Positions 1 to 64,000 of a DNA stretch of 64,000 bases are shown piece after piece; positions within the stretch are counted from its first letter, which is position 1; every line of letters begins with the position of its first letter. The stretch lies in the sequence record MW845758.1. The stretch is one strand, 5' to 3'. The translations under genes were made by a program, and so were the position numbers. The notes beneath the pieces were generated by a model. It was not told the DNA's origin. It did no database searches and worked only from the letters and a program-made list of their open reading frames with translations.

Positions 1-10
1 AATTTGATTC

Positions 11-200
11 CATAGTGGTTGCCGCTCCTACGGAGCAAGCGGCCCGAGCGAAACGTCCACCCGGTGGCTGGTGTCCTGACGATGCATGCGATGATGGGGT
101 AACCCTGAGCTGCGAACTGTTAGGTGCCTGCGACTTACCGGAAGGTATCGTCCATACGTCGTTTCTCAATGGCTAGATAACGGTGGGCTTCGGCCCACCA
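11..200 (+). ncRNA. Candidate structured ncRNA A upstream of tRNA-Cys
   Basis: No ORF. Hairpins GCCGCT/AGCGGC (21-43), GGG-GTAA-CCC (96-105), TACC-GGAA-GGTA (136-147), GGTGGGC-TTCG-GCCCACC (182-199): GNRA and UUCG tetraloops. Confidence 0.5.
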
Positions 201-204
201 CACC

Positions 205-279
205 GGAGCAGTGGCTGAAAGGTTAGGCGGGTGATTGCAAATCACTTCCATGGCGGTTCAATTCCGTCCTGCTCCTCCA
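205..279 (+). tRNA. trnC: tRNA-Cys(GCA)
   Basis: Acceptor GGAGCAG/CTGCTCC, loop TT-GCA-AA, T-loop TTCAATT, U73 plus encoded CCA. Confidence 0.95.
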
Positions 280-301
280 ATTTGATTCTCTCGAGACTCG
301 A

Positions 302-472
302 ATGAAATTAAAGACCAAGTTGTACATCGCGGCTGCATTGTTCTTCATGCTGCTCGGTCACTTCGTTGGCCGAATCATGACACTCTTCGGTATCGTACTC
401 GTTATCGGCTTTGTCATCGTTCTGGCTTGGCCTGTCATCAGACGCTTTCTTCCGAAACGAAAAAGTATCTGA
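302..472 (+). CDS. Small membrane protein (56 aa), below the ORF-track cutoff
   Basis: ATG302 to TGA472 translates MKLKTKLYIAAALFFMLLGHFVGRIMTLFGIVLVIGFVIVLAWPVIRRFLPKRKSI: two hydrophobic segments with basic ends. Confidence 0.7.
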   Translation: MKLKTKLYIAAALFFMLLGHFVGRIMTLFGIVLVIGFVIVLAWPVIRRFLPKRKSI

Positions 473-534
473 TACGTACTGGGGACGTTCCCTCCGTACG
501 CACTCTCTCTTAAAACCTTTCAGGAAATAAAAAC

Positions 535-1365
535 ATGAGAAAGTTACTCATTGGGGTATTGGCATTTTTAAGCTTCTCGGTCATGGCAGGCGAAAACGTC
601 GTCATCACCACCGGACAGCAGGGCCTGACGTATAACTCCGTTTACGGGGTGAACTTAGCCGGCGCTCTGAACGAGTTCGGTAATAAGTCGCAGGTTATTC
701 CGTCCAAAGGTTCACTGGACAACCTCGACAAAGTCGCCGCGAACGAAGCCCAAATCGGTTTCACGCAGGCAGATGCTTTCCAGTTCTGGCGTGCTAAGCA
801 CCCGAACGAAGCACAGAACGTTGACATCGTTGGTCAACTGGCAAAAGAGTGCGTGTGGGTGGCTGTCAAGAAAGACGGCAAAATCACCAAAGCCTCTGAC
901 CTGACCAACGGTGCGAAGATTGCGGTCGGTGACCCTGATACCGGTTCATACGCCAGCTGGCAGTATCTGCAGCAACTGGTGAAAGAATACGGCAAAACAG
1001 AAACCTACGCCAAAGGCGGTATCCGTTCGCTGGCCAAAGTCGCCACAGGCGAATACGATGCGTTCTTGTGGGTATCGGCTTCCGGTAAGAACAACAAATT
1101 CCTGGACGCGGTCAACCAAGACAGCTCCGGTCTGCAATTGATTGACATGTCCACGTGGAACGTGAACGACAAACTGCCGAACGGTCAAGCCGTTTACACC
1201 AAAGAGACTGCGAAGGTTAACAGCAGCTTCTTCGGTGGCAATGTTGACGTACCGTGTACTACCACGTTGGTTGTGGCGAACAACAATTCTTCCGACGAGC
1301 TGTTGGATGCGGTCTCTACGATTCTCTTGAAGAATCAGGGTCGCGTTCTCGGCACGGCGAAGTAA
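535..1365 (+). CDS. TAXI-family (TRAP-associated) periplasmic solute-binding-like protein
   Basis: Signal peptide MRKLLIGVLAFLSFSVMA. Motifs ITTGQQGLTY, SKGSLDNL, IGFTQADA, IAVGDPDTGS typical of TAXI receptors. SD AGGA. Confidence 0.8.
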   Translation: MRKLLIGVLAFLSFSVMAGENVVITTGQQGLTYNSVYGVNLAGALNEFGNKSQVIPSKGSLDNLDKVAANEAQIGFTQADAFQFWRAKHPNEAQNVDIVGQLAKECVWVAVKKDGKITKASDLTNGAKIAVGDPDTGSYASWQYLQQLVKEYGKTETYAKGGIRSLAKVATGEYDAFLWVSASGKNNKFLDAVNQDSSGLQLIDMSTWNVNDKLPNGQAVYTKETAKVNSSFFGGNVDVPCTTTLVVANNNSSDELLDAVSTILLKNQGRVLGTAK

Positions 1366-2130
1366 CGGTTTTCATCGACTAGTCCGGTAGGGTTAATGTC
1401 CCTGCTGGAACGGGTGTCAGGGTTTCACCCAACTTTACCTGACGAACTGAGACCGTAAGCAGACCAGTAAGTCTTACGCAGTCGGAGCACACAAAGCACT
1501 ATCTCTGCGGAGGTAGGTGTTCTGCCCGTTACGGACAACCTCATTAGGTGCGTAAATGATTAGAGCTCTGGTCCATCATGCGCTTGGCCTTCTTCGGAAT
1601 GTCATGAGCAATATGCGACTCTGGAGACTCGATAGCTATTGGTTCACAGGCTGTGGGACTGTACGCCATAAACCTGTTTCGAGACAACTGTCTCCGACTC
1701 CGGTGTCCTTAACGGACGAAGGTCAAGCACCAGCCCATTAAGCTGGCTCGCTGACATAGGCAACCATCACCCACAATCTGAATGTAACTGATGGGATTGA
1801 GTTCCCAGATGCGAACGAGTAGCTGTGTGCTACTGAGCACCTCCCCGGGACTGCTGAGCAGCGGGGGAATAGGGCCAAAAGGAAAGTAATAGGGGTCGGT
1901 GCTTGGAGGCGCTAAGACCTGTCCGCGGACAGGCTCAGAAGAAGAAGTCCATCGACCCCCGTTTATCAGGAGTAGCAAAATGGCTGGAACCGCACTGATG
2001 GTTGTTGAGCAACCGAAAGATGAATACACGTTGCAACTGCGTAGCCCTTATCAGGACCCACGTCCGGGAATCCTGTTAACGCTGGCTTTGCTGTTAGCTG
2101 CGCTGGAACACCAATTACAGCAGTAACCGT
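1366..2130 (+). ncRNA. Candidate large ornate ncRNA B (~765 nt)
   Basis: Many nested helices with G-U pairs, e.g. 1384-92/1400-08, 1416-21/1438-43, 1484-90/1517-23, 1761-69/1996-2004, 1892-98/1953-59. No convincing long ORF. Lies directly before tRNA-Leu. Confidence 0.65.
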
Positions 2131-2146
2131 ATATATGCGAAACATT

Positions 2147-2231
2147 GCCGAGGTGGTGAAATTGGTAGATACAGGGGATTTAAAATCCCCCGGCTTAGGT
2201 CGTGCGGGTTCGACCCCCGCCCTCGGTACCA
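2147..2231 (+). tRNA. trnL: tRNA-Leu(TAA)
   Basis: GCCGAGG acceptor, GGGGA-TT-TAA-AA-TCCCC anticodon arm, long variable arm, TTCGACC T-loop, ACCA. No intron. Confidence 0.95.
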
Positions 2232-2232
2232 A

Positions 2233-2308
2233 GCAGGCATAGCTCAGTCGGTAGAGCGTCTGGTTTCCAACCAGAATGTCGTCAGTTCGAACCTGACTGT
2301 CTGCTCCA
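2233..2308 (+). tRNA. trnG: tRNA-Gly(TCC)
   Basis: TCTGG-TT-TCC-AA-CCAGA anticodon arm, U73, CCA. Confidence 0.95.
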
Positions 2309-2412
2309 AAATGTGATTACATGATTACACTGTTATATGCGAAGAGCATGTGTGTTAAGCTAAGCTGTTGTTTGTCAACGGTTTATCTTAGTTTATATGT
2401 ACAAGAATTATT

Positions 2413-2497
2413 GGCGGGTTACTCAAGCGGCAACGAGAGCAGACTGTAAATCTGTTGACTACGGTCTTCGGTGGTTCGAGTCCACCACACGCCACCA
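2413..2497 (+). tRNA. trnY: tRNA-Tyr(GTA)
   Basis: GCAGA-CT-GTA-AA-TCTGT anticodon arm, long variable arm, ACCA. Confidence 0.95.
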
Positions 2498-2503
2498 AAC
2501 AAC

Positions 2504-2579
2504 TTTCCGTTCATCTAGAGGCCTAGGATACGTCACTTTCACTGACGGTACACGAGTTCGAATCTCGTACGGAAAACCA
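2504..2579 (+). tRNA. trnE: tRNA-Glu(TTC), copy 1
   Basis: TTTCCGT/ACGGAAA acceptor, CGTCA-CT-TTC-AC-TGACG anticodon arm, ACCA. Confidence 0.93.
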
Positions 2580-2585
2580 AATACT

Positions 2586-2661
2586 TCTCCCATCGTCTAG
2601 AGGCCAAGGACCCCGGGTTTTCAGTCCGGTAACGCGAGTTCAAATCTCGCTGGGAGAACCA
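2586..2661 (+). tRNA. trnE: tRNA-Glu(TTC), copy 2 with a divergent body
   Basis: TCTCCCA/TGGGAGA acceptor, CCGGG-TT-TTC-AG-TCCGG anticodon arm, ACCA. Confidence 0.93.
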
Positions 2662-2671
2662 AACACAAGAA

Positions 2672-2775
2672 CGTAATCCTGCGGTGTGGTTAGTCGCCAC
2701 TACTAGCGGTTACGCGATACCCACTGCTGCGGGGAGTGTAATAGTGAGGCGGTTGACCCCGCCAAGCAAGCAGCG
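2672..2775 (+). ncRNA. Candidate structured ncRNA C (two long hairpins)
   Basis: CGTAATC(2672-78)/GGTTACG(2708-14) enclosing GTGG/CCAC. CTGCT..AGCAG enclosing GCGGGG/CCCCGC (about 2724-2773). Confidence 0.45.
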
Positions 2776-2783
2776 CGCAATTT

Positions 2784-2859
2784 AGGGGATTAGCTCAGCT
2801 GGCAGAGCACCGGTCTCCAAAACCGGGTGTCAAGTGTTCGAATCACTTATCCCCTGCCA
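2784..2859 (+). tRNA. trnW: tRNA-Trp(CCA)
   Basis: CCGGT-CT-CCA-AA-ACCGG anticodon arm, G73, CCA. Confidence 0.95.
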
Positions 2860-2865
2860 AAGTTT

Positions 2866-2942
2866 AGGACTGTAGCTCAGACGGTTAGAGTGCCGCCCTG
2901 TCACGGCGGAGGTCGCGGGTTCGAAACCCGTCAGTCCTGCCA
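2866..2942 (+). tRNA. trnD: tRNA-Asp(GTC)
   Basis: CCGCC-CT-GTC-AC-GGCGG anticodon arm, G73, CCA. Confidence 0.95.
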
Positions 2943-2959
2943 TTTTTAAGTTGTACAAA

Positions 2960-3035
2960 TGCGTCTTAGCTCAGTTGGTAGAGCGCACCCCTGATAAGGG
3001 TGAGGTCACTGGTTCAAGTCCAGTAGATGCAACCA
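2960..3035 (+). tRNA. trnI: tRNA-Ile(GAT)
   Basis: CACCC-CT-GAT-AA-GGGTG anticodon arm, ACCA. Confidence 0.95.
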
Positions 3036-3041
3036 AACAGT

Positions 3042-3116
3042 TGGGGCGTCGCCAAGCGGTAAGGCCCGGGGCTTTGATCCCCGTATGCACAGGTTCGATT
3101 CCTGTCGCCCCTGCCA
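3042..3116 (+). tRNA. trnQ: tRNA-Gln(TTG)
   Basis: CGGGG-CT-TTG-AT-CCCCG anticodon arm, G73, CCA. U1:U72 mismatch. Confidence 0.93.
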
Positions 3117-3120
3117 AACA

Positions 3121-3384
3121 ATGACACTGTCCCCATGCGTGCTTCGGCATAACGCGGAAGAGGGATGGCAGCCAATAAAAGCATCAGTCATTAACCGTAG
3201 CCTTCGGGTGTAGATGGTGAAGACCGCTAAGTGCAGCCTTTAGAACTCCGTGAGATTCGGAGCGGTGTCACCCTTTCAATGAACGTGCCACCCTAGCAGA
3301 ACTGAACGGACTTATCTCCTGCAGAGTGTCCCCGTTTGTGTTCTGTTCGGGCGGGCTGGTTTAGATACCAAGCGTTCACCCTTT
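3121..3384 (+). ncRNA. Candidate structured ncRNA D (three domains)
   Basis: ATGAC/GTCAT (3121/3191) enclosing a UUCG hairpin. GGTGA/TCACC (3216/3272) enclosing ACCGC/GCGGT. Rod GAACG/CGTTC (3281/3377) enclosing GCAGAAC/GTTCTGT. Confidence 0.55.
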
Positions 3385-3385
3385 T

Positions 3386-3461
3386 AGCTTCTTAGCTCAG
3401 TCGGTAGAGCAACCGAATCATAATCGGCAGGTCGGTGGTTCGAGTCCACCAGAAGCTACCA
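3386..3461 (+). tRNA. trnM: tRNA-CAT, probably elongator Met
   Basis: AGCTTCT/AGAAGCT acceptor, loop AT-CAT-AA, ACCA. Lacks the fMet C1:A72 mismatch and the E. coli Ile2 C4:G69/C5:G68 pairs. Confidence 0.85.
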
Positions 3462-3465
3462 GTAC

Positions 3466-3585
3466 ACACGTCAGAAGGATCATCCCCTCTTGACGAAACC
3501 AATAGGCGCGCGGGGTGTTAACGTTCAGGGCGAAGCAATCCTGAATGAAGTCGTCTGACATGTCAGGGGGCAAGCGGCCATTAAT
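3466..3585 (+). ncRNA. Candidate structured ncRNA E
   Basis: CGTCA(3469-73)/TGACG(3491-95) and TTCAGG(3524-29)/CCTGAA(3540-45) hairpins; palindrome CTGACATGTCAG. Confidence 0.35.
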
Positions 3586-3588
3586 TTA

Positions 3589-3664
3589 GACTCTGTAGTT
3601 CAGTCGGTAGAACGGTGGACTGTTAATCCATATGTCGCAGGTTCAAGTCCTGCCAGAGTCGCCA
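3589..3664 (+). tRNA. trnN: tRNA-Asn(GTT)
   Basis: GTGGA-CT-GTT-AA-TCCAT anticodon arm, G73, CCA. Confidence 0.95.
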
Positions 3665-3670
3665 CACAAT

Positions 3671-3789
3671 GGTGTTGTAGTACGTAGTCTCTTCAGAAGG
3701 TCCATGGTTCGAATCCTTGCTTGCCCTTAACGGGGTGTGTAGCTCAGAGCGGTCTAGAGCACCTGAAGAGAAGTATTGCAACGCCACCA
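3671..3789 (+). ncRNA. Circularly permuted tRNA-like RNA (YrlA/Y-RNA topology) ending in ACCA
   Basis: T-arm CATGG-TTCGAAT-CCTTG (3703-19) precedes a loop-closed acceptor-like stem (3720-39) and D-arm GCTC-AGAGCGGTCTA-GAGC (3742-60). Anticodon stem replaced by CTCTTCAG/CTGAAGAG plus a 13-bp terminal helix 3671-83/3773-85, then ACCA. Confidence 0.8.
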
Positions 3790-4096
3790 TCTTTGCGATG
3801 GGACAATCATCGAATGGCATTCCGGAAAAATTTCATTCAACCTAACACGTGCTGATTGTTCCAAAGCAAACACTATACAGACAGAAGCCGAATAGGTTTT
3901 TCTATCGCGCATACGCCCAGAGCCATTACTGGCTTCCGTCTGTTCCAAGTTTGTCAGTCAGGTAAGTTCGTTTTCCATTATGGATACTTGCTGTGTCAGC
4001 CTGACTGGCAATCCACATTAGCCCGCGCTAATAGGTGTCTGGGAATGACCCGCTCAGAGGCCACCCTTGAGTTAAGATTCGACTTCTAAAGCACCA
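3790..4096 (+). ncRNA. Candidate structured ncRNA G (~305 nt)
   Basis: 10-bp helices 3800-09/3853-62 and 3953-62/4000-09; 3877-82/3938-43 enclosing 3884-89/3931-36. 3' end has T-loop-like AGA-TTCGACT-TCT followed by GCACCA. Confidence 0.55.
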
Positions 4097-4107
4097 ATGC
4101 CAGGGTA

Positions 4108-4140
4108 CCCTTCTCCTTAACCGGAGAAGGGATTACTCTA
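4108..4140 (+). terminator. Probable terminator closing the RNA island
   Basis: CCCTTCTCC-TTAACC-GGAGAAGGG followed by an AT-rich tract. Confidence 0.6.
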
Positions 4141-4150
4141 TTTTATTTCG

Positions 4151-4170
4151 GATAGATGTAATCAATGTGA
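4151..4170 (+). promoter_or_regulatory. Putative early (virion RNAP) promoter motif
   Basis: GATAGATGTAATCAATGTGA, variant of GATAGA-TATTAT-N4-GTGA. Confidence 0.6.
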
Positions 4171-4212
4171 AGGAATATGCATTTCAACTAATCGACCATC
4201 AAGAGGCCCATC

Positions 4213-5301
4213 ATGAACGCACGCATGTCAAGCTACAATCCAAATGGTTCACCAAAAGTAGACGCTATCAGCAGTCTGCAGGCATTAGGTTATACCCTGC
4301 GTCAAGCAAAGAATATTCGTCCTTGGCTCCCCCGTCAATTCGGCATGGCAGGTAATGCGCTACCACGCGCTAACCTCGAGTTCTGGAAAGCGTATGAGAT
4401 AGTCAAGGACATGCAGAAGTACCAGAAGTCCAACGCACTCTCCCTCCAATTCGACGGAGCGAAAGGACAAACCTGCTTCACCTTTAACAACAACGAATTC
4501 TTGCGCTACAGAAGCCCCACCCTTGAGACAACAGTCTGGTCATTGGAGTTTGTACGTCATTTCGGTGACGGCCTGTGGCGTAGCGCTAACGACGTCTACG
4601 AGGGTGGTCCTCGTGCCCTCGAATACATCGGTGAGAACATCCGCTTGAAACGCGGTGAGCTGGCGAAAGCTATTGAGCTGATGGAAACCAAACCGCGGGG
4701 GTACGATATCAACTCTGACTACCAGTGGTTGCTCTGGGATAAGAACCAGTACATCGTCAATGCAACCGAGTCCGTGAAAACGTTCTGGATGATGGCAGCT
4801 ATCTGTCACTCTAACCTGACCGTGAGTAAAGGTTGGAACTTGCATCCAGAAGGACTGTTCATCACTAAGTACCAGTCCTTTGACCCATCTCGCTTTGCAT
4901 TCGGCTTGAAGACGTTGTGTGAACTCTACACAGCACCAGATGTGCTCAACACCGCAGGGTACCATTCCAGCAAAGAGCGTCTGATGCGTATGCACGCTAT
5001 CCAGATACTCCAGCAACGGAGTTTCATTTCCCTGATGGATGGGAATTTCCTGCCGGGTTTACACCTGAAAGGCAACAGCTTTATCTTTGAGAAAACCGCA
5101 GTAGAAGAAACAATGTCAGACTACGCCAACGTGCCTTCCGCGATGAGTGGTCTCTTCCCTTGCTTCTTATCCTCAACAGCGATGCAGACGTTTAACGGCA
5201 TCCCTGAGAACTACGCAACGATACTCCGTGTGCCTGAATCGCTGACCCAAGTTTATACACCGGGTGAGTGGACAGACGCGGTGCGTAACGTATTCCGTTA
5301 A
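4213..5301 (+). CDS. Hypothetical protein (362 aa), probably early
   Basis: SD GAGG, long ORF between the promoter motif and a terminator. No recognisable motif. Confidence 0.85.
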   Translation: MNARMSSYNPNGSPKVDAISSLQALGYTLRQAKNIRPWLPRQFGMAGNALPRANLEFWKAYEIVKDMQKYQKSNALSLQFDGAKGQTCFTFNNNEFLRYRSPTLETTVWSLEFVRHFGDGLWRSANDVYEGGPRALEYIGENIRLKRGELAKAIELMETKPRGYDINSDYQWLLWDKNQYIVNATESVKTFWMMAAICHSNLTVSKGWNLHPEGLFITKYQSFDPSRFAFGLKTLCELYTAPDVLNTAGYHSSKERLMRMHAIQILQQRSFISLMDGNFLPGLHLKGNSFIFEKTAVEETMSDYANVPSAMSGLFPCFLSSTAMQTFNGIPENYATILRVPESLTQVYTPGEWTDAVRNVFR

Positions 5302-5307
5302 TTTAAG

Positions 5308-5333
5308 AAAGAGCCTCCGGGCTCTTTTTTTTT
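5308..5333 (+). terminator. Rho-independent terminator
   Basis: AGAGCC-TCCG-GGCTCT plus T run. Confidence 0.85.
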
Positions 5334-5382
5334 ATTTTTTACTTCATGTACGGTTTCTTATAGAAGGCGATAGGAGACCTCA

Positions 5383-5781
5383 ATGAACACAGCAACCAGC
5401 TATTACGAATTACTTGCTAATGGCATCTTGCCAGAAGATGTAATTGAACGTTCACGCATTGATGAACTACAATCAGACATGATGGAATTTATCCATACTC
5501 TGCCCATGTTTCAGACGTGGCTTGCGACCCTTGAGCGTAGCGACCAATTGGCGATGCGTGAAGGCGAAGATGTCCCCGTTATCTATACCGGCCAAAATAT
5601 CTCCCGGCATGAAGCGCGTGCTATTCGCGATGACCCCGAGGTCATGTTAGGCTTCTTCCGTTCCATGGCAATCGCCATTACCGACAGCGGTTTACCAATG
5701 GAAGAAATCTTTGCGATAATGACTGATGCAATGTATTCAATGATACATGCCCACACGACAAAAATTGAAAACGTGCATTAA
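5383..5781 (+). CDS. Hypothetical protein (132 aa)
   Basis: SD AGGAG, clean ORF. Confidence 0.85.
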   Translation: MNTATSYYELLANGILPEDVIERSRIDELQSDMMEFIHTLPMFQTWLATLERSDQLAMREGEDVPVIYTGQNISRHEARAIRDDPEVMLGFFRSMAIAITDSGLPMEEIFAIMTDAMYSMIHAHTTKIENVH

Positions 5782-5848
5782 CTTTTTTACGGCACCCGGT
5801 CTCATTATAGGGAAGTGTGTGCTGTAGCTTCCGAAGGAGACCACTACC

Positions 5849-6235
5849 ATGATTACTAAAGTTCGACCGATGGACGTTATCCGAGCTCACCCGGACTCGT
5901 TAGCGAACATCGCGCCGCAGTCAGACCTGGACAAAGAGCTCTTGGATTCTATCCAATGGGGCTTTGCTTTGCACCCAGATGAAACTGACAACACCCAACC
6001 GATGGATATCCCGAAAGGGGCTACCATCGACTGGTCTGAGAAAGACGGTTGTGATGACGTAACCCAATACGTCAAACAGGCAACTGTGCCCCCGCGTCAT
6101 CCTATCGCTGGTGTGGCAGAGCATGTTATCTCTTTGCGTCGAATCGTGAACGCCCAAGAGTCTATCGTGCGTGAAGGTGATGCATGGCAGCACGGAACTG
6201 CCAGCCACCTTAAAACTATCTTTCAGCCCGGTTAA
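5849..6235 (+). CDS. Hypothetical protein (128 aa)
   Basis: SD AAGGAG, clean ORF followed by hairpin 6244-6264. Confidence 0.85.
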   Translation: MITKVRPMDVIRAHPDSLANIAPQSDLDKELLDSIQWGFALHPDETDNTQPMDIPKGATIDWSEKDGCDDVTQYVKQATVPPRHPIAGVAEHVISLRRIVNAQESIVREGDAWQHGTASHLKTIFQPG

Positions 6236-6294
6236 ACAAAGGTACCCTGCTCAGTGAGCAGGGTCATCTTATTTCTTCTGACCGAGGAGTTTTC

Positions 6295-6507
6295 GTGCGT
6301 GCTATCCAAGTGTTACTCGTCTGGGCGTCATTTAGTTTCATGCTCACTGCGATTATCACAATCCCGATTGGGTTTCGTTTATTGAATCCCGACAACCCGT
6401 ATTCATCTCTATTATTCGGTGCAGGCTTTTCGCTGCTGCTGGCGGATATCTTCCACCGAATTTGTGACTACTACGCTGATGCATTGTGCCGCTTTATTCG
6501 TATCTAA
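6295..6507 (+). CDS. Small membrane protein (70 aa, two TM segments)
   Basis: SD GAGGAG with GTG start, two hydrophobic segments, followed by a UUCG hairpin 6506-6525. Confidence 0.75.
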   Translation: MRAIQVLLVWASFSFMLTAIITIPIGFRLLNPDNPYSSLLFGAGFSLLLADIFHRICDYYADALCRFIRI

Positions 6508-6548
6508 CCTGCCTTCGGGCAGGTTCTCGTCTTTTTATTTTTTGCATG

Positions 6549-6582
6549 AAAAAAGAAAAGCTGCCCACCCGAAGGCAGGCAG
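6549..6582 (-). terminator. Terminator for the minus-strand gene 6588-7400
   Basis: CTGCC..GGCAG hairpin with an upstream A run on the + strand. Confidence 0.65.
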
Positions 6583-6587
6583 AACTT

Positions 6588-7400
6588 TTACGCGGTGAAA
6601 CGACCACCGGACATGTAGTTGTAGCGGTCACCGATGTCATCGTTGTGAACCATACAACGGCGTACTTTTGGTACCGTGTCATCAAACATTTGACCGGCAT
6701 CGGAGTACGTTTGGATAACATCAGCAAAGGCACCGAACTGCATACCGTTTTGCAGCATACCGGAGTCCATGTCAAAGATAAGCTTGCTGTAGATATACCC
6801 ACGACAGGCATGCTCAGCCAACTCTTCGATGATTGGGTAGAAGGCCGGTTTGATTTCGTTAAGCTCTTCGGTCATGGCAAACTGTGCCATAATCTTGGTA
6901 GCGTACACGAACATCCCCGGGTCTTTTACCACAATGGCATTCGGTCCAGCGATACGCACTTCTGCAGACGAGATACGCGGCATCGCCGAGTTACTGTCCA
7001 CCACCTTATTAACCGAACTCAATACACCTGACGTCACGCCATCCAGATACGAACCAGCCGGCGGTAAGGTATAAGCCTGACCGGCAACGGGCGTTACCGC
7101 AATGTGTGCTGCTACCAACTCACGCCCACCGGTGATTTGCTCATCGATGAAATACACGCGACTGTACTGGTCGATTGGATCGGGTTCGTAGGTTGCTGAG
7201 GTCAAATCGATTTCCATGTACTGACCCATACGGGCCACTTCTGGAATGACATACTCACGAATCACACGATTCATGATTTCGTTATCTACGCTACTCGCAA
7301 TCCCCAACAACTTTAAGTTTTCCGGGACGAAAGCCGCCCGCAAGATAGGCTCGGGAATCTTGCGACGGATGCGACGTAGGCACGCGTCTAACACATTCAT
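6588..7400 (-). CDS. Conserved phiKZ-like protein, probable virion structural protein (270 aa)
   Basis: SD GAGGAG. Isolated minus-strand gene upstream of the polB block, as in SPN3US-like genomes (synteny from memory). Confidence 0.7.
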   Translation of the reverse strand: MNVLDACLRRIRRKIPEPILRAAFVPENLKLLGIASSVDNEIMNRVIREYVIPEVARMGQYMEIDLTSATYEPDPIDQYSRVYFIDEQITGGRELVAAHIAVTPVAGQAYTLPPAGSYLDGVTSGVLSSVNKVVDSNSAMPRISSAEVRIAGPNAIVVKDPGMFVYATKIMAQFAMTEELNEIKPAFYPIIEELAEHACRGYIYSKLIFDMDSGMLQNGMQFGAFADVIQTYSDAGQMFDDTVPKVRRCMVHNDDIGDRYNYMSGGRFTA

Positions 7401-7524
7401 TTGTACGCTCCTCAGAAACGTTTTACGGGCTTCATAGCAATTAGGAAGGCTAACCCCAAGGTCGCTAATAAAATTACATTACAGTGCTATTCTGTGCGGT
7501 GTAACGCATGCTAAAAAAGATTCG

Positions 7525-7544
7525 GATAGATATTATTACCGTGA
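7525..7544 (+). promoter_or_regulatory. Putative early promoter motif
   Basis: GATAGATATTATTACCGTGA. Confidence 0.7.
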
Positions 7545-7566
7545 TTAATTGCAAGGAGTTTCTAAT

Positions 7567-7884
7567 GTGACTAATGTACTATTCGAACTGTACCCCGGTC
7601 TCGGTTCTTGTATACCAACAGATATAATAAAAGGTATACAGGAGCTGTTGTTTCCGGGCATGTATCCGGACATACCGAAACGTATCCTTACCGAGGCAGA
7701 ACGTCAGTTCGGCAGTTCTGCTTGGTATACCGTCTTCTCGCTTGGGCGTCATCACGCTCAACCGTTTCACTTTTGCAATGGGGTTGTAACTACGTGGTCA
7801 AATTACACATCGAACCAGCTGATGTCCATAATCAGATCTGGCAACCAATCATGCTATCCCCTTACGGAAGATGTTTGGAAATGA
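7567..7884 (+). CDS. Hypothetical protein (105 aa; start moved to GTG7567)
   Basis: SD AAGGAG 8 nt upstream; stop overlaps the next ATG (ATGA). Confidence 0.65.
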   Translation: MTNVLFELYPGLGSCIPTDIIKGIQELLFPGMYPDIPKRILTEAERQFGSSAWYTVFSLGRHHAQPFHFCNGVVTTWSNYTSNQLMSIIRSGNQSCYPLTEDVWK

Positions 7885-8492
7885 CGGAGCGTGATCGCCA
7901 AAAGTTGACAGTCCAATTCTTACACACAGCATTGGAAGATATCTTCTTGTCAATTGAGGAGATGCCGAACGCCCGTTATGAAGACCATCTTGCACCATTC
8001 GTCAACCAAAAGATGCTCAACGATTATCTGGTGACTTACGGTCTTATCGAACCCGCGGAAACGATTGTCACGTCGACAATGGTCACACGCGAAACCATCA
8101 TTGGTATCACCCCACTTGCCAAAGTGGAGCAGGAACGTCAGGTCTTGGAATCGACCGAAACGCTAACTCAACTGGCGTGGGACAGAGAGTTTGGGAAGTT
8201 CCGTGACGCTGTTGAGAAAATGATTGTACATGCGTGTCGTCAGTTAAAGACACGATTCAATCCTTACGCAACCGTAACCTTACTTCCGCTGCTGGGCCGG
8301 AATGCTCGTATTGTGACTCTGGAGTTAACTTTAGGTGAAGACATTAGACACAGCTACTACCGGAAACAATTTCCCGGAGGGCGATACCGTAGTAATGATG
8401 ACGAGCCTCAAGTTTGTGACATTCCGGGCCTACGAGAAGCTCCTACAGGAAGAAATCTTGACGAGTGGATACGATACACAGTACGCGTCTAA
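7881..8492 (+). CDS. Hypothetical protein (203 aa; start moved to ATG7881)
   Basis: ATGA coupling with the upstream ORF; the track start at 7608 overlaps that ORF. Confidence 0.7.
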   Translation: MTERDRQKLTVQFLHTALEDIFLSIEEMPNARYEDHLAPFVNQKMLNDYLVTYGLIEPAETIVTSTMVTRETIIGITPLAKVEQERQVLESTETLTQLAWDREFGKFRDAVEKMIVHACRQLKTRFNPYATVTLLPLLGRNARIVTLELTLGEDIRHSYYRKQFPGGRYRSNDDEPQVCDIPGLREAPTGRNLDEWIRYTVRV

Positions 8493-8772
8493 GCAAATCA
8501 TTCTGGATTTATTGGAGTACCTTGTAGAATCCTTCAATCCCTACGGGGCGTGGGATGCAAGACATGTTTTGTTGTTGTGTCGCGCTACTCGCCCACGAAC
8601 TACGATATTCGAGGCGCACCGTATCACCAGCATCGTTCGTTATACGCTGTGTGAAGAGCTTGCGGTTCCGCCAAAGGGTTATCGGCTTTACGTTCGATGT
8701 CAAGGGGAGTTCATTCGTTACATCCCCATTAAGGTAAACGGTTATGATTACGATACTGCTGCACACGCCTGA
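8395..8772 (+). CDS. Hypothetical protein (start uncertain)
   Basis: Fills the gap in an overlapping gene array. Confidence 0.55.
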   Translation: MMTSLKFVTFRAYEKLLQEEILTSGYDTQYASKQIILDLLEYLVESFNPYGAWDARHVLLLCRATRPRTTIFEAHRITSIVRYTLCEELAVPPKGYRLYVRCQGEFIRYIPIKVNGYDYDTAAHA

Positions 8773-9175
8773 GCTGTACAAAGAAATCATGGCCGTGGTT
8801 CGTCAGTTCACGGGTTATGAATATTTGGATCAGTCTGATCTGATTGATCACTATGCGGAAGAATTTATACGCATCGAGCTGCGCCGTCGCTTGTTTAAAA
8901 TTGACAACGCTAACACGCGGTTTTGGATTTACGCCCAGTTGTGGGAAAATCCGCTGGTCACGGATTACTTTACAACTCACACGGTGAATCAGTCGTTAAC
9001 GACATCACCGGAGCTCTGGGCGGCATTAGAAACAGAAGTCACTTTCACTCTATACGACGACCCCCTGATGTGGCATCTCGGTGGGGGCGTCTGGAAAATC
9101 TTAACTGCGGGGTATGCACCATGTCGCAACAATACTTCCTTATCCACAACTACCAGTTCAATGCTGGGCCACTGA
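8744..9175 (+). CDS. Hypothetical protein (143 aa)
   Basis: Overlapping operon-like array. Confidence 0.75.
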   Translation: MITILLHTPELYKEIMAVVRQFTGYEYLDQSDLIDHYAEEFIRIELRRRLFKIDNANTRFWIYAQLWENPLVTDYFTTHTVNQSLTTSPELWAALETEVTFTLYDDPLMWHLGGGVWKILTAGYAPCRNNTSLSTTTSSMLGH

Positions 9176-9630
9176 CGGAGTTCGACCCGAACTCTATCTT
9201 GCGTGAAATCAACACGGACGTGAACAACATCCTGAACACGGCTGTTGGCTTTATCGAAAACCAAAGTATCGGTGAGTTGGACTACCAGTTGCCGAACACG
9301 ATGAACTACGTTACCAACGAGCTGAACGCGCGGGGAATAATCATCGAGGGTGAAACAGTAATGACGTATAGCCGGGCGATACAAGAGATTGCCAAGCTTT
9401 ATGTACAGGCGCTGTCGGAGTCACCGTTCTGGATTACGCGATTCGCGCAGTGGTGTGGTGCTCGTTACAGTGACCACGTCCCAGACGCGGTTGAGATGGT
9501 TGTGGACTTTAACATCATTAAGTTCGAAGCGTTGGAGAACCAAACCACGCTTGACAACATCTCACCGATCATCATGAACATCGTGCACCAGCTCATCGGT
9601 TCATTAGGCGGGGGTCTGCGTGGCCTATGA
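9121..9630 (+). CDS. Hypothetical protein (start moved to ATG9121)
   Basis: In frame with track ORF 8923-9630; GGGG-like SD upstream. Confidence 0.7.
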   Translation: MSQQYFLIHNYQFNAGPLTEFDPNSILREINTDVNNILNTAVGFIENQSIGELDYQLPNTMNYVTNELNARGIIIEGETVMTYSRAIQEIAKLYVQALSESPFWITRFAQWCGARYSDHVPDAVEMVVDFNIIKFEALENQTTLDNISPIIMNIVHQLIGSLGGGLRGL

Positions 9631-10217
9631 TTTACGCTTACGACCTGATGGACATTGTCAAGAACTTCGGCACCACTAAGTTCTACGAACACATCCGTGA
9701 ACACATCTGCGTTATCGTGGAGAAGTCCGGACTGAACTTCGTGGAGTCAGATGAGGCGATTACTGGCGTTTACCAGAAATACGCGTTGGCGTATGCGGTA
9801 GCCACCAAAGCCCGTAGTCTTGACGTGTTAATTGAAATCCTGTTTGAAGATTCCCACGACCCGGTAGGTGATTGGCTTACGGTCAAAGAGCAAACCCTCC
9901 TTGACATGAATGCGCTCGAAGCTATCGAGAACATTACCAATCCCAAACCGGTTATTGCGGAAGACGAGTTCACACTGGATGTGGATTCTTTACAGGTCTT
10001 CCCTAACAGTTATGGTGATGATGACCAACAGCAGCTGGCCTTTCAAGCCGTGTGTGAATTGTTTGCACACGAAATGGAAACGCAAACCGGGTTATACGGT
10101 TTGTTTGAGCAGTTGATGCCGGGTACCTACAACCGTTACGTGGGCGATGATTACTTTACAGCAGTGGTGATGTGCGATGCGCCTTTACTTGAGTCTATCG
10201 GATGTGTATCAATCTAG
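9627..10217 (+). CDS. Hypothetical acidic protein (196 aa)
   Basis: ATGA coupling with the upstream ORF. Confidence 0.8.
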   Translation: MIYAYDLMDIVKNFGTTKFYEHIREHICVIVEKSGLNFVESDEAITGVYQKYALAYAVATKARSLDVLIEILFEDSHDPVGDWLTVKEQTLLDMNALEAIENITNPKPVIAEDEFTLDVDSLQVFPNSYGDDDQQQLAFQAVCELFAHEMETQTGLYGLFEQLMPGTYNRYVGDDYFTAVVMCDAPLLESIGCVSI

Positions 10218-10638
10218 TGCTGTGCAGGCTGCGATGGACAGAATTCAAAACCATCAGTATGCCAACGCAGATATCGCTAGCATCTTCTACATCTTCGTGA
10301 GCGAGTATGCTCGTGACTGTGTAGAAACCGTGATGTCGAATAAATGTCACGGCGTGGGGTTCTTAACATACACCCCACCAGATATCACGAAGTCTCTACA
10401 CCTTATCCGACAACTGGTTCGGTCCGACGTATTCATTGCTCTGAATGACAGCATTCATGAGTGGTGGGCGACGACCCAGCGAGCGGACATGGGATTGCTC
10501 AAAAGCCCGGAGTTGATCAGACTCGCTGACTCCATACGGGAATCTGCAGGCCTAAACTATGAAGCGTTTGCCGAGTCGGTGAAGGTCACATTAGAAATGA
10601 ACGAGATAAGGACTGCGTTTATCCTTGTCGAAGTTTAA
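10177..10638 (+). CDS. Hypothetical protein (153 aa)
   Basis: Overlapping array. Confidence 0.7.
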   Translation: MRLYLSLSDVYQSSAVQAAMDRIQNHQYANADIASIFYIFVSEYARDCVETVMSNKCHGVGFLTYTPPDITKSLHLIRQLVRSDVFIALNDSIHEWWATTQRADMGLLKSPELIRLADSIRESAGLNYEAFAESVKVTLEMNEIRTAFILVEV

Positions 10639-10647
10639 GGAGTAGGC

Positions 10648-11262
10648 ATGGTGTACAGAGTGCTCTCCCCACAATCCTATTGCATGCAACTGGGGGTTGT
10701 GGGATACATCGACCAAGGTGAGCTGTTTGCCAGCGCCGTGCAAGATGTGATTAAAGGTCTTGCACCTTTCTCGTTTGAAGTGAACCCCAATAACTTCACG
10801 CCTGAGGCTTTGTTTGATTCTGCTTACGATGGCATGATCGCATCAGCCAGTTCGAAGAGCCCAGTGTTGTGGACTACACAGCACACGGCTTTATTGAATG
10901 AGTTTCTGTTAAAGGTCTATCGTGAATACCGCAGCTGGAAGTTCCGCTCGGCATTAGACGAATCGGTGGCAGCGGATACCCTGTATCCAGAACTGGAACC
11001 GGTGGCCAATCTGTGCCGTGAGATGAACCACGGCAAACAGAAGACAGCAGATGCAATCATCGCATTTACCGTTGAACGTTTTGCACATGACCTGTCGCAT
11101 CTGGCGTACGAAGCTTTTGATGACACGATGACGATGTTCCTGAAAGCACATCAACGTCGCATCAAAACCATGCGTATCAAAATTGATGCAAGTAATCTGG
11201 ATTATGCAATGCTGGATATGAAAATGCTCATTGAGGTTGAAGAGGGCGAAAATGACAGTTGA
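10648..11262 (+). CDS. Hypothetical protein (204 aa)
   Basis: SD AAGGAG. Confidence 0.85.
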   Translation: MVYRVLSPQSYCMQLGVVGYIDQGELFASAVQDVIKGLAPFSFEVNPNNFTPEALFDSAYDGMIASASSKSPVLWTTQHTALLNEFLLKVYREYRSWKFRSALDESVAADTLYPELEPVANLCREMNHGKQKTADAIIAFTVERFAHDLSHLAYEAFDDTMTMFLKAHQRRIKTMRIKIDASNLDYAMLDMKMLIEVEEGENDS

Positions 11263-11662
11263 TGTAAAACAGTTTGAACCGGGTCAGCTCGCTAACCTGA
11301 TTTACGACACGCAGGCCAAAGCACAGGACACGCGTGTTACACTTCAGGGTGTGGTGGGTTACTCTCAGGCTAAGGGCGTAGAAGATGTGCGTGTTACGCA
11401 CAACAACATCTACTCGACCTTGGTATCCAAACCTGAGAACAAAATTGAGAAGTGCCTGTTCTTGCTGTATACCGACAGCAACAACAAACTTCACGCCGCA
11501 GCCGATGTCTGGTTGCGCGAAGTCAAAATCATCAAGAACCTCACCGTAAACTTTACGCTGACGGTGGACAGCCGTGATGACATTGACCTGATTAACAAAG
11601 CACTGGCCTCCCGTGGATTCAGCGAAGTCGATTACGACATCGTGGATAACACCGGGGCCTGA
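11252..11662 (+). CDS. Conserved hypothetical protein directly before polB
   Basis: ATG11252 with GAGGG SD, followed by a terminator. Confidence 0.8.
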   Translation: MTVDVKQFEPGQLANLIYDTQAKAQDTRVTLQGVVGYSQAKGVEDVRVTHNNIYSTLVSKPENKIEKCLFLLYTDSNNKLHAAADVWLREVKIIKNLTVNFTLTVDSRDDIDLINKALASRGFSEVDYDIVDNTGA

Positions 11663-11668
11663 GAACTG

Positions 11669-11704
11669 CCTACCGCTTCGGCGGTAGGTGTTTCTTTTTT
11701 TTTT
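11669..11704 (+). terminator. Rho-independent terminator
   Basis: CCTACCGC-TTCG-GCGGTAGG plus T run. Confidence 0.9.
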
Positions 11705-11753
11705 CACAGGTGCGCTATCTATTATAGATGATGAATTGAACGGGGAGTTGGCC

Positions 11754-14045
11754 GTGAGTTACCAAGAACCCTTCCGGCTAACGGAAGATGAGTACGAGCG
11801 TGATATTGACACGCAAGATGCGTACCTTGAACAAATTTCCCACTATATCGAAGTCATGTGTGACCACCAGTACGACACGGACTTCATTCGTAAACAACTT
11901 GAAATCATGTTCGGTCCGGAGGGTGAACTACAACACACCTTCCCATCGTGCAAGATGTGGGTACGTAATGCCCAGACCGGTGACCGCGAAGAGAAATACA
12001 CCACGGTTGATAAACTCTTTCGTAAGGTGATTGATAAAAACATTATCTCCGCACCTTCACTGACGTTCTACATGCCAGAGTCTGCAAAGCGTTCGAAGCT
12101 TGCAGAGTTTACTGCCGATAACGTGCGTAAACGTGGTGTGATTAAAACCGAAATGTCAGATGCGTTCGCTGCGGGTAACCCGGTATTGGGTACCAACAAA
12201 AAGAACGAACAGAACGCCGTTAAGACACTGAACAACGGCATGTCCGGAGCATTCAGTTCTCCGTACACAATTCTGTTCAACCAGTCTGCCCACTCAACCC
12301 TAACATCGACCTGCCGTACGGCCACCTCGTTTGGTAACGCCGGTAACGAACGCCTGTTGGGTGGTCGTCGCCATTACGATACCGCTTCTCGTGTTATCGA
12401 CCACTTCCTGACTATCTCTACCCTGACCGATTGGGTTGAGTTCAAGAAGTGTATGGACAAATACGGTCTGCACATTCCGACGGTCGAAGAGACCATGGAC
12501 GTCATTCTGTATTCCGCGAAAGACTACTGGCGCTCTGAAGAGAACGTTGAGAAAATCCGATACTACGTTGAGCGTACACACGACATGCATCGTGCGGCGT
12601 TTGTGTACATGGGTGACTTCTTCCATCTAGCGAAGTACAACGATCAGTTCATGCGTGGCTTTATCGGTGCCTTGATTTCCAAGGACATGGCCTGCGAAGA
12701 AGAAATCACAGACTGGAAAGCCGCCGAGAAGTCTATCGACGGGGATATGAAAATCATCATCTCCCAGTTCCGTACAGACGTGGTACCAAAAGGTAAATCG
12801 TTTAAAGACGTTAAGTTAGTGAACGATGAAACCAAAGTTCCTCTGCCGTGGGAAGAGCAGGGCCGTTATAAAGAGCTGATTCGCTCTGCGGTGACCTTGC
12901 AGAAAACCATCGGGCAATACGCCTGCCTCATTCGTAACGTACTGACCACCAAAAACTTACCGATTAACATTGCGCGTATGCCAGATGTTATCCGTAATGT
13001 TGGCGTGGTATCAGATACGGACTCCACGATGATGACGGCACAGTGGTGGGCACAGTGGTACACCGGTAAACATCACGGCGAAGAAGCCACACGTGTATCG
13101 GATGCGATGATTTATATTGCAACCCAACACCTGCGTCATTTGATGGCGAGTATGTCAGCGAATATCGGGGTAGCGAAGAAACGCTTATTCCTGTATGCGA
13201 TGAAGAACGAGTATAAGTTTGACTCGTTTGCTCTGACCACCAAAGCAAAACACTACTTCTCGATTATCACCGGGCAGGAAGGTCAGTTGAAGAAAGAACC
13301 GGAATTGGAAGTGAAGGGCGTGTCTCTGCGTACCTCAAACATCCCACCGGTTATCATGCGTGAGTTTAAGAAGACCATCAAAAACCTGTGTATTCAGGTT
13401 GCAGCAGGCGAGAAGATTGAAATCGTTAACCTGTTGGAGAAAGTGGCGGGTATCGAGCACAACGTTATGGACTCGATCAAATCCGGCAATGGTGACTTCT
13501 TAAAAACCACGAACATCAAAGACCGTTCTGCGTATCAGGGTGATGAGAAGCAGTATCACTACCATCGCATGTACAACACAGTGTGGGGACCGAAGTACGG
13601 CATGTTGGCTGAGCCACCGTACGAAGCGGTTAAGCTTCCGGTAAACCTTCAGAACAAAACCGCCATCAACGATTGGCTGGAAAGTATTGAAGACCCCATG
13701 ATCAAAAACGGCGCGAAGGCTTGGTTTGAAGAAACCGGTTATCGCAAATACACCACGCTGGTTATTCCAGCTTATCTCATCGAGAACTTCGGCTTACCAC
13801 CTGATCTTGCCAAAGTCGCTAACGTGCGTCGTTCTGCATTTGCAACTGTAGAACCGTACTACCATGCGCTGGAGTGTCTGGGGGTGTTCATGATTGATGC
13901 GAACCGTACCCGACTGCTGTCGGACTACTACGGCTCGTCTATCGAAGATGTCATGCAACAACTCATTGATGCTGACGAAGGTGACGACGAATGGGAAGAT
14001 GAGGAAGAGGACGACGAAGACGATGACGCTATCGCCGAAGATTGA
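11754..14045 (+). CDS. Family-B DNA polymerase, subunit with motifs B and C (phiKZ gp50-like)
   Basis: KNEQNAVKTLNNGMSGAF (motif B), VSDTDS (motif C), AKHYF and KGVSLR. GTG11754 with GGGGAG SD; acidic C-terminus. Confidence 0.85.
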   Translation: MSYQEPFRLTEDEYERDIDTQDAYLEQISHYIEVMCDHQYDTDFIRKQLEIMFGPEGELQHTFPSCKMWVRNAQTGDREEKYTTVDKLFRKVIDKNIISAPSLTFYMPESAKRSKLAEFTADNVRKRGVIKTEMSDAFAAGNPVLGTNKKNEQNAVKTLNNGMSGAFSSPYTILFNQSAHSTLTSTCRTATSFGNAGNERLLGGRRHYDTASRVIDHFLTISTLTDWVEFKKCMDKYGLHIPTVEETMDVILYSAKDYWRSEENVEKIRYYVERTHDMHRAAFVYMGDFFHLAKYNDQFMRGFIGALISKDMACEEEITDWKAAEKSIDGDMKIIISQFRTDVVPKGKSFKDVKLVNDETKVPLPWEEQGRYKELIRSAVTLQKTIGQYACLIRNVLTTKNLPINIARMPDVIRNVGVVSDTDSTMMTAQWWAQWYTGKHHGEEATRVSDAMIYIATQHLRHLMASMSANIGVAKKRLFLYAMKNEYKFDSFALTTKAKHYFSIITGQEGQLKKEPELEVKGVSLRTSNIPPVIMREFKKTIKNLCIQVAAGEKIEIVNLLEKVAGIEHNVMDSIKSGNGDFLKTTNIKDRSAYQGDEKQYHYHRMYNTVWGPKYGMLAEPPYEAVKLPVNLQNKTAINDWLESIEDPMIKNGAKAWFEETGYRKYTTLVIPAYLIENFGLPPDLAKVANVRRSAFATVEPYYHALECLGVFMIDANRTRLLSDYYGSSIEDVMQQLIDADEGDDEWEDEEEDDEDDDAIAED

Positions 14046-14397
14046 GGCTAAGATTCGCTCAGAGGTTGAGCGTTTTTTAACCAAACTCCAACACATGGAA
14101 AATGTCACGGATGTGCGGTTCAGTAGTGATGGCCCAAACGCATTGATTATCAGGGCGGTGATTCCGCCCAAGATCAAACGGGTTGAGCTTATCCAAGCAG
14201 AGATCGAAAGCTTCCAACGTACGGCTGTGGAATACGTCACAGCCAAAGGGGCCAAGAACCTCGCCATGGTTTACAGCCAGAAGGTTGCGAACGATGTGAA
14301 GGCATATGCCGATGACGGGGTGCGTGTGGCTCAGGTGATTCTGAAGGGGGATAAACACCCTTTCCGTGTAACGTACATGGTGCGCGATGAGCTATAG
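14023..14397 (+). CDS. Hypothetical protein (start moved to ATG14023)
   Basis: Overlaps the polB 3' end. Confidence 0.7.
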   Translation: MTLSPKIEAKIRSEVERFLTKLQHMENVTDVRFSSDGPNALIIRAVIPPKIKRVELIQAEIESFQRTAVEYVTAKGAKNLAMVYSQKVANDVKAYADDGVRVAQVILKGDKHPFRVTYMVRDEL

Positions 14398-14584
14398 TGA
14401 ACAGAAGGCCATGGCAGCCGCAGCTGCCAAAGCTTCCGAAATTCGTCGGGAGCTCGAAGAACGCGGGATGGAACAAATCGTTTGTCACCGCATTCACCAT
14501 CGCCACATTCGTTTTACTGCATACGACCCGAAGAAGAAACGTGCAATAGAATCTAACGGGATCGTAACGGAGGAAATGCTGTGA
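14387..14584 (+). CDS. Small hypothetical protein (65 aa)
   Basis: Coupled to neighbours on both sides. Confidence 0.65.
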   Translation: MSYSEQKAMAAAAAKASEIRRELEERGMEQIVCHRIHHRHIRFTAYDPKKKRAIESNGIVTEEML

Positions 14585-14916
14585 AAGAATATCTGGTTCA
14601 CGCTCCACTGCCAAACGGGCAAACCTACTCCGCGATGCGTCAAACAGAAGAAGACGCCTTTGCTGATATGCTGAACGCTATCACTGAAGGCAGAGAAAAG
14701 CCTGCGGAGGCTTCCGTGATTTATCTCGACAGCGGCGTTCCGATGATCGCTTCTCGGGATATGGAATTACCAAAGTTCGAACTGACCATCCGTGAACACG
14801 GTGAAGACATCTTCAAACGCGTGTATGAGAACTACAGCGTTTCAACGTGGACACTGCATCGCCTTATGTCGTTTCGTAAGCTCCATTGGTCTGAAACCCA
14901 ACCGCTACAATCGTAA
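14581..14916 (+). CDS. Hypothetical protein (111 aa)
   Basis: SD GGAGG, GTGA overlap. Confidence 0.75.
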   Translation: MKEYLVHAPLPNGQTYSAMRQTEEDAFADMLNAITEGREKPAEASVIYLDSGVPMIASRDMELPKFELTIREHGEDIFKRVYENYSVSTWTLHRLMSFRKLHWSETQPLQS

Positions 14917-14930
14917 GGAGTAAGTCGTCT

Positions 14931-15260
14931 GTGAAACTTTATTTTTGCGCCACACTAGGTGAAAAAGATGAAAGGCCTATCGGTGCCCAGCTGTACCGTA
15001 CGCCGTATCACGCAGCAAAACGTTTCCTTGAAGACCACCCAGATTTCAAACCTATTGAAGGTTCCTATATGGGTAAGGTGGTGTTCGAGGGTCAGGCTAC
15101 TGACAAGCTCTACAGCTTCACCCACGGCTCTGTGGAAGTTGAAGGCCCTGTTGACCATCTCGGTGAAGAAGGCGATGTGAACATCAGTTTCTATCGCAAT
15201 CTCAGTTATGATGACTTTGTATCCGGTTTGCCGGTGATGTCAGTTCGTCACGACAAATAA
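14931..15260 (+). CDS. Hypothetical protein (109 aa)
   Basis: SD AAGGAG, GTG start. Confidence 0.8.
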   Translation: MKLYFCATLGEKDERPIGAQLYRTPYHAAKRFLEDHPDFKPIEGSYMGKVVFEGQATDKLYSFTHGSVEVEGPVDHLGEEGDVNISFYRNLSYDDFVSGLPVMSVRHDK

Positions 15261-15269
15261 AAGAAGAAG

Positions 15270-15297
15270 ACCTGCACCGTGAGGTGCAGGTTTATTT
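15270..15297. terminator. Terminator between convergent genes
   Basis: ACCTGCACC-GTGA-GGTGCAGGT with A-rich and T-rich flanks. Confidence 0.75.
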
Positions 15298-15350
15298 ACC
15301 CTATTATATGGAGCACCTATACAGGTGTTTCGAACAGGGGAGAGAATTTT

Positions 15351-16409
15351 TCATTCTTCTAAGATACGGTAAAGCGGGAACAGCAACGCGTGTTTGTAAT
15401 GGTTCTGTACGGGCTTCTTGAGTTTCTCGAAAACCCGCAGGTCTTCAAACCGTTCCAAGTCAACCTTCAGGTTCGATTTGTCTTTCTGCATTGCCGGGTT
15501 ATCGTACTGATAACAGAAGAGTGCCCAGTGCCAGTTCACCAAATCGCGTGGCCAGTTACTCTGCAGCGTGGAACCGCTCTCTCGAAAGAGAACACGGTCT
15601 ACTGCGTCTGAGGGGTCCCACAGCGAGAAGAACTGCGGAACATGACGTAAGACTACACCCGGGAGTGGAGAGCCGCGTAAGAGCGCCTCACGCACTTTGG
15701 TGGCATTCCTAACGGCTAAGTCCCGCAGTGGGGGAACGGGAACGGTACGTGTCGGTGCATCCTTTTCTACCTCTAGCCCCATCGCTACCCGACGGTGGAT
15801 ATTGAGAAATGCGATATCCATGTACGACGGCAGCATCCGGTACACGACGTGTTGTTGTGCGTAGACCGGGGAGGAAATAGGTGTATTGGTTCGCTGGTAG
15901 TATTCCACCCCTTTGGTGTATTGCCAGAGGAGGGCCACAAGGTTAATCTCAATGATGCTTACACCCGACGGTTTGTCCGTACCCAGTTGCCAGTTCAGAT
16001 TGGTATACTCGTGGTAAAGGTAGACAGCCGGGGTGTAATCCTGAAATGACAGATAGGGATCAACCGGGCGTGCAACCAGCGAAATGATCTCATCTTGGCC
16101 GGTGATGAATTTGCCATTATGTACTTGGCCGAATTCACCCACCGAGGAAAGTTTTAAGGCATTACCGATTCTTGTTACTGCACGTAGGCAAGCCCACTCG
16201 ACATCGTCGTACGTGGCATCACCTGCGAAACCCACTGCGGTTATCAGTTCCAGAATCAAATGGTTAGAAACGGTACGGGTACCTGAGCGTTCCAGAAAGT
16301 TGCGGATACGTTGCTGGTTGTTTTTTACAGCAGCGGCTATCTGTATAGCAGATGGGTCTGCATAGATGCCTTTGACTGCCGCCTGATTCAAATCGGCGCG
16401 ACTGAACAT
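15351..16409 (-). CDS. Conserved virion protein (phiKZ gp52-like; 352 aa)
   Basis: ATG16409 with AAGGAG SD; divergent from chimallin, matching phiKZ synteny. Confidence 0.7.
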   Translation of the reverse strand: MFSRADLNQAAVKGIYADPSAIQIAAAVKNNQQRIRNFLERSGTRTVSNHLILELITAVGFAGDATYDDVEWACLRAVTRIGNALKLSSVGEFGQVHNGKFITGQDEIISLVARPVDPYLSFQDYTPAVYLYHEYTNLNWQLGTDKPSGVSIIEINLVALLWQYTKGVEYYQRTNTPISSPVYAQQHVVYRMLPSYMDIAFLNIHRRVAMGLEVEKDAPTRTVPVPPLRDLAVRNATKVREALLRGSPLPGVVLRHVPQFFSLWDPSDAVDRVLFRESGSTLQSNWPRDLVNWHWALFCYQYDNPAMQKDKSNLKVDLERFEDLRVFEKLKKPVQNHYKHALLFPLYRILEE

Positions 16410-16460
16410 TGACTGTCTCCTTTGGTTGCACATAGGAAATCCCCAATCTAAAAAATTACA

Positions 16461-16480
16461 GATTGATATTATCTATGTGA
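16461..16480 (+). promoter_or_regulatory. Putative early promoter 1 of chmA
   Basis: GATTGATATTATCTATGTGA. Confidence 0.7.
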
Positions 16481-16548
16481 CAGAACGGTGAAACTGTCTG
16501 TATGTGTGTTCACTAAGCGACGGCTTACCCACATTGTAAAATATCACA

Positions 16549-16568
16549 GGCAGATATTATTCCCGTGA
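16549..16568 (+). promoter_or_regulatory. Putative early promoter 2 of chmA
   Basis: GGCAGATATTATTCCCGTGA. Confidence 0.7.
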
Positions 16569-16606
16569 TGTACTACATTAATTAAACTCCTTAAGGATAA
16601 ATTACC

Positions 16607-18424
16607 ATGGTTAAAGAATACGAAGCTCCAAACAACAACGCATCTTCTCAGGCTAACACTCAGAAATCTACCTTCGCTGAGCAGCCTCAGACCCAGCAAG
16701 CGCAGAACGGTTCTCTGGACTTCGGTTCTCTGGGCGCAACTACCGGCATGGACCGCGCATTCGGCTGGCAGTCTCTTTCTTCAATGGCGGCTGATTTCGT
16801 TAGCCGTATCGCTGAGATCAATAAGAACAACCCGAACGCTGGCCTGAACCGCTTTAAGACCGGTGTTGTTGAAGCGGTCTCTCAGTCCGACTTCGGCTCT
16901 GCTGCATACGTTGCGCTGCAGTATGGTGCACACTGGCTGTACGGTATCGTGCTGTTTGAGAAAGGCGACAGCATGCGTGTTGTTACCAACAACAACGTCG
17001 AAACCTACTACACTGTGACCTCTCTGGTAAACCAGCAGGTTCTGGAAACTGTGGTTAAGTCTGCACAAGACACCCACGGCATTTCTAACCTGGCCTTCAT
17101 GGCGCTGAACTCCGTACCGGATCTCGGCAAGCCAATGGACGACGCATGGGCGCTGCAGCTGATGGGTCAGATGCTGACCGGTATCGCTGGTCGCTTCGCT
17201 GGTGTTCTGGGTGATGTTAAACTGTCTAAGTCTGACCGCTTCAACGTGAACGTCGCTGACGTGACCGCTGGTGTGGTACTGGATAGCAATGCTCACCCAC
17301 AGCGTGCAAACTTCGCAGTAGCGGTAAACCATCAGCAGCAGACTCAGGCCGACGTAGCGCCAACTCTGCTGAGCGATGGCGGTGACCGTACTCTGCCGAA
17401 AACTGTAGCAACTGGTTTCGTTAACCTGCGCTTCACTGGCCTGAAAGCTCAGGTACAGGGCGTAACGGATCTGAAACAGCTGCAGGGTGAAGTGGTTGTG
17501 TCTCTGGTCGATTCTCAGATGGCTGGCTCTAAAGCACCATACGAGCGTCAGCTGCTGGCACTGGCTGCCTTTGCGGATATCGCACAGGTTGGCGGATGGC
17601 GTGATGTGTTCAAGGGCTCCTTGAACAACGGTGACCGTAAATTCTCAGCGGTAGCTTCTTACCTGAACTGGGGCGGCGACAAAGTTGACGTTAAGAAACT
17701 CGACGGCAACAAAGACGCAATCGATATGGCACTGGACACCTTCGCACCACCACAGGCTGCGCTGGTTGTTTCACATCGTGCGGGTAACGGTCTGGGCGGT
17801 CTGTCAACTCTGCTGGCAGAAATCGCAACCGGTAACGTTCACTCACTCGGCCAGCTGCTGAACATCCTCGACGCGATGTTCCCGGGCGACACCAAGTTCC
17901 GTAACTCTCTGGCCACTGCGCTGGGTGGTGTTACTGAGCTGAAATGCAGCCACATCATCGCGGCAGCGGTTCCAACCATTTCTGGTGTTTACACCGGTAC
18001 TGGCGAGAAGCGTTCTGCAGCCGATATGGATCTGGTGTCTGTACTGACTCACCTGGGTGACAAGCAGTCTGATGTGTACCGTTACATGTACGCTCAGTCC
18101 TACTCTAACCGCCAGATGGACGACAAAGCTCAGCGTATCTACCTGCTGAAGCTGGCTGCGGCTATGTACGGCGGTCGTGAGTTCCGTGGTACTGGTGAAT
18201 CTCTGGATATGGCTGTTCATCCGGTGTTCGCTAAGACCCTGCTGGAGCGCGTACGTGGTGCAGTGTCTGCATGGCAGCTGAACGGCGTTCAGGCGCACGA
18301 CATGCTGAACAACAGCCTGTTCACCAACAACGGCGGCGAAAGCTTCGTCCTGTCAGGTTCTGGCAACGGCGGCGCATTCGACAGCTTCGGTCTGAACGTA
18401 ACTACCAACTCCTTTACCCTGTAA
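16607..18424 (+). CDS. chmA: Chimallin, major phage-nucleus shell protein
   Basis: 605 aa with a Q/N-rich N-terminus, G/F-rich C-terminal tail and high-expression codon use. Lies immediately upstream of nvRNAP beta'-N (phiKZ gp54-gp55 order). Confidence 0.8.
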   Translation: MVKEYEAPNNNASSQANTQKSTFAEQPQTQQAQNGSLDFGSLGATTGMDRAFGWQSLSSMAADFVSRIAEINKNNPNAGLNRFKTGVVEAVSQSDFGSAAYVALQYGAHWLYGIVLFEKGDSMRVVTNNNVETYYTVTSLVNQQVLETVVKSAQDTHGISNLAFMALNSVPDLGKPMDDAWALQLMGQMLTGIAGRFAGVLGDVKLSKSDRFNVNVADVTAGVVLDSNAHPQRANFAVAVNHQQQTQADVAPTLLSDGGDRTLPKTVATGFVNLRFTGLKAQVQGVTDLKQLQGEVVVSLVDSQMAGSKAPYERQLLALAAFADIAQVGGWRDVFKGSLNNGDRKFSAVASYLNWGGDKVDVKKLDGNKDAIDMALDTFAPPQAALVVSHRAGNGLGGLSTLLAEIATGNVHSLGQLLNILDAMFPGDTKFRNSLATALGGVTELKCSHIIAAAVPTISGVYTGTGEKRSAADMDLVSVLTHLGDKQSDVYRYMYAQSYSNRQMDDKAQRIYLLKLAAAMYGGREFRGTGESLDMAVHPVFAKTLLERVRGAVSAWQLNGVQAHDMLNNSLFTNNGGESFVLSGSGNGGAFDSFGLNVTTNSFTL

Positions 18425-18450
18425 GGTAGTCTGGTAGCGCTGTAAGAAAA

Positions 18451-18490
18451 AGAGCAGGGGTTAACGCCCCTGCTCTCCCCCTCTTTTTTT
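18451..18490 (+). terminator. Hairpin and T run between chmA and nvRNAP beta'-N
   Basis: AGAGCAGGGG-TTAACG-CCCCTGCTCT, then CCCCCTC and T7. Confidence 0.65.
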
Positions 18491-18505
18491 GTCAGTGAGG
18501 AATCT

Positions 18506-20095
18506 GTGCATAATCCACCTAAATTCTACGGCATCTCCGGCCGACTGGAATGCCAAGATAATTATCTTCGGGATTTGTTCATCGAAGCTGCGGCTAAGAA
18601 CATCAAACCCCCGACGGTAATCAATGATGTGGCACGTTCTAGCGATCCGATCAAAGTTGCTGAAGAGATTGACTTGTTGGTGCAAAACCGCATCCGCGAT
18701 GAGCAGCTCAACAGTGCACCGATTTGTAGCATCACCTGTGAACGTCCTATCGCCCACCGTTATAACCTCGGCGTCGTGTGTCCAACTTGCGGCTATGCGG
18801 TCACCGAACACCGTATCGAGTCCGAAGTCTGGATTCGTGCCCCTGAGGAGATGGGGTATTTCATCAGTCCACGTTTCTGGGCGATGTTCAATGCCTTCTT
18901 CGGTGGTAAGATGAAGAAGTTCGACCGTAACAAAGTCACGGTATCGCGTGGTTCGGATATGATGATGTGGATTCTCGATCCCTACTATCGTCCGGACGAA
19001 GCAGATTCCAAACGCATGCAAGTGGTCAAGAATATCCTGACCGAGCGCGGCTTTGAGCGTGGGATCAGAAACTTTGTCGACCATCACCAAACTGTGTTCA
19101 AGCTGTTAACCGATCCCGACGTGTGGAAAGAGATTTATCCGAGCAATCGCAATACTGCGGGTGCCAGTGAAATCTTACGCGTGCAGTGGAAGACGTTCTT
19201 TGAAACACAGTCCCACGGAATGTTTACCCATCACCTGCCGATTATCTCACCAAAGCTAATCGTGTCGGAAGAAGGTCGCCGTGGTATCATGATTGACCCG
19301 GTCTTTACCGGTGCAATTGATGCAGTGAAGAACATCAGTCTCCTTTATACTCGCGGCAAGATGATAGAACCCCGGTTCCTTATCAGTCGTGCTATTAAAG
19401 CGAACCAACAGCTGGCGTACTTCCACATGGACTTCCGTCGTGAAGTGCTGGAGCAAAAGCCCGGCTATTATCGCGGCAAGGTCAGCGCAACCCACATTCC
19501 GTTCTCGGGTCGTGCAACAATCTCCCCTATCTCTGAACCACACGATGCATGGAAACTCAAAGCACCGTGGCGTTGGATGGTTGGGTTGATGTCTGTGGAT
19601 ATCGAGAACAAACTCATGCGTCGTGGCTACTCGCCTCGTGAGTGTGAGCGTATCGTGGCACTGGCGTGTATGCAGTTTATGCCAGAAGTCAAAGAGATTC
19701 TCGATGAGCTGATTCGTGAGTCCCCGGGTGGCAACGGTATCCCTGTGGTACCTCTGCGTAACCCAACGTTGGTACAGTTGTCTGTACAGCTGCTGTTTAT
19801 CGACGAAGTGGTCACGGATGTTAACCAGTGTTCTATCCGTATCTCCGATCGCGTTATCAAATGTGCGAACGGCGATTTCGATGGTGACCAGTTCATGGTG
19901 TACCGTCCAGTGGACAAACTGGAAATGGATCTGGCGGAAGCATACCGTCCGGATAATGGCTTCATGTCCTCGACCAATGTTGACAAGGTTGAAGGTGGCA
20001 TGATTTTACATAACGAGCTCATCAGTATGCAGAACCAGTTCCTCATTGAGGCAGATGAGGATGACGAAGTTGGAATTGCTTTAGAAGATCTTTAA
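18506..20095 (+). CDS. Non-virion RNAP beta'-like N-terminal subunit with the catalytic site (phiKZ gp55-like)
   Basis: Zn ribbon ITCE..VCPTC, RGKVSATHIPFSGRATISP, LRNPTL, catalytic NGDFDGD. Confidence 0.92.
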   Translation: MHNPPKFYGISGRLECQDNYLRDLFIEAAAKNIKPPTVINDVARSSDPIKVAEEIDLLVQNRIRDEQLNSAPICSITCERPIAHRYNLGVVCPTCGYAVTEHRIESEVWIRAPEEMGYFISPRFWAMFNAFFGGKMKKFDRNKVTVSRGSDMMMWILDPYYRPDEADSKRMQVVKNILTERGFERGIRNFVDHHQTVFKLLTDPDVWKEIYPSNRNTAGASEILRVQWKTFFETQSHGMFTHHLPIISPKLIVSEEGRRGIMIDPVFTGAIDAVKNISLLYTRGKMIEPRFLISRAIKANQQLAYFHMDFRREVLEQKPGYYRGKVSATHIPFSGRATISPISEPHDAWKLKAPWRWMVGLMSVDIENKLMRRGYSPRECERIVALACMQFMPEVKEILDELIRESPGGNGIPVVPLRNPTLVQLSVQLLFIDEVVTDVNQCSIRISDRVIKCANGDFDGDQFMVYRPVDKLEMDLAEAYRPDNGFMSSTNVDKVEGGMILHNELISMQNQFLIEADEDDEVGIALEDL

Positions 20096-20124
20096 TGTTT
20101 TAACTGTAAGGAGTAGCTTATCGA

Positions 20125-20715
20125 ATGGGTATGTGGAATCAGGCACTGAGCCCGTGGCATCAGCAGTCCTCCGGAGGCGGGTTATTCGATGTCTTTAAAG
20201 AGACGTTCGACATTACCAAACTTGCCCCGGGATTGTTTGAGCGGGTAAATGAACACAATCAGGAGCTACAGTCGCTTGAGTTGTTCCGTAAGACTAATGC
20301 CACCGCCCGCAAAGTTATGCACGACGGGCTGGATGACGTTATCCGTATTCTGGACACGCTGGGTGAATTCCAGTTTGCACCAGATTCCATGCAAGGGTTC
20401 TTGGTTGCGATGCCTGAGTATCGTAATCTCTATAACCAGAACATGGCTGCGGGCTTCGAGAACGGCTTTGCTCAAGTTGACCCGTATCGCGGTAACGGGT
20501 ATATGCACACGGATACCAACTATCGTGAGATCACCAGTGGCCTGCAGACCGAATATGACGAACGTCACGTTTGGAACTGGGCTGCGGATGAAGCACGTAC
20601 CACTCGACCAGACTTGGTTGAGAAGCATATCGTGGTCAACATGAACTGGGCGAAGATGCGTGATATGGATTGGGAAGATGACGATCCTTTATCACAGCTT
20701 GGCGCGTCCTGCTAA
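20125..20715 (+). CDS. Conserved hypothetical protein (196 aa)
   Basis: SD AAGGAG, followed by terminator 20721-20748. Confidence 0.85.
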   Translation: MGMWNQALSPWHQQSSGGGLFDVFKETFDITKLAPGLFERVNEHNQELQSLELFRKTNATARKVMHDGLDDVIRILDTLGEFQFAPDSMQGFLVAMPEYRNLYNQNMAAGFENGFAQVDPYRGNGYMHTDTNYREITSGLQTEYDERHVWNWAADEARTTRPDLVEKHIVVNMNWAKMRDMDWEDDDPLSQLGASC

Positions 20716-20720
20716 ATAAG

Positions 20721-20748
20721 AAGAGGGGTGGGTCGCCCCTCTTTTTTT
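20721..20748 (+). terminator. Rho-independent terminator
   Basis: AAGAGGGG..CCCCTCTT plus T run. Confidence 0.8.
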
Positions 20749-20761
20749 GCTGGAGTGGAAA

Positions 20762-21151
20762 ATGCCAACTGCTGTAGGAACGCTTTCAACGCGGGGCTGG
20801 GCTTTTACAGCCGAAGATAAAATCCGTGAACTGATGAATCACTACACCGAATCCGGTGCCAGTCAGACAGTCATCTATCGCGGTAAAATCAAATCACTGG
20901 CGTACACCAAAGCCATGAATGCGCAGAATCCTGATAACATGGCTACGGCTGTGCAAACGGATCTGCTGGCGCTGTACGGTGCGGTGTTCAACGATGCCGA
21001 TAGCATCAATGTTGAATGTACTGTAGATGTCACGTACGAACAAGATTCGGATGTGCGTTTTAACCTGAACATTAACCTACGCGTGCGTGTGAACGGCGTG
21101 TGGATGGATGCGGTCAATTACGTTGAGACCGTAGACGGAGAAACATCATGA
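20762..21151 (+). CDS. Probable virion protein, possibly a T4 gp25-like sheath initiator (129 aa)
   Basis: ATG20762 with GGAG SD. Size and helix-then-beta pattern (DLLALYG..INVECTV..FNLNINLRV) resemble gp25. Confidence 0.5.
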   Translation: MPTAVGTLSTRGWAFTAEDKIRELMNHYTESGASQTVIYRGKIKSLAYTKAMNAQNPDNMATAVQTDLLALYGAVFNDADSINVECTVDVTYEQDSDVRFNLNINLRVRVNGVWMDAVNYVETVDGETS

Positions 21152-21795
21152 GTAAAAGCTACGATGATATCAAACACCAAATGGGGCCAGAGAAGCAGTT
21201 CCATGTGGAGCGTTTGTTGGACATGGAAGATGACATGAAAGGGATCTTGAACGGCTCCTCACGTTTCACTGAATCAAACTTCCGTCGTCAGGGCCTGCCG
21301 ATTCTGACCATGATGCTGGATGATACCTTCGATCCGCAGATGTGGGCTAACTACGTCGGGTCAATGTTTGTCGGGCTGGAAATCGTCTCTGACAGTAACT
21401 ACGACGAAATCCTGTTCACCCTACCGCCGGCAATGTATACCGGTCAATCGTTGCGCCAAGTCGAAGGCCAACCGTCGTTGTCTGAAGAGTCTGCTGAGAT
21501 TTATAACCAGACCCTTATCATGGCAAGCTCTGGTCATCAGATGATGGCGTCGCTTATCAAAGACACCCTCGGCGGGATTGACACACTGGCTCACCGTGAA
21601 AATTCTATCCGTGCGTATAACACCATTCAGACCATTAACTTTGTGTTTGAACGTTATGGCATTCAGGGTCGTGTACCGATGCCTGAAGGGTTAGAAGCCA
21701 CTGCAAAAGGTTACGCTGGTCAAGCGGTTACCGCAACCGGTAAACCTGCGGTGCAGCAGAAGGAAAAGTTTGATGGTGTCGGAGAAGATCTTTAA
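21148..21795 (+). CDS. Conserved hypothetical protein (215 aa)
   Basis: ATGA coupling, SD GGAG. Confidence 0.85.
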   Translation: MSKSYDDIKHQMGPEKQFHVERLLDMEDDMKGILNGSSRFTESNFRRQGLPILTMMLDDTFDPQMWANYVGSMFVGLEIVSDSNYDEILFTLPPAMYTGQSLRQVEGQPSLSEESAEIYNQTLIMASSGHQMMASLIKDTLGGIDTLAHRENSIRAYNTIQTINFVFERYGIQGRVPMPEGLEATAKGYAGQAVTATGKPAVQQKEKFDGVGEDL

Positions 21796-22936
21796 TTTCA
21801 CCCCGATTGCAAAGGCCACAGGCTTAAAACGTCTGCTGGTTTTTAGCGACGTTCACCTGTTACATCGTCGCGTTCCAACGTGGCACATGGTGACGTATCT
21901 GCGTGATATGATCGAAGCCTGCGGGAACACAGTTGATGCCATTTATATAGCAGGGGACCTCTTTGATGATTCCCGCTATCTGCGCCAAAGCGACTCGCAA
22001 GAGGCTGTAGGCTTTGTGACTTGGCTGCTCGGTTGGTGTAAAATCACCAATACGGCTCTACGTATTCTGGAAGGCACCCCCTCGCATGACCACGGTCAAT
22101 CGAAAATCGTTGAAACTCTGAATCTCGCAATCGGTGCAGAGTGTCTTTATTTAGACAAAATCGGCGTGTTTTACGATGAGGTGATAGATGCCACAGTCGG
22201 TTGGGTGCAAGACGAGTACAAGGCCACTGGCGCAGACGGCATTAGCGCTGCTGCAACGGAACAGGAGATGGCTGAGTTATTAGCCACCCGGTGTTTGGAA
22301 AGAGTTGATTTCTTCTTCATGCACGGTTGCTTCAAGTTCCAACTTCCCATGATAGACTCACCACGTAGCTTTGATGAGTCGTTCTGGTTACCGAAAACGA
22401 AACATGGCATCTATATCGGCCATGACCACCGTAAGAAGGTGCTGGATAAGATTACCGTCACCGGTTCAACAGACCGATTGACAGTTGGGGAAGAAGAGTC
22501 CAAAGGCATGACCATCGTGGACTTTAATGACACGGTGTGTCGTAATTGGTTCTACGAGAATCCGTTCGCGTGCCCACAACGTAAAGTGCGACACAATGAC
22601 GATTATGATGCGCACTATGAAGCGTGTCTGAACGCCTTGCGGTTTATCGACGAACATCCAGCATCTCAAGTTGGCTGGCTCGAAATTGAGTACCAGTCGG
22701 GTTCTCCTATTGCGGGACATATCTCGCGATGGAAGAAAGAATACTCCTTCCACATCGAAGGGAGTAAGGTGGCAACCGCCGAAGAGGAAGCGCTACTAAC
22801 GCAAGCGTTCACCCATGATGCGATTGTGATGGAAACCATTACACCGGATAACACCGAGTGTATCTTATTAGAAGAACTGGCCGGGCTCAAATACAACCCA
22901 ACCATTATTTCTAATATCATTAGGAAAGTCCAATGA
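21770..22936 (+). CDS. sbcD: SbcD/Mre11-like metallophosphoesterase nuclease
   Basis: Motifs FSDVH, IAGDLFD, EGTPSHD, FMHG, IGHDH. Confidence 0.85.
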   Translation: MMVSEKIFNFTPIAKATGLKRLLVFSDVHLLHRRVPTWHMVTYLRDMIEACGNTVDAIYIAGDLFDDSRYLRQSDSQEAVGFVTWLLGWCKITNTALRILEGTPSHDHGQSKIVETLNLAIGAECLYLDKIGVFYDEVIDATVGWVQDEYKATGADGISAAATEQEMAELLATRCLERVDFFFMHGCFKFQLPMIDSPRSFDESFWLPKTKHGIYIGHDHRKKVLDKITVTGSTDRLTVGEEESKGMTIVDFNDTVCRNWFYENPFACPQRKVRHNDDYDAHYEACLNALRFIDEHPASQVGWLEIEYQSGSPIAGHISRWKKEYSFHIEGSKVATAEEEALLTQAFTHDAIVMETITPDNTECILLEELAGLKYNPTIISNIIRKVQ

Positions 22937-23751
22937 CTCCCATTAGCACCGACCGTGTTTTTGGGCATTATCCTATCTCTATCGCCAGTTCGCTGGCGAT
23001 TGAAGGACTGACGCATAGCGGCGAGTTTGCTGCATGGAAAGGCGAAGCGCCTATCCACCACTATCAGGTCATGTACCTGAACATCCGGACCCTGTTCCGT
23101 AACGCGTTCTACGCGTTTGAAGAAAATCGTGAACGACTGACACCAGACGTGATGCTAACATCGATTGAAGAAGATATTCAAAATATCATCGCCGCAGCAC
23201 GCGCTGCGGCCCCTTCGATGTTATGTGTTCCGTACCTGTGTGAGTACAAAACGGTGAACAAAATGTTCCCTGAAGCGGCGTTTCGTAATGCGAACACCCC
23301 GTCTCAGATTTTCTACAACACGCTGGAGCAAGACGTTTACAAACAGGTGGTCGGACAACAACTGTGGAATGCGACGTTCTTCGATTGCACGCTGAAAGGC
23401 GAGCACGATACGGTACTGCTCACCCATATGCCTGCGGACCTGTTGTCCCGTGGGGATTTCCCTAAACTGGCTTTAATCGAGTCACACACCGGTAAACTCA
23501 AAACACACCTTGAATGGTACAGTAAGGTAAACGGTAAATCCGCTCTGATTCCGTTTAACAAAGCCTTCCTGACTTTGTTTGGCGATGGGGTAATGTTCCA
23601 TCCGCTTGACCGTAAGGTGCGGGGTGTCGTGGTGAAGACCGCGGAGAAATACCACTGGACACAGACCACGACGATGGACCGTATCCACAACTGCTTACGA
23701 TTAGTGAATGAACCGCATGTGGTCGATTACCTGCGTAAACTCGCTCGCTGA
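22933..23751 (+). CDS. Conserved phiKZ-like protein (gp66 position), possibly nuclease-like
   Basis: ATGA coupling to sbcD; synteny. Function not supported by clear motifs. Confidence 0.6.
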   Translation: MTPISTDRVFGHYPISIASSLAIEGLTHSGEFAAWKGEAPIHHYQVMYLNIRTLFRNAFYAFEENRERLTPDVMLTSIEEDIQNIIAAARAAAPSMLCVPYLCEYKTVNKMFPEAAFRNANTPSQIFYNTLEQDVYKQVVGQQLWNATFFDCTLKGEHDTVLLTHMPADLLSRGDFPKLALIESHTGKLKTHLEWYSKVNGKSALIPFNKAFLTLFGDGVMFHPLDRKVRGVVVKTAEKYHWTQTTTMDRIHNCLRLVNEPHVVDYLRKLAR

Positions 23752-23815
23752 TTTTTTACGTTACCGGGGCTTAATGTGAAGGTAAGCCCCACTGGCATTT
23801 ACGAAGGACGAAATA

Positions 23816-24526
23816 ATGAATTACGAAATCTTTAAAGACCGCACGCTGTTCCCATTGTCCGAGCCAGACAATGCCGGTAAGCAGCGCAAGCTCAACATCG
23901 AGCCCAATGTTTTCAACGGCGACTGCGAAGGCTTGAAGTTCTCGTACAGCTGGGGTAAAGGCGAAGGCGTTTACTTTGATGCTCCGTACGGTACTTGCCG
24001 TCAGATTTTCGAAGCGCTGGGCGATGCTTTGAAGAAAGCTGAGAAAGGTACCCTGTCGTTCGAAAACGGTCGTGGTAACAAAGCGCCAACTACGCTGCAT
24101 GTGGGTCGTGGTGAAGACCTCGTTCCGTTCATGGCTATCTCTGGTGAAGTTAATGGCCAGAAGCGTACCAAGAAGTTCTTCTTCTATCCGCCAAAAGGTT
24201 TCCGTCTGCTGCGCGACGGCCAGCCTGTTAGCGATCTGGAAATGCGTGAGCGTGGTGCACGTTCATTCGTAACTGACTCTGAGCTGTTCTTAGAGCACCT
24301 GCGCGAAGTGTACAAGCCACGTGACTTTAACAACACCGGTGGTGGTAGCTTCGGTAAAGGCAACTACCAAGGTGGCCAAGGTGGTGGTAACAACTATCGT
24401 GGCGGTCAGGGTGGCGGTAATGGCGGTGGTTATCAAGGTGGCAACCAAGGCGGTTATCAGGGCGGTCAGCAACAGCAGCAACGCCAAGCTCCACCGGATC
24501 AATCCTTTGATGACATCATGCTTTAA
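23816..24526 (+). CDS. chmC: ChmC-like nucleus-associated nucleic-acid-binding protein
   Basis: Beta-rich ~170-aa domain plus a G/N/Q/Y-rich disordered tail and acidic tip; directly before the sigma-like subunit (synteny). Confidence 0.65.
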   Translation: MNYEIFKDRTLFPLSEPDNAGKQRKLNIEPNVFNGDCEGLKFSYSWGKGEGVYFDAPYGTCRQIFEALGDALKKAEKGTLSFENGRGNKAPTTLHVGRGEDLVPFMAISGEVNGQKRTKKFFFYPPKGFRLLRDGQPVSDLEMRERGARSFVTDSELFLEHLREVYKPRDFNNTGGGSFGKGNYQGGQGGGNNYRGGQGGGNGGGYQGGNQGGYQGGQQQQQRQAPPDQSFDDIML

Positions 24527-24536
24527 TTAGCATATT

Positions 24537-24565
24537 GGCCGTAGCGAATTCGCTACGGCCCTTTT
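24537..24565 (+). terminator. Rho-independent terminator
   Basis: GGCCGTAGCG-AATT-CGCTACGGCC-CTTTT. Confidence 0.8.
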
Positions 24566-24613
24566 AGCGGTTATGTGTCCCACTTACAACTATAACGACT
24601 CGATAAGATCTGG

Positions 24614-24633
24614 AATAGATATTATCAACGTGA
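24614..24633 (+). promoter_or_regulatory. Putative early promoter motif
   Basis: AATAGATATTATCAACGTGA. Confidence 0.7.
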
Positions 24634-24660
24634 ATAATTAACTGGTATCGGAGTTTTCGC

Positions 24661-26277
24661 ATGAAAATCAATAAGGTCAAAGACGAGATTACGATTACGC
24701 GTAATGGTCAGACTCTGTCGTTCGAAGGGCTACCGCCTATTAACCGTAAGCGTAATACGATCCAGACTGATTTGAGTCGCGACGATTTGTTGTTCTTGGA
24801 GCTGGAACGCTACTGGACGACGCTTACCCCAAAAGAGTTGGACGAGTTGTGGGATGCGTACGAGATGGTTCAGGACCTCACGGCCGTTGACCCGTCTGTA
24901 CTTGAACAGCACCTGCCAAAAGTTATTTCGGTTATTGACCGCTTGCACAAAGCTGAACTGTTCAAGAAGTTGTATCCGATGAATAAGGTGTGGATTCCAG
25001 AGAAGCTCCAAGAGAACTTCGATGCACTCCCGCCGAATTATCCAGAAGCCATGACCTACATCCGCCCGGAGTATTACGAGCTGATGATTGAAACCCTGCT
25101 CATCAAACCGTACCTGCCGGTGTTCAACCTGCTGGGTGCGTATATCGGTGGCAAAGGGTTATCGCAAGGCACCAAGCGTAAAGTGGTGCTGAGCATGGTA
25201 CGTTGCTTCAGCGTTATCAGTGAAACCGAAGTGGCGCGTTCTCCGGCCATTGAAAAGCTGCGTGTGTTCTTGGGTTGCTTGGTGGACAAGTTCCAGAAAG
25301 AATCCAATAAAGGCATGGGCGGTACGAGCCTGTCGGTACTGGCCTCGGTCAGTGGTTACGGTTCGGATATGCTCGAAGAGTATCTGTTGGCGTATACCGT
25401 GGTGTTCGTGTTGGGCTTGCATCCCGTGGGTGCGGACTATAACACAGCCGCGCTGAACGACAACAACACCATCTCACAAATCTTCTACGCTATTCGTAGC
25501 GAAGTGGACGGTGGTTTTGCCGCGAAGATTTCCGGACAGTCGGTTATCTTAAAGCAGCATCCGAGCAATACCGTGTTCAACGGGGAAAAGGGTAAGACCA
25601 ATGCCATTGACTTGGTACAGGCTCGCTCTCCTGCCCCTGTGAAAGAATCGGTTCGCACCGCAGTCAGTGTCATTGACTATCGCCGATTTATCAAGACCTT
25701 GAAAATTGATGTCCCACCGGCAACGGTGAAAGCATTGATTGATTCGGTCGTGGCGAATCACAACGGTCCTATCTACGAACTGTACGAGTGGTTAGTGGCC
25801 GCTGCGATTCACAGCAAAGCCCATCGTCAGACGTATAAAGACATTGGCGGTGAAGCCTTCAAGTACGCCATGGGTATCGCACAAGCGGTATACCTGCATT
25901 ACGGCATGCATGAAGTGGCCCAACTGTTGAGTTGTCAGATGGTGCCGGGGAATGTGTCGGGTCATCCGATTCATCCAATCGATTCTGATATCAAAATTAA
26001 AATGGATAGATATTATCCTCATGACTACCGCAGCACAAAAGGTGGCAGTAGTAATGAAAGTGCACCACGTGAATCCCTGCGTATATTGCTTGATCAGCAT
26101 ATCGCACCGTATCACTTTAATCTGGCGTGTACCGAAGAGGCCAAGGTACTCATCAAAGCTGATGCGACTCACATGGTGAACATGCGACTGGGTGGGCGCA
26201 TCCAAACGCAACTGGCCGAATTCTTGACCATCCAAGCTCGACGTAAGCTGGATGAAGTTGAGTTCTTTAATTCGTAA
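24661..26277 (+). CDS. Non-virion RNAP sigma-like specificity subunit (phiKZ gp68-like)
   Basis: 538 aa, helical, in the position between ChmC-like and PicA-like genes upstream of nvRNAP beta. Called by synteny. Confidence 0.65.
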   Translation: MKINKVKDEITITRNGQTLSFEGLPPINRKRNTIQTDLSRDDLLFLELERYWTTLTPKELDELWDAYEMVQDLTAVDPSVLEQHLPKVISVIDRLHKAELFKKLYPMNKVWIPEKLQENFDALPPNYPEAMTYIRPEYYELMIETLLIKPYLPVFNLLGAYIGGKGLSQGTKRKVVLSMVRCFSVISETEVARSPAIEKLRVFLGCLVDKFQKESNKGMGGTSLSVLASVSGYGSDMLEEYLLAYTVVFVLGLHPVGADYNTAALNDNNTISQIFYAIRSEVDGGFAAKISGQSVILKQHPSNTVFNGEKGKTNAIDLVQARSPAPVKESVRTAVSVIDYRRFIKTLKIDVPPATVKALIDSVVANHNGPIYELYEWLVAAAIHSKAHRQTYKDIGGEAFKYAMGIAQAVYLHYGMHEVAQLLSCQMVPGNVSGHPIHPIDSDIKIKMDRYYPHDYRSTKGGSSNESAPRESLRILLDQHIAPYHFNLACTEEAKVLIKADATHMVNMRLGGRIQTQLAEFLTIQARRKLDEVEFFNS

Positions 26278-26289
26278 GGAGAAATAATC

Positions 26290-27960
26290 GTGAAATTAGT
26301 CAACATGTTGATGTACCCAGTATACGGCATTCCGGAACAAATCCGTCGTCGTATGTCTTTCCAATCTTCTCTCTCAGCGATGGATGACCTGAAAGAGATT
26401 GTTTCTCGTGAAGGCCGCAGTGCGGTGAAATCACAAAACTACCATCAAGCTCTGGGTGATATCGTCGGCTTCGACGGTACACCGGGTGGGGTAGAACGTC
26501 CACTGGTGAACGTAGGCGAAGGCAATAGCATCGATGCGTTCAACTACAACAAAGATGACACCGGTGTCTATAACTTCATCGCGGTCTTGGTAGCTGACCC
26601 GATTAATGAGACCCGCAGTCAAGAAACCCAATTCATCATCACGGGTTACACCAGTCGTGCTGAGCAATCCTTAACCGGGATGTTGCCTGATGACATGGTG
26701 CTGTACATTAACGATGTGTACGGTTTGCAGCAGTCGTACGGCAGTAACCTGTTCGGCGTCCGTGAAGTGATTCCGGGATCAGAACGCATGCTGGATAACT
26801 TCGTGTTATCTCAAGCGTTGAGCGTGGATAACTATCAGGAGTCCACCATTGATCTTATCTCACTCGCGAAGTCTGCGGATATGGTGCGTAAGATTCAGCT
26901 CGGCAGTAACGAGCAGTACGTACCGGATAGTCAGACCCTGTTCTCACCAGTTGCCTCTACGCAGGCACAGCTGATGTCCAGTCGTCTGACCAGCCCGGGT
27001 GAGTTCGTGAATGCGATGTCAACCAGTTACCTGAAATCCCGTGGTCAGGAATCTAACCTGACGGCTGTGGATTCGTTCTTCGATGGCGAAGGTGCCAACG
27101 GTGTGCAGAAAGAACTTAATGGCATGGGCGTGATGCGTAGCTTTGCATCCTTCCCGTTCATCCGTTCCCTGCGTGAAGCACTACAGAAGAATACCGGGTT
27201 GAGTTCTGATGCGTGGAAGTCTGCACAGAAAGCGAACTTCCGCCTGATGGATATTCGCGCAGCGATTGATAACGCTGAGAAACTGGATCTGGATATCGCC
27301 ACGTCGCTGAACAAAGCATTCATGGATCGTACCGGCATCATCGAGAAAACCGATGACTGGTTGTTGATGAATGACTTCTCAGCAGCAGGTTCACTGGTTG
27401 CGTTCGATATCTCGATGCAGCTGTCCCAAATCATGGCACGTAGTAAGATTGGTGCGATCGCGTTTACCTTCGATAACAAGATGGCAGACTTCGTCACTGA
27501 ACCGCAGATGCAGGTAATGCCGAATTCCGCGGAAGCACTGATGAACACCCAGTTGTCCGATGTCATGGCACAACAGTTCCTTGGGGATCTGAAACGCCTG
27601 TTCGTCACTGTCACGAAACACAACAACATTCGCTTTGATGTGTTTGTGGCTGCACGTCTGGGTACGGTTAACCGCGTGGAGATTACGATGGATGGCGAAC
27701 TCATGCGTGAGTTCTATACCTTCGCATCCTTCATGTCCAACCGTCTGCACATCGGTAACACCACTGACCTGAAATACGTCGGTCAGTTGGCGAAAGATAC
27801 TGAGCGCCTGTTCACAGGCATCGACGAAGGCTACAACGACCACGAAAGAACCGCAGGTAAGAGTAACCTCCAAATCCACCTTCCTGATGGCCCATCTACG
27901 GGTTCTGCTGGATTAGGAGGTCTGGGGTTATCCTCTGACTTCGATAACTTCTCTCTTTAA
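26290..27960 (+). CDS. picA: PicA/Imp1-like phage-nucleus protein import factor (phiKZ gp69-like)
   Basis: 556 aa, GTG with AAGGAG SD; immediately after the gp68-like gene. Called by synteny. Confidence 0.6.
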   Translation: MKLVNMLMYPVYGIPEQIRRRMSFQSSLSAMDDLKEIVSREGRSAVKSQNYHQALGDIVGFDGTPGGVERPLVNVGEGNSIDAFNYNKDDTGVYNFIAVLVADPINETRSQETQFIITGYTSRAEQSLTGMLPDDMVLYINDVYGLQQSYGSNLFGVREVIPGSERMLDNFVLSQALSVDNYQESTIDLISLAKSADMVRKIQLGSNEQYVPDSQTLFSPVASTQAQLMSSRLTSPGEFVNAMSTSYLKSRGQESNLTAVDSFFDGEGANGVQKELNGMGVMRSFASFPFIRSLREALQKNTGLSSDAWKSAQKANFRLMDIRAAIDNAEKLDLDIATSLNKAFMDRTGIIEKTDDWLLMNDFSAAGSLVAFDISMQLSQIMARSKIGAIAFTFDNKMADFVTEPQMQVMPNSAEALMNTQLSDVMAQQFLGDLKRLFVTVTKHNNIRFDVFVAARLGTVNRVEITMDGELMREFYTFASFMSNRLHIGNTTDLKYVGQLAKDTERLFTGIDEGYNDHERTAGKSNLQIHLPDGPSTGSAGLGGLGLSSDFDNFSL

Positions 27961-27978
27961 TGCAAGGACTAATAACCG

Positions 27979-29325
27979 ATGAACATTTTTGACTTTTATA
28001 CCAGCCAGCTCGCATCGTGGGGATTCATGCGTGAGGGCGATAAACTGGTATTCGGCGATGACCGTACGCCTGCGTACTTTACGTACAACAAAGTGAAGCG
28101 CCGTTTGGTGCTTCCTACTACGGCGATGCTCAAAGCCGGCATGGAAGATGATGATGGTACTGAGTGTCATGCCTATCATCCGCTCTGTGAGTCGGTGCTT
28201 TACGGTGAGTCCGGTACCAACCGTTTCATGAAGAAGGCCATCATCAATCAGATGTGGAACCTCTCCATGCAGCTTATCGAAGCCGTATTAGAAGTAGCGG
28301 CAGAAGAGAAGTCTGTGCGGTTGGCGTCGTACAAGAAGTGGCTGGCGGATATCTGCGATGGGATCAAAGACCCGAAGCTGGATAAAGTCTTGCAGCAGAG
28401 TTTTGCAACGTTGATGAACTACGTTCGTGAGAACATCGACGAGAAGAAACGTCTGCAGCTGTTTATTGCCACTGAGCTGGTTGTGGATGGAACCAAATAC
28501 CAGCGTGCTGCTAACTTCCGTCACTGCTTTGAAGAAGAAGGCGAAGATGGTACAGCAACGTACTTCGGTGCAACACTGCGCCGTAAACAGGATAAGGTCA
28601 TCCTGCATCGCCTGCTTACCACCGTGTTCGGCTGGTATCCACCGGTGACTGGTTCGAACGACGACCGTCCGTACTTCGGCTGTCTGTCTCGTGGTTGGGC
28701 GAACTTCGTTATCAACTATAACCAGATTGTCAAAGGCCTGAAGGATCATACCCCGCTGCGTCCATTGGATGATGCGTGGATTGCCGAAATGGATTCGCTG
28801 GAGAAGTACAACAACAAAGTACAGACCCTGCCGTACAACGTCGGTCCACGTAGCGAACATGAGCAGGATAACTCTGCGCGTGAATATCGTCTGCAGCCTT
28901 CTCATGGCCACATCGAGAAAGCCGCACCAACGACGTCTTCCGCAGAAGCTCCGGCTGAAGATGATCCGATGGCATTCTTCTCACGTCACGGTATTGCCAA
29001 ACGTGGAACCAATTCCATTCTGGCAGCACAAGACCCGGCGAAGCTTACGCCGGTTCAGCGTGAATCTGTAGAACGTACGGGTAACGCCAACGCTACCGGT
29101 GAAACTATCAACTCCATGTCGCTGGCAGCAGCGGTAGGAAACAACACGTTACTGGGTAATAATAACTCGGGTAATTTGTTGGGTGGTGGTAACAACGGCG
29201 GCAGTCTGCTCGGGGGTAGTAACTTACTGGGCGGGGGTTCGACGAATATCTTAGGTGGGGGTAGTAGTTCAGGTGCGTCTATCTTAGGTAACAGTTCCAC
29301 CAATGCGTGGGGACTGAATATCTAA
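27979..29325 (+). CDS. Conserved core protein (phiKZ gp70 position) with an LLGG-repeat tail
   Basis: 448 aa; C-terminal G/N/S-rich region with six (L/I)LG repeats. Confidence 0.75.
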   Translation: MNIFDFYTSQLASWGFMREGDKLVFGDDRTPAYFTYNKVKRRLVLPTTAMLKAGMEDDDGTECHAYHPLCESVLYGESGTNRFMKKAIINQMWNLSMQLIEAVLEVAAEEKSVRLASYKKWLADICDGIKDPKLDKVLQQSFATLMNYVRENIDEKKRLQLFIATELVVDGTKYQRAANFRHCFEEEGEDGTATYFGATLRRKQDKVILHRLLTTVFGWYPPVTGSNDDRPYFGCLSRGWANFVINYNQIVKGLKDHTPLRPLDDAWIAEMDSLEKYNNKVQTLPYNVGPRSEHEQDNSAREYRLQPSHGHIEKAAPTTSSAEAPAEDDPMAFFSRHGIAKRGTNSILAAQDPAKLTPVQRESVERTGNANATGETINSMSLAAAVGNNTLLGNNNSGNLLGGGNNGGSLLGGSNLLGGGSTNILGGGSSSGASILGNSSTNAWGLNI

Positions 29326-29333
29326 GGTAGTAA

Positions 29334-29366
29334 AAGAGGGGGTCGTTGTGGCCCCTTCTTTTTTTA
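29334..29366. terminator. Bidirectional terminator
   Basis: G-rich/C-rich stem flanked by A and T runs between convergent genes. Confidence 0.65.
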
Positions 29367-29684
29367 ACGGATGGTAGAGAGGATGTCGTTCACGAGGGTG
29401 GCACTCGGGATTTTAAGGCTGGTGTATTTCTGCGGGGTGAACTGCATGGGATTGCGAATGTCGTTCAGTAACATCGTAGGATAGATCTGAATCTCCTCTA
29501 AGCCGATGTTTTTGCAATACGCGTAGAAAGAATGGATGTCGGGGTAGCTGTGGGCTGGGTCAACCACAGTGGTCGCGGTTTCTGCGTGGTTGCGCATAAA
29601 AGCGATGTGGTCGCGCAACACCCGGTTCTTCTCAGTTTCGGGTGGTGGGATAATCTCGCCAAGGGTCACGTACTGGTCTAACAC
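29364..29684 (-). CDS. Small protein, possibly LysM-like (T4 gp53 / P2 gpX-type) baseplate component (106 aa)
   Basis: GTG29684 with AAGGAG SD; IYPTMLLNDIRNPMQF..SLKIPS resembles the tail-X pattern. Confidence 0.5.
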   Translation of the reverse strand: MLDQYVTLGEIIPPPETEKNRVLRDHIAFMRNHAETATTVVDPAHSYPDIHSFYAYCKNIGLEEIQIYPTMLLNDIRNPMQFTPQKYTSLKIPSATLVNDILSTIR

Positions 29685-29710
29685 GGTATGTCTCCTTAAA
29701 AGAAAGTAGA

Positions 29711-29730
29711 GATAGATATTATCCCCATGA
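29711..29730 (+). promoter_or_regulatory. Putative early promoter motif
   Basis: GATAGATATTATCCCCATGA. Confidence 0.7.
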
Positions 29731-29756
29731 GAGTACACGAAAGGAGTAATTTATAA

Positions 29757-31973
29757 ATGAAGTCGAATGTCGAATTTAAGGGTGTCTCCGCTGACCGTGA
29801 ACCGTTAATTGATAACGTCTCTGGTTCGCGTGCTGCGATGGTCGGGGGTCATATGAAATCGGCGGTGCCGATTGACCATCCAACACCGTCTCCGCACTTT
29901 ACAGGTGCCGATACCGAATACGCGCGGTTTATGTTTAATGACGTCGTTGAGGACGACGGTGACGTTTGTAGCTTCAACGACCGGGGTCGTCAGCGTCGTG
30001 CTGTGTTTGCTCGTCACGGTAAACGTGGTGACCCGAATGTATTGCAGTATGCGATATTCTTTCGCAGGAAAGAAACGGGTGCAAGTACACAACACCGAGT
30101 CATGATTGACTTGGCGATGACCAATACGTACACGCACCACGATCACATCTTCACCTCTGAGTTGAGAGCAACCAATAAGCTGCGTGCGTTAGTGCGCGGT
30201 GAAGAATCAGAGATTTGGCGTGACGACACGTTAACGGAATTCAATGCGATTCAGGACGGTGAGTTGGTTGACGGTGTTGCTTTACCGACCGTGGCTATTT
30301 CACATCCGGACATCATTGAGGATTCGTACACCATTGCTCAGTCCGCAGCGGATCTGATGCACGGGTGGGGTTATCGTGAAATCATGTTGTCTTTGCGTGA
30401 AGATGAATTCCTGTTAGACACATACGGACAAACCATCAACGGGGAACGACGTCCACAGTATTTCCCAGAGATTGGTCAGGCAATTCGTGATGACGGTTTG
30501 GTTATTGCCGCACGTCGTTACGATCCGCTGTATGCAGCGATTGATACCCACTTGGGTGAAACCATGCATGCCAGTCCGTTCTTCGACCACTGTGAGTATG
30601 TGGATGCTGACCCGGAACACTATATGCGTCCGTCTGAGTTCAATGGCAGTCGTGTCATTGACTTGCAGGTGTGGCGTGATGAGTCTTCGGTGAACAACGG
30701 CCAGAACAATATCCGTTGTACCACAGAAAACAAAAAGGTACTGGATCTCTACGCCGGTGCCTTGAAAGACTTCTATAACGATCTGGTGCGCTTCTATTTC
30801 TCGATTAACTCCGAGAACATCATCTGGTCTCCGAAGGCGGCAGAGCTTTTAGAGAAAGCGTTTGCGTCTGAAACTTACGAAGTCTACTCGGACTTCCAAC
30901 GTGAGATGCGTCGTGAGATTGATGAAGCAGTGAAGCGTGGTGAGTATAAACGTGATCAGGCTGACAGTCGTATTCTGCAACGCTTGAAAGAACCGGTGCA
31001 GCGTTCACTGAAAGACCCCATCAATACGTACACCGTGCGTATCGTGGTACGTTATCCAATCCCAGTGACTGTCTCCTCGAAAATCACTGACCGTTCGGGC
31101 ACCAAGGGTATCGTGGGTCGTGTATTGCCAGATGAACAAATGCCGATTAACGAACTGGGTCAACGTGTGCTCGTAATGCGCTCCCAGAACGCCGTGGTGC
31201 GTCGTTCAACCTATTCTGGATTATTCCACATCTATTGGTCAGCAGCGTCTGAGCAGCTTAAGATGCGGCTTAAACCGATGCTGGAAGCAGATCAGGTTGA
31301 CGAAGCCTTTACGATATTGCTGGACTATCTCGCACGGTTCAATATCGACTGGGCGAACTTCATGCTGGAAACGCACGAGACGAATGAGGAGAAGGTGGCG
31401 CTCTTTAAAGAGATCTTCGACTTCACCATCCGTATCTGGCTACCGCATGAACTCGATACTACCCCAATGGATATCGTGCACAATCTCGGCGAGTTCACAC
31501 CGAAGAAATCCAAGCTCCTTATCACCAACTACGACGGTGTGCAGGAGTGGACGAAGAATGAGTTCTACGTGGGTCACGTGGAAACACTGCGTCTGGACAA
31601 AACCGGTCGTGAGTTCTCGTGTATCTCGTCGATGCACTTGAACTATCTCGGGACAATCGATGCTTCACACGCAGGACGTGGTGGCTACCCGATTAACTTC
31701 TCTGCCAAGAAGTGGATGGGGGAATCTGAACGTCGTCTGCTGTCGGGCTACGGTAAACTGGCGGATGAGGTACATAACCGTGCCAACTCCAATGAAGTGC
31801 ACCGTGCTGTGGTGCAGGCAATGTACGAATCGGATACGCCTTCTAATCCGGGGTATCTCATTGACCGTAAGAAATTCCCACTCGGGGAATCTCAAGTGGA
31901 CAAGATGATCCGTAACATTCACCTGTGTGAGGGTTTTGAATTGATTCGTCCAGTCCGGGAGGATGCAGAATGA
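29757..31973 (+). CDS. Non-virion RNAP beta-like C-terminal subunit (phiKZ gp71-73-like)
   Basis: RAAMVGGHMKSAVP, SKITDRSGTKGIV (GDK..RHGNKG equivalent), KWMGESE. Confidence 0.92.
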   Translation: MKSNVEFKGVSADREPLIDNVSGSRAAMVGGHMKSAVPIDHPTPSPHFTGADTEYARFMFNDVVEDDGDVCSFNDRGRQRRAVFARHGKRGDPNVLQYAIFFRRKETGASTQHRVMIDLAMTNTYTHHDHIFTSELRATNKLRALVRGEESEIWRDDTLTEFNAIQDGELVDGVALPTVAISHPDIIEDSYTIAQSAADLMHGWGYREIMLSLREDEFLLDTYGQTINGERRPQYFPEIGQAIRDDGLVIAARRYDPLYAAIDTHLGETMHASPFFDHCEYVDADPEHYMRPSEFNGSRVIDLQVWRDESSVNNGQNNIRCTTENKKVLDLYAGALKDFYNDLVRFYFSINSENIIWSPKAAELLEKAFASETYEVYSDFQREMRREIDEAVKRGEYKRDQADSRILQRLKEPVQRSLKDPINTYTVRIVVRYPIPVTVSSKITDRSGTKGIVGRVLPDEQMPINELGQRVLVMRSQNAVVRRSTYSGLFHIYWSAASEQLKMRLKPMLEADQVDEAFTILLDYLARFNIDWANFMLETHETNEEKVALFKEIFDFTIRIWLPHELDTTPMDIVHNLGEFTPKKSKLLITNYDGVQEWTKNEFYVGHVETLRLDKTGREFSCISSMHLNYLGTIDASHAGRGGYPINFSAKKWMGESERRLLSGYGKLADEVHNRANSNEVHRAVVQAMYESDTPSNPGYLIDRKKFPLGESQVDKMIRNIHLCEGFELIRPVREDAE

Positions 31974-34069
31974 ATGGTCGTTCGGTACACATCCGTGACG
32001 TCCGGATGTTAGCGGCAGAGAAAGTCTGGAAGATGCGCGGTCTGTACGACGTGACGTTTGACGATGGTAAAGTATTGCAGGTCGGCTCTCGCCAGATAAA
32101 ACTGAGTTGGCCGTACTGGGCGCTGTCTCGTTATTATCCACAGGTGTCTACACCATCGTCGCTTTGTTATCAGCGTGGTGAGGTGGCAACTGATGACCGT
32201 CACATTGACTTCATGTCGATTGCGTCGGTACTGGCCCGTACTGCGGGTGTGGATTTAGCAGATACGCGTTACATTCTGTCGCAGCACGTGTACGCAGATG
32301 CGTTTAACTTAACCGTGAAACATCTGCTGCCGTATTGCACAACCATCGACATCGACACGATGCGCGACATCTACGACCATCCGGATTTCGCCATCATCTT
32401 GCAGTGGGCTGTTGAGTATCCAACCGGGTACGACGACGAAGGTAACGATAAAGTAGAAGATGCTTATCAAATCATCGAGAACATCTTACTGCGTGATCCG
32501 AATCTGGCGTATAACCCACTGGCGATGTCGGTGAAAGACGGCACGATGAAGATGAACCAAATCCTGCAAGCGTATGTACGCGGTAAGACGTCAGAAATTG
32601 ACTCGCGTGTGTACACTAATCAGGTTTGGGAAGGCTTCTTCAATGGCCTGCACAAGCTGGCATCTCGACTGAAAGAAGCCGGAGCCACATCGCGTTCGCA
32701 TCTGTATAACACCGATAACATTGCGGAAGCCGAATACGGTTCACGTAAGTTGCAGTTGGTGGCGAACGTGCTGATGAACTTCAGCTACGATGATTGTGGT
32801 ACCACGCACGCACATGAGTTTACTTTCTTAGCCATTGATCACCACAAAGCGGCGTTCAAAGCAATGAAAGGCATGCGCTATCGTTTCGAAGGTGAAACCG
32901 GTGCATGGCGACGTTTCGAGTCCGAGGACTTTGATAAAGTCGTAGACAAACCGTTGCTGTTCCGCAGCGCGATGACCTGTAAGCATATGGCGAAGCAGGG
33001 TGTGTGTGCGACGTGTATGGGCGATCTTATCTTCAACCTGTCTGAAGATACCGCACCGGGTCACTTGGCCTCCACCTCTATCTCCGAAAAAGGTTCTCAG
33101 GGTATTCTCTCGACCAAACACTTGGACTTCCTGCGTGCATTGCTGAAGTTGATTCTAACGCCAGCCATGAACCAGTATATGGGCAAGTTCGAGAAGGACT
33201 CGCAGAAAGGCCTGATGCTCAAACCCAAACCGCTTACTGGTGCGTGGAAAGAGTATGAGCTGGTTATCTCAGACAAGCTGTATTCTGAGCTGAGCCAGAT
33301 TGCGTATCATGAAAGCATGGAGGAAATTGATGAGACGGCACTGCCGGAGATCAATGACCTGACGTTCCAGCGTTATGATGCACAAGGTGAACTGTTATTC
33401 GAAGAGTCGGTGGACGCAAGGATGGGGGTGTGTGGGAACTTCTCCAAACAGTTCCTGCGTTACTTCTTGAAACAACGCGATAAGCTGCGTTTCGTGAAGA
33501 AGCTGGTTCACATTCCACTGGATGCGTGGCACACTGCGCAACCATTGCTCATCTACACCAACCGTTCGGAATCCATGGCGGAGTTTGTTGCCGGTCTGGA
33601 AACCAAATTGCGTTCTGTTGCAGCTGACAAGAACGACGACGCGAATGATGTTATTAACGTCGAGAACTCGGTGAAGATGAACAAGAAAGGAAAAGTGAAA
33701 ACCCTGACGCTGGTAGAAATGGGCGGTGCCACAGAGAAGCAATGTACCTATGCGCTCTTTGACACTTACCGTTATATCAATCGTAAGCTCAACGGTGTCC
33801 CGATGTGTCATGTCGGAATCATGCTGGCCGTCTCTCGTGTAGAGTCGCCGTACGATTCCTTCCCGGCTGTTGGATTCGACAGTGAAGAAGCAAACGAAGT
33901 CAGTGGCAAACGCTTTGTGGATCACAACACCATCATCGGTCTGCGCTCTGGTGCACCGATGTTGATCTTCCAAGGTCAGCAGGATTATCTCAACAACGTA
34001 GGCTTCTGGACCGTTCGTAAGAAACCCGCCAGTCTTTATGATGGCGCGTTCCCAACGCGTCCTAGTTAA
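31970..34069 (+). CDS. Non-virion RNAP beta'-like C-terminal subunit (phiKZ gp74-like)
   Basis: Bridge-helix region ending in DDCGT, Zn site RSAMTC..GVCATCMG, SISEKGSQGILSTKH. Confidence 0.92.
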   Translation: MNGRSVHIRDVRMLAAEKVWKMRGLYDVTFDDGKVLQVGSRQIKLSWPYWALSRYYPQVSTPSSLCYQRGEVATDDRHIDFMSIASVLARTAGVDLADTRYILSQHVYADAFNLTVKHLLPYCTTIDIDTMRDIYDHPDFAIILQWAVEYPTGYDDEGNDKVEDAYQIIENILLRDPNLAYNPLAMSVKDGTMKMNQILQAYVRGKTSEIDSRVYTNQVWEGFFNGLHKLASRLKEAGATSRSHLYNTDNIAEAEYGSRKLQLVANVLMNFSYDDCGTTHAHEFTFLAIDHHKAAFKAMKGMRYRFEGETGAWRRFESEDFDKVVDKPLLFRSAMTCKHMAKQGVCATCMGDLIFNLSEDTAPGHLASTSISEKGSQGILSTKHLDFLRALLKLILTPAMNQYMGKFEKDSQKGLMLKPKPLTGAWKEYELVISDKLYSELSQIAYHESMEEIDETALPEINDLTFQRYDAQGELLFEESVDARMGVCGNFSKQFLRYFLKQRDKLRFVKKLVHIPLDAWHTAQPLLIYTNRSESMAEFVAGLETKLRSVAADKNDDANDVINVENSVKMNKKGKVKTLTLVEMGGATEKQCTYALFDTYRYINRKLNGVPMCHVGIMLAVSRVESPYDSFPAVGFDSEEANEVSGKRFVDHNTIIGLRSGAPMLIFQGQQDYLNNVGFWTVRKKPASLYDGAFPTRPS

Positions 34070-34074
34070 TAGAG

Positions 34075-34101
34075 AGAGGGGCACCCGCCCCTCTTTTTTT
34101 C
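34075..34101 (+). terminator. Rho-independent terminator
   Basis: AGAGGGG..CCCCTCT plus T run. Confidence 0.8.
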
Positions 34102-34114
34102 TCAGAGGGGCCTT

Positions 34115-35812
34115 ATGCGCTATACGATTCACATTACCCACACAAGCATGGGGATACGTGTGGAGGTGCCTGTTCGTCAAATGGAAATGGCGATACTGGA
34201 TTGGGCATCAATGAATCTGCACGCCCCGAAGATGGGCAAAGACCACGGAAGGATAGTGACGGAGAAAGGGGATGGGTTCTATGTTCACATGCCAACCATC
34301 CACACCTTTATCTTTCACAAAACATTTTTAAGCCGTATCCAGTCCATCATCAATCACGTGGGCGTAGAGTATAAGGTTGACTACGAAGTCAGAGACCATT
34401 ACTACCCTCGAGCAGAACCGTACCGTTGTTCGTTTGACAACTACGGCTTTGAGATGGTAGTAACGGATGAGACGTCGCGCTTCTTTTATCAAAACGAGGT
34501 GGTGGACACGGCCAGCGGTGACGGTCGTGATCAAACTATCTTTGCCATTCAGACCGGTCGTGGTAAGACTAAGTCTTTCCAGAAGGTCATGGTGAAGAAA
34601 GGGGTGCGTACTGCGCTACTCCACCGTCCGTCCTACGTGGACAAATGGAAATTCGACTGCTGCGAAGACCCAACCGGTTTGCTGGAACCGCCGGAGGGGG
34701 TGCACATTTGTAAAGGCACGGAAAGTATTTACGAAGTGTACCAGATGGGCTTACAGGGTGAACTCGATGCGAAGGGGATTAAGATTATTATCTTCCCTAC
34801 CGTCTCGTTGTTTAACTTCCTGAAAGAGATAATCAACACCGCACACTCCAACGCCGTGTGTCTGGAGAAGTTCTTCGATGTGCTGGGCGTTGGCTTGCTT
34901 GGGTGTGATGAGGTGCACGAACATTTCTTACTGGTGTATTTGTCGGGTATCATGTTGAACCCGCCGTGTACCGTAGAGATGTCGGCAACCCTGACCCCGG
35001 GTGCGAACAAGCAGTTTATTGGTGAGCGTTATTTAGAGCGTTTCCCAATAGAGAACCGTTTGTCGATTCCATTCATTCCTGTGGTGGATGTGCGGGGCTT
35101 GTATTACAGCATTGACAACAAGAAGCTTGTTCAGTACGGGTCGAAGATGACGCCGTATAACCACAAGATGTTCGAGAAGGCTTTGTTCAAATACAATGCT
35201 CATGAATCGATGGCGGAGATGGTGTGGGATCTGATGACGAAAACTTACCTCAAGAACTACGAGGTAGGTCAGAAAGCATTGGTGTTCTTTGCAACCGTTG
35301 ACATGTGTGCTTTCTTTACGGAGTTCTTGCAACGTAAGCTTGCCGAGTCAGATTGGCATTACTTGCAACCGTTCAAGTATAATGCAGGCGATTCGTATGA
35401 TGATTTCATTGCAGCGGATATTGGTGTGTCCACACCGGGCAAGGCAGGAACCGCGATTGACATCCCGGGACTGATGCATGCTTTCGTGACCATCCCGATT
35501 GATGACCAGCAGCTCAACGAGCAGATTGCCGGTCGTCCCCGTTCTCAAACCCGTTGGGAAGCAGACCCACGGGTGTGGTTCTTGCACTGCAACGATATCC
35601 CCAAACACGGTACGTACTTGGGTTCCCGAAAGAATTCCCTCGGGCCAAAAGTCAAGTCGTTCCAAATCGCTTTCTCGCCTTATGTCATTCGGAGCAGTCA
35701 TGCTAACACCTCCTACTCCTACGCTTCCAACACCCCCGTATCTCGGATTGAACTTAGCAAGTTTTCTCCAAAACGTTCTAAGGGCGTATCCCGGCGCAGA
35801 AGACGTCGCTAA
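34115..35812 (+). CDS. SF2 DExH helicase (UvsW-like; phiKZ gp75-like)
   Basis: QTGRGKT, CDEVH, MSAT, GTAIDIP, QIAGRPR. Confidence 0.92.
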   Translation: MRYTIHITHTSMGIRVEVPVRQMEMAILDWASMNLHAPKMGKDHGRIVTEKGDGFYVHMPTIHTFIFHKTFLSRIQSIINHVGVEYKVDYEVRDHYYPRAEPYRCSFDNYGFEMVVTDETSRFFYQNEVVDTASGDGRDQTIFAIQTGRGKTKSFQKVMVKKGVRTALLHRPSYVDKWKFDCCEDPTGLLEPPEGVHICKGTESIYEVYQMGLQGELDAKGIKIIIFPTVSLFNFLKEIINTAHSNAVCLEKFFDVLGVGLLGCDEVHEHFLLVYLSGIMLNPPCTVEMSATLTPGANKQFIGERYLERFPIENRLSIPFIPVVDVRGLYYSIDNKKLVQYGSKMTPYNHKMFEKALFKYNAHESMAEMVWDLMTKTYLKNYEVGQKALVFFATVDMCAFFTEFLQRKLAESDWHYLQPFKYNAGDSYDDFIAADIGVSTPGKAGTAIDIPGLMHAFVTIPIDDQQLNEQIAGRPRSQTRWEADPRVWFLHCNDIPKHGTYLGSRKNSLGPKVKSFQIAFSPYVIRSSHANTSYSYASNTPVSRIELSKFSPKRSKGVSRRRRRR

Positions 35813-36080
35813 GGCACTGTGTACTGATGTCACGGTACACAGAGCTTTCCATTACTACATGGTAACGGAAAACAAAGCCGGCATGATGTTGTTGCAACGG
35901 GGTAAAACGTATTACATCACGCGTCAGTCCTCCATCCGGGGGACGGCGTCTTACGAGCTGTACGGATACGTGCTGTATCGTGAAGACCCATCAGGTAATG
36001 TGGACGATAACCCGAAAATGGCCTACAAGCTGTACGACAGCGAGTGGAATGATTGGGTTACCGTTCCGCACGACGGTTAA
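35700..36080 (+). CDS. Hypothetical protein (126 aa) overlapping the helicase 3' end
   Basis: ATG35700 with GGAG 5 nt upstream; in frame with track ORF 35499-36080. Confidence 0.6.
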   Translation: MLTPPTPTLPTPPYLGLNLASFLQNVLRAYPGAEDVAKALCTDVTVHRAFHYYMVTENKAGMMLLQRGKTYYITRQSSIRGTASYELYGYVLYREDPSGNVDDNPKMAYKLYDSEWNDWVTVPHDG

Positions 36081-36137
36081 TAAAAACATCATGGGTATAT
36101 GGTGTGTAAACCACCCAACCCCAGTAAGGACTGAATA

Positions 36138-36764
36138 ATGTCACAGCGCAAAAAGAAACCCGCTTATAACCCACGTAAACTGGCACGTGAGCGTCTGCAA
36201 AAACTGATGGGCAGTATCATCTACGTGCAGGACATGTTCACCATCGAGTCGGGTAAAATCGCGGGTAAGATTGATAACGATCTGAAAGCCATCGAAGGTA
36301 CCACCGAACTCGACGGTTATAAGCGTGAGCAGCTGGAACGCACCAAGCGTGCTTTCTTAGGCCTTATCGCACAGGTCAGTACCGGTCTGACTAAAATCAT
36401 CCAAGAAGCGGATGCGACTACCGGTAATCTGTACGACGACTTGAAAATCAAGCCGTGGAAAGAAAACAAAGAAGCCGCGTTTGCAGCTGAGCTGGCGCTG
36501 GAGCATTACTCCACCCTCGCTGCCATCGAAGGCCAGAACTACACGGGTACGATCATCGACATCATGGAAGACCACTTCCGTAACGTTGAATTCGTTAGCC
36601 GTGAAATCAAAGCCGGTGCTTCTCTGGAACAGGCGAAACAGCGTCTGGCGGATAACATCGCGAAAGAAGCTGAACTGGCACAGAAAGAAGCAGCGTTAGC
36701 GACCCAAGAAGTTCCGGGTGGTGAAAGCGTTGTTGAAACAAAGGAAGAAAGCCATGTCCAATAA
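36138..36764 (+). CDS. Conserved hypothetical protein (208 aa, helical)
   Basis: SD AAGGA; TATATG upstream. Confidence 0.85.
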   Translation: MSQRKKKPAYNPRKLARERLQKLMGSIIYVQDMFTIESGKIAGKIDNDLKAIEGTTELDGYKREQLERTKRAFLGLIAQVSTGLTKIIQEADATTGNLYDDLKIKPWKENKEAAFAAELALEHYSTLAAIEGQNYTGTIIDIMEDHFRNVEFVSREIKAGASLEQAKQRLADNIAKEAELAQKEAALATQEVPGGESVVETKEESHVQ

Positions 36765-38766
36765 CGAAGGTCGTCCGGGCATCGGTCGCGTCACCCCTGT
36801 GCCTACGCCGGGCGATGCTGCTGAGCTGATGGCGATTATGGATCAGAATCCGGAGCTCGGTATCAACCAAGCCCGTGAGCTGTTACAGCGTCGCCGTGAT
36901 GAAGCCCATCAGGAAGAGATTGAGAACACCCAGTCTCCTCAACCCCGCGGTATGACATTCCCGCAGGATAAAGCGATTGAGGACTCTCACGCTGGGAGTC
37001 TTCAGCCACAGGCGGAAGAACCCGCTCCTGTCTACCCTCGTGGTCAGACACCGGGCTTCTTGCACGTTGACGAACCGCCAACTATCCCTGCGCCTCCAGC
37101 GCAGGAGCCTGCACCCGCTACCCCTTCTTTTTTGCCATTAGAAGAGCCAGAGGCGCAGGAACACCGTCACGTTGACCCGACTCCAGCTGAGAAAACAACA
37201 GGTCCTGTTGAAGCACCGACTGAGCCGGCGTATGACGAAGACAAACGTGAGAACAAGGTTCCGGATTTGGCCAAGGCTAAACTGAAACCGATTCGTCACG
37301 GGTCGTCTGTACAGTCGAGCGAGTTTAGTGAACTCAATGGTGATGAGCAGGATATCCTGTTACTCGGCATGGGTGACTTACTCGGCCCGATGCAGACCGT
37401 CAATGAAATGCAGGCCGCGGTTAGCCGTTTCTTCGCCAGTCTGGAGCGTGACCCACGTAATGGTGAGCCACTGTTCCGCAGTGAGAAGGAAGAGCAAACC
37501 TTTAAACGTCTGCAAGCCACGCTGACTAACACCCCACCGATTACCCCGGGCACAGGTGCAGCAGCGTTTGACATGGCGCTACAGCGTGAAGACACGGTGT
37601 GGAACCAAGGCATGCAGAAAGACGGTGACAAATACGGCGGACTGATTGCGGTGAACTCTGGCGGTAAAGGTGCACTGGCTGCTCTGCGTCGTAAACGTAA
37701 AACCGGTTCTCCGGCAAGCGTGTTCTTACCGGCTTCGGGTTTCTACGTGAAGTTCCGCAGTCCACACGAACGCGACTTCTGTGACTTCGATATCGCGCTG
37801 GCGCTGCAGACTGCAAAAATCGGTACCAACTCGTACGGGTTGCTGATGTCGGCCTCGTCAGGTATCTACGTGCGTAACATCGTTGAGTTCTGTTTGCTGT
37901 TTGCAGAATCGACCACGCTGGATATCGGGGCAGATGACCTGAAGACCACGCTTATCGATCGCATCGACAAAGATGATTACTGGTTGATTATCGTGGGCAT
38001 GCTGGCGGCTAAATTCCCGGCGGGTATTCCGTGGGGCTTAAGCTGCCTGAACCCAGAGTGCGACCACGTCGCTGAAGGTCGTCTGAATCTGGCTCGTGCT
38101 ATTCGCATGGGTTCGAATCTGATTACCGATCGCCAACGTGCGTTGTACTACCGTCAGAAGTCTGACGACGACAACACTATCTCTTACGAAGAACAAGAAG
38201 AGTACCGTAAAGGCCACCTGCCGGTGTCTGCTTCTGTGTTCGAAGAGAACGGTGTGCGTGTGGAGTTCGGTCGCGCTACCTTAGGCGAGTTCTTTGATGT
38301 CACTGAAGAGTGGGCAGATGAGATTAACGAAACCACAACGCGTGCCCTGACGGATTACGCAACAGAGAAAGACCGTGAAGGTCACCTGCGGGTGAACGCC
38401 GAGTCTCGTCGTCTGACGCGTTATCTGCACATGGTGAAGTCTATCACGATTGACGAAGGTGAAGGTAAAGTGTCACTGTCGACTTCTCGTGAAGAGATTA
38501 AAATCATGTTGGGTGAGTTGTCACCAGACCGCATGTACGTAGCAGCGTTTGAAGCGGCTGTGACCAAATACACTGAGCTGTCTCGTCTGGCGGTGTTTGG
38601 CTACATGGGTCGTCGTTGTCCTGAGTGTCAGCAGGAGCAAGGCGAGAAAGAAGGTGATTTCCGTGGGATTGTTACCATCTCCCCGGACAGACTTTTTTTC
38701 GGTCTATCTCGTGCGGTGTCCGCAATGCAGAGACTCTGGCTCAGTCAATCCGCAAATATTGGCTAG
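36754..38766 (+). CDS. T4 gp26-like tail/baseplate assembly chaperone (G-like, 670 aa)
   Basis: ATG36754. P/E-rich N-terminus; core FLPASGFYVKFR..DDYWLIIVGMLAAKFP..CLNPEC and CPEC. Confidence 0.6.
   Translation: MSNNEGRPGIGRVTPVPTPGDAAELMAIMDQNPELGINQARELLQRRRDEAHQEEIENTQSPQPRGMTFPQDKAIEDSHAGSLQPQAEEPAPVYPRGQTPGFLHVDEPPTIPAPPAQEPAPATPSFLPLEEPEAQEHRHVDPTPAEKTTGPVEAPTEPAYDEDKRENKVPDLAKAKLKPIRHGSSVQSSEFSELNGDEQDILLLGMGDLLGPMQTVNEMQAAVSRFFASLERDPRNGEPLFRSEKEEQTFKRLQATLTNTPPITPGTGAAAFDMALQREDTVWNQGMQKDGDKYGGLIAVNSGGKGALAALRRKRKTGSPASVFLPASGFYVKFRSPHERDFCDFDIALALQTAKIGTNSYGLLMSASSGIYVRNIVEFCLLFAESTTLDIGADDLKTTLIDRIDKDDYWLIIVGMLAAKFPAGIPWGLSCLNPECDHVAEGRLNLARAIRMGSNLITDRQRALYYRQKSDDDNTISYEEQEEYRKGHLPVSASVFEENGVRVEFGRATLGEFFDVTEEWADEINETTTRALTDYATEKDREGHLRVNAESRRLTRYLHMVKSITIDEGEGKVSLSTSREEIKIMLGELSPDRMYVAAFEAAVTKYTELSRLAVFGYMGRRCPECQQEQGEKEGDFRGIVTISPDRLFFGLSRAVSAMQRLWLSQSANIG
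38694..38724 (+). other. Predicted programmed -1 frameshift signal
   Basis: In-frame X-XXY-YYZ heptamer T-TTT-TTC (38694-38700); hairpin TGCGG-TGT-CCGCA (38712-24); -1 frame open from 38658 to 39179. Confidence 0.75.
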
Positions 38767-39179
38767 ACTTCGAGCACGTTTCAACCGAAACGATAATCAC
38801 CACGCTCAAACTCGACGCCACGTCGCTGTTTAAACAACGCGGTGGGAGACCGATAACGTATCAGGAAGCACACGACACGTTATTGGAAGCGTTTGATGAT
38901 GCCATGGAACACGATACTGGTGAAAACAATGTGTTCCACAGTGACTTCGACGACCCGCTAACCGCCTCCCTGTTAGACATCTGGATGGAAACCTACATCC
39001 GAGAAAGAATCGGGGAGAGGTTTCGCTTATCGTTTGATGAGTTCTTAGACCGCCCACGATACGAAATTACTCGCCTCTTAAAAGTGGCCGGGCGTTTCAA
39101 TCAGGCAGTCAACCGAGCGCTTACTACGGAAGAGAACAAAATCTCCGGACTGGAACAGCAGTTGCACGGGAAGACGTGA
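38697..39179 (+). CDS. Frameshift (T-like) extension of the chaperone; GT fusion about 808 aa
   Basis: -1 frame reads FRSISCGVRNAE..LDIWMETYIRERIGERFRLSFDEFLDRPRYEITRLL..; contains track ORF 38883-39179. Confidence 0.7.
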   Translation, partial: FRSISCGVRNAETLAQSIRKYWLDFEHVSTETIITTLKLDATSLFKQRGGRPITYQEAHDTLLEAFDDAMEHDTGENNVFHSDFDDPLTASLLDIWMETYIRERIGERFRLSFDEFLDRPRYEITRLLKVAGRFNQAVNRALTTEENKISGLEQQLHGKT

Positions 39180-39183
39180 CTCT

Positions 39184-39213
39184 AGGGGAGCTTCGGCTCC
39201 CCTTCTTTTTTTA
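39184..39213 (+). terminator. Rho-independent terminator
   Basis: AGGGGAGC-TTCG-GCTCCCCT plus T run directly after the -1-frame stop. Confidence 0.9.
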
Positions 39214-39251
39214 TTAGGGGGTTGTTATGAACCCTACTAAGGACACACACC

Positions 39252-40097
39252 ATGAACATCTACGATGATGTGGCTGACCAGTTAATCATGTACCGTCACG
39301 AGACGCGTGCAGCCCCTCTGCTCGACCTCGTAACTATCCTGCTGGATAACGGCTATGAACCGGCCCTGACCGAAATTTACCATCAGCCTCTGCCCGACCC
39401 GAATGACGAAACCATCCGCTACGAAGAAATCATCGTACGTTGTACCGTGGCGTTTGCATCAAAGTGTGGGGTTGCCTATAACCCACAACAGGTCTTCCGT
39501 AAACCCAAAGAAGCCGGATTAATTCTCCACGGCCTGCTGGAAGGGTTTGAAGACAACGAAGACACCGACACCCTGTACGGTATCGTACTGTCGGGTGAAC
39601 CGCCTATCTTCGTGCTGGAGAACCTGATTCGTTATGTATTCGGGGATGACAACCTGCACGTTGAAGATTTGATTATCAACGTTGAGAAACGCGTGATGAC
39701 GGTACTGCAAAACTTCCTCGCGGCAATCACCCTTGAGAAAGCAAACCTGCAAACCGATACCCGTGTGCCACTGCTGGCTGCATACCTGCGTTACTTCCCA
39801 CAGAACCCGGTTGCTTGGGCATTCTTAAACTTGCCCGCACAGGTTGATGAGAAAACCCTGATTCAGCAATTTGATTTTGATGAAGACAATGGGGTGAATC
39901 AAACCGAACTGTTGGTGATTTATGCAGTCGGGCTGTGTGTGGCGCAATACAGCGATTTTGACGGGGCTTACACGCATTTAGAGAAGGCGTTAGAAGCATT
40001 GAATGCAGATGGCTTATCTGTCTCTCCTATCCTTCAGGAGGGCTTACAGGCCCTTAAAACGATATACGGAGAGAAGGTAGAAGATGAACAAGCTTGA
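39252..40097 (+). CDS. Conserved hypothetical protein (281 aa)
   Basis: SD AAGGA; precedes the virion RNAP subunit. Confidence 0.85.
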   Translation: MNIYDDVADQLIMYRHETRAAPLLDLVTILLDNGYEPALTEIYHQPLPDPNDETIRYEEIIVRCTVAFASKCGVAYNPQQVFRKPKEAGLILHGLLEGFEDNEDTDTLYGIVLSGEPPIFVLENLIRYVFGDDNLHVEDLIINVEKRVMTVLQNFLAAITLEKANLQTDTRVPLLAAYLRYFPQNPVAWAFLNLPAQVDEKTLIQQFDFDEDNGVNQTELLVIYAVGLCVAQYSDFDGAYTHLEKALEALNADGLSVSPILQEGLQALKTIYGEKVEDEQA

Positions 40098-41388
40098 TTA
40101 TCTGATTGCTGCTTGTAAACGTGGGGCGTGGCGGAGACTGGTGTGGCGTTTAAGCGTCTTTAACGTCTGTACCTTTCCTGCGAACGAACGTCCGGAAGAT
40201 TACGACCTGACGTATATCGACGGGTACCCGCACTACTGGCAGGATGAAGCCCCGAGCCAAGAGCCGGGCTGGATTAAGATTGAAGGGGCAGACAAAGACA
40301 AAGAGCTGTTCTACGCAGAAGACCGCTTTACGATGATTCCGGATCACTACCCGGGCTTTGAAGGTAAAGTGGAAACCGGTGTGGGGCGCTACGTCTTTAA
40401 CTGGATTGTTATCTACTACGCGTTCGGTACGAGAATGCCGTATCTGGTTGACCAACCCAGTCCGCTTGCCTACCAGAACGAGATTTACAAACGCTGTCTG
40501 GATAACGAAGACGACGACCCTAACAACGAAGCAGCGATTCGTCCGAGTATGGTGGGTAAGTTCATTCAGGGCTTAAGTGAAATTGCCCCGATGACAATCG
40601 CCATTGCACCAACCGGTACGTTGCGTTCGCTCTCGGTTCACCCCGACACGTACAAGATGCGTGATGCGTTACTCTTAAAGCACAAGGACGAGTTGGATAA
40701 CCCAGCCGTTATCGTGCAGATTGAGAAAGCGCTGGATGCACTCGATACCGAATGGTTGTCCGGTGACCAGTCTATCCAGTTCTACGCTTCGAAGAAATCG
40801 AGGATGCGTCGTCGTAAACTGTTCCTGATGTACGGGATTGAAACCGCCTTTAAAGAAGGTGCTGATTTCACACTCATCCCGACGTCGTTAATGGAAGAGA
40901 ACAAATCCGGTCTCTCCTACCTCGTGGACAAATACAACTCCACTCGTGAAGGTTCCTTCATGCGTGGTGCGGAAACCGCGAAAGGGGGTGAGCAGGTTCG
41001 TATCATCCAGATGATTTTCCAGAACCACCGTATCGTCGAAGGGGATTGTGGTACCAAACTCACCCAAGTGGTGAAAATCACCCCGACTAACCAGTTCATG
41101 TACGTTGGGATGAACTCGGTAGATAACGGTAAACTTGTGCAGCTGTCTAAGGATATGCTGAAAGGGTTGCTCGGTAAAACCATCCGTATCCGCCGGCCTT
41201 TATTATGCCAGCGGGGACACGTCGACTGTTGTGCGGCTTGTGCATCTGCAGATAAAGCCAAAGAGGAACGTGCGATTGCCGCCGATATCGCCACCGGGAT
41301 GTCCAACATCATGTTGAACGCCATGGGTGCCATGCACGGCCGTGAAACCATCGTTGAAGAATTTGACCCCCTACTCCACATTACGTAA
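40084..41388 (+). CDS. Virion RNAP beta'-like middle subunit (phiKZ gp80-like)
   Basis: GAETAKGGEQVRIIQ..IVEGDCGT bridge helix; RRPLLC..CCAAC Zn site. Confidence 0.88.
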   Translation: MNKLDYLIAACKRGAWRRLVWRLSVFNVCTFPANERPEDYDLTYIDGYPHYWQDEAPSQEPGWIKIEGADKDKELFYAEDRFTMIPDHYPGFEGKVETGVGRYVFNWIVIYYAFGTRMPYLVDQPSPLAYQNEIYKRCLDNEDDDPNNEAAIRPSMVGKFIQGLSEIAPMTIAIAPTGTLRSLSVHPDTYKMRDALLLKHKDELDNPAVIVQIEKALDALDTEWLSGDQSIQFYASKKSRMRRRKLFLMYGIETAFKEGADFTLIPTSLMEENKSGLSYLVDKYNSTREGSFMRGAETAKGGEQVRIIQMIFQNHRIVEGDCGTKLTQVVKITPTNQFMYVGMNSVDNGKLVQLSKDMLKGLLGKTIRIRRPLLCQRGHVDCCAACASADKAKEERAIAADIATGMSNIMLNAMGAMHGRETIVEEFDPLLHIT

Positions 41389-41398
41389 GGACTGACTC

Positions 41399-41920
41399 AT
41401 GGGTTCTGCTACTAACGACACCAACACCAACGCCACACGCGTGGCAACCACTGAACGCGATACGGATGTGGTGTCCACTGCGGGCTATACGCAGGATGAG
41501 AAATACGCTGTTAAGCTGATTACTCAATATCTGGATGAAGCAGGCGCTGCCTGTGCACCGGGTAAACAAAAAGGCACCGATGCTGAGAAGCAGGCGATTG
41601 CCAAAGTGATTCAAGCATGGCGCAAGCTGTGGGAACTGCGTGGCCAAGCGTTCTTGGATGCATTCGGTGTGTTCGTTACCGCTGCGACCAAGTACAACAA
41701 AGGGTTGTTCAGCCTGACCACCATTAACCGCCACATGGCATCGTTCCAAGACAAGACCGAGCAAGAAGTCTACATGATTTTCATTAACCATGTTGCCCGC
41801 TTTGCGAAGTCGCAGGATAAAGCGAACTACGGTACCCGTAACAACGTAGACCGTCTGATTCGTCGCATTCTGGATAATGATTTGAAGCAGCTGGTTGCCC
41901 ACGCCTTCAACGTCATTTAA
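41399..41920 (+). CDS. Conserved hypothetical protein (173 aa)
   Basis: SD AAGGA. Confidence 0.85.
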   Translation: MGSATNDTNTNATRVATTERDTDVVSTAGYTQDEKYAVKLITQYLDEAGAACAPGKQKGTDAEKQAIAKVIQAWRKLWELRGQAFLDAFGVFVTAATKYNKGLFSLTTINRHMASFQDKTEQEVYMIFINHVARFAKSQDKANYGTRNNVDRLIRRILDNDLKQLVAHAFNVI

Positions 41921-41928
41921 AATAAAGG

Positions 41929-41954
41929 CCCTACTACTCGAAAGAGTAGTAGGG
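41929..41954. terminator. Bidirectional terminator
   Basis: CCCTACTACTC-GAAA-GAGTAGTAGGG between convergent genes. Confidence 0.85.
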
Positions 41955-41960
41955 TTACTT

Positions 41961-42158
41961 TTATTTGTTTTGTTCGCGACTCAGTCGTCCGATGAGGAAT
42001 GCTGAAGCGATCTGCGCTTCTTGGCTTGGTTCTGCTTCTTCCTCTTCGCATCCCTGATTTCTTTCGAATGTCGTGCTTGTTGTTCCCGCCATTCGATTAG
42101 ACAGTTCCGGATTAACACGCTGAACCACGGCCAGCGCAGTTTTAAAAAACCCATACAT
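41961..42158 (-). CDS. Small hypothetical protein (65 aa)
   Basis: SD AGGAGG overlapping the pol stop codon. Confidence 0.7.
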   Translation of the reverse strand: MYGFFKTALAVVQRVNPELSNRMAGTTSTTFERNQGCEEEEAEPSQEAQIASAFLIGRLSREQNK

Positions 42159-42166
42159 AATTCCTC

Positions 42167-43936
42167 CTAGTGCAGGGTAGGTTGCAAATCGGCCATACGT
42201 TGTTGGAATGCTGCTAACACGGTGTCTTTGTCCGGCAGCAAGAAGAAGTCAGTTGCAATCTCCATCGCGTTAACACGACCTGCGGTCAAGTTCACACCGA
42301 CACGACGACGTACCTCTTCGTTTACCCCGGTCACGTAGATAAGTTCAATCAGTGTGGTTTCACGTGATTGGTTCATCATGTTCGTGGCTGATGGGTAAGC
42401 CTGTGTTAAGTCAGCATCCGCCGTTTGCCCACGGAACGCAGAGTAGAAGTCCGGAATCTCCGCTAAGATATTCCGCAGACCGTTCTCTTGGTTCATGTGT
42501 GCTGGGAGTGTTACAATCCAACCATCGGTACCGATAACCTCCTCATCCTTCTCATTACGCATCGCTGACCCGGTAGCCCCAATCACCAGATTCTGGTCAT
42601 AGAGGTAGAAGGTGAATGCGTTACAGATACGCTTAGGCAGGGAAGGGAAGATATCAAACATCGATACGCCGGCCAACACGGAGAAGGCTGACGCCAAGTC
42701 CTTGGTCTTCTTGTCGAGTAAGGTAATCAACAAGTTATCCATGATGTTGTACACGGCATATTCAGCAGGGAAATCCGTCTGGGCTTTTTCGTGCCAACCG
42801 AGGTTGTCGGTGTAGTCGAGTCCGGGAATGTTTAACTTGCCGACACCGATTTCGGTTTCCAGAATCGAACTGAGTTTATAGTTCGGACGGTTACCTTCGT
42901 GCGTACGGATTTTCTTAAACAAACACATGGCATCCACGCAGTAGAATGACGCCATGCAATACATCACATGCCACTGGTCTGCTGGGGATTTGGTCAGTGA
43001 CTTAGACTCGGTCTTTTTGTTGGCTTGGTCTTCTTTAAACCAGCAACGACGATATTGAACCGGTACATCCGGATGACAGTAAACTTCTTCCGCAGGAATG
43101 CCTTCCAAAGCCAACTGGTCGATAATACATTTGTGGTCGAACTGGTGGTTCCATGCCACCACTAAATCAGGCAGGCGTTCGTGGATGCGGTTAAACATCA
43201 TGACGATACACTGTCCCGGCGTTGCACAGGTATTGACAAAGAGTTTGTAATCCCCGAGCACGTCTTTCTCAACCCACTTCTCTTCACCGGTACCTTTGTC
43301 CTTCTCCAAGAACGGCACACGGGTTAAGAGCTCTTTGGCTTTACGCGCAATCACTTGGTCAGCATCTTTACCGATACGATCCATGTAAGGCTTGTCACCA
43401 AAGAAATGAATCTCATCGTCTAAGATGAAACTCATGATGTTCGGTTCACGGTCACGACCTTCACGTACGTTGGTCTCGACGTCGATAATACACAGACGGT
43501 TTTCAGAGACCAAGTGTGACCACTTTTTCAGGTACTGGTTTTTGATGTACGTGGGTAACGTTAAGTCTGCCCAATACACAAAAGGACTGGTACACACCTG
43601 ACGCAAAGATTTCTTTTTGTCCACAAACTGGAAACCTAATCCCAGTTGAATGGTTGCGGACATCTTGACATCGGTGGTCATTAACTCCTGACACTTACCC
43701 CGTTCTTCGTATTCTTTCTTTTCAGTGTGATTACGATGTTGTTTCTGGGTAATGAAGATGGGACGTTTCACGTTCTCCGCAATGCGGATAGCCGGTATCT
43801 GCCGACCATCATTAGTATGGATGACCTCTTTGACGAGGACGCAGTCGTTCTCTTTTTCTTCGTCTGTGGCGTAAGTAATGTTTTTGCATTCACGCCCAAT
43901 GATGTCTGAGGGGCTATATTTTTGATCGTAATCCAT
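42167..43936 (-). CDS. Family-B DNA polymerase, 3'-5' exonuclease plus motif A subunit (phiKZ gp82-like)
   Basis: ExoI IIDVET, ExoII AWNHQFD, ExoIII YNIMD, motif A DADLTQAYPS. Confidence 0.88.
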   Translation of the reverse strand: MDYDQKYSPSDIIGRECKNITYATDEEKENDCVLVKEVIHTNDGRQIPAIRIAENVKRPIFITQKQHRNHTEKKEYEERGKCQELMTTDVKMSATIQLGLGFQFVDKKKSLRQVCTSPFVYWADLTLPTYIKNQYLKKWSHLVSENRLCIIDVETNVREGRDREPNIMSFILDDEIHFFGDKPYMDRIGKDADQVIARKAKELLTRVPFLEKDKGTGEEKWVEKDVLGDYKLFVNTCATPGQCIVMMFNRIHERLPDLVVAWNHQFDHKCIIDQLALEGIPAEEVYCHPDVPVQYRRCWFKEDQANKKTESKSLTKSPADQWHVMYCMASFYCVDAMCLFKKIRTHEGNRPNYKLSSILETEIGVGKLNIPGLDYTDNLGWHEKAQTDFPAEYAVYNIMDNLLITLLDKKTKDLASAFSVLAGVSMFDIFPSLPKRICNAFTFYLYDQNLVIGATGSAMRNEKDEEVIGTDGWIVTLPAHMNQENGLRNILAEIPDFYSAFRGQTADADLTQAYPSATNMMNQSRETTLIELIYVTGVNEEVRRRVGVNLTAGRVNAMEIATDFFLLPDKDTVLAAFQQRMADLQPTLH

Positions 43937-44004
43937 GGGTGTCTCTCAAGCTGTATAGGGCTTCTATAACATCCTAGTGAGACGTAATTTTCTTAGAAGG
44001 AAAG

Positions 44005-45363
44005 ATGATGAAAGGTTACTGGGCTAATCGCGCCAAGACGGTGGCTGAGCTTAAGCTCGTCGCTGCGGAGTCAATTCGATTCCAAGATAAAAAGAAGCTT
44101 GCGTCACTGGCGGAATTGATTGAGACATTTCGGCGCGCCGGTGACTTCTCTCCTGCTGGTTATGAAAAATCGGGCATCGAGAAATGGGTTTACGACACAG
44201 TCGGCATCACCGTGCTGTTGCGTAACGGTTCTGAAATCGGCTTAGCGACGTTTGCGTTTGCCGGTGTGGAACCCCCTAAGCTCGACGCCAACAACCCAAT
44301 CGTGTCGAATCTGCATCGCCAGTTCTACCGTGGCAACAACGACCTCGATGCGTACACCAAGTTCATTAAAGAGAATGAGCTGGCAGGCACCTTCGATGAC
44401 AGCAATGCCAAAATCAGTGGTGACCTGTCTAAAGTTGCAAGTCCGCTGTATCTGACCCCGCCTTTACTGGGGCCTGAATTGAAAATGACGGACTACGAGA
44501 TTGCAGCCATCATCCTGCATGAAGTCGGTCACGTCTATTACTACTTCCGTTGCTTGATGCGCGGTATCGTAGTGAACCTGATTGCAGACGCTGCGGCTAA
44601 CCGCATGATGCAAATGGAGTCGGGTGCAGAGAAGCTTCGGGTGATTAAGGATGTTGAGCGTATGCTGAACACCAAAATCGACCAACCGGAAACCATCTGT
44701 AACGAGTTCAAAAAAGAGAACCTGTACATCCATCTGGTTACGGCCACTTTACTCGAACGCCCTAACCTCACCGGCGGTGAAGGTTTTGGTAACCGTACGT
44801 GGGAACGTGCTGCGGATGACTTCGCTGCTCGCTTTGGTGCTGCACCACATCTGGCCGCCGGATTGTACAAACTCGAAACTGCGCCGATGTATCTGATGCG
44901 TAACTCCGCGTACATGAACATGGGTGTGCACCTGACGCTGGAACTCGGTCGTGTGGCGCTGTTGGTACTGTGGTCGACGCAACCGATTGGTCTGCTGTTG
45001 GCTGCGATGTCCATTGCGTTTGGCATGCTGGTTAATGACCCGTCTGAAACCATCTACGATCCACCGCAGGAACGCTTTGAAACCATGCGCCGTATCTTGG
45101 TCGAAGAGCTGAAGACGTTAGACGGCGTCAGCACCAAAGATGCGAATGCGCATCGTCAGCGTATTCTGGAGGGTATCGCGCAGGTTGACGGGTTACTGAA
45201 AACCGTGAAAGACAAAGACAACCTGTACGCGTACATCTACAAGAACCTCATTCCGTCTGGTCGCCGCGAACGTGACGCAGTGGATTATCAACGTGACCTC
45301 GAGTCGTATATGTCCAACGACTTGACAGTTGCCATGAACAAACTTAAAGCCTCAGCGGCGTAA
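44005..45363 (+). CDS. Virion head protein with an HEXXH zincin-like motif
   Basis: AIILHEVGH, WERAADDFAARFG, hydrophobic hairpin, N-terminal AAE site. Confidence 0.7.
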   Translation: MMKGYWANRAKTVAELKLVAAESIRFQDKKKLASLAELIETFRRAGDFSPAGYEKSGIEKWVYDTVGITVLLRNGSEIGLATFAFAGVEPPKLDANNPIVSNLHRQFYRGNNDLDAYTKFIKENELAGTFDDSNAKISGDLSKVASPLYLTPPLLGPELKMTDYEIAAIILHEVGHVYYYFRCLMRGIVVNLIADAAANRMMQMESGAEKLRVIKDVERMLNTKIDQPETICNEFKKENLYIHLVTATLLERPNLTGGEGFGNRTWERAADDFAARFGAAPHLAAGLYKLETAPMYLMRNSAYMNMGVHLTLELGRVALLVLWSTQPIGLLLAAMSIAFGMLVNDPSETIYDPPQERFETMRRILVEELKTLDGVSTKDANAHRQRILEGIAQVDGLLKTVKDKDNLYAYIYKNLIPSGRRERDAVDYQRDLESYMSNDLTVAMNKLKASAA

Positions 45364-45373
45364 GGTAACCACC

Positions 45374-45817
45374 ATGACTCACAAAGTTTCTTTAGGCTCA
45401 CTCGTCTATGATTTCAAGCGCACGAACGAAGGTCAGGGTGTGCAAGCTACACGCGCTCTGACAGCGTTGGTTGCGTTCTCGGTAGCCTTTGCTACCCCAA
45501 TCCCTGACAATGGCGTCACGGGCTCTGTAGAGGCCTCTAATGCGATGTTACGTCCGTTGATGACTGCGGTTATCTCGGATGTGAATGAGCTGATGATGGT
45601 TGACTTGGGTTCTATCCAAGACCTGACCATCGGCCTGTACCTGAACCGCTATGATGCGGCATGGGGTAAGTACCGTGCGCTGGAAGCCTTCACCGTTAAA
45701 CAGATTCTCTGTGAAGCTGTGGGCGAAGACATCTGGGGCACAGTTTCGCTGTGGGCTGAGCGCTTCTTGGAAGCGATTGGTTTCTATCTCCAAGAACTGA
45801 AAGGACAGGCAGCATGA
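45374..45817 (+). CDS. Probable virion head protein (147 aa)
   Basis: Operon with the flanking head genes. Confidence 0.7.
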   Translation: MTHKVSLGSLVYDFKRTNEGQGVQATRALTALVAFSVAFATPIPDNGVTGSVEASNAMLRPLMTAVISDVNELMMVDLGSIQDLTIGLYLNRYDAAWGKYRALEAFTVKQILCEAVGEDIWGTVSLWAERFLEAIGFYLQELKGQAA

Positions 45818-47511
45818 CATCAATGACCGGTCCAAGCGGGACTGTACACGTACCCCCGAAATGGCGGCTGGGTGAGATTGGTGCAGTTCTGAAAGAACAC
45901 ATGGCTGAAAAGGTGGACTCCGTCGACCAGCTGAGCCTGTACATGCAGCGTAACGATGCCGACCTGATCTACGGTGCTCGTCTGTTAACGCAGATTGAAG
46001 CTATCATCGAACAGGTGAAAAAGCAGGGCATCAACCGTGACACCGTGGTGGCGGTTGAGTCTGCTCGTCCGAACACGATTCCCCAGAGTGTGCAGAAGCT
46101 TCTGACCTCGAACTACAGCCGTTCACACCAGAAAGAAATTCTGGTTGGGCTGGAGTCATGGGCGAAGGCTGGCAAGATGGGCCTTATCGTGATGGCGATT
46201 ACCGCGCTGCTGAAAGTCATTTCGTGGATTATCGAAAACGGCAAACCGTTTGGTGGTGCTGGTAAGGTAGAAGCGAGTGACTACGTTGAGAAAGTCAAAG
46301 AACGTGTTGACGCCGTCGAAGTCGGTGGTCGTAGCGTACTGGGTTCGCTGAATATCACCACGGTGAAAGATGCGTACTTGGTTGCGGCTAAAGACTCAAC
46401 CAACACTGACCTGCTGAACCTCTCGGTGATGCAGATGGACAAAGTGTTGTCTGACCTCAAAGCGGAAGACTTCTTAAACAACCTCGCAGCAGCGAACGGT
46501 GGTCGCTCTCCGTTCATGAACCAGATTGCTGAATACGCGAAGGGCGGGAAGAAAGCAGAAAACGAAGTGCTGTTCGATACCATCGACTCGATGCTGTCAA
46601 TGAACATCACCTCGGCGGTGTTTGATGCGAAGACGTCTGCAGCGGCTTACCAGCGTTTACCGAAGTCGATTCAAAACACTGGCATGCGTTTCCCAACTGA
46701 CCTCGTGTACAAACGCTACGCAGGTACGGTGAAAGAACTGTTCGAATACTTCAACCTGATGATGCGCGGCTTTGCGGCCATGGATCGTAAAGCGTTACTG
46801 GATAACTTCCAGCAACCAACAGGGGTGTTCACCAAAGGCCAGCGCAGTGTGTTCCCAAGCGGGGATATCGCGGTAGGGTTGTTTGCTGAAGGTCTGGAGA
46901 TGTTGAACAACACGACCATGGGCATTGTCGATGACGCCACCCGTGGTTTTGAGTTCGATATGGGTCCGGCTATCTTAGTGGGGCCTGCGCAGTCGAAAGA
47001 CTTGGTGGGCTACGACGAAGGTATGGAGCTGGTTAACGGTATCCGTCTGCACACCACGCAAGAAGGGGCGTACTTCACGAAGTCCTCGTTCCAAACCCTG
47101 CGTGATAAAATCAGCATGACAGCAACCGATGCCCGCGGTGTATTAGCGGCACTGGTGTGTCTGCGTCCTGAGGGTTACACCAAAGACGCGAACCGTGGCC
47201 TGCTCAGCAACTACTCTGCACTGCGTCAGCAAATCGACCAGTTCATGAAGACCTTTGAGAAGTGGGCTGAAATCGTACAGAAGCAAGACAGCGAATTCTT
47301 CAAGTATCTGGCTGATGCCATTGTGCGTGAAGTGAGTCAAGGGAAACGTGGCAGCTCTGATGGGCGTGAGCTCTCATTGGTGTACATGAAGTCCGATGAC
47401 TTTGTTGCGGGTCTGCGCTCGAACATGGATGTGATTCGTCGCGTCTGTATCGCGGGTGCTGGACTGCAAGCGGTGTCTAACAGCTCTGCACGCAATAAGC
47501 TTGCGAAATAA
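45814..47511 (+). CDS. Probable inner-head protein (565 aa)
   Basis: AVES/GLES-type sites followed by a hydrophobic segment; synteny. Confidence 0.7.
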   Translation: MTSMTGPSGTVHVPPKWRLGEIGAVLKEHMAEKVDSVDQLSLYMQRNDADLIYGARLLTQIEAIIEQVKKQGINRDTVVAVESARPNTIPQSVQKLLTSNYSRSHQKEILVGLESWAKAGKMGLIVMAITALLKVISWIIENGKPFGGAGKVEASDYVEKVKERVDAVEVGGRSVLGSLNITTVKDAYLVAAKDSTNTDLLNLSVMQMDKVLSDLKAEDFLNNLAAANGGRSPFMNQIAEYAKGGKKAENEVLFDTIDSMLSMNITSAVFDAKTSAAAYQRLPKSIQNTGMRFPTDLVYKRYAGTVKELFEYFNLMMRGFAAMDRKALLDNFQQPTGVFTKGQRSVFPSGDIAVGLFAEGLEMLNNTTMGIVDDATRGFEFDMGPAILVGPAQSKDLVGYDEGMELVNGIRLHTTQEGAYFTKSSFQTLRDKISMTATDARGVLAALVCLRPEGYTKDANRGLLSNYSALRQQIDQFMKTFEKWAEIVQKQDSEFFKYLADAIVREVSQGKRGSSDGRELSLVYMKSDDFVAGLRSNMDVIRRVCIAGAGLQAVSNSSARNKLAK

Positions 47512-47518
47512 AAGAAGT

Positions 47519-47556
47519 ACCCACCTCCTTTACGGGAGGTGGGTCTTTTCTTTTTT
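47519..47556. terminator. Bidirectional terminator
   Basis: ACCCACCTCC-TTACG-GGAGGTGGGT with A and T flanks. Confidence 0.85.
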
Positions 47557-50509
47557 AACTCGCGTCGGTGTCGTGACGGTTGTACGCCAGCACGATGTCG
47601 TCTTTGAGTTTTAAGGTACCGTCGGCTTCAAGCGTAATGACCTTACCGATAGTGGCTTGTGAAGCATCGCCTACCACGGTAAAGATACGCCAGTCGCTGT
47701 CAGGTCCCATACCTCCGACTTCCACCCCGATAATCGATTCCAGCAACTCGTTCTTCAGTGCAATACCCAAGTCCGTCGTGGAGACCGTCTTGTTCGCAAT
47801 GAGATAGTCGTTGATAACCTTCGAGGTTTTGGTACGGATGATTTTCAGCAAGTCGGTGTTCTGACGGTTTGCTGCGGTCATGTAGTAACTAACTGTGAAG
47901 CGGTTCTCTGCAGAAATCGGTGTAACAGTACCGTCTTCTGTACGGGCAGAGATATACCCCATCGTTGTCACCGGTACGAAGAACGCCTCGGTCTGGTCGA
48001 TTAAACTCCCTGCCAGTCCGGGGATAGTCACCGTAACGATGTTCACGATATAGTCAATCACCGATTGCAGATATGTTTGCACCGCGGTGTCCGTGGCGAA
48101 CTTATAACGTGCATCGTATACCGGCATCTCACTACGGAAAATCAGTGAACGCGGTTTGTCGATGATGTTATCCCCGTTGGCATCTTTCATCAATGACCCT
48201 TTCGGGTATTTGATTTCTTGGAAGCCGTCGTCCGTGAGTACCGGGTCACCTTTACGGTGTTCGTAAACGAACTCGATGGTCTGCGTTTCCGGGTCGTAGG
48301 TGTATTCCGGCACAGCCGTTGTGCCCGGCTTGTACTTCAACACATCTGCTTCGTAGAACGACAGCACATCTTCCTGATAATACTTGTAGTTCACCCCATC
48401 TGTCTGCGGACGTGCTTTACGCCAGTAGGAGCTCAGCGCTTTACCGAGTTGGATGGTGTAGATTTCCTGCGTAACACCAATAGCATCACGAGACGGTACC
48501 ACGATGATGTTGTCCATCGTTGCACGTTCGTAGTTGCCCGGATAGTAACCCGTCACACCGAAGAACACGTTGAACTCGGCTTCCAGTGCAACCGGAACCG
48601 GTGTGGCTGACGCTGAGGCCAAACGGGTGTTAGTGAGCACCAATTCATCGTTACGGTCAACATCCAAGTTGGTTTCCAGCGGGAACTCCCAGACACGTTC
48701 GTCGTCACGATAACCGATTAAGGTACCGTTGATGTACGCGTACTGGTCGGTGTAACCGCGGGGCACGTAGGAGATTTGCGCGAAGCACTGTTCGTCAGCT
48801 AAGTTCTTGTAGGAACTCTCAGACTTGGTCACGATGCGTAAGGCGTAGCCCGTGTCGGTGGCAACCAGCTCGTAGTTCCCAGACACCACAGACAGCGCTG
48901 TGGTAACGTTGGTGTCAATGAAACGCTTCCCGGTGACCTGCGGCTTATCCAACTGATAGATACGCACATCGACTGCGGTGTTGTTGATGTCCACCACGTA
49001 ATGGAACGGTGTGAACAGATACGACGTCGCATTGGCAATGTTGATGAGGTCTTCGCTACGCATGGTCTTCGCGAGCTCAGTCATCTGCGTGTCCACCGTC
49101 AACGAACTGTTGGTGTAGCGGTAGATGGTGTCAGGCAGGATTGTTAAGCGGTTGTCATTCACACGCACCGTTGAGAGGTTCGCCAACTCGTCCCAGCTAA
49201 ACAGTAGCGGTGCAGTTAAAGAACCGATAGGTGAGCTGACCCCTTTCACGGTACTGTCCGGCAATCCAGAAGACAAGTGGAAGGTACGTCCGGTCACGTA
49301 GTCAATCGGTACCGACAAATCCAATCCGCTATCACTGGCCGTCGCAGTTGCCTGCGCCAACGTAATCGGTAACTGACGTTGACCCACGGAGTTATTAACA
49401 ACGCGGTCACGCAGTTCTTCAAACGTTAATGCCGCACGGCCACCGGTGGTCACGGAACCCACTTCAGCTGCCAGTTGTTTCACCGAGAAGTTCTTAATCG
49501 GGTTGGAGTAGGTTTCACTCACTTCCCCGTTAAAGTCTTTCATGGCGAACTGGAACTGGTCAGTGGAGTAAGAGGAAATATCCACCGACATCGGACCCAG
49601 CGTGGTGTAGATGTCCAGACGAATCGTACCGGATACTAAGCCTGTCTGTAAGTAAATGGACGGGATAGTCAGGCGGATGTTCTGGCCACTGATTTGAATC
49701 AACCCAGTTGCGACATTCGGGTCGTACACGTCACGCGAGTGCGTGTGTTCGATTTCCACCCACGAGCTGGAACCGGACGCCATCATCCACACACGGGCGT
49801 AGAAGAACAGGTTAGTAAAGGTACGGTCCATCACGTACTGGTTGGTACCGGTCACGGTGTCGAGGTTACCTTCCGAGCTAACGGAATACTGCAACATCGG
49901 AATACGGATACCAAGCAACTGCGACGTGGTGTTCGGCGCACTTGTGAGAACCCAGTCCAGCGCATTCGTTGACACCGGGGTAATCGGTGATTGCAGATCG
50001 GTAAGCCAAACCACCTGAAACGCAGGCTGCTCGGTGGTTCCGTACGGCAACACACGAATCTCGATCGGGTATTGAATCGCAAACTGATAACCAGCAACAC
50101 TGAACACGGTGTCACGAGGAATCGTGACTTTACGCACCCCATCGTAAACCAAAGGCATGGCTTTCGAGAGAATGGAATCCACATCGAAATACAGCAGCAT
50201 CGGTACGCTGGTCGGTTGGGCAAACACATCGACGTAATCGGTGTCCGACATGTGACGGAACAGGTCGTCGTAGGTGGTCGCCATCGACGGGTAGACTTTG
50301 GGTAACAGTTCACGCTGTGATTGAATACTGGAGTGGGCGAGCATCACCCCCATCTCCGCCAAGAACACCACCGGGTCGGTTGGGTCTTTCAACACGACTT
50401 GGTTATTCTCTTCAACCGCAGCTAATTGGTTTAACTGCAGCGTCTGCATTGCCGCTGGGTTGTGTGCCAGCAGCAGCATATTGCTTTTAAGCGTTGCGTA
50501 AGTATCCAT
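47555..50509 (-). CDS. Large baseplate protein, probably T4 gp6-like wedge (984 aa)
   Basis: TTGGRAALTFEELRDR resembles the baseplate-J/gp6 GG.d.E...lr.R motif; synteny. Confidence 0.65.
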   Translation of the reverse strand: MDTYATLKSNMLLLAHNPAAMQTLQLNQLAAVEENNQVVLKDPTDPVVFLAEMGVMLAHSSIQSQRELLPKVYPSMATTYDDLFRHMSDTDYVDVFAQPTSVPMLLYFDVDSILSKAMPLVYDGVRKVTIPRDTVFSVAGYQFAIQYPIEIRVLPYGTTEQPAFQVVWLTDLQSPITPVSTNALDWVLTSAPNTTSQLLGIRIPMLQYSVSSEGNLDTVTGTNQYVMDRTFTNLFFYARVWMMASGSSSWVEIEHTHSRDVYDPNVATGLIQISGQNIRLTIPSIYLQTGLVSGTIRLDIYTTLGPMSVDISSYSTDQFQFAMKDFNGEVSETYSNPIKNFSVKQLAAEVGSVTTGGRAALTFEELRDRVVNNSVGQRQLPITLAQATATASDSGLDLSVPIDYVTGRTFHLSSGLPDSTVKGVSSPIGSLTAPLLFSWDELANLSTVRVNDNRLTILPDTIYRYTNSSLTVDTQMTELAKTMRSEDLINIANATSYLFTPFHYVVDINNTAVDVRIYQLDKPQVTGKRFIDTNVTTALSVVSGNYELVATDTGYALRIVTKSESSYKNLADEQCFAQISYVPRGYTDQYAYINGTLIGYRDDERVWEFPLETNLDVDRNDELVLTNTRLASASATPVPVALEAEFNVFFGVTGYYPGNYERATMDNIIVVPSRDAIGVTQEIYTIQLGKALSSYWRKARPQTDGVNYKYYQEDVLSFYEADVLKYKPGTTAVPEYTYDPETQTIEFVYEHRKGDPVLTDDGFQEIKYPKGSLMKDANGDNIIDKPRSLIFRSEMPVYDARYKFATDTAVQTYLQSVIDYIVNIVTVTIPGLAGSLIDQTEAFFVPVTTMGYISARTEDGTVTPISAENRFTVSYYMTAANRQNTDLLKIIRTKTSKVINDYLIANKTVSTTDLGIALKNELLESIIGVEVGGMGPDSDWRIFTVVGDASQATIGKVITLEADGTLKLKDDIVLAYNRHDTDAS

Positions 50510-51762
50510 CAGACTTTAAATCCTGCTTTAGCCAGAACCGCACGATAATCCGCTTGATAAACGTACCAAGTGATTTTACGGCGAATCGTGTCAATGTAAG
50601 GGTAGCCGTAGTAGTTAAACAGCGGCAGGAGTTCGGCCGGAATCGGCACCAGAGAGTTACTGCCCATCGGGACGAACGTGTCCTGTCGTGGGTCAGGTGT
50701 CATGTCCGGGTTAAAGATAGACACCGTGCGGTTAAACATCTCCATGTACAACGGGTCATTATACCGGGCACCGAACATCTGCCAGTTAATGGTTACCGTG
50801 GTGTCGTCATCCAGTGTCGGTTTGGAGTTGTCTACCTGTGCCATGGCCCCGGCGTTGTTGTTGGTTGGGAAACCTACACACATCGTCCAGAAACGGCTGA
50901 TGTTACCGAGGGCATCGTAACGCATCCCGTAGATACGAGACTGATAATCGATACGACGCTGAATCGAGTTGCGAATCTTCGGTTTGAATTTCCCCATCTT
51001 CACGCCAGCCATGTATTCCAACCAGACGGACATCATGCGCATAATCGGATCACCGTACGGGTTATTCAGTGACGCGGAGACCGTGTAACCGTTGTTCACC
51101 TCGTTGGTAGAATCGACCATACCCCACTGCTCACGCATTATCCCCTCTTGTGATGTCCACACGTCCACCGACTCGTCTGGCGGGGCGGAGAGGCTCATCA
51201 GCTGCGTACTGAGTAATGGTATGAAAGCCTGTAGGTTATCAAACGGAATGTCTGGGTGGAAAGGTGTCCCCAGTCGATTTTTCCGTTGCCCGTTGGCATT
51301 ACGCGGTGCATCTGAGAACCCCAGTTCAAAGTCAGGGTCAAGGGCGGCCAGAATCGAATAGTCCAACGAGGCTTTTGGTTGGGCGGCCATATTCGAGAAT
51401 CGGCGCGAGTTCGCTATGTTGTCGTATTCGAGGTTGAAATCCGGACGGGTAATAAAGGTCAGGCCACCGTAATCCCTGTTAATGGGGACGGGGTTGGAGG
51501 CCATTCTATGGTTGAATCCCATCAGGGGATTGGTCAGACGTTGTGCTGCCAAACCTTGCCCGCTAAGCAAACGTAAACGGCTCGTCCACGCGGTCAACTC
51601 ATCATTGAGGTTATAGGTCGTCGTGGGGTTTGCCGTCGTAGTGCGTGAATCAATGTATCCCGCGACTGAGGGCACAGCATCCGCGTTATTGGGATTGCTA
51701 TAGCCGGTGTCCTCCGGGGTGTTGGGATCGTATCCCGGATCGTTTTCAGTCTCGTTACTCAT
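50509..51762 (-). CDS. Virion baseplate/tail protein (417 aa), possibly tube-initiator-like
   Basis: Coupled to the 984-aa gene; beta-rich pattern VTINWQMFG. Confidence 0.55.
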   Translation of the reverse strand: MSNETENDPGYDPNTPEDTGYSNPNNADAVPSVAGYIDSRTTTANPTTTYNLNDELTAWTSRLRLLSGQGLAAQRLTNPLMGFNHRMASNPVPINRDYGGLTFITRPDFNLEYDNIANSRRFSNMAAQPKASLDYSILAALDPDFELGFSDAPRNANGQRKNRLGTPFHPDIPFDNLQAFIPLLSTQLMSLSAPPDESVDVWTSQEGIMREQWGMVDSTNEVNNGYTVSASLNNPYGDPIMRMMSVWLEYMAGVKMGKFKPKIRNSIQRRIDYQSRIYGMRYDALGNISRFWTMCVGFPTNNNAGAMAQVDNSKPTLDDDTTVTINWQMFGARYNDPLYMEMFNRTVSIFNPDMTPDPRQDTFVPMGSNSLVPIPAELLPLFNYYGYPYIDTIRRKITWYVYQADYRAVLAKAGFKV

Positions 51763-51786
51763 TATTAACTCCGGAGTTAGAAAAAG

Positions 51787-52935
51787 ATGGTACAGAAAAC
51801 CGTAGAGTCAAGCGTACTCACGTTCTTAGCAGCATTCCCCGCGTTGTTTCGTCAACGTGCGGATTCACTGGAGGAGTTTAACTCCGTCCTACAGAATGAT
51901 TACACTACGCTCATTGAACAAAGCCTGTTAGGTCTGGATTACCTGCCGGGTATTCTGGAAAAGATGCAGATGCTGTTGGCGGGTAATACCCTGACTGCTA
52001 TCTCGCTGCTGACCGGTGTGCCAGAAGTGGACGTGGTGGGTACGTTGGATAAAGTTTCCACCAAACGTAGCCCACTGGATGCCGCTGCACGTACGGGTAG
52101 CAGCTTTGGTCTTGCGATGTTGGGCGCAGAAAGCCGCAAAGGTCGCTTTGCTCTGCCGTCATACGATAACCTCGCCTTGGCGGTAGGGGAATCTTCCCGT
52201 CGTGGTGTGGCTCGTGAATCCCGTGAGAGCCGTAGCACTTCACTGCCAAACGACTTCACCAAACGCCTGAACGACCAAGAAGGTCTGTCAACCGGTAAGC
52301 AGTTCACCGTGACCTTTGAGCGCAACGGAAACAAAATCGATGTGCCGATGCGTGTGCGTCTGGAAACCAGCTCGACGGATACCGAGTCAATTGAAAACAT
52401 CATCCTGCTGGGCGAACAAAACCGCACCTTCTGGGAACGTTGGATTCGTGTCTCGACCGGTAAGAACGGCGGGTCAAGTGCTGTGGATAAAATCCGTGCA
52501 GCCAAAGACATCGCGTTCTCAAACGACCTGATCGATGAATACCGTAAAAACCGCTTCCGCGACAAATCCGGTTACTACTCGAAGATGATGGAGAAGAAGA
52601 ACGGCAACTGGTTATCCGGCCTGCTGTCTCTGTCCCCGTCTATCAACAACGCCTCAGCACTGATGGTTGTTTCGCAAGAAACCATCGATGCGTGTGAAGC
52701 GCGTCTGGGTGGTGACTTCGATGAGTTCAACATCCGCAAGCGCGTGTTCGAAAACACCTTGACCATTTATTACGTGGTCGTGGATCAAACGTGGGGTCGT
52801 GTCACTATCTACACCCGCGGTCAAAACGGTTCTCAGCAGCTGGACAAATCTGATTTCAGTAAGTCTAAAGCTGGCTCTGCCGATGTGAACAAAATCATCG
52901 AAGCGTATCGCTCCGGTGCTCAACCGGTGCTTTAA
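51787..52935 (+). CDS. Probable head protein (382 aa) with clustered xxE-S sites
   Basis: GAES, VGES, ARES, SRES cluster; synteny. Confidence 0.7.
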   Translation: MVQKTVESSVLTFLAAFPALFRQRADSLEEFNSVLQNDYTTLIEQSLLGLDYLPGILEKMQMLLAGNTLTAISLLTGVPEVDVVGTLDKVSTKRSPLDAAARTGSSFGLAMLGAESRKGRFALPSYDNLALAVGESSRRGVARESRESRSTSLPNDFTKRLNDQEGLSTGKQFTVTFERNGNKIDVPMRVRLETSSTDTESIENIILLGEQNRTFWERWIRVSTGKNGGSSAVDKIRAAKDIAFSNDLIDEYRKNRFRDKSGYYSKMMEKKNGNWLSGLLSLSPSINNASALMVVSQETIDACEARLGGDFDEFNIRKRVFENTLTIYYVVVDQTWGRVTIYTRGQNGSQQLDKSDFSKSKAGSADVNKIIEAYRSGAQPVL

Positions 52936-52944
52936 GGGGTCTTT

Positions 52945-53880
52945 ATGCCTATTCCTAACGCGTTGGCAATGTTACTGCCAACCTTTGAATCTACCAACCT
53001 GAAGAACCAGCTCTCGTCCAACTGTGACGCGATTGGGGAAGCCCTGCTGCCGCGTTACCAAACGCTGCAAGAGCTTATCGGTACCCGTGAAGGCAAACCC
53101 TTCCTGAATGCCGGCGTGGAAGAAGTAAGCCAGAGCATCGTCAGTGCACTGCGTTCGTCTGACCTGAAGGTTAAAGACGTGCGCCATGCCTCAATGCTGG
53201 AATACATCGTTCCTGCGCTGGAGAACGTGTTGGTACTGCGTCCGTTCTTGGAACAGCACATTACCAAAGACATTGGTAAGTCGCTGGTGACGTCTGCCCT
53301 GACCTTTAATAAGCAGACCCTGTTGCAGTTGCTGGACGTGATTGACTTCACGGTGGGTTACTCCACTACACTTCTGAACTACGTGACAGCCGTTGAGCTG
53401 AACGCGGTCGAAGGGTCAAACATTGACGGTGGCGGTATCGGTCCAAACGATCTGCAAATCCTGAAAACCAAACGTGCGCTGTTTGCGATAGCCCTGCGTG
53501 TGCTCGGGACCCCTCTGAACAAACTCAAAGCGGACTACGCTGAGATTCCAGAGGCCATCTTCGACGAAGACACCTACAATGACTTGGTGGCCTCGTTCGG
53601 TGGTAAGACCGACCCGCTGGGGATGTCCTCTGTGCCGTTCCCACTGTCTCTTATCTATCGTGCTCGCCTGAACTGGGCAGAGTGGCAGATGGATCGCTAC
53701 GACGAGTGTGTGGCAGCCGGTAAAGCGGCTGAGCTGCGTATTCTGTTGTGGAAGAAACAGCAGGCTGAAGGCGGTGGTGGTGATGCCGCTATCGAGCGTT
53801 TGATTCAAAGCCAGGAAAAGCGCTTGATGGACCTCAAGTACAAGCGCGAGAAACTGGAGAAGAAGTATGGACTTCAATAA
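52945..53880 (+). CDS. Probable head protein (311 aa)
   Basis: Operon context; C-terminal coiled coil. Confidence 0.7.
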   Translation: MPIPNALAMLLPTFESTNLKNQLSSNCDAIGEALLPRYQTLQELIGTREGKPFLNAGVEEVSQSIVSALRSSDLKVKDVRHASMLEYIVPALENVLVLRPFLEQHITKDIGKSLVTSALTFNKQTLLQLLDVIDFTVGYSTTLLNYVTAVELNAVEGSNIDGGGIGPNDLQILKTKRALFAIALRVLGTPLNKLKADYAEIPEAIFDEDTYNDLVASFGGKTDPLGMSSVPFPLSLIYRARLNWAEWQMDRYDECVAAGKAAELRILLWKKQQAEGGGGDAAIERLIQSQEKRLMDLKYKREKLEKKYGLQ

Positions 53881-54409
53881 CGCCGAACAAGTCCTCAAGA
53901 CCTACATGGGTAAGCTCGCTGAGAACCCCATTCTGGTTCATGATGACAAACTGATTCACGATACCCTGCCAGCGGTAGCGGTTATCCTTGCCCGTTTCCG
54001 TCTGTGCTCTAGCAGTGCAGTGCAGGAAGTATTATATGACGAATATCCCCAGATTGGGTTTACGTTCAACCAGTTCTATAATGAAACGGTTGCGTTTGTC
54101 CTCGATGGGAAACGTCGCGATATGTCTGTCGGGCAATGGTCGGTTCTGATGCAGCAGTATATGAACGATGTGCATGGCACAAAGTACGTGCGTCAGACCG
54201 GCAGCTTAGGCAGTCGCATGATGGCAGCGTCGTTCGGAGACTCCGGCAAGGTGCGTAACTTAGGTCCATCGCACCAAACCCTCACCCCGGATACCCGCCT
54301 GTTATCTTATGCAGACCACGAACTGCTGGCGCAGTGGCTTACGCGTGTTAATGGATTGTCTGACATGGTATCCTCGCTCGCAGTCTTTTTAAAGATCGCA
54401 CGTCCCTGA
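53867..54409 (+). CDS. Probable virion protein (180 aa)
   Basis: Operon context. Confidence 0.7.
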   Translation: MDFNNAEQVLKTYMGKLAENPILVHDDKLIHDTLPAVAVILARFRLCSSSAVQEVLYDEYPQIGFTFNQFYNETVAFVLDGKRRDMSVGQWSVLMQQYMNDVHGTKYVRQTGSLGSRMMAASFGDSGKVRNLGPSHQTLTPDTRLLSYADHELLAQWLTRVNGLSDMVSSLAVFLKIARP

Positions 54410-54468
54410 GGGGGCCCCTTATTCAGGGGCGTGTTGGTATTTGGTTATAACCAATAGGAAAATGAAGC

Positions 54469-55740
54469 ATGAACTTTATTCAACGCAAACTCGCGCGTGA
54501 ATCAGTTGAGTCAACTGATCCGAACGCAATCGACGGCATCAGCAATGTTGAGCCGGCTGAAGAGAACCTGGACGTCCAACTGGGCGAACTGGCTTCAATC
54601 GATGGCGAACTGGACGCGCTCGATGGCGACCAAGAAACGCTGGCGACCGATACCGACCGTACCGAAGCTGCTGTTGATCAGGCAGCTGAGTCTGTTGAGA
54701 ACGGCGAAGAGATGCCGGAAGAAGCTATCGCTGCTGCCGAAGTGGCGCAGGAAAGCATCCGTCGTCGTTGGGGTATCGATGTGCCTAAACTGGCACGCGA
54801 ATCTTACCGTCGTGGCCGCGGCATGACCGTCGCTGCGCAGGAAGGTTGGAAAGAAACCCTGAAAGACCTGTGGCGTCGTTTCATCGATTTCTGCAAAACA
54901 GTTATCGACAAGATCAAAGATGCGAAACTGAAATACCTGAACGTGGGTAAAACTGCTCAGGGTCGCGCCAAGAAATTCCAAGCTGCTATTAAAGCGCTGG
55001 GCAAAAAGAACAAAGAAGAGATTTCTGGTGGCTTCATCAGCAAACTCTCTATCGAAGGTTCTTTCTCCCTCGAGCAGTCTATCTCTGCTGCGAAAGACGT
55101 GACTGGCGGTAAAGCCAAGTCTGCGATCACGCATCTGCAGGGTCAGGCTCACGCAGCTGAAACTGTTGTAACCAAAGCGACCAAAGCTGACGCGGCCGTT
55201 GCAACTTCTGGCTTCTACGACACCGTAGAGCTGTTCGGTACTGCGGCGAAGAAAATGAAGAACCTGCCACAGTTCGAAAACGAAGAAGCACAGCGTCTGT
55301 ACGCTCTGCCGGGCAACGCCTATATCCAGTCTGGTAAGAAAGCTGTTAACGGTGTTGATTTCACCGCTGTTGGCTTCCTGTCTACTGGTGACTCTTCTGA
55401 AGCGAAGAACGTGCCAACTCCATCTGTTCAGCAGCTGTCTTCTGCAGCCGGCTCTCTGGATGCGATCGGTAAAGGCTTCGAAACTGTGCTGAAAGATTTC
55501 CGTAGCTATGACGACGAAATCGGCAAACTGCGTACCGCTGCTGAATCTGCTGCTAAAGCAATCGATTCTGCTGCTGACAACGCAGAGCACAAAACTCTGA
55601 GCGCGGCGCGTTCTGCAGCTGACCAAGCGGTCCGTAACTACCAGACTCTGCATCGCGCAGTGTCCTTCGTTGCGAACACCGTTATCAGCGGCCTGAACGG
55701 TTACATCGGTGCTGGCATCGGTGCATACGCGAAAGGCTAA
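54469..55740 (+). CDS. Abundant inner-head/ejection protein, paralog 1 (423 aa)
   Basis: Acidic propeptide with ARE/AAE/AQE sites; high-expression codons; SPN3US gp53 / phiKZ gp93-family type. Confidence 0.75.
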   Translation: MNFIQRKLARESVESTDPNAIDGISNVEPAEENLDVQLGELASIDGELDALDGDQETLATDTDRTEAAVDQAAESVENGEEMPEEAIAAAEVAQESIRRRWGIDVPKLARESYRRGRGMTVAAQEGWKETLKDLWRRFIDFCKTVIDKIKDAKLKYLNVGKTAQGRAKKFQAAIKALGKKNKEEISGGFISKLSIEGSFSLEQSISAAKDVTGGKAKSAITHLQGQAHAAETVVTKATKADAAVATSGFYDTVELFGTAAKKMKNLPQFENEEAQRLYALPGNAYIQSGKKAVNGVDFTAVGFLSTGDSSEAKNVPTPSVQQLSSAAGSLDAIGKGFETVLKDFRSYDDEIGKLRTAAESAAKAIDSAADNAEHKTLSAARSAADQAVRNYQTLHRAVSFVANTVISGLNGYIGAGIGAYAKG

Positions 55741-55818
55741 TCCCCTGTTCGTGTAAAAGCTTTCAGTTTCTAAATTTAAGGGGTGGTGAGATGTCACTGC
55801 CCCAGAGGAAAAGTAAAG

Positions 55819-57090
55819 ATGAACTTTATTCAACGTAAAGTAGCCCGTGAATCAGTTGAAGGTACCGGTACCGTTGTTCCAGACGGTCTGGAACTGCCAG
55901 CTGAGTCGGTTGAAGGTATTCTGGCTGACCTGCAGCACGATACCCGTGTAATCGATGGTAACGACGCTGACGCAGCTGTACTGGCTGAAGATGCTGATGA
56001 AACTGATGCGCAGCTGGACTCTCTGGACGCAGCTGATGCTGCTGCCGATCCGGAAAGCGATCTCCCAGAAGACGAAAAGATGGATGCCGAAGAAGACATG
56101 CCTAACGCTGCTGCTGAAGCGTTGGACGTGGCTCAGGAATCTATCCGTCGTCGCTGGGGCTTCGACCACCGTCAGGCCGTAGCGCGTGAAAGCTATGGCG
56201 CACGTAACCGCCGTCAGGTTGCTCGTGAATCACTGTGGGATGACATCAAAGCCTTCCTGCAGCGCATCATCGACTGGCTGAAAGAGCAGGGTCGTAAACT
56301 GAAAGACCGTTGGCTGAAATTCAGCAACGTTGGTAAGTCCATTCAGGGCCGTGCTTCTAAATACGAAGCGCAGATCCGTGCACTGGGCAAACAAACCAAA
56401 GACGAAATCAGCGGTGGCTTCGTTAAGCAGCTGTCTGTTGGTGGTAAGTTCGTTGGTGACAACGGCGCGGTTCTGAATGAGCAGCTGGCACTGTGCACCA
56501 AGAAAGTTGATTTCCTGGCTGAAATCACCGACGTGGGCGAAGAGCTGGTCTCTACGCTGGAAGCGGCCGGTAACGCAGAAACCGCTTCAGCGGCTAACGC
56601 TAAGAAGCTGGTTACTCTGATCCGTCAGAACGCTGATGGCGAAGAAGAACTGCTGGGTGGTAGCAAAATGGTCATTAAGACCGAAGGCGAAGGCGACGAA
56701 GCCACTGCAACCATCTCGTTCGTTGCGTCTGAAGCAGAAGGCGAAGGCAAGGTTAAAACCCCTGGCCCAGCCCAGCTGTCTACCGCAAACACCTTCTACA
56801 AGAAAGTGGGCGTGGAACTCGAGAAGCAAGTGCAGAACTACCGTAAGGTTGATGCTGCTCGTGCGAAGTACGAGAAGTCACTGGAAGCGCTGGTTAAGCG
56901 TGTCGATGGCGTTAAGATCGATGAGAAACCGGGTCTGGCTCGCGCCGTCCGTGTTGTTCGTCGTGGCGTAACTGGCATCAACGCAACCGTGTCTTCTTGC
57001 GAGCGTATGGTTGCCTCTATCCAGAAAAACCTGACTTCAGGTCTGAACGGATATATCGCAGCGGGTATCGCAGCACACAGCAAAGGCTAA
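55819..57090 (+). CDS. Inner-head/ejection protein, paralog 2 (423 aa; start ATG55819)
   Basis: Shares MNFIQRKxARES, VAQESIRRRWG, ISGGF..LS..G, SGLNGYI.AGI.A..KG with paralog 1. Confidence 0.75.
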   Translation: MNFIQRKVARESVEGTGTVVPDGLELPAESVEGILADLQHDTRVIDGNDADAAVLAEDADETDAQLDSLDAADAAADPESDLPEDEKMDAEEDMPNAAAEALDVAQESIRRRWGFDHRQAVARESYGARNRRQVARESLWDDIKAFLQRIIDWLKEQGRKLKDRWLKFSNVGKSIQGRASKYEAQIRALGKQTKDEISGGFVKQLSVGGKFVGDNGAVLNEQLALCTKKVDFLAEITDVGEELVSTLEAAGNAETASAANAKKLVTLIRQNADGEEELLGGSKMVIKTEGEGDEATATISFVASEAEGEGKVKTPGPAQLSTANTFYKKVGVELEKQVQNYRKVDAARAKYEKSLEALVKRVDGVKIDEKPGLARAVRVVRRGVTGINATVSSCERMVASIQKNLTSGLNGYIAAGIAAHSKG

Positions 57091-57110
57091 TTGCCGGCGT
57101 TGTAGGGAAA

Positions 57111-57142
57111 CCCCACTCTTCGGAGTGGGGATTCTTTCTTTT
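57111..57142 (+). terminator. Rho-independent terminator
   Basis: CCCCACTC-TTCG-GAGTGGGG plus T-rich tail. Confidence 0.85.
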
Positions 57143-57158
57143 ATTCGACCAATTCTGA

Positions 57159-57178
57159 GATAGATATCATTTAGGTGA
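57159..57178 (+). promoter_or_regulatory. Putative early promoter motif
   Basis: GATAGATATCATTTAGGTGA. Confidence 0.65.
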
Positions 57179-57244
57179 GGTTGACTATGTATCCTTTTTT
57201 ACACGAGACCCATTCATTTATGTACACGTAAGGAGTATTACCCC

Positions 57245-57856
57245 ATGAACTACAACATGAACACTGTAACCGAAGTGTCTGGCGACGCCGAGAAACTGAA
57301 AGACGCTAAAGTCTTTACGCTTCACTTTTCCCATGCGCCTGCACTGCAAGTACCGCGTCCTGTGATGCTGGGCATCGCCTCATTCGTACAAGCCTGCTAC
57401 GAACGTAAAACCGAACGTGCAGAACTGCACTACAACAGCCGCACCTTCACACTGGACACTCTGTGCGATTATACCACCTACCTGCGTCTACAGCCTCTGT
57501 ACAAGTGGGCAATTGATTCAGGTATGGATTACATGCACAAATGCGCCAGCCGTGATTATAGCAAGCTCGAGCATTTCTTCCGTGCACACGTTGCCCGTGT
57601 ACCGGAACTGATGGACGGTTACATTACCGTCGTTACCGAACGCTGCTATGACCTGAAAGACATGGTGTTCTCACTTGATATTGAGCAACGCCTGACTAAC
57701 GACACTCTGCTGGACGATGTGAACGGGACTATCACCTCACGTGATGTCTCTGTAACCCGCCTGCCTAGTGCGAAGGAACGACTGATTGCTGCTCAACCTT
57801 TATCGCTGCCGGAGAATAAGATTCACCGTACCAGCTCTGTAAAGTTAAGCCTGTAG
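57245..57856 (+). CDS. Hypothetical protein (203 aa), probably early
   Basis: SD AAGGAG, own promoter motif and terminator. Confidence 0.85.
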   Translation: MNYNMNTVTEVSGDAEKLKDAKVFTLHFSHAPALQVPRPVMLGIASFVQACYERKTERAELHYNSRTFTLDTLCDYTTYLRLQPLYKWAIDSGMDYMHKCASRDYSKLEHFFRAHVARVPELMDGYITVVTERCYDLKDMVFSLDIEQRLTNDTLLDDVNGTITSRDVSVTRLPSAKERLIAAQPLSLPENKIHRTSSVKLSL

Positions 57857-57863
57857 TCAGACC

Positions 57864-57894
57864 GCCCTCGCTTCGGTGAGGGCATTTCTTTTTT
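57864..57894 (+). terminator. Rho-independent terminator
   Basis: GCCCTCGC-TTCG-GTGAGGGC plus T run. Confidence 0.85.
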
Positions 57895-57909
57895 GTAAGG
57901 AGTAATCCA

Positions 57910-58257
57910 GTGTTTAATCAAGAAATATTTGAATACCCTGCAGAAGGGTTACACAAAGCACACGGGCTTTCTATTAAGCTCGGCGGGATGACATACGACT
58001 TAAAAGATACCTCAGTATCCGGCGCTGTCGTCCAGTTAGAAGACCCTGACTTTCGTGGGCAGATTACTATCAGACTGCACCGTACTGTGCGTGGTACGGG
58101 GCGTATGCAACACATTGAAGTCCACAACCTCAGTCTTGAGGTAGAAGCGCGCTACGTCTGCGTGATTGATTTCAGTGACTCAATACAGGTGCGGTCATTC
58201 CCGCGTCGTAACTTCCTCTCATTACTTCGTAAAGCTCTGGAGCATCACTTTAAATGA
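57910..58257 (+). CDS. Hypothetical protein (115 aa)
   Basis: SD AAGGAG, GTG start; ATGA coupling to DHFR. Confidence 0.8.
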   Translation: MFNQEIFEYPAEGLHKAHGLSIKLGGMTYDLKDTSVSGAVVQLEDPDFRGQITIRLHRTVRGTGRMQHIEVHNLSLEVEARYVCVIDFSDSIQVRSFPRRNFLSLLRKALEHHFK

Positions 58258-58775
58258 AAATCACGGTCATCGCAGCAGTAGACAATAACTGGGGCATCGG
58301 TAAAGACAACAAACTGGCATGGCGTTTGCCGCGTGATTTCCAGTGGTTCAAAGAACAGACCATGGGTAAGATGGTGGTCATGGGGCGTAAGACGTTTGAG
58401 TCTATCGGTTCTAAGCCCCTGCCGAATCGTCGCAACTGGGTTATTACCCGTGATTCGAAAAACGTGGTGCCGGCAAAAGGGGTAGACTTCGGTGTGGGGA
58501 TTATTACCAAGCCGGATGAACTGCTGTTGATTGCAGAGCGCTGGAACGAGAAAGAGATTGTGATCATCGGCGGCGCTGAAGTATACGAGATGTATACCGA
58601 GCACGCTGACCGCATTCTCATCACGCATGTCGATACTGAAATCGATAATGCGGATGCCATCTTCCCGCAATTCGACCGTAACCTGTACAATAAACGTGAC
58701 CTGCTGCATGTTCAGGCTGACCACGAACACGGGTACCCGTTCACGATTGTTGAGTACACCAAGAAAAAGGATTAA
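58254..58775 (+). CDS. folA: Dihydrofolate reductase
   Basis: IAAVDNNWGIG..LAWRLPRDFQWFK, VMGRKTFESIG.KPLPNRRN, IIGGAEVY, ADAIFP. Confidence 0.97.
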   Translation: MKITVIAAVDNNWGIGKDNKLAWRLPRDFQWFKEQTMGKMVVMGRKTFESIGSKPLPNRRNWVITRDSKNVVPAKGVDFGVGIITKPDELLLIAERWNEKEIVIIGGAEVYEMYTEHADRILITHVDTEIDNADAIFPQFDRNLYNKRDLLHVQADHEHGYPFTIVEYTKKKD

Positions 58776-58777
58776 CC

Positions 58778-59110
58778 ATGGGCGGCTATGCTATTAAAGA
58801 AGTCAGTGGGCTCCCGTACGGTGAGCTTTTGTTCGAAGCAGTAAACACAATTACCCAGCCTGACAAATCACTCTCGGCTATTTTGCTGAGTGAGCAGGGG
58901 CCGGGTGATAAACTTCTGTACGCGTTGTTCGCAGACAACACCTTCCAGACACTGACGAATGAAAAGGAAATCAAGCTTATCCTGACGCTCGCAGGTTTGA
59001 TAGAAGGTGAACGCTATGAAACAACCCTGCGCATGTCGTACAACATGACCGTCGTTAAAAGCCCTAGGCTGCGAAGCGGTGCGGTTTACGAACGCGTGAA
59101 AGAAGAATAA
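58778..59110 (+). CDS. Hypothetical protein (110 aa)
   Basis: Operon with DHFR. Confidence 0.8.
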   Translation: MGGYAIKEVSGLPYGELLFEAVNTITQPDKSLSAILLSEQGPGDKLLYALFADNTFQTLTNEKEIKLILTLAGLIEGERYETTLRMSYNMTVVKSPRLRSGAVYERVKEE

Positions 59111-59114
59111 GAGG

Positions 59115-59729
59115 ATGGTCAGTAAACTCGAGTTCTTAGAACAGGTCAGAGCGTTTGAAGAAATTGACTTTGACCTCGTGGGTGAAACTGCAGAAAACTA
59201 TCGTCCGTACACCGGCGGTAGCACCAATGCAAAGCTACCCAAAACCGCGCGCATCACAACGTTTGTACAACGGCTGATTCGTCAATACGAGATACCGCCA
59301 CAATCGATTATGATTCGTATCGCAGAAGACGCCACTGTGCCCGCTGACCAGTTACTGTTGATGGAAAGCAGCATCCTGATTGGGGACTTGCGCAAACTCA
59401 AAACACACCGGGAGACTCGGGACGGATTAACCCTACACGGGAAATCTATTCTATTGACGCCACCGGTGCGTGAGGTGTTTGCCGTGCCCGGCTTTGAGCT
59501 CTGGGCCTTGTACTTAACCGAACGCTCACTGATTAGAGTGGTGCGGGAAGTGGCACGCGGTCAGAAGTGGTTCATCGAGGATTCGGACATGCGTTTGGTG
59601 GTGGATTTGTTCACCAATGTGAAAGGCGAGGTGGTGATTGCTCAGGGAGTGAACGATTACGTTCCTATCGTTTACGAGGGAACACACCTCACGATTCACG
59701 AGCAACGTATCTATCGCATCAAGCGATAA
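59115..59729 (+). CDS. Hypothetical protein (204 aa)
   Basis: SD GAGG, followed by a terminator. Confidence 0.8.
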   Translation: MVSKLEFLEQVRAFEEIDFDLVGETAENYRPYTGGSTNAKLPKTARITTFVQRLIRQYEIPPQSIMIRIAEDATVPADQLLLMESSILIGDLRKLKTHRETRDGLTLHGKSILLTPPVREVFAVPGFELWALYLTERSLIRVVREVARGQKWFIEDSDMRLVVDLFTNVKGEVVIAQGVNDYVPIVYEGTHLTIHEQRIYRIKR

Positions 59730-59732
59730 TCG

Positions 59733-59763
59733 ACAGGGGTCTTCGGACCCCTGTTTTTTTTTT
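59733..59763 (+). terminator. Rho-independent terminator
   Basis: ACAGGGGTC-TTCG-GACCCCTGT plus long T run. Confidence 0.9.
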
Positions 59764-59806
59764 TGCGTATCCAGCCCGTTTTATGAGCTGATGAGGAGAA
59801 GCCCCA

Positions 59807-61309
59807 ATGCAACAGTATTTTGAGATTCCTTCATTAGACCAGACCATTCGAAAAGCCATCGTGGACGGTATCGTTCAACGAGCGTTAAATGAATCGGGAA
59901 TCGCGAAGGCCGAAATCATCTATAACGATGAACGCTTCAAGACTACCCATCAGGTCGGGTCTACCGAGGGCGAGGAAACGACCGCCGCCTATGCTGGCAC
60001 CGACCGTGCGTATATCGGTGTAGTCGAAGAGCGTGACGAGTATTCGCGCATCAACCGCCAGATTGGTTTGAACGTGAACATTCCGTTCTTTGCCAACAAA
60101 CAAGATCAAGTTTACGCCGCCTGTGGTACCTGTGGCTACAACGTGACCATCACTATAACGCGCCACAATCAATCACAGGACGAGCTACACCGTTGGGTGA
60201 ACCGTTTAGACGCTTTACAGGATATGGGCCGCTACAGCCTAATGGCGGAGTCTGAGGCCTATTACCTCATCCCTAAGCCTGCCTTACAGTTGCTGAACGC
60301 CTGTTGGGTGGCGGCTGAAACCCGTGTGCCTACTCACGAGACTTTTGCTGATTACTTAAACGAGTATTTCGGTGACGAGGTAACGCGTGTGGCAAACGTG
60401 GCCGGAGGTCAGGAATCATTGGCTGTGCGTTTCGCCCCGACCCGTGTGGAACTGGTGTACGGGACAGAATCACCCGAGTGGGACAAAGACGAGAACCATT
60501 ACGAAGCGTCCTTTACCATCAAGTTCTATTACCAGCCGCCAGAAGAGATTGTTATCTCGTACCCGTACATCATTAACCAGACACCGATGCCGGATGTGTG
60601 GTGGCCAGACATTGATGGCCCGTGGGTCAGTAATGAAGAGTTTGTGCGCCGTAGTCAGCAGCAAATGCAACAGGATGCAACGTGGTGGGTCAACGAGAAA
60701 CGTGCACTGATTCAGCTGCCGTATCTGATGTGTCCGATTGAACAGTTCCACCGCCTGCATTATCCGAGCAAAGCTACTGTGTTGCCGGTATTCGGTACAG
60801 ACGTGGCGTTTGATGAAGATAACATGCTTGACCCGGTGGTGTTCGATGTAGACGACCTGCCGTACCGTTGGAACGATGCCTTACTTCCCTACATCAACCA
60901 CTGTCGTCGTATTGACCGCACAGGGATGACCGGGATGTTCCGCTTCCTAGCGTTTGAGGAAGGGGCCTTGATTGAACCGCGCCTGTATTACTGGGACGGT
61001 GATAAGTTCCAACTTAAACGTCGTCAATCGGTTGAGAAGAACTACTTCGTGCTGGAGACGGTAGTCAGCGACTGGCGGGGCATTGACCTGTGGCCGCTGC
61101 ACCTGTATCCGAAGGCCGCAGAGGTGCTTATCAAGTGGCTGTTCCCGGATTGGGACACACCGGACTGGTGGTGGGACTTACCTCGTCTGCCGCCGTCTGT
61201 GATTGATAAGATTCCGCGTGACAAACTCAAAGACCGCGACTATTACCTGACGGTGTTCAACACTGGCATCCTGACTATCAAAGGAGAGCAACATGCTGAA
61301 GTCGAGTAA
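59807..61309 (+). CDS. Probable virion structural (tail/neck) protein (500 aa)
   Basis: SD GAGGAG, TATG upstream; synteny with SPN3US-like virion genes. Confidence 0.7.
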   Translation: MQQYFEIPSLDQTIRKAIVDGIVQRALNESGIAKAEIIYNDERFKTTHQVGSTEGEETTAAYAGTDRAYIGVVEERDEYSRINRQIGLNVNIPFFANKQDQVYAACGTCGYNVTITITRHNQSQDELHRWVNRLDALQDMGRYSLMAESEAYYLIPKPALQLLNACWVAAETRVPTHETFADYLNEYFGDEVTRVANVAGGQESLAVRFAPTRVELVYGTESPEWDKDENHYEASFTIKFYYQPPEEIVISYPYIINQTPMPDVWWPDIDGPWVSNEEFVRRSQQQMQQDATWWVNEKRALIQLPYLMCPIEQFHRLHYPSKATVLPVFGTDVAFDEDNMLDPVVFDVDDLPYRWNDALLPYINHCRRIDRTGMTGMFRFLAFEEGALIEPRLYYWDGDKFQLKRRQSVEKNYFVLETVVSDWRGIDLWPLHLYPKAAEVLIKWLFPDWDTPDWWWDLPRLPPSVIDKIPRDKLKDRDYYLTVFNTGILTIKGEQHAEVE

Positions 61310-62618
61310 GGAGGGGAGTTCGTGGCAACCGATTAAGCCCACTGACCCCACGCTCGTCCAAGAGCAGGACGGTATCAAGGAAGCGTCGAACATTGTTACC
61401 GAGCCGTTACGAACCACGGTCATGGACTTGCAGCGTGTCGCTAAACAGCACCTGCTGCAATACGTCACCGGTTCCTCGTGGTCGGTCACGTTCTACCACA
61501 TCCTGAAAGGGAAGAACGACCCTATCGTGGTATTCGACCCGAAGGTGGATAACCCAACCCAGCAACTGGAGAAAATCCACAATCTGGAATTGCGTGTTAC
61601 CACTGCCCTCGACCGTAGCCAGCAATCCGATAACCGTACCTTCGTTATCACTGGTGCGTCAACGGTTGTGAACTCCATCCCGCCGAACGTCAATGACTTC
61701 TTCGTCGCGGAACTCGATGGCGGTCGTCTGGGTCTCTTTAACATCACCTCCTCGGCGCGTAACTCCGATAACAAAATCGCGACCTACGACATCGAATACA
61801 CCATGCTTTACGAAATCACACCGCAGATGTCGAATGTGATCAAGGCGTGTACCGTACGTGAGTATTACTACGTGCGTGAACGTGCATGGTGGGGTGAGGA
61901 CACCCTCTTAACGCCGGACGAGTGGGGCGAGTTCTTAAAGGTCGAACGTCTGTTGCTGGATATCGAGCAGACGTACGTGAAGCGCTTCTACGACCACGAA
62001 ACGCAAACCCTGAAGTTCCCTGAGAACGAATACCGCGTGTACGACATCTTCTTGTGTCGCTTTGTGCGGGCTATCGGGTTAACGGTACCGGGACATGACA
62101 TTCGTCTCTATCCCCATCCTCCGAAGCAGGCGAACGATATCGAAACGTTCTTTGATTCGATTATCAATCAGAGCGGAACGTATCTGCAAGATATGAACCG
62201 TCGCTGCGCGTGCTTCTCGGTGAAAACGTTTCGGGTGTTGCAGTTGATGAACACCATCGGGTGGTCGAAGTTCCAAGCTACCCTGTTCTTCACGGACGAT
62301 AACCGTTACGCGGTTTATCCGTATACCTTCCCGGGGTTTGAAGCGTTTGTGTCAGAATCGATTAACTACCGCGGTAACTCTAATGAGGTACTCCCGGCGT
62401 TTAATCCCCCGACACTCACGCCGTACATTCTCAGCGAGTCGTTTTATAAAGGCGAGTACAGCAGCGTGTTAGAGTGGGCTTTGCACCTCTTCATTAAACA
62501 ACAACCGATTTCCCCCCAACCGATTATTCTGTTGGCGGAGATGTTGCGTGCGTTGCCGAAGTCTGCACAGTTCTACTACACCCCGTTGGTGTACGTGCTG
62601 TTACGCTACGTGAGGTAG
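61293..62618 (+). CDS. Probable virion structural protein (441 aa)
   Basis: SD GGAG; beta-rich N-terminal half (PPNVNDFF..GRLGLFNIT). Confidence 0.7.
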   Translation: MLKSSKEGSSWQPIKPTDPTLVQEQDGIKEASNIVTEPLRTTVMDLQRVAKQHLLQYVTGSSWSVTFYHILKGKNDPIVVFDPKVDNPTQQLEKIHNLELRVTTALDRSQQSDNRTFVITGASTVVNSIPPNVNDFFVAELDGGRLGLFNITSSARNSDNKIATYDIEYTMLYEITPQMSNVIKACTVREYYYVRERAWWGEDTLLTPDEWGEFLKVERLLLDIEQTYVKRFYDHETQTLKFPENEYRVYDIFLCRFVRAIGLTVPGHDIRLYPHPPKQANDIETFFDSIINQSGTYLQDMNRRCACFSVKTFRVLQLMNTIGWSKFQATLFFTDDNRYAVYPYTFPGFEAFVSESINYRGNSNEVLPAFNPPTLTPYILSESFYKGEYSSVLEWALHLFIKQQPISPQPIILLAEMLRALPKSAQFYYTPLVYVLLRYVR

Positions 62619-62620
62619 TA

Positions 62621-63166
62621 ATGGACAAGAAGTTCTCCCCTGCATTCCATCTGTTCCACAGTTGGGTAGGTTGGCGGGTGCCCGCCTACGCGACGCTGAC
62701 CGCTTATGCCACACAAGAGCACGGGTTGTTCTTGCCAGAGGATAAGCGTAAAGCGAACGCCATCTTGCACGACAAGAAATTCATTCAGGCGAGGCCTTTT
62801 GAGATAGCGCAATACCTGACTCAAGGGATGCCGCTGGACATCAGTGATGTTAATGACGCCATCAAGGTCTACGGATGGATAATGGAGCACATGGCGAACT
62901 GGTTGGACTACGCGTCTAACCCGTCGTTGATTATGCGTGCCATTCCCATCGATGGGATGCGTGAGTTTAACATGCTGGCGAACAAACTGTTTCCAGTGGC
63001 GCACCGCTATGGCTATTTTGAGAAACCAAAAATCACGATGTCAGATTCGTTACAGGTGTTCTTTGGGGGTGAGGTTAAAGCCACTCAACAACAACACCGT
63101 TTTAACGATACCCTGATTCGTCGACTGGAGGTGGCTGCTCGTTATCAAACCCGAGGAAAACGATAA
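62621..63166 (+). CDS. Conserved hypothetical protein (181 aa)
   Basis: SD GAGG, operon context. Confidence 0.8.
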   Translation: MDKKFSPAFHLFHSWVGWRVPAYATLTAYATQEHGLFLPEDKRKANAILHDKKFIQARPFEIAQYLTQGMPLDISDVNDAIKVYGWIMEHMANWLDYASNPSLIMRAIPIDGMREFNMLANKLFPVAHRYGYFEKPKITMSDSLQVFFGGEVKATQQQHRFNDTLIRRLEVAARYQTRGKR

Positions 63167-64000
63167 TGTTTGAGCGGTTTCAGGCTATCGTTAATAGCCA
63201 CATCAGTCGGGCGATAGCTGCCCCGGCTATCAACTACAGTGCGATTATCACCATCAAAGGGGTAACGCTTACGGTGCTCAAAGTCCGTGACGTTATCCAC
63301 ACCAGTAACTTTGTGGGAGCGGTATCGACTATCTCTCACCTGACACTGGCTGTCCCCACGTCACAGATGCGTTTGTTAACCACCCGGGCCAACGGGAACA
63401 TGAACGTTAAGGTATTGACACTGGCGGGGAAACAAGTTCTGAACACGATGAACTACAACGGTATCGTCGTTGGGACACGTGACCCGGACATGGAATCCCC
63501 GACGATGTTCCTGAGTGAGTCTAACGACAAGTCGATTGGGATACTGACGCTTGAGCTGATGCCGGCATCGCTTTGGTATCAACGCTTGAAGAACGTGGGT
63601 GGGATTTATCAGGCGACGGATGGGTTAACGTTACTGCGCAAGTTGCTGGTTGATACCCTGCCGAACCAAAAGGAAGAGGCGGGGATAGTCCACTCGATTC
63701 AATACGAGCAGGAAGAGCAGCAGCTTTATCGCAACATCGTGATACCCGATTCGATGACGTTCTTGGAAGTGTTTGACTACATCCAAGACAAGTACGGGGT
63801 GTATGCGAAGGGGTTGGGTGTGTTCCAGTATTTCAACAACTGGTTCTTGTTCCAGCCTTACGATGAAACCAAGTTCAACAAAGCCGGATTGAAACTGGTG
63901 GTGATGAACCTGCCGCGTGAACGTGCTGCACAGATTGACCGTACACTGCATTCCGATGCAAACGTGCGTTATCTCATCACAGGCGGTGACACGCTAACCG
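63166..64000 (+). CDS. Probable virion tail/baseplate hub protein, truncated by the window end (absent from the ORF track)
   Basis: ATG63166 (TAATG overlap, SD GAGG) reads MFERFQAIVNSH..FDYIQDKYGVYAKG.. with no stop before 64000. Confidence 0.75.
   Translation, partial: MFERFQAIVNSHISRAIAAPAINYSAIITIKGVTLTVLKVRDVIHTSNFVGAVSTISHLTLAVPTSQMRLLTTRANGNMNVKVLTLAGKQVLNTMNYNGIVVGTRDPDMESPTMFLSESNDKSIGILTLELMPASLWYQRLKNVGGIYQATDGLTLLRKLLVDTLPNQKEEAGIVHSIQYEQEEQQLYRNIVIPDSMTFLEVFDYIQDKYGVYAKGLGVFQYFNNWFLFQPYDETKFNKAGLKLVVMNLPRERAAQIDRTLHSDANVRYLITGGDTLT

Follow-up and report, generated by a model that had tools for sequence, protein, structure and literature searches.

Erwinia phage pEa_SNUABM_11 is a Wellingtonvirus, one of the SPN3US-like jumbo phages, and the start of its sequence record (MW845758.1) carries a tRNA island whose tRNA-free segments raise a question: are they spacers, overlooked protein genes, or RNAs in their own right? 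The window analyzed here is the first 64,000 nucleotides of this record, whose annotation is sparse. The original prediction held that 12 tRNAs alternate with seven non-coding segments and that the tRNA operon serves to express uncharacterized structured RNAs. ARAGORN and the Rfam tRNA model agree on 12 tRNAs, all on the + strand and at the predicted positions, and the tRNA-free segments likewise lie where they had been placed (Table 1). The phage had also been assumed to belong to the nucleus-forming group (Chimalliviridae), in agreement with a review where SPN3US and Asesino are named among such phages. Most of the downstream spacers bear out the idea of a tRNA operon carrying structured RNAs; two of the seven segments do not, being wholly or partly protein-coding. 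The island is best explained as a mosaic in which ordinary tRNA genes are mixed with small protein genes and with genes for structured, self-contained RNAs.

Table 1. Features of the tRNA island of pEa_SNUABM_11 (window positions; a slash in a sequence marks the 5' junction)
Feature	Position	Strand	Evidence or context
3' part of unannotated 73-aa protein gene (MNLYLL...HTSFLNG*)	1..176	+	ORF across record origin
UUCG hairpin GTGGGCTTCGGCCCAC	183..198	+	invariant; 6 nt 5' of tRNA-Cys
tRNA-Cys(GCA)	205..279	+	ARAGORN, Rfam tRNA model
Structured leader 5' of 61-aa ORF, five helices	1384..1526	+	covariation, 14 phages
Conserved gene for a small protein (61 aa), not annotated	1556..1741	+	conserved ORF
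Long-range irregular helix, ORF codons 1619-1657 x 3' UTR 1770-1808	1619..1808	+	covariation
E75, 76-nt RNA	1888..1963	+	conserved with compensatory changes, four genera
48-aa protein gene, annotated pEaSNUABM11_00004	1980..2126	+	synonymous changes, PHROG match
AT-rich promoter-like motif GTATATATG	2129..2137	+	10 nt before tRNA-Leu
tRNA-Leu(UAA), tRNA-Gly(UCC)	2147..2308	+	ARAGORN, Rfam tRNA model
AT-rich spacer: terminator-like hairpin with T-run, then second promoter-like motif	2361..2399	+	sequence
tRNA-Tyr, tRNA-Glu, tRNA-Glu	2413..2661	+	ARAGORN, Rfam tRNA model
Module s3, conserved 122-nt spacer, candidate RNA	2662..2783	+	sequence conservation
tRNA-Trp, tRNA-Asp, tRNA-Ile, tRNA-Gln	2784..3116	+	ARAGORN, Rfam tRNA model
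Module B, 151-nt tRNA-like "minihelix plus insert" RNA	3123..3273	+	covariation, RNase P-type ends
Module C, 101-nt relative of B	3281..3381	+	shared termini CAAU/GA...UCACCC
tRNA-Met(CAU)	3386..3461	+	ARAGORN, Rfam tRNA model
Module s5, 5' hairpin and three-way junction	3462..3585	+	covariation, 5 sequences
tRNA-Asn(GUU)	3589..3664	+	ARAGORN, Rfam tRNA model
Permuted tRNA mimic, 119 nt	3671..3789	+	MFE, compensatory changes, YrlA-like layout
Tail region, series of conserved hairpins	3790..4100	+	covariation, MFE
Intrinsic terminator of tRNA/RNA operon	4104..4148	+	9-bp GC stem, then CUCUAUUUUAUUU

The segment at 11-200, predicted to be non-coding, is largely a protein gene. Joining the end of the circular record to its start yields a single 73-aa ORF that spans the origin, matches phrog_5444 over its full length (E 4e-25), and is kept as a protein in relatives, including Wellington gp1 and Asesino gp4; 1-176 is not a non-coding RNA. 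The non-coding part is the 16-nt UUCG hairpin only. All four genera have phages with the identical 16-mer, a single copy at each locus; it occurs once in the window even when 2 mismatches are allowed, and in Seoulvirus it sits directly 5' of the structured leader. UUCG-capped hairpins and G-U pairs are present in the segments as described (e.g., 183-198 and 3141-3148). Three protein genes stand between tRNA-Cys and the remaining tRNAs, and the island is therefore not the one uninterrupted array that had been pictured.

Covariation was measured against shuffled alignments of 3-14 sequences, which have little phylogenetic depth in the case of s5, C, and the tail, and the structures tested were derived from the very alignments tested, which inflates agreement; a coding-segment control from the same phages and pipeline was not significant (3 pairs changed on both sides, 174/500 shuffles; covariation 0.133 vs 0.118 in shuffles, 58/500). 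The covariation foreseen for the spacers is seen in the leader, E75, B, s5, and the tail across related phages. The spacers had also been expected to fold better than shuffles, which is the case for 3665-3789 (z -4.7) and 3790-4150 (z -4.4). The MFE is intermediate for 1366-2146 (z -2.4, from 20 shuffles only) and not distinguishable from shuffles for 2662-2783 (-0.4), 3117-3385 (-1.2), 3462-3588 (-1.6), and 1-204 (-1.0), and the AT-rich spacer, set apart as a "control", gives -2.0. The real support for structured RNAs is comparative covariation, not folding energy.

The segment at 1366-2130, described as non-coding, holds two genuine small ORFs of 61 and 48 aa together with the covarying leader and E75. 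The 48-aa gene has the same length in relative L017, differs from it by synonymous changes, and matches phrog_10783 (E 1e-7). A counterpart of the 61-aa ORF, 55-69 aa long and with the same stop context, is found in 16/16 related phages; compared with relative L012, the ORF shows synonymous third-position changes and frame-keeping indels of 3 and 6 nt, and it matches phrog_26199 (E 2e-5). Its 3' half doubles as part of a conserved RNA structure, the long-range helix, which encloses a hairpin (about 1725-1753) with the stop codon in its loop; the 56 pairs are 88.7% paired, 15 are changed on both sides (0/500 shuffles), and covariation is 0.251 vs 0.171 in shuffles. The leader (~145 nt) has the conserved loops GGG-YUGAUAU-CCC and GCANACCNNUAAGUC, and across the 14 phages its 29 pairs are 93.3% paired, with 20 changed on both sides (0/500 shuffles) and a covariation of 0.600 vs 0.221 in shuffles (0/500; slid controls ≤0.133). 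E75 consists of helix P1 (10 bp and a 3-bp extension) and helix P2 (10 bp with bulges), and its internal-loop strands, CUUGGAG(G/A)CG with a single variable position and AAGAAGAAGUC, are near-invariant. Wellington-, Erskine-, Machina-, and Seoulvirus together provide 13 distinct sequences of E75, in which it is 97.3% paired, with a covariation of 0.321 vs 0.088 in shuffles (0/500; slid controls ≤0.062); its 6 pairs changed on both sides were reached by 153/500 shuffles, which is not significant on this measure. The length of its hairpin varies by 1-2 nt, so E75 is not coding. Between the 61-aa ORF and E75, alternative cassettes occupy one position, with a distribution incongruent with relatedness.

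The structured leader, the 61-aa ORF within the long-range helix, and E75 are best explained as a separate conserved unit (1384-1963), common to all SPN3US-like phages and adjoining the first tRNA in some relatives. In pEa_SNUABM_11 both the promoter-like motif and the 48-aa gene come downstream of the stretch 1366-1963, which probably does not belong to the tRNA transcript to which it had been assigned.

The promoter-like motif, allowing ≤1 mismatch, has just two matches in 64 kb, at 2129-2137 and 2391-2399, and does not recur elsewhere in the window. The first resembles the motifs of jumbo-phage RNA polymerases, which are AT-rich and -10-centered for early genes and TATG for late ones, and is assigned here as a putative promoter; TTAGTATATATG is conserved ahead of the first tRNA in relatives. 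The spacer at 2309-2412 is AT-rich as predicted (GC 0.43 vs 0.50-0.57 around it). It contains a terminator-like hairpin at 2361-2385 with a T-run 3' of it, followed by the second motif, GTTTATATG, 14 nt before tRNA-Tyr. At the far end, the terminator stem covaries (CCCUUCUCC/GGAGAAGGG vs CCCCUCUCC/GGAGAGGGG) and its U-tract is conserved. The downstream RNA modules share the strand of the tRNAs and are bracketed by a single promoter-like motif and a single covarying terminator, with no terminator found between the motif and 4104-4148. We infer that the stretch from 2391-2399 to 4104-4148, about 1.75 kb, is probably transcribed as a single precursor, which would hold ten tRNAs with five or more non-tRNA modules set among them (s3, B, C, s5, and the permuted mimic), and the structured tail after these.

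Related phages retain modules B, C, s5, the permuted mimic, and the tail, with compensatory helix changes and with indels that are not multiples of three. In B, a 7-bp terminal stem (3123-3129 x 3263-3269) abuts a T-arm-like hairpin, CUCCG-UGAGAUU-CGGAG (3246-3262); in seven phages of two genera its 35 pairs are 94.2% paired, 10 are changed on both sides (1/500 shuffles), covariation is 0.293 vs 0.169 in shuffles, and GGCAGCCAAUAAAAGCAUC and the T-like loop are invariant. Module C, also present in relatives L013 and L012, has a terminal stem (3281-3286 x 3372-3377) and a T-like hairpin (3357-3370), and its terminal-stem pair 3283-3375 is A-U in the window, G.U in L013, and G-C in L012. The 34 pairs of s5 are 98.8% paired, with 9 changed on both sides (0/500 shuffles), a covariation of 0.300 vs 0.166 in shuffles, and indels of 1 and 2 nt. 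The tail comprises hairpins at about 3790-3871, 3877-3943, 3951-4012, and 4018-4035; in five sequences its 135 pairs are 94.9% paired and 23 are changed on both sides vs 7.6 expected (0/500). Module s3 is 92.6% identical to Wellington, where the adjacent protein gene is about 83% identical, and its covariation, from only three near-identical sequences, was reached by 151/500 shuffles.

Order differs between relatives: C precedes B in L013 and L012 and follows it in the window, and B and s5 are side by side in Wellington where C and tRNA-Met come between them in the window. Module BLAST breakpoints fall at helix ends, and in relatives' tails additional hairpins are inserted at helix boundaries. 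By this comparison, the modules behave like genes that change order between related phages and keep their boundaries.

That the remaining spacers hide more small protein genes is suggested by the sparse annotation and by the three coding regions that had been missed or ignored (11-176, 1556-1741, and 1980-2126). Coding is ruled out in B, s5, E75, and the tail because relatives differ there by 1-, 2-, and 5-nt indels and share no + strand ORF, and the substitutions are of the compensatory kind and do not cluster at third positions, so that we give this explanation hardly any credence. A + strand RNA is indicated by the many conserved G-U pairs and by the strand specificity of the folding energy. 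Equally hard to credit are remnants of mobile RNA elements with tRNA islands as their landing sites, for example group I intron cores, homing-endonuclease-free introns, or retron-like ncRNAs; the mosaic presence and absence of discrete, shuffled modules and the incongruent cassettes next to E75 would fit them, whereas the modules interrupt no gene, adjoin no endonuclease or reverse transcriptase gene, and match no intron, retron, or ribozyme family in Rfam at E up to 10. The Rfam search matched no family in the spacers, B and E75 included, and neither GOLLD nor ROOL RNA, invoked as precedents, is present in the island.

The bounds 3671-3789 given by the original prediction are exactly those of one RNA-like module, the permuted tRNA mimic. 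It has a rod of 22 bp with three G-U pairs (13 bp, 3671-3683 x 3773-3785, and 9 bp, 3688-3696 x 3763-3771), capped in order by a T arm (3703-3719), a closed acceptor-like hairpin (3720-3739), and a D arm (3742-3760). Its MFE z is -4.67 on the + strand vs -1.97 on the - strand, and its body, put back in normal order, passes default ARAGORN as a cloverleaf. The order of closing stem, T arm, acceptor-like stem-loop, D arm, and closing stem is that of YrlA, and the alignment to the Rfam YrlA model runs from end to end (positions 1-114). YrlA RNAs occur in some phages, one of them a substrate of RNase P as well as of the CCA-adding enzyme (PMC4201824). A bona fide Y RNA, with Ro60/Rsr tethering an exoribonuclease, is nevertheless very improbable: the score is 19.1 bits vs a gathering score of 69, and the mimic has no Ro60-binding motif (GNCGAAN0-1G) in its 5' strand and no TROVE-domain protein among the genes within 4 kb.

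The mimic is found in two isolates only and could thus be a recent rearrangement. On a rival reading it would be the T half of one dead tRNA beside the D half of another, and the spacers in general decayed tRNA genes and recombination scars of rapid tRNA gain and loss. The tRNA content differs in every pair of relatives compared, B and C retain acceptor/T-like parts, and tRNA dimers can mimic YrlA (Chen et al.), those of the relatives scoring 24-26 bits on the model, above the mimic. We nevertheless regard decay as improbable, since neither default or relaxed ARAGORN nor the Rfam tRNA model finds a + strand tRNA in the spacers, compensatory helix changes are not expected of decaying sequence, and a dimer remnant would lack the 22-bp rod. 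In the pEa_SNUABM_9 homologue, compensatory changes preserve every helix of the mimic, with double substitutions in the T stem, where the U-U mismatch is shared, and in the acceptor-like and closing stems.

The ends of the modules suggest how they may be released. B, C, and the mimic all start at CAAU/G and end in ACC(C/A) after a 6-7 bp stem, with 5' junctions at A3121-U3122/G3123 in B and A3669-U3670/G3671 in the mimic and 3' tails of A-CCC in B and C and A-CCA (3786-3789) in the mimic. These ends fit the site described as optimal for bacterial RNase P, together with the 12-bp acceptor/T ruler (PMC10731613), and the three modules, bearing features of a bacterial RNase P substrate, should be cut. 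A loose form of this end (U-1, G+1, stem ≥6 bp, RCC) has ~12 chance occurrences per 64-kb strand; the ends carry weight because they coincide with independently defined module ends and share the CAAU leader.

On another reading, the structured spacers act in cis within the precursor, are degraded after processing, and have no role in trans; they might insulate tRNAs from misfolding, offer entry sites for RNase E or RNase III, or stabilize the transcript. The spacers lie inside the tRNA transcript, several (the tail, for example) are built mainly of simple hairpins, the folding of some is no better than that of shuffles, and no partner protein gene is adjacent. We consider this reading unlikely, although the most serious competitor: a passive spacer needs no invariant internal loops such as those of E75 and B, modules keep their identity despite moving relative to tRNAs, many tRNAs of the operon are just 1-7 nt apart and need no spacer, and release of intact molecules is expected where RNase P-type ends come with protective terminal stems.

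We lean toward stable RNAs that are co-transcribed with the tRNAs and excised from a common precursor, likely as decoys or scaffolds for tRNA factors, a reading we hold to be reasonably probable. Excision of the modules would fall to the host's tRNA-maturing enzymes, and the RNase P cut at each tRNA 5' end would fix the 3' limit of the module before it. B, C, and the mimic would themselves be RNase P substrates through A(-2)U(-1)/G(+1), the terminal stem, and the A-CC tail, with the T-arm-like hairpin of B and C stacked on that stem. Terminal helices would shield the excised RNAs from exonucleases and let them build up as stable small RNAs; RNAC and RNAD of the T4 tRNA region, stable RNAs excised from a tRNA precursor, are arranged likewise. 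These phages transcribe within a proteinaceous nucleus; for cytoplasmic RNase P to process the modules they would have to be exported, just like the phage tRNAs. Because three modules copy the tRNA acceptor/T-arm or elbow and have no anticodon, they would most likely serve not in decoding but as decoys or scaffolds that occupy or recruit a host or phage tRNA-binding factor.

Over positions 1-4300 the window has 100% identity to the beginning of the Erwinia phage pEa_SNUABM_11 (MW845758.1, 251 kb), a member of the genus Wellingtonvirus. The nearest relatives of pEa_SNUABM_11 are Wellington and Kwan, followed by Erskinevirus (phiEaH2, Asesino), Machinavirus, and Seoulvirus (SPN3US-like phages). 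Since SPN3US and Asesino are listed among the nucleus-forming Chimalliviridae in a 2026 review, the chimallivirus label of the original prediction is reasonable. The 12 tRNAs of the island are called by both ARAGORN and the Rfam tRNA model, all on the plus strand, and the spacer at 2309-2412 is indeed AT-rich. The seven segments between the tRNAs had been taken as non-coding, which holds only in part: nucleotides 1-176 are coding and two ORFs lie within 1366-2130, although the rest of 1366-2130 is RNA-structured.

The coding portion at the start of the record specifies the C-terminal two-thirds of a 73-aa protein, which is completed when the end of the circular record (locus L081) is joined to the start. 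The protein is conserved at the amino acid level in all relatives, is homologous to Wellington gp1 and Asesino gp4, and matches phrog_5444 with an E value of 4e-25; its gene is without annotation only because the record's arbitrary origin cuts through it. The 61-aa ORF shows third-position synonymous substitutions and indels of 3 and 6 nt, and a counterpart of 55-69 aa is present in all 16 SPN3US-like phages examined. This ORF has no annotation in MW845758.1, so that one split gene and one missing conserved gene are corrected here. The 48-aa ORF differs from a metagenomic relative by synonymous changes, and each of the two ORFs matches a PHROG of unknown function. Between tRNA-Cys and the other eleven tRNAs lie the genes for a TciB-like protein and a TAXI/NMT1-type solute-binding protein. 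Close TAXI/NMT1 homologues (64-67% at the amino acid level) are common in other IMG/VR contigs, which is consistent with gain of the gene from a host. The palindromic hairpin that remains of the first segment is strictly invariant across four genera (the window and 28 other loci), occurs once in the window, and precedes tRNA-Cys in the Erwinia phages and the leader in Seoulvirus. It has zero covariation and may act either as RNA or as a DNA site.

Features of the tRNA island and its flanks (positions in the window; plus strand for the RNA elements and the 73-, 61- and 48-aa genes)
Feature	Position	Remark
73-aa protein, C-terminal two-thirds	1-176	joined to record end, 251262-251480
UUCG hairpin GTGGGCTTCGGCCCAC	183-198	16 nt; sole non-coding remainder of the first segment
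TciB-like small membrane protein gene	302-472	
TAXI/NMT1-family periplasmic solute-binding protein gene	535-1365	
Leader	1384-1526	five helices
61-aa ORF	1556-1741	
Long-range helix	1619-1657 with 1770-1808	about 31 bp
Variable cassette	1834-1885	in relatives, columns 566-625 of alignment A7
E75	1888-1963	10-bp P1 and 10-bp P2
48-aa ORF	1980-2126	annotated
GT[AT]TATATG motif, first copy	2129-2137	
GT[AT]TATATG motif, second copy	2391-2399	
Module s3	2662-2783	
Module B	3123-3273	AAU/G at 3121-3123; ACCC at 3270-3273
Module C	3281-3381	AAU/G at 3279-3281; ACCC at 3378-3381
Module s5	3462-3585	
Permuted tRNA mimic	3671-3789	AAU/G at 3669-3671; ACCA at 3786-3789
Tail	3790-4100	
Array end	4104-4148	GC stem and U-tract

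Folding was assessed by MFE z-scores against dinucleotide shuffles. The expectation that the spacers fold better than shuffled controls is clearly borne out for 3665-3789 (z -4.67) and 3790-4150 (z -4.4) and to an intermediate degree for 1366-2146 (-2.4), but 2662-2783, 3117-3385, 3462-3588, and 1-204 are indistinguishable from shuffles; the AT-rich "control" spacer has a z-score of -2.0. On folding energy alone, several spacers would count against the original prediction by its own standard, and it is the comparative evidence that alters the picture.

BLAST against related islands splits the spacers into discrete blocks. In module B, compared in seven phages of two genera, 10 of 35 pairs are changed on both sides (1/500 shuffles) and the covariation is 0.293 versus 0.169 in shuffled alignments. 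Nine pairs are changed on both sides in s5 (0/500 shuffles), and 23 in the tail against 7.6 expected. Module C occurs in two metagenomic relatives, one of its pairs reading A-U, G.U, and G-C, and s3 is 92.6% identical to Wellington in a comparison of three sequences only. The TAXI gene of the same seven phages served as negative control: a 161-nt piece of it, treated by the same alifold-then-count procedure, gives 3 pairs (174/500 shuffles) and a covariation of 0.133 versus 0.118 in shuffles, neither of which is significant. The order of the modules varies among genomes (C-B-s5 in the metagenomic locus L013, B-s5 in Wellington, B-C-tRNA-Met-s5 in pEa_SNUABM_11), and they therefore behave like independent genes, as tRNAs do. 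The main rival explanation, that the structured spacers are merely cis-acting elements of the precursor, appears improbable to us. Further hidden ORFs are a weaker explanation again: the modules share no ORFs and differ by indels of 1, 2, and 5 nt, which excludes coding.

In the window and in eight related loci alike, every non-tRNA family of Rfam 15 stays below its gathering score, and permissive scans of the island, its sub-regions, and those eight loci return just tRNAs, noise, and a weak YrlA alignment. GOLLD and ROOL, which had been cited as RNAs found beside phage tRNAs, give no match to either family in Rfam at E values up to 10; the window's modules share with them the setting of structured RNAs next to phage tRNA genes but measure 76-151 nt rather than 500-800 nt. 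That the spacers are decayed tRNAs is also less probable than a cis-acting role, and this reading was rejected: no tRNA is found in any spacer by Rfam at E values up to 10 or by ARAGORN at 80-90% thresholds, and relaxed ARAGORN searches of the plus strand stay empty until noise dominates. Identification of 1366-1960 as RNase P RNA, tmRNA, 4.5S RNA, a group I or II intron, or a riboswitch was dropped, as the region has no model match, no exon context, and no tmRNA call; remnants of introns or retrons rank likewise below the cis-acting explanation. A literature search for non-coding RNAs or transcriptomes of SPN3US-like phages found nothing relevant.

Modules B and C and the element at 3671-3789 share their ends, starting with CAAU/G and closing, after a terminal stem of 6-7 bp, with A-CC(C/A). 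The optimal bacterial RNase P site is A(-2)U(-1)/G(+1) with a 3' RCC that pairs with L15 and a 12-bp ruler, and the consensus site is also found in pre-SRP RNA, tmRNA, and phage C4 RNA (PMC10731613). All three AAU/G sites fit U(-1)/G(+1) with A at -2, and the 3' tails are kept in relatives except the metagenomic locus L012, which has G-CCC in its B copy and ACCU in its C copy. In B, an invariant 5-bp hairpin with the 7-nt loop UGAGAUU (U1 and A5 as in a T loop) adjoins the 3' strand of the terminal stem, and the resulting 7+5 bp stack is that of a tRNA acceptor/T minihelix. Module C has the same arrangement, of 6 + 4-5 bp and with the loop UUAGAU. In common with known non-tRNA substrates of RNase P, B and C have a U(-1)/G(+1) site, a 3' RCC, and a terminal stem on which a T-like hairpin stacks, and as in the tRNA-like domain of tmRNA, a large insert replaces the D and anticodon arms. 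Unlike tmRNA, they have C3-G70 instead of the alanine identity pair G3-U70 and receive no ARAGORN tmRNA call, and neither a tag ORF nor an SRP domain IV motif is visible in them. The third element has a plain long helix with ACCA, as do pre-4.5S and C4 RNA (PMC10731613), and its 13-bp helix would stand in for the acceptor/T stack of about 12 bp. These anticodon-less mimics resemble RNase P substrates, and their release by that enzyme is predicted. A loose definition of such ends gives about 12 chance matches per 64-kb strand, so they are unusable alone as a detector; their value as evidence lies in the match to homology-defined module ends and in the shared leader sequence. In the tail, at 3931-4066, U/G, a 6-bp stem, and ACCC are combined a fourth time, probably by chance; relatives do not conserve the 3' half of this match.

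The mimic at 3671-3789 is a rod of 13+9 bp with three G-U pairs, and its opposite strand has a z-score of only -1.97. Its cap consists of a T arm, whose UUCGAAU loop is canonical, then a closed hairpin resembling an acceptor, and a D arm. Once the two halves are put back into normal order and any 7-nt loop is supplied, the sequence passes ARAGORN at default settings as a cloverleaf; only with this re-ordering and artificial loop is there a contiguous cloverleaf with a 7-nt anticodon loop. In the red alga Cyanidioschyzon merolae, permuted tRNA genes place the 3' half before the 5' half, the acceptor strands are joined by a short loop, the flanks pair, and functional tRNAs arise via a circular intermediate and a splicing endonuclease. 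This endonuclease is not known from bacteria. The mimic shares the 3'-half-first order, the short acceptor loop, and the pairing flanks of the algal genes but differs in having a 22-bp rod, and no anticodon loop, at the anticodon position.

The layout of the mimic, with T arm, acceptor-like stem-loop, and D arm borne on a long stem formed by its paired 5' and 3' ends, is also that of YrlA. RNase P cleaves the YrlA of M. smegmatis, to which CCA is added, and a GNCGAAN0-1G motif close to YrlA's 5' end is the presumed contact of Ro60 (PMC4201824). Against the Rfam YrlA model (RF02553), the mimic aligns to model positions 1-114 with 19.1 bits (E 0.058 on 141 nt), short of the gathering score of 69 bits and below the 24-26 bits that true tRNA dimers of relatives obtain on the same model. 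No GNCGAAN0-1G motif occurs in 3665-3700, where the motif columns of the model align to ACGUAG and a gap, and no TROVE (Pfam) match is found among all CDS within 4 kb, about the range in which a same-strand Ro60/TROVE gene would be expected of this family, the only family matches there being the NMT1-like/phosphonate-binding (TAXI) protein and DUF7484. In further contrast to YrlA, it is the rod and not the acceptor-like arm that bears the CCA, and the element sits in a tRNA operon. A true Ro60-dependent Y RNA is therefore another reading weaker than the cis-acting one, and on present evidence the element would work like a YrlA-type tRNA mimic without being a member of the YrlA family.

The sole homologue of the mimic, found in INPHARED, is in pEa_SNUABM_9; a strict pattern finds no further copies in IMG/VR or the metagenome set. 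There, an unannotated "tRNA within tRNA" (positions 1469-1617 of locus L082) contains an outer, complete tRNA with the acceptor GGGAUAU/GUGUCCC and D and T arms, in which a permuted body homologous to 3692-3767 of the window replaces the anticodon loop. Compensatory substitutions have kept the T stem, in which the U-U mismatch recurs, as well as the acceptor-like stem and the closing stem. Other non-canonical tRNA-like genes of the related islands lie at 3915-4035 in Asesino (L004), at 1340-1462 in L082, and at about 4884-4965 and 5308-5401 in Huxley (L018). Some are tRNAs lengthened by insertions of about 50 nt and annotated as tRNA-Ile(AAT), and in one a UUCG-capped hairpin replaces the anticodon loop. 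Sites scoring 30-42 bits on the Rfam tRNA model, with neither an ARAGORN call nor record annotation, at 7597-7668 and 7671-7741 in the metagenomic locus L012 and at 3206-3275 and 3278-3349 in SPLA1a (L005), may be divergent or decaying tRNAs.

The upstream unit spans 1384-1963. Among 14 phages of four genera, 20 of the 29 pairs of the leader are changed on both sides, with a covariation of 0.600 versus 0.221 shuffled. The 3' half of the 61-aa ORF pairs with its 3' UTR in the long-range helix, and the stop codon is in the loop of a conserved hairpin. The variable cassette, between the GUAGCUGUGUGCUAC hairpin and E75, has at least three unrelated alternative forms, and their distribution across genus boundaries, incongruent with relatedness, suggests cassette exchange. 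In E75, two internal-loop strands, CUUGGAG(G/A)CG and AAGAAGAAGUC, are near-invariant, and 13 distinct sequences are 97.3% paired with a covariation of 0.321 versus 0.088. Exact-pattern scans find E75 only in this phage group and in no GTDB genome; of nine metagenomic matches, four are on 240-250-kb contigs and five on 4-8-kb fragments. In IMG/VR, 25 contigs match an E75 15-mer, by that 15-mer alone. E75 adjoins the first tRNA in phiEaH2, Asesino, and L012, while in pEa_SNUABM_11 it is set apart from tRNA-Leu by the 48-aa gene together with a promoter-like motif. At the E75 position of Wellington (about 1890-1960 of L016), the 10-bp P1 is kept (GGAGGGGAUG/CAUCCCCUCC) and the conserved interior is replaced by unrelated sequence; Kwan is judged to be the same from its near-identity to Wellington. 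Read from the sequence alone, the GGAGG and (AAG)3 strands exposed in this unit may recall ligands of the anti-Shine-Dalgarno, CsrA, or Hfq distal-face type.

The motif GT[AT]TATATG has just two sites in 64 kb, each 10-14 nt before a tRNA, and no recurrent promoter motif is found in the window. Relatives conserve the first copy, and the second has a terminator-like hairpin before it. Jumbo-phage RNA polymerases have AT-rich, -10-centred early motifs and a TATG late motif, which GT[AT]TATATG resembles. The array ends in a covarying GC stem with a U-tract. From these elements we infer two transcription units, Leu-Gly and a unit of about 1.75 kb from tRNA-Tyr to the terminator.

Taken together, the sequence comparisons make it reasonably probable that a set of stable structured RNAs is expressed and processed by way of the tRNA operon, which would serve as their cassette. 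The original prediction of such a cassette is supported by the covarying conserved modules and trimmed by the coding stretches within its seven segments. An arrangement of this kind is already known from T4, whose RNAC and RNAD (species 1 and 2 RNAs) are non-tRNAs of unknown function co-transcribed with the T4 tRNAs (PMC3014915, PMC9697503). In both phages small non-tRNA RNA genes are embedded among tRNA genes on the same strand; the likeness drawn here is one of genomic setting, and in place of two RNAs the window, from a nucleus-forming jumbo phage, has at least five or six modules, three of them overt tRNA mimics. The RNA families of the island are new, more numerous than those of T4, and comparatively well supported. 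A more far-reaching joint reading, which we regard as speculative and rather unlikely, is that SPN3US-like nucleus-forming phages carry undescribed RNAs that act in trans, form a repertoire subject to shuffling, and mature through the host tRNA-processing machinery. The anticodon-less tRNA mimics, namely the B/C minihelix RNAs and the permuted tRNA on its CCA-tailed rod, would then be decoys or scaffolds for tRNA-binding host factors such as tRNA-targeting defence nucleases, CCA-adding or modification enzymes, or RNase P, and the E75/leader/ORF unit would be a large regulatory RNA of a new type, shared by the entire clade, with exposed GGAGG and (AAG)3 loops that point to the ribosome, CsrA, or Hfq as binding partners.

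The usual annotation of phage tRNA clusters is tRNAs plus junk, and here at least five spacer elements, none of them in Rfam, are under selection for RNA structure. The conservation of E75 and the leader across four genera, including the genetic model SPN3US, offers a tractable system for a new RNA class. As a second, richer, and comparative example after T4 RNAC and RNAD, the island makes the role of such RNAs testable. B, C, and the permuted element add to the few natural tRNA mimics predicted to be substrates of RNase P, and they may bear on how phage tRNA regions counter tRNA-targeting bacterial defences.

Follow-up and report, generated by a model that had tools for sequence, protein, structure and literature searches.

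A conserved structured RNA with several domains, found specifically in the SPN3US-like jumbo phages of Enterobacterales, is encoded at positions 1384–1959 (576 nt, plus strand) of the window analysed here, a 64,000-nt stretch of DNA from MW845758.1. Judged by comparison of 24 homologues, this previously undescribed element is a real, highly folded RNA; literature searches found no published description of it. On the evidence of substitution patterns, one RNA locus carries two constraints: almost all of it maintains base pairs, and a 66-nt insert that separates the two domains maintains codon structure. On the best reading of these data, the RNA would double as the mRNA of an approximately 60-aa peptide, and with moderate confidence we propose a new dual-function (coding and structural) phage RNA, in which a pseudoknotted leader may gate translation.

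The window forms the start of the genome of Erwinia phage pEa_SNUABM_11 (MW845758.1, 251 kb, Wellingtonvirus), an SPN3US-like jumbo phage whose positions 1300–2200 are 100% identical by BLAST to the same positions of the window. The deposited annotation has zero features in the interval 1366–1979, all neighbouring genes of the element are on the plus strand, and ARAGORN identified 12 tRNAs and no tmRNA. The element lies 188 nt upstream of the 11-tRNA array in pEa_SNUABM_11 and 8–30 nt upstream of a tRNA in relatives; in Stratton and Asesino (Erskinevirus), the tRNA starts 8 nt past the terminal rod. Upstream of the element, most Erwinia phages carry the TAXI gene and Seoulvirus carries an unrelated gene for an 80-aa protein; the downstream neighbour is a tRNA, a ParB-like gene, an HNH gene, or the small ORF. 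Coordinates of all features are collected in the table.

Features of the structured element and its surroundings (window coordinates)
Feature	Positions	Strand	Remarks
TAXI/NMT1-like solute-binding protein gene	535–1365	+	Deposited annotation
P1 hairpin	Stem 1384–1392/1400–1408; 7-nt loop 1393–1399	+	Conserved GGG...CCC closing pairs
Pseudoknot, 5′ strand UAAUG, in P1 loop	1394–1398	+	Pairs with 1542–1546
Multi-helix junction (P2/P2a/P3/P4/P4a)	1409–1530	+	
P2, junction-closing helix	1409–1414/1525–1530	+	Manual alignment reading; MFE fold agrees
P2a, variable arm	1417–1422/1438–1443	+	MFE fold
P3	1454–1460/1471–1478	+	Double changes in 6/7 pairs
P4	1484–1490/1517–1522	+	Double changes in 4/6 pairs
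Conserved 8-nt bulge of P4, ACAAAGCA	1491–1498	+	
P4a	1499–1505/1510–1516	+	Double changes in 3/4 pairs
Pseudoknot, 3′ strand CAUUA	1542–1546	+	Abuts SD-like AGGUG (1546–1550); 10 nt 5′ of AUG 1556
61-codon ORF, phrog_26199	1556–1741	+	Own AUG; stop codon UAA 1739–1741
Long-range helix, 5′ strand CUGG-AG-ACUC	1621–1630	+	Includes invariant Trp codon UGG
Inner hairpin	1681–1685/1690–1694	+	
Inner hairpin	1705–1708/1714–1717	+	Covaries by eye: GUCC/GGAC, GUCUA/UAGAC, CGUC/GACG, UCAC/GUGA
Inner helix	1719–1723/1763–1767	+	
Two-step inner hairpin	1726–1728/1750–1752 and 1731–1734/1742–1745	+	ORF stop codon UAA in loop
Helix 7, AAUCU/GGAUU	1775–1779/1794–1798	+	99% paired, nearly invariant
Long-range helix, 3′ strand GAGU-UC-CCAG	1799–1808	+	Pairs with 1621–1630
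Hairpin with conserved UGUGU loop	1818–1834	+	Double changes in 4/6 pairs
Variable hairpin	1835–1876	+	Base pairs covary (4/5)
68-nt rod hairpin	1892–1959	+	10-bp base stem, purine-rich internal loops, variable apical hairpin
Small protein gene (48 aa), phrog_10783	1980–2126	+	AGGAG SD; annotated CDS; PHROG E = 1e-7
Promoter-like motif TTAC-N13-TATATG	2115–2137	+	Precedes tRNA-Leu
tRNA-Leu	2147–2231	+	First gene of the 11-tRNA array, which runs to 3664

BLAST matched the region in about 60 phage genomes from Erwinia, Salmonella, E. coli, and Proteus hosts. The element occurs in the genera Wellingtonvirus, Erskinevirus, Seoulvirus, and Machinavirus (including a divergent ChrisDB/Caitlin-type subgroup) and in metagenome contigs. 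Exact-pattern scans of IMG/VR and metagenomes added a few further contigs; of the 15 loci from the 20-mer metagenome scan, six matched by chance where an unrelated gene begins. The 15-mer scans of viral and genome collections yielded essentially random matches and regained only known family members (L084, L106, L119), with no bacterial homologue among the matches listed. A protein search with the ORF gave a single match (L040, added to the homologues), since the ORF is seldom called as a gene. The resulting set comprises 24 distinct sequences from five clades with an inter-clade identity of only 50–60%, and all of them contain the whole element with the same order of anchors from the 5′ hairpin to the 3′ element. 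Two of the carriers, SPN3US and Asesino, are nucleus-forming jumbo phages (PMC13282480).

The named structure was evaluated on the 24 homologues by three separate covariation tests, each of which scored above all 500 shuffles; as about five independent lineages stand behind the 24 sequences, these shuffle statistics overstate independence. In the 5′ domain with the pseudoknot, 94.6% of cells are paired (75.2% in shuffles), double changes are seen in 21 of the 31 pairs, and the covariation score reaches 0.606 versus 0.228 shuffled (0/500 reach it; 0.07–0.10 for slid partners). RNAalifold on 18 sequences of this domain predicted 26 pairs, of which 18 have compensatory double changes, and the single-sequence MFE fold of 1384–1960 (z = −2.87, 0/100 shuffles) recovered P1, P2, P2a, P3, and P4/P4a. 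Double changes occur in six of the nine pairs of P1, many of whose pairs are G-U. P2, which MAFFT shifts by one column and whose pairing was read manually, is paired in every sequence and has several compensatory variants (AACGGG/CCCGUU, GACGGA/UCCGUU, GCCGGU/ACCGGU, UACGGU/ACCGUA, GCCGGG/CCCGGU).

Several of these helices had been listed from the sequence of pEa_SNUABM_11 alone in an earlier note on this DNA, and these local helices are confirmed. The local helix CCGGUAGGG/CCCUGCUGG corresponds to P1, and CGUAAG/CUUACG (1454–1459/1473–1478) to P3, both backed by covariation. GGAGCAC/GUGUUC(U), enclosing CUAUCUC-UGCG-GAGGUAG (1499–1516), was correctly recognized and is P4/P4a. GUCAGG/CCUGAC is likewise present as P2a, an arm that has different sequences in other clades and is missing in Seoulvirus and ChrisDB-type phages. 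The count of at least 15 helices given there is fair for 1384–1959, and the proposed homologue collection by BLAST with a covariation check thus placed the helices above chance.

The pseudoknot was found by scanning the full alignment for conserved antiparallel complementarity. Its four core pairs are approximately 99% paired, with covariation in two (AU:18/GC:4 and GC:12/AU:9). The SD-like sequence next to its 3′ strand is weak or distant from the AUG in Machinavirus and Seoulvirus. Another candidate pairing, of J3/4 (AGYCRG) with UUGGUU (1639–1644), was rejected, being mostly G-U and broken in SPAsTU and pEa29.

The strand could not be chosen from MFE z-scores, because the minus strand scores even better than the plus strand (−3.64 versus −2.34), and G-U pair counts were used instead. 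G-U pairs are abundant among the supported pairs (GU:18, GU:22, UG:13) and would give A-C mismatches on the opposite strand; hence the RNA is assigned to the plus strand.

The 3′ domain (1621–1808) overlaps the second half of the ORF up to its stop codon. Its test gave 91.7% of cells paired versus 87.3% in shuffles, double changes in eight of the 34 pairs, and a covariation score of 0.186 versus 0.119 shuffled (0/500; 0.02–0.09 for slid partners). Among the inner helices, helix 3 has double changes in four of its five pairs, and the pairs 112–152 and 121–133 are GC:9/UA:8 and GC:17/AU:3, respectively. In the long-range helix, 96.9% of cells are paired in the 24 sequences; five pairs vary in a wobble-compatible manner only, and double change is limited to one pair (CG:11/UA:7). 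RNAalifold finds this helix with ribosum scoring, whereas default scoring gives a local GGGA/UCCC hairpin instead. The latter, itself invariant, is an alternative fold; the long-range and local pairings of the GGGAUUGAGUUCCCAG block are mutually exclusive.

The third test took together the UGUGU-loop hairpin, the base of the variable hairpin, and the 68-nt rod. In this region, 95.7% of cells are paired versus 82.5% in shuffles, with double changes in 17 of the 35 pairs and a covariation score of 0.383 versus 0.148 shuffled (0/500). The variable hairpin exists in at least three unrelated sequence versions, whose distribution is at odds with the phylogeny of the element's other parts. The rod contains near-invariant strands of 19–21 nt (GUGCUUGGAGRCGCUAAGACC and CUCAGAAGAAGAAGUCCAU), and its base and apical stems covary. 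In pEa_SNUABM_4 and Caitlin, facing bases of the rod loops switch jointly from CGCU/AGAA to GGUU/AACC, which supports an extended-hairpin model. Considered as a tRNA-like element, the rod had neither a tRNA model match nor a T arm, and the covariation again backs the extended hairpin. Kwan and Wellington have a strongly diverged rod; therefore, its exact sequence is not indispensable.

The ORF between and within these domains is open and starts with AUG at the same place in all 24 homologues, with a length of 55–64 codons. Changes of length occur in both halves, always by multiples of three. The N-terminal segment, up to the invariant Trp codon, ranges in length from 17 to 24 codons and can hardly be aligned across clades; the frame is nonetheless preserved. 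Parsimony changes counted by codon position within clades, on ungapped alignments, are distributed as 47/24/67 over positions 1/2/3 from the AUG to the Trp codon (1556–1621; p = 4e-5), versus 30/25/39 in the rest of the ORF (p = 0.2), and 66/85/63 (p = 0.14) and 112/91/104 (p = 0.33) in the control 5′ domain and 3′ region, respectively. Codon periodicity is thus seen only in the part upstream of the Trp codon.

At the protein level, the peptides of pEa_SNUABM_11 and SPN3US match phrog_26199 (E = 1.9e-5 and 8e-5, residues 5–38). This profile was built from Machina-type proteins, and the match bridges clades whose DNA is unalignable there. A Pfam search with the peptide gave nothing significant. 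AlphaFold2, run on an 11-row alignment, predicts one helix at residues 2–31 (block-mean pLDDT of 82, 85, and 69 over residues 1–30) and pLDDT below 50 for residues 38–61. Frame, start codon, position-2-depleted changes, and profile match coincide, as expected of a translated gene, in the N-terminal part only. Taken together, the N-terminal codon periodicity, the profile match, and the predicted helix indicate, at the level of sequence comparison, that the first approximately 22 codons behave as a translated basic amphipathic helix. The second half of the ORF behaves as constrained RNA. A type I toxin mRNA (hok-like) was considered and rejected, as the peptide is a charged amphipathic helix with no transmembrane segment and an Rfam match is absent.

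Comparison with known RNA families was negative throughout. Rfam 15 at gathering scores found tRNAs only in the window; at E ≤ 10 nothing relevant was found in positions 1–4300, nor was any relevant family found at E ≤ 10 in the interval 1366–2146 searched alone (781 nt) with the laxest filters, where the best matches were eukaryotic snoRNA and lncRNA models with 10–17 bits on either strand, i.e., noise. The earlier note had proposed a search with the GOLLD, ROOL, OLE, group I, and RNase P models, none of which matched; by these searches GOLLD, ROOL, OLE, group I introns, RNase P, and tmRNA are excluded as families, and HEARO, raiA, and all other Rfam 15 families also gave no covariance-model match to the element. 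For tmRNA, ARAGORN was negative as well, the ORF starts with AUG in all homologues, and conserved end-to-end pairing is absent. A group I or group II intron is further contradicted by the upstream gene, which is complete down to a stop codon of its own and is not the same in every genus, and by the lack of a downstream exon. The RNase P-like motif GAAGUCC was considered and rejected, having neither a model match nor a conserved P4 partner.

The stretch downstream of the element (1980–2137) is a different matter. The 48-aa gene at 1980–2126 is separate from the conserved RNA; beyond pEa_SNUABM_11 it was found only in contig L022 (20 of the first 25 aa identical), and it is missing in Kwan, Stratton, Asesino, Machina, and SPN3US. 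The extent of 765 nt (1366–2130) suggested earlier for the RNA has to be replaced by 1384–1959, and the three long-range helices listed with it, all of which use 1980–2130, are not conserved. The 3′ arm of the 9-bp helix 1761–69/1996–2004 lies in this protein gene missing from most relatives; in L022, which has the gene, the helix has a central U-U mismatch, and the 5′ arm instead pairs locally with 1719–1723. GCGTAGC/GCTGCGC (2039/2103) falls inside the same gene and pairs at only five of seven positions in L022. The supposed end-closing pairing 1365/2130 joins two stop-codon contexts, has its 3′ arm within the TTAC-N-TATATG motif, and has no equivalent in the relatives.

This motif (TTAC-N13-TATATG) has two matches in the 64 kb versus 0.19 expected, both in the tRNA array before groups of tRNAs, and it is also found 3′ of the element in most relatives; we infer that it may act as a promoter. 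No sigma-70 promoter-like sites were found in 4.3 kb, and just two terminator-like sites were found there, both outside the element, consistent with a phage that uses RNA polymerases of its own. No promoter was found 5′ of P1; hence the element may be no more than the 3′ tail of the upstream mRNA.

The interpretation that these observations suggest to us has three parts. The pseudoknotted leader would be a translational operator gating the access of the 30S subunit to the AUG, with a ligand, a protein, or the peptide itself as candidate triggers; this gating is deduced from geometry only. A translating ribosome would have to open the long-range helix and, with it, the inner hairpins, and translation and folding of the 3′ domain should therefore be mutually exclusive, with the local GGGA/UCCC hairpin as the likely alternative fold. 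The rod is likely a binding surface for a conserved partner, for which its invariance argues, and may be the protected 3′ end of the RNA. Given that the Erskinevirus tRNA starts 8 nt past the rod, cleavage by RNase P would release the RNA and define its 3′ end. The outcome could be a stable RNP or, alternatively, regulation of expression downstream.

One rival explanation is a large ornate RNA that is purely non-coding and functionally analogous to GOLLD or ROOL, with the ORF an accident of a variable loop region; the earlier note had suggested a GOLLD/ROOL-like ncRNA. A large ornate conserved RNA beside phage tRNA genes is indeed present; membership in GOLLD or ROOL fails for lack of an Rfam match, and since no curated family matches, the note's alternative of a new large RNA class is the nearer one. 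The size, the helix number, and the phage setting beside tRNAs suit a non-coding RNA, the invariant Trp codon and the majority of conserved "protein" positions fall in RNA helices, and no coding signal is seen in the C-terminal half (p = 0.2). Nevertheless, we consider this explanation quite improbable, as N-terminal substitutions are depleted at position 2 with flat controls, the AUG and the open frame persist in 24/24 homologues despite length changes in multiples of three, the profile match at the protein level joins clades with unalignable DNA, and the GOLLD and ROOL models do not match. With a conserved translated ORF inside it, the element is not purely non-coding, and the label "ncRNA" is inappropriate given the conserved frame 1556–1741 and its N-terminal codon periodicity. 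Homologues conserving a reading frame rather than base pairs had been named as the outcome that would speak against a structured RNA; the frame is conserved, but so are base pairs everywhere else.

The opposite explanation, an ordinary small-protein mRNA, takes the peptide as the sole product and the flanking structures as mere cis elements, with the 5′ UTR tuning translation and the 3′ hairpins stopping the phage RNA polymerase or blocking 3′ exonucleases. It is in accord with the conserved ORF and its coding signature, with the pseudoknot abutting the ribosome-binding site, and with the end of the element just 5′ of the promoter-like motif, as at the end of a transcription unit. It is nevertheless unlikely in our estimate, because the RNA parts are better conserved than the peptide, whose N-terminal coding part is the most variable stretch; rod strands of 19–21 nt are invariant across clades that are otherwise 50–60% identical; the second half of the ORF has RNA covariation, shows no significant codon periodicity, and is predicted to be disordered; and approximately 220 nt of covarying structure past the stop codon goes far beyond the needs of a terminator. 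Finally, a DNA-level element (an origin of replication, a site for packaging, or a cluster of promoters) or the remnants of decayed tRNAs or introns might be imagined at a conventional genome start in a variable, tRNA-rich region, where one hairpin occurs in swapped versions and the minus strand also folds well (MFE z = −3.64). This explanation is disfavoured and very improbable: compensatory changes with frequent G-U pairs are strand-specific, repeats or iterons were not noticed, tRNA, tmRNA, and intron models do not match, and the region is not flanked by split exons, the gene upstream having its own stop codon and differing between genera.

Within the dual-function interpretation, a more far-reaching version is possible, although we hold it only tentatively: the element may represent a new class of large dual-function RNA, a core feature of nucleus-forming SPN3US-like jumbo phages, whose folded body acts in trans. 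If so, the 5′ junction domain, the 3′ domain, and the rod would form a stable RNA or RNP, possibly in partnership with its own helical peptide or in a higher-order assembly, and possible targets would be the machinery of host translation or RNA processing, or the traffic of phage tRNAs and mRNAs. Large structured RNAs without an assigned function are rare, and GOLLD, ROOL, OLE, and raiA recently proved unexpected in architecture. The element has covariation support over its whole length and is better conserved than anything else in the accessory region around it, which is otherwise variable, in a phage group that serves as a model of the phage nucleus. Approximately 600 nt annotated as empty or as a "hypothetical protein" in about 60 deposited genomes are thus a single RNA element, and the coding and structural constraints in one molecule make it a directly testable case of translation-coupled RNA folding.

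Several known systems share some of these traits. GOLLD and ROOL, which form homo-oligomeric cages, are pseudoknotted RNAs a few hundred nucleotides in length that have numerous conserved helices and are encoded in phages next to tRNA genes. The element is also several hundred nucleotides long, multi-helix (more than 15 helices in 576 nt), pseudoknotted, and adjoining phage tRNA genes; it differs in lacking an Rfam match, in its occurrence in Enterobacterales jumbo phages, and in holding a translated ORF, open in 24/24 homologues with periodicity at p = 4e-5. T4 stable RNAs species 1 and 2 (rnaC, rnaD) are non-tRNA species encoded within the tRNA cluster of T4, and the enzymes that process tRNAs probably release them. 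Compared by description only, they resemble the element as phage-encoded non-tRNA RNAs beside a tRNA cluster; the T4 RNAs are about 120–140 nt long and contain no ORF.

A structured body and a short translated frame are combined in one RNA in SgrS/SgrT, RNAIII/hld, and SsrA. Unlike the dual RNAs of the SgrS/SgrT and RNAIII/hld type, the element has no known base-pairing target. Its stop codon is in a hairpin loop, as in tmRNA; in contrast to tmRNA, its ORF has its own AUG, and its two ends form no acceptor stem. In the leaders of T4 gene 32, ribosomal protein S15, and the alpha operon and in the SAM-II and preQ1-II riboswitches, a hairpin loop likewise pairs just 5′ of the ribosome-binding site, a pairing that covaries in the element; the domain of the element is much larger (approximately 150 nt with a four-way junction) and has no family match.

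The Salmonella mgtA/mgtL and mgtCBR leaders and the classical attenuators combine structure with a translated short ORF, and the position of the ribosome picks the pairing. The ORF of the element is much longer (55–64 codons), an obviously regulated conserved downstream gene and a following intrinsic terminator are absent, and the phage employs its own RNA polymerases. As in these leaders, the element is a structured RNA with an ORF and has exclusive pairings, i.e., the long-range helix versus GGGA/UCCC.

The hairpin at 1835-1876, one of those lying 3' of the ORF embedded in the conserved structured RNA (the element), has at least three versions, unrelated in sequence, at homologous positions across the related loci L003-L044. 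One of these, GGCGCGGUACCUCAUACGGCCGGUACGCC, is near-identical among Asesino, Seoulvirus, and pSal-SNUABM-04. Since Stratton and Machina, close relatives of the phages carrying GGCGCGGUACCUCAUACGGCCGGUACGCC, have a different version, the sequence comparison suggests that this hairpin is a module exchanged by recombination. The surroundings of the element are also variable in content. Two accessory genes precede it in the window, of which the one encoding a TAXI/NMT1-like solute-binding protein is an unusual cargo in a lytic jumbo phage, and the HNH endonuclease gene adjoining the element in a metagenomic relative fits a hot spot of mobile insertions beside the conserved RNA.

Features around the element and the tRNA array (window coordinates unless a locus is named)
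Feature	Coordinates	Strand	Location	Remarks
TciB-like/DUF3927 small membrane protein gene	302-472		upstream of element	accessory; phrog_1470
TAXI/NMT1-like solute-binding protein gene	535-1365		upstream of element	accessory; periplasmic-type; PF16868, phrog_6856
HNH endonuclease gene	L040 3535-4056		immediately 3' of element	metagenomic relative
Hairpin GUGGGC-UUCG-GCCCAC	183-198		5' of tRNA-Cys	stable
Motif TTAC-N10-14-TATATG	2115-2137; 2317-2339		each directly 5' of a tRNA group	bipartite
Second conserved non-coding stretch	3158-3277	+	tRNA-Gln/tRNA-Met gap inside tRNA array	unannotated
YrlA-like stretch	3682-3787	+		weak full-length Rfam YrlA match
Gene-free stretch	3790-4212	+	tRNA array to next CDS	~420 nt; no annotated gene
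Further tRNA-array gaps	2309-2412; 2662-2783; 3462-3588		tRNA array	unexplained

The stretch between tRNA-Gln and tRNA-Met is a candidate small RNA. Kwan and Wellington share it at 91% identity, Stratton and phiEaH2 at 87%. In Machinavirus, SPAsTU, and pEa_SNUABM_29, a core of about 47 nt (3230-3277) is retained at 85–94%; this core includes the hairpin CUCCG-UGAGAUU-CGGAG. The gene-free stretch beyond the array is approximately 79% conserved relative to Kwan and Wellington.

Two short sequences recur in this region. The bipartite motif, found twice in the 64-kb window against 0.19 copies expected, reappears just 3' of the element in six relatives (L007, L008, L011, and L040-L042) and is probably a promoter of a phage RNA polymerase; sigma-70-like promoters numbered zero in the first 4.3 kb of the window, compared to 3.2 expected. 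The UUCG hairpin, possibly a signal for processing or termination, is found in identical form upstream of the element in L006, L009, L012, and L014; in Seoulvirus it lies 3' of the gene that precedes the element.

The stretch at 3682-3787 aligns over its full length, albeit weakly, with the Rfam model of the Y RNA-like family YrlA (19.1 bits, E = 0.23; gathering score 69). At the same position in Kwan it has no counterpart, and pEa_SNUABM_9 yields only a partial match. In the alignment, a T arm (GGUUCGAAUCC) is followed by a closed acceptor-like hairpin and then by a D arm (UAGCUCAGAGCGGUCUAGAGCA), the whole being closed by an outer 9-bp stem, UCUCUUCAG/CUGAAGAGA. The stretch is a candidate for a permuted, YrlA-type tRNA-like module, or else a rearranged tRNA remnant.

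What the first reader, a model, noticed from the sequence alone, without database searches (positions are those of the whole stretch)
3671..3789. Circularly permuted tRNA mimic with Y-RNA topology and a CCA end where the anticodon should be
Seen: the order is T-arm (TTCGAAT loop), acceptor-like stem sealed by a TTAACG loop, then D-arm (AG..GG..A loop). The anticodon stem is extended by CTCTTCAG/CTGAAGAG, an internal loop and a 13-bp helix GGTGTTGTAGTAC/GTATTGCAACGCC, followed by ACCA. This makes a second acceptor-like end (G1-C, G2-C, U3-G wobble, A discriminator). Known: bacterial YrlA Y RNAs have this permuted T/D elbow on a long stem that binds Ro60/Rsr. Differences: I see no GGUCCGA-like Ro site, no Ro60 gene in the window, and YrlA is not known for an NCCA acceptor end. 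Inference: an anticodon-less elbow mimic that could decoy tRNA-recognising enzymes or defence nucleases, or be aminoacylated.
Basis: partly seen in the sequence, partly recalled or inferred. Interest (0 to 1): 0.9.

Follow-up and report, generated by a model that had tools for sequence, protein, structure and literature searches.

The report
Ro60-less permuted tRNA mimic in phage
At the end of a jumbo Erwinia phage's tRNA gene cluster sits an unannotated 119-nt gene for an RNA that is a tRNA body wired in circularly permuted order, with no anticodon and a sealed acceptor stem. It looks like the tRNA-like part of bacterial Y RNAs, yet the phage has no Ro60 partner, so it may be a natural case of that module working alone.

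Summary
Window 3671-3789 (+) folds as a 13-bp helix ending in ACCA, then a 9-bp stem, then a tRNA core in the order variable loop, T arm, sealed 7-bp acceptor-like stem, D arm. Re-permuted with a dummy anticodon loop, it is called a tRNA by ARAGORN.

- **Source:** the window is Erwinia phage pEa_SNUABM_11. The element follows tRNA-Asn by 6 nt, and its ends look like those of the 12 neighbouring tRNAs.
- **Homolog:** one was found, in Erwinia phage pEa_SNUABM_9. There the same permuted core is nested in the anticodon stem of a second tRNA-like shell. Every stem substitution between the two copies keeps pairing (five two-sided, one G-C to G-U).
- **Relatives:** close relatives of both phages lack it.
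- **YrlA-like core:** my covariance model scores Ro60-adjacent phage Y RNAs above tandem-tRNA background.
- **Not a YrlA member:** the Rfam score is 19.1 bits against a cut-off of 69, the GNCGAA Ro60 motif is absent, and neither carrier genome has a TROVE gene.

Most likely it is a stable, non-decoding tRNA mimic matured by RNase P and the tRNA 3'-end machinery. Its target is unknown. I rate it a new variant of a known kind, with moderate to high interest.

The parts
3589..3664 (+). tRNA-Asn(GUU), the last canonical tRNA of the 12-gene cluster. It lies directly upstream and is given as context.
   Evidence: ARAGORN; Rfam tRNA model 75.9 bits; annotated in MW845758.1
3665..3670 (+). 6-nt spacer and leader CACAAU, with U at position -1 relative to the predicted RNase P site
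   Evidence: Sequence. Spacers of about this size separate several neighbouring tRNAs.
3671..3683 (+). 5' strand of the 13-bp outer helix (GGUGUUGUAGUAC). G3671 is the predicted mature 5' end.
   Evidence: All 13 pairs form standard or wobble pairs and are kept in the minimum-energy fold
3684..3696 (+). Internal loop GUAG (3684-3687), then the 5' strand of the 9-bp stem (3688-3696). This stem extends the anticodon-like stem of the tRNA core.
   Evidence: In the homolog the 5 pairs nearest the core show 2 compensatory double changes.
3697..3719 (+). Position-43-like A, then variable loop AGGUC (3698-3702), then the T arm CAUGG-UUCGAAU-CCUUG (3703-3719) with a U51.U63 mismatch
   Evidence: Two compensatory T-stem pairs, and the U.U is conserved in the homolog.
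3720..3739 (+). Sealed acceptor-like stem: CUUGCCC (3720-3726), loop UUAACG (3727-3732), GGGUGUG (3733-3739). It has 7 pairs including U4.G69, G5.U68 and a U6.U67 mismatch.
   Evidence: Pair 1:72 changes G-C to A-U in the homolog, whose stem is 9-10 bp.
3740..3762 (+). U8 A9, then the D arm GCUC-AGAGCGGUCUA-GAGC (3742-3760), then A26 and C27
   Evidence: The D arm is nearly identical in the homolog.
3763..3772 (+). 3' strand of the 9-bp stem (CUGAAGAGA, 3763-3771) and the unpaired A3772
3773..3789 (+). 3' strand of the outer helix (GUAUUGCAACGCC, 3773-3785), then discriminator-like A and encoded CCA (3786-3789). This is the predicted mature 3' end.
   Evidence: The NCCA ending is the same as in all 12 tRNAs of the cluster.

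Best explanation
This is a gene for a stable, non-decoding tRNA mimic derived from a tRNA.

**Inferred maturation.** It is transcribed with the phage tRNA cluster. RNase P releases it by cutting before G3671. The 13-bp helix with A-CCA imitates the 12-bp acceptor/T-arm stack of a pre-tRNA. The 3' end is trimmed back to the encoded CCA.

**Structure, shown by sequence.** The mature RNA of about 119 nt is a rod of about 22 paired bases. At its far end it carries a complete L-shaped tRNA body: a T-loop/D-loop elbow, and an acceptor stem closed by a hexaloop. It has no anticodon loop, so it cannot decode. Its tRNA-like acceptor is sealed, so that end cannot be charged.

**Inferred function.** It presents a tRNA elbow and body to tRNA-binding proteins, acting as a decoy or scaffold. 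By analogy with YrlA it would probably be modified by TruB, TrmA and Dus. It does this without the Ro60-binding module that defines Y RNAs. The target protein is not known.
For: - Anatomy and tRNA tertiary nucleotides are intact. Re-permuted halves are called tRNA by ARAGORN in both copies.
- The gene context matches a tRNA. It is on the same strand, 6 nt after tRNA-Asn, with U at -1, G at +1 and an encoded ACCA. All 12 tRNAs in the cluster end in CCA.
- A homolog exists in pEa_SNUABM_9. Column identity is 85%, against a 69% genome-wide nucleotide identity between the two phages.
- Every stem substitution between the copies keeps pairing: 5 two-sided changes, 1 G-C to G-U, and no disruption. 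Partners slid by 1-3 columns drop pairing from 90% to 26-48%.
- The stem that closes the permuted order is itself covarying. In the window it is extended to 9 bp where anticodon-loop bases would be. A leftover tandem-tRNA junction would not have this.
- My model R1, built on the two cores, scores Ro60-adjacent phage Y RNAs at 46.9 bits (Rhizobium phage TM30) and 37.2 and 34.6 bits (CcrColossus). Tandem-tRNA junctions score 27.8 bits or less.
- Precedent for the processing and modification steps comes from PMC4201824. Salmonella YrlA is modified by TruB and DusA, and M. smegmatis YrlA is cut by RNase P and receives CCA.
Against: - There are no expression, processing or binding data.
- Only two copies are known. 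They come from phages isolated by the same laboratory on the same host.
- The element is absent from the nearest relatives of both carriers: Wellington and Kwan, and Huxley and pSal-SNUABM-04. It is therefore dispensable.
- With two sequences the shuffle control is weak: 27 of 500 shuffles reach the observed values.
- No promoter or terminator was recognised.
- The outer module is not conserved. It is a helix in one copy and a whole tRNA shell without encoded CCA in the other, so what the free end is for is unclear.
- The minimum-energy fold keeps the two long stems but not the cloverleaf core: -48.4 against -40.5 kcal/mol for the tRNA-like fold. This is common for real tRNAs too.
Confidence: 0.55

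Rival explanations
1. It is a true Y RNA of the YrlA class. It works with a Ro60/Rsr protein supplied by the host, or by a phage protein too divergent to detect. It would tether or gate that ring as in Deinococcus and Salmonella.
For: - It has the same T / sealed-acceptor / D order on a long terminal stem. Rfam YrlA aligns end to end over model positions 1-114.
- R1 cross-hits the Y RNAs that sit next to TROVE genes in Rhizobium phage TM30 and CcrColossus.
- In those phages the Y RNAs also sit among tRNA genes.
- Genuine TROVE-adjacent phage YrlA-like RNAs also fall below Rfam's cut-off, at 36-37 bits. Failing the cut-off alone is therefore not decisive.
Against: - No TROVE gene in pEa_SNUABM_11: best tblastn E-value 0.48, and best E-value 1.4 with an HMM built from five phage TROVE proteins. 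None in pEa_SNUABM_9 either.
- None of the 60 listed records among the 89 phage records with a TROVE match is an Erwinia phage, and Erwinia is not among the ten named organism groups.
- The GNCGAAN0-1G motif is absent, as is the GUUGCGA variant present in all 8 TM30 modules.
- The terminal stem is a perfect 13-bp helix ending in ACCA. In the homolog it is replaced by a tRNA shell, so no common Ro60 site exists.
- The Rfam score of 19.1 bits is no better than tandem-tRNA junctions in the same window, which score 22.6 and 17.5.
Confidence: 0.12
2. It is a non-functional scar of recombination in a hypervariable tRNA region: a rearranged tRNA pseudogene that merely retains tRNA-like sequence.
For: - It is present in only one of three Wellingtonvirus genomes and one of three Machinavirus genomes examined.
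- The indel against Wellington is bounded by a GCCAC repeat.
- tRNA content and order differ greatly between these phages.
- The neighbouring tRNA-Asn has exchanged its whole acceptor stem. The outer helix faintly resembles the Wellington tRNA-Asn acceptor.
Against: - All tertiary-interaction nucleotides are intact.
- All stem differences between the two copies keep pairing (five two-sided changes, one G-C to G-U).
- Both copies have extra pairing that a tandem-tRNA junction lacks. One is an acceptor sealed without a discriminator-CCA. The other is a closing stem extended through the place of the anticodon loop.
- The ends are precisely tRNA-like.
- The core is conserved well above the genome average.
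Confidence: 0.2
3. It is a circularly permuted tRNA gene of the Cyanidioschyzon kind, or an intron-containing tRNA. Its transcript would be rearranged or spliced into a working tRNA.
For: The 3' half precedes the 5' half, and re-permutation gives an ARAGORN tRNA. ARAGORN in intron mode can force a tRNA with a 58-nt 'intron' onto the pEa_SNUABM_9 locus.
Against: - There are no anticodon-loop nucleotides to restore. The positions beyond the 5-bp anticodon-like stem are paired: A97-U22 through A101-U18.
- The junction is a 4x1 internal loop in the window and a 2x2 loop in the homolog. Neither is a bulge-helix-bulge motif.
- No U33-type loop can be derived in the homolog.
- From general knowledge, bacteria and their phages are not known to have the splicing endonuclease pathway, and 76-89 nt is far too small for a group I intron.
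Confidence: 0.02
4. The free end is a chargeable minihelix. The RNA would be aminoacylated at A3789 and act as an aminoacyl carrier or as an aaRS/EF-Tu sponge.
For: The end has a 7-bp acceptor-like terminus with G1-C72, G2-C71, an A discriminator and CCA. From general knowledge, minihelices can be charged by some synthetases.
Against: - There is no G3.U70. The pair is U3.G70, the wrong orientation for AlaRS.
- Resemblance to the phage tRNA-Tyr acceptor (9 of 15 positions) is no better than to tRNA-Cys (8 of 15).
- The homolog's free end has a different sequence (U1-A72 ...) and no encoded CCA. No acceptor identity is conserved.
Confidence: 0.05

Closest known systems
YrlA (Y RNA-like A; Rfam RF02553): bacterial and phage Y RNAs with a tRNA-like domain (Chen et al. 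2014, PMC4201824)
   Same: It has the T arm, a sealed acceptor-like stem-loop and a D arm in that permuted order, on a long stem formed by the 5' and 3' ends. tRNA tertiary nucleotides are retained, including the 15:48 Levitt pair. In phages these RNAs are found among tRNA genes. Model R1 cross-hits TROVE-adjacent phage YrlA-like RNAs at 35-47 bits.
   Different: It lacks the GNCGAAN0-1G motif. Neither carrier genome has a Ro60/TROVE gene within 4 kb or anywhere else. It scores 19.1 bits against a gathering score of 69. The terminal stem is a perfect 13-bp helix with an encoded ACCA, or a whole tRNA shell in the homolog. It has a short 5-nt variable loop and no V arm.
M. smegmatis YrlA, which is cut by RNase P and receives CCA (PMC4201824)
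   Same: It has a 7-bp acceptor-like stem in a permuted tRNA-like domain. It is predicted to depend on RNase P and on CCA-end maturation.
   Different: In M. smegmatis the cut and the CCA lie in the sealed acceptor loop, splitting the RNA in two. Here the CCA is encoded at the foot of the long stem. Whether the sealed stem is also cut (before G3733) is unknown. The homolog's stem is 9-10 bp, which argues against a conserved cut.
Phage T4 stable RNAs species 1 and 2 (rnaC and rnaD), at the end of the T4 tRNA cluster
   Same: They are non-tRNA small RNAs of 119-139 nt encoded directly after the last tRNA of a phage tRNA cluster on the same strand, with function still unknown. rnaC carries a T arm.
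   Different: There is no sequence or structural homology. R1 finds only tandem-tRNA background in the T4 region. The T4 RNAs are not permuted tRNAs.
Circularly permuted tRNA genes of Cyanidioschyzon merolae (general knowledge)
   Same: At gene level the 3' half lies upstream of the 5' half, joined through the acceptor ends.
   Different: Those mature into real tRNAs through a bulge-helix-bulge cut and a circular intermediate. Here there is no anticodon loop to restore and no such motif.

Membership tests
YrlA / bacterial Y RNA (RF02553) | tRNA-like domain with the T arm, an acceptor-like stem-loop and the D arm in that order, on a stem formed by the RNA ends | tested here: met
   The YrlA model aligns over positions 1-114 with the arms in register.
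YrlA / bacterial Y RNA (RF02553) | GNCGAAN0-1G motif near the 5' end, the presumed Ro60/Rsr contact (PMC4201824) | tested here: not met
   A regular-expression search finds none in the element or in the pEa_SNUABM_9 homolog. The TM30 variant GUUGCGA (8 of 8 modules) is also absent.
YrlA / bacterial Y RNA (RF02553) | Encoded within about 4 kb of a Ro60 (TROVE) gene on the same strand (PMC4201824) | tested here: not met
   There is no TROVE homolog in the whole pEa_SNUABM_11 genome (tblastn best E 0.48; 5-sequence HMM best E 1.4). There is none in pEa_SNUABM_9 either.
YrlA / bacterial Y RNA (RF02553) | Reaches Rfam's gathering score | tested here: not met
   19.1 bits against 69. Tandem-tRNA junctions in the same window score 22.6 and 17.5. 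TROVE-adjacent phage YrlA-like RNAs also reach only 36-37 bits.
YrlA / bacterial Y RNA (RF02553) | Bound by Ro60/Rsr, possibly supplied by the host | not testable with these tools
   No E. amylovora genome was accessible.
Canonical tRNA (RF00005) | Cloverleaf in normal order with a 7-nt anticodon loop and a free acceptor end | tested here: not met
   ARAGORN and Rfam's tRNA model do not call it. There is no anticodon loop. It is called a tRNA only after artificial re-permutation.
Permuted tRNA genes (Cyanidioschyzon type) | Permuted halves whose ends form a bulge-helix-bulge motif and restore an anticodon loop after processing | tested here: not met
   The halves are permuted (met), but the junction is a 9-bp stem plus a 4x1 internal loop. 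No loop nucleotides are available.
T4-type stable RNAs (rnaC / rnaD) | Homology to T4 species 1 or species 2 RNA | tested here: not met
   R1 gives no match on rnaC or rnaD apart from an 11-nt stretch of rnaC's T loop (6.8 bits, E 1.4), and the folds differ. Only the genomic context is alike.
tmRNA | tRNA-like domain with a free alanine-type acceptor, plus a tag reading frame | tested here: not met
   ARAGORN's tmRNA search of the window found none. The pair is U3.G70, not G3.U70.

The most novel reading that the evidence does not exclude
These two RNAs may represent an undescribed class of phage RNAs: Ro60-independent 'tRNA-in-tRNA' or 'tRNA-on-a-stick' chimeras. They would be built from a permuted tRNA body fused through its anticodon stem to a second tRNA-like processing module. 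Phages would carry them in their tRNA islands as accessory weapons. One possible role is as uncleavable decoys that soak up host tRNA-targeting defence or toxin proteins, or tRNA-processing enzymes, that recognise the elbow and body rather than the anticodon. If so, the tRNA-like domain of Y RNAs has a function of its own, separable from Ro60.
Probability: 0.2. Interest if true: 0.8.

Novelty: new variant of a known kind. Interest (0 to 1): 0.6.

Why it matters
What the tRNA-like domain of bacterial Y RNAs does has been open since it was described in 2014. The authors could only suggest nuclease protection or interaction with tRNA-binding factors (PMC4201824).

A natural RNA that keeps only that domain, drops the Ro60 site, sits in a phage without Ro60 and is plugged into the tRNA maturation pathway would make the question directly testable. 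Natural 'deletion' relatives (Wellington, Kwan) exist as controls.

It also adds to the evidence that phage tRNA islands hold more than tRNAs. The second carrier has two adjacent tRNA-like RNAs without anticodons that no annotation pipeline reports.

Practically, it shows that tRNA finders and Rfam thresholds miss such genes. It also shows that the YrlA model gives similar low scores on ordinary tandem-tRNA junctions.

Tried and rejected
- **Rfam at gathering and at permissive thresholds.** Only a sub-threshold YrlA match was found.
- **Search for relatives.**
  - blastn in 'near' and 'distant' modes against 50,697 phage records gave one homolog.
  - Exact and gapped pattern scans of IMG/VR, five in all, gave nothing related (checked with R1).
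  - Two scans of JGI metagenomes gave nothing related.
  - One scan of GTDB genomes gave nothing related.
  - The loci these scans returned (L018-L022, L028-L050) are unrelated.
- **R1 on relatives and on T4.** The tRNA regions of Wellington, Kwan, Huxley, pSal-SNUABM-04, pEa_SNUABM_29 and T4 give only tandem-tRNA background.
- **Second copy.** There is none in the carrier genome.
- **Ro60.** None in either carrier genome.
- **Co-transferred partner gene.** A comparison of the two carrier genomes shows no segment of unusually high identity apart from a tRNA-Ile.
- **Neighbouring ORFs.** None has a tRNA-related Pfam domain.
- **Tyr-type acceptor identity.** Rejected: 9 of 15 positions against 8 of 15 for tRNA-Cys.
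- **Intron or permuted-gene reading.** Rejected for lack of any anticodon-loop nucleotides.
- **Promoter and terminator scan.** Uninformative.
- **Host Ro60.** It could not be checked. The supplement of PMC4201824 is not held, and the literature search found nothing on Erwinia.

Full report
**Where we are.** The window is the first 64 kb of Erwinia phage pEa_SNUABM_11 (MW845758.1, 251,480 bp, genus Wellingtonvirus, host Erwinia amylovora), at 100% identity. Positions 205-3664 hold 12 tRNA genes on the + strand. The finding, 3671-3789, lies 6 nt after the last of them, tRNA-Asn (3589-3664). It sits in a stretch that the GenBank record leaves unannotated. No plausible ORF covers it.

| Feature | Window coordinates | Note |
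|---|---|---|
| Outer helix, 13 bp | 3671-3683 with 3773-3785 | three wobble pairs |
| ACCA | 3786-3789 | |
| Internal loop | 3684-3687 (GUAG) and A3772 | |
| Inner stem, 9 bp | 3688-3696 with 3763-3771 | |
| Variable loop AGGUC | 3698-3702 | |
| T arm CAUGG-UUCGAAU-CCUUG | 3703-3719 | U.U at tRNA positions 51:63 |
| Acceptor-like stem, 7 bp | 3720-3726 with 3733-3739 | U.U at 6:67 |
| Sealing loop UUAACG | 3727-3732 | |
| U8 A9 | 3740-3741 | |
| D arm GCUC-AGAGCGGUCUA-GAGC | 3742-3760 | |

The nucleotides that build the tRNA L-shape are all there: U8, A14, G15:C48, G18 G19, A21, G46 with G22:C13, G53, U54 U55 C56, A58 and C61.

The minimum-energy fold has a z-score of -4.58, and none of 200 shuffles folds as well. 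It keeps both long stems but not the cloverleaf core. The tRNA-like fold costs -40.5 kcal/mol against -48.4 for the minimum, which is common for real tRNAs as well.

The clearest test was to put the two halves back in normal order around a dummy 7-nt anticodon loop. ARAGORN then calls a tRNA with the expected arms. In its native order neither ARAGORN nor Rfam's tRNA model reports it.

**Ends like a tRNA gene.** All 12 tRNAs of the cluster end in an encoded CCA and are separated by short spacers. The element has the leader CACAAU (U at -1), starts with G, and ends in A-CCA.

A 13-bp helix with NCCA is about the length of the 12-bp acceptor/T-arm stack. Such a minihelix is a known minimal RNase P substrate (general knowledge). 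I therefore read the ACCA as the normal maturation signal of this cluster, not as a sign of charging.

**A homolog, and what it shows.** A sensitive blastn against 50,697 phage records found one relative, in Erwinia phage pEa_SNUABM_9 (MW812341.1, genus Machinavirus). It lies in an unannotated gap between tRNA-Phe and tRNA-Ile.

- The permuted core (L004 4000-4081) aligns with window 3692-3767 at 85% column identity.
- Every substitution in a stem keeps pairing. Five are two-sided changes: two in the closing stem, two in the T stem, one in the acceptor-like stem. One more is G-C to G-U. No pair is broken.
- Both U.U mismatches are conserved.
- Sliding the 3' partners by 1-3 columns drops pairing from 90% to 26-48%. 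With only two sequences the shuffle control is weak: 27 of 500 shuffles reach the observed values.

The two genomes average 69% nucleotide identity over about 100 kb. Apart from a tRNA-Ile, no segment reaches 84% over at least 60 nt in that blastn comparison. The core is therefore conserved at about the level of a tRNA.

The outer module is quite different. In pEa_SNUABM_9 the core is set into the anticodon stem (UGACA/UGUCA, joined through a 2x2 loop) of a second tRNA-like shell. That shell has its own 8-bp acceptor stem, D arm and T arm, and no encoded CCA. The result is a dumbbell of two tRNA bodies joined anticodon stem to anticodon stem.

What the two RNAs share is:

1. the permuted, sealed, anticodon-less tRNA body;
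2. an outer module that offers a tRNA-like free end.

**Not a leftover tandem-tRNA junction.** The piece from the anticodon loop of one tRNA to that of the next also has T arm, spacer and D arm in this order. Such junctions give low-scoring hits to the YrlA model (22.6 and 17.5 bits in this window) and to my model R1 (27.8 bits or less).

The element differs in three ways:

- The acceptor strands are joined by a short loop, without a discriminator and CCA.
- In the homolog the pairing runs on for 2-3 more pairs beyond position 1:72.
- In the window the closing stem runs on for five pairs (A97-U22 to A101-U18) where anticodon-loop bases would be.

**Distribution.**

- The element is missing from the closest relatives, Wellington and Kwan. 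There tRNA-Asn is followed directly by the sequence that follows the element here. The indel of about 125 nt is bounded by a GCCAC repeat.
- R1 finds no copy in Huxley, pSal-SNUABM-04 or pEa_SNUABM_29, nor a second copy in the carrier genome.
- Pattern scans of IMG/VR, JGI metagenomes and GTDB genomes found nothing related.

It is therefore a rare accessory element of a very variable tRNA region.

**Is it a Y RNA?** The topology is that of YrlA as defined by Chen et al. (PMC4201824). The similarity goes beyond general tRNA-likeness:

- R1 scores the unannotated RNAs that sit upstream of the TROVE gene of Rhizobium phage TM30 at 46.9 bits. It scores those of Caulobacter phage CcrColossus at 37.2, 34.6 and 25.7 bits. 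The first three are above the tandem-junction background.
- Those phage Y RNAs also sit among tRNA genes.

The features that define the family fail, however:

- The GNCGAAN0-1G motif is absent from both copies, as is the GUUGCGA variant present in all eight TM30 modules.
- The terminal stem is a perfect helix, and it is replaced by a tRNA shell in the homolog.
- Rfam scores 19.1 bits against a cut-off of 69. TROVE-adjacent phage YrlAs also reach only 36-37 bits.
- Neither carrier genome has a TROVE gene. For pEa_SNUABM_11 the best tblastn E-value is 0.48, and the best E-value with an HMM built from five diverse phage TROVE proteins is 1.4. For pEa_SNUABM_9 the HMM's best E-value is 1.0.

Whether E. 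amylovora has an Rsr could not be checked with these tools.

**Other comparisons.**

- *T4 rnaC and rnaD.* They occupy the same kind of place, directly after the last tRNA, at 139 and 119 nt with function unknown. They are not homologous and are not permuted tRNAs.
- *Permuted tRNA genes of red algae.* They share the gene order but mature into real tRNAs. Here nothing can supply an anticodon loop.
- *Acceptor identity.* The free-end helix has U3.G70, not G3.U70. Its likeness to the phage tRNA-Tyr acceptor (9 of 15 positions) is no better than to tRNA-Cys (8 of 15). It is not shared by the homolog.

**Most likely mechanism.**

- *Shown:* a tRNA-derived, permuted, anticodon-less tRNA body under structural constraint, with the ends of a tRNA gene, in a tRNA operon, without Ro60 in the phage.
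- *Inferred:* co-transcription with the cluster, a 5' cut by RNase P before G3671, and 3' trimming to CCA. Also inferred: folding into an L-shape on a rod of about 22 bp, and modification of the T and D loops by host enzymes, as shown for Salmonella YrlA. The function would be a non-decoding mimic that occupies a protein recognising the tRNA elbow or body.

I cannot name the target. A host tRNA-directed defence or toxin protein, or a tRNA-processing enzyme, are reasonable candidates. I give about 0.55 to 'functional, processed tRNA mimic', 0.2 to 'non-functional recombination scar' and 0.12 to 'true Y RNA using a host Ro60'. The remaining rivals get a few percent each.

**Verdict.** The element works like the tRNA-like domain of YrlA but does not meet the membership criteria of that family. 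I class it as a new variant of a known kind.

Interest is moderate to high (0.6). It offers a natural, Ro60-free version of a module whose role has been unknown since 2014, and the nested tRNA-in-tRNA relative is unusual. Against this, there are only two copies and no expression data.

Noticed in passing
L004 3967-4117 (Erwinia phage pEa_SNUABM_9, MW812341.1, about 69743-69893, minus strand): A 'tRNA inside a tRNA'. An outer tRNA-like shell (8-bp acceptor, D arm, T arm, no encoded CCA) has its anticodon loop replaced by the permuted tRNA core. The result is a dumbbell of two tRNA bodies. It is unannotated.
   Followed up: yes
L004 3841-3961: A second unannotated tRNA-like RNA without an anticodon lies just upstream of the dumbbell. 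It has an acceptor stem, a D arm, a hairpin of about 58 nt in place of the anticodon arm, a T arm and GCCA. The minimum-energy fold gives this cloverleaf. No homolog was found in the loci held.
   Followed up: partly
L005 2221-3408 (Rhizobium phage RHph_TM30, MN988521.1): There is an unannotated array of about 8 Y-RNA-like modules, each starting with GUUGCGA. It lies between a tRNA-Leu and the TROVE gene, inside a tRNA cluster. Two modules reach 36-37 bits on Rfam YrlA and one reaches 46.9 bits on R1.
   Followed up: partly
L012 1001-1744 (Caulobacter phage CcrColossus, JX100810.1): R1 finds four permuted-tRNA-like hits upstream of the TROVE gene. One of them (1175-1275) overlaps the feature annotated as tRNA-Gln (1143-1210), which may be part of a Y RNA rather than a tRNA.
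   Followed up: no
window 3589-3664 compared with L002 3193-3270: tRNA-Asn of this phage and of Wellington share the same body, but all 7 acceptor-stem pairs differ (GACUCUG/CAGAGUC against UGGUGAU/AUCACCA). The 5' strand of the element's outer helix, (u)GGUGUUGUAGU, faintly resembles the 5' end of Wellington's tRNA-Asn, (u)GGUGAUUAGUU.
   Followed up: partly
window 3117-3385, 3462-3588, 2662-2783, 2309-2412: These are long unannotated gaps inside the tRNA cluster with several UUCG- and GNRA-type hairpins. There is no Rfam match. Folding z-scores are weak: -1.17, -1.55, -0.40 and -2.00.
   Followed up: partly
window 3790-4212, hairpin arms 3877-3889 and 3931-3943: The 423-nt intergenic stretch after the element is conserved in Wellington and Kwan. 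It contains a long hairpin, ACAGACAGAAGCC...GGCUUCCGUCUGU. It could be another RNA or a regulatory site.
   Followed up: no
window 2911-2984 and 2203-2257: Rfam's YrlA model gives partial hits of 22.6 and 17.5 bits on ordinary tandem-tRNA junctions. Low-scoring YrlA hits in tRNA clusters are therefore not evidence by themselves.
   Followed up: yes
window 2504-2579 and 2586-2661: Two adjacent tRNA-Glu(UUC) genes have different sequences, and both start with U1 (UUUCCGU..., UCUCCCA...).
   Followed up: no
window 535-1365: The phage ORF beside the tRNA cluster matches the NMT1-like / periplasmic solute-binding family (PF16868, E 8.7e-13). This is an odd gene for a phage.
   Followed up: no
L019 (metagenome contig Ga0123355_10186732): This contig carries a tandem repeat of about 230 bp. 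Each unit holds a T-arm-like hairpin followed by a CUUGCC/GGCAAG hairpin. It is probably a tRNA-derived repeat and is unrelated to the finding.
   Followed up: no
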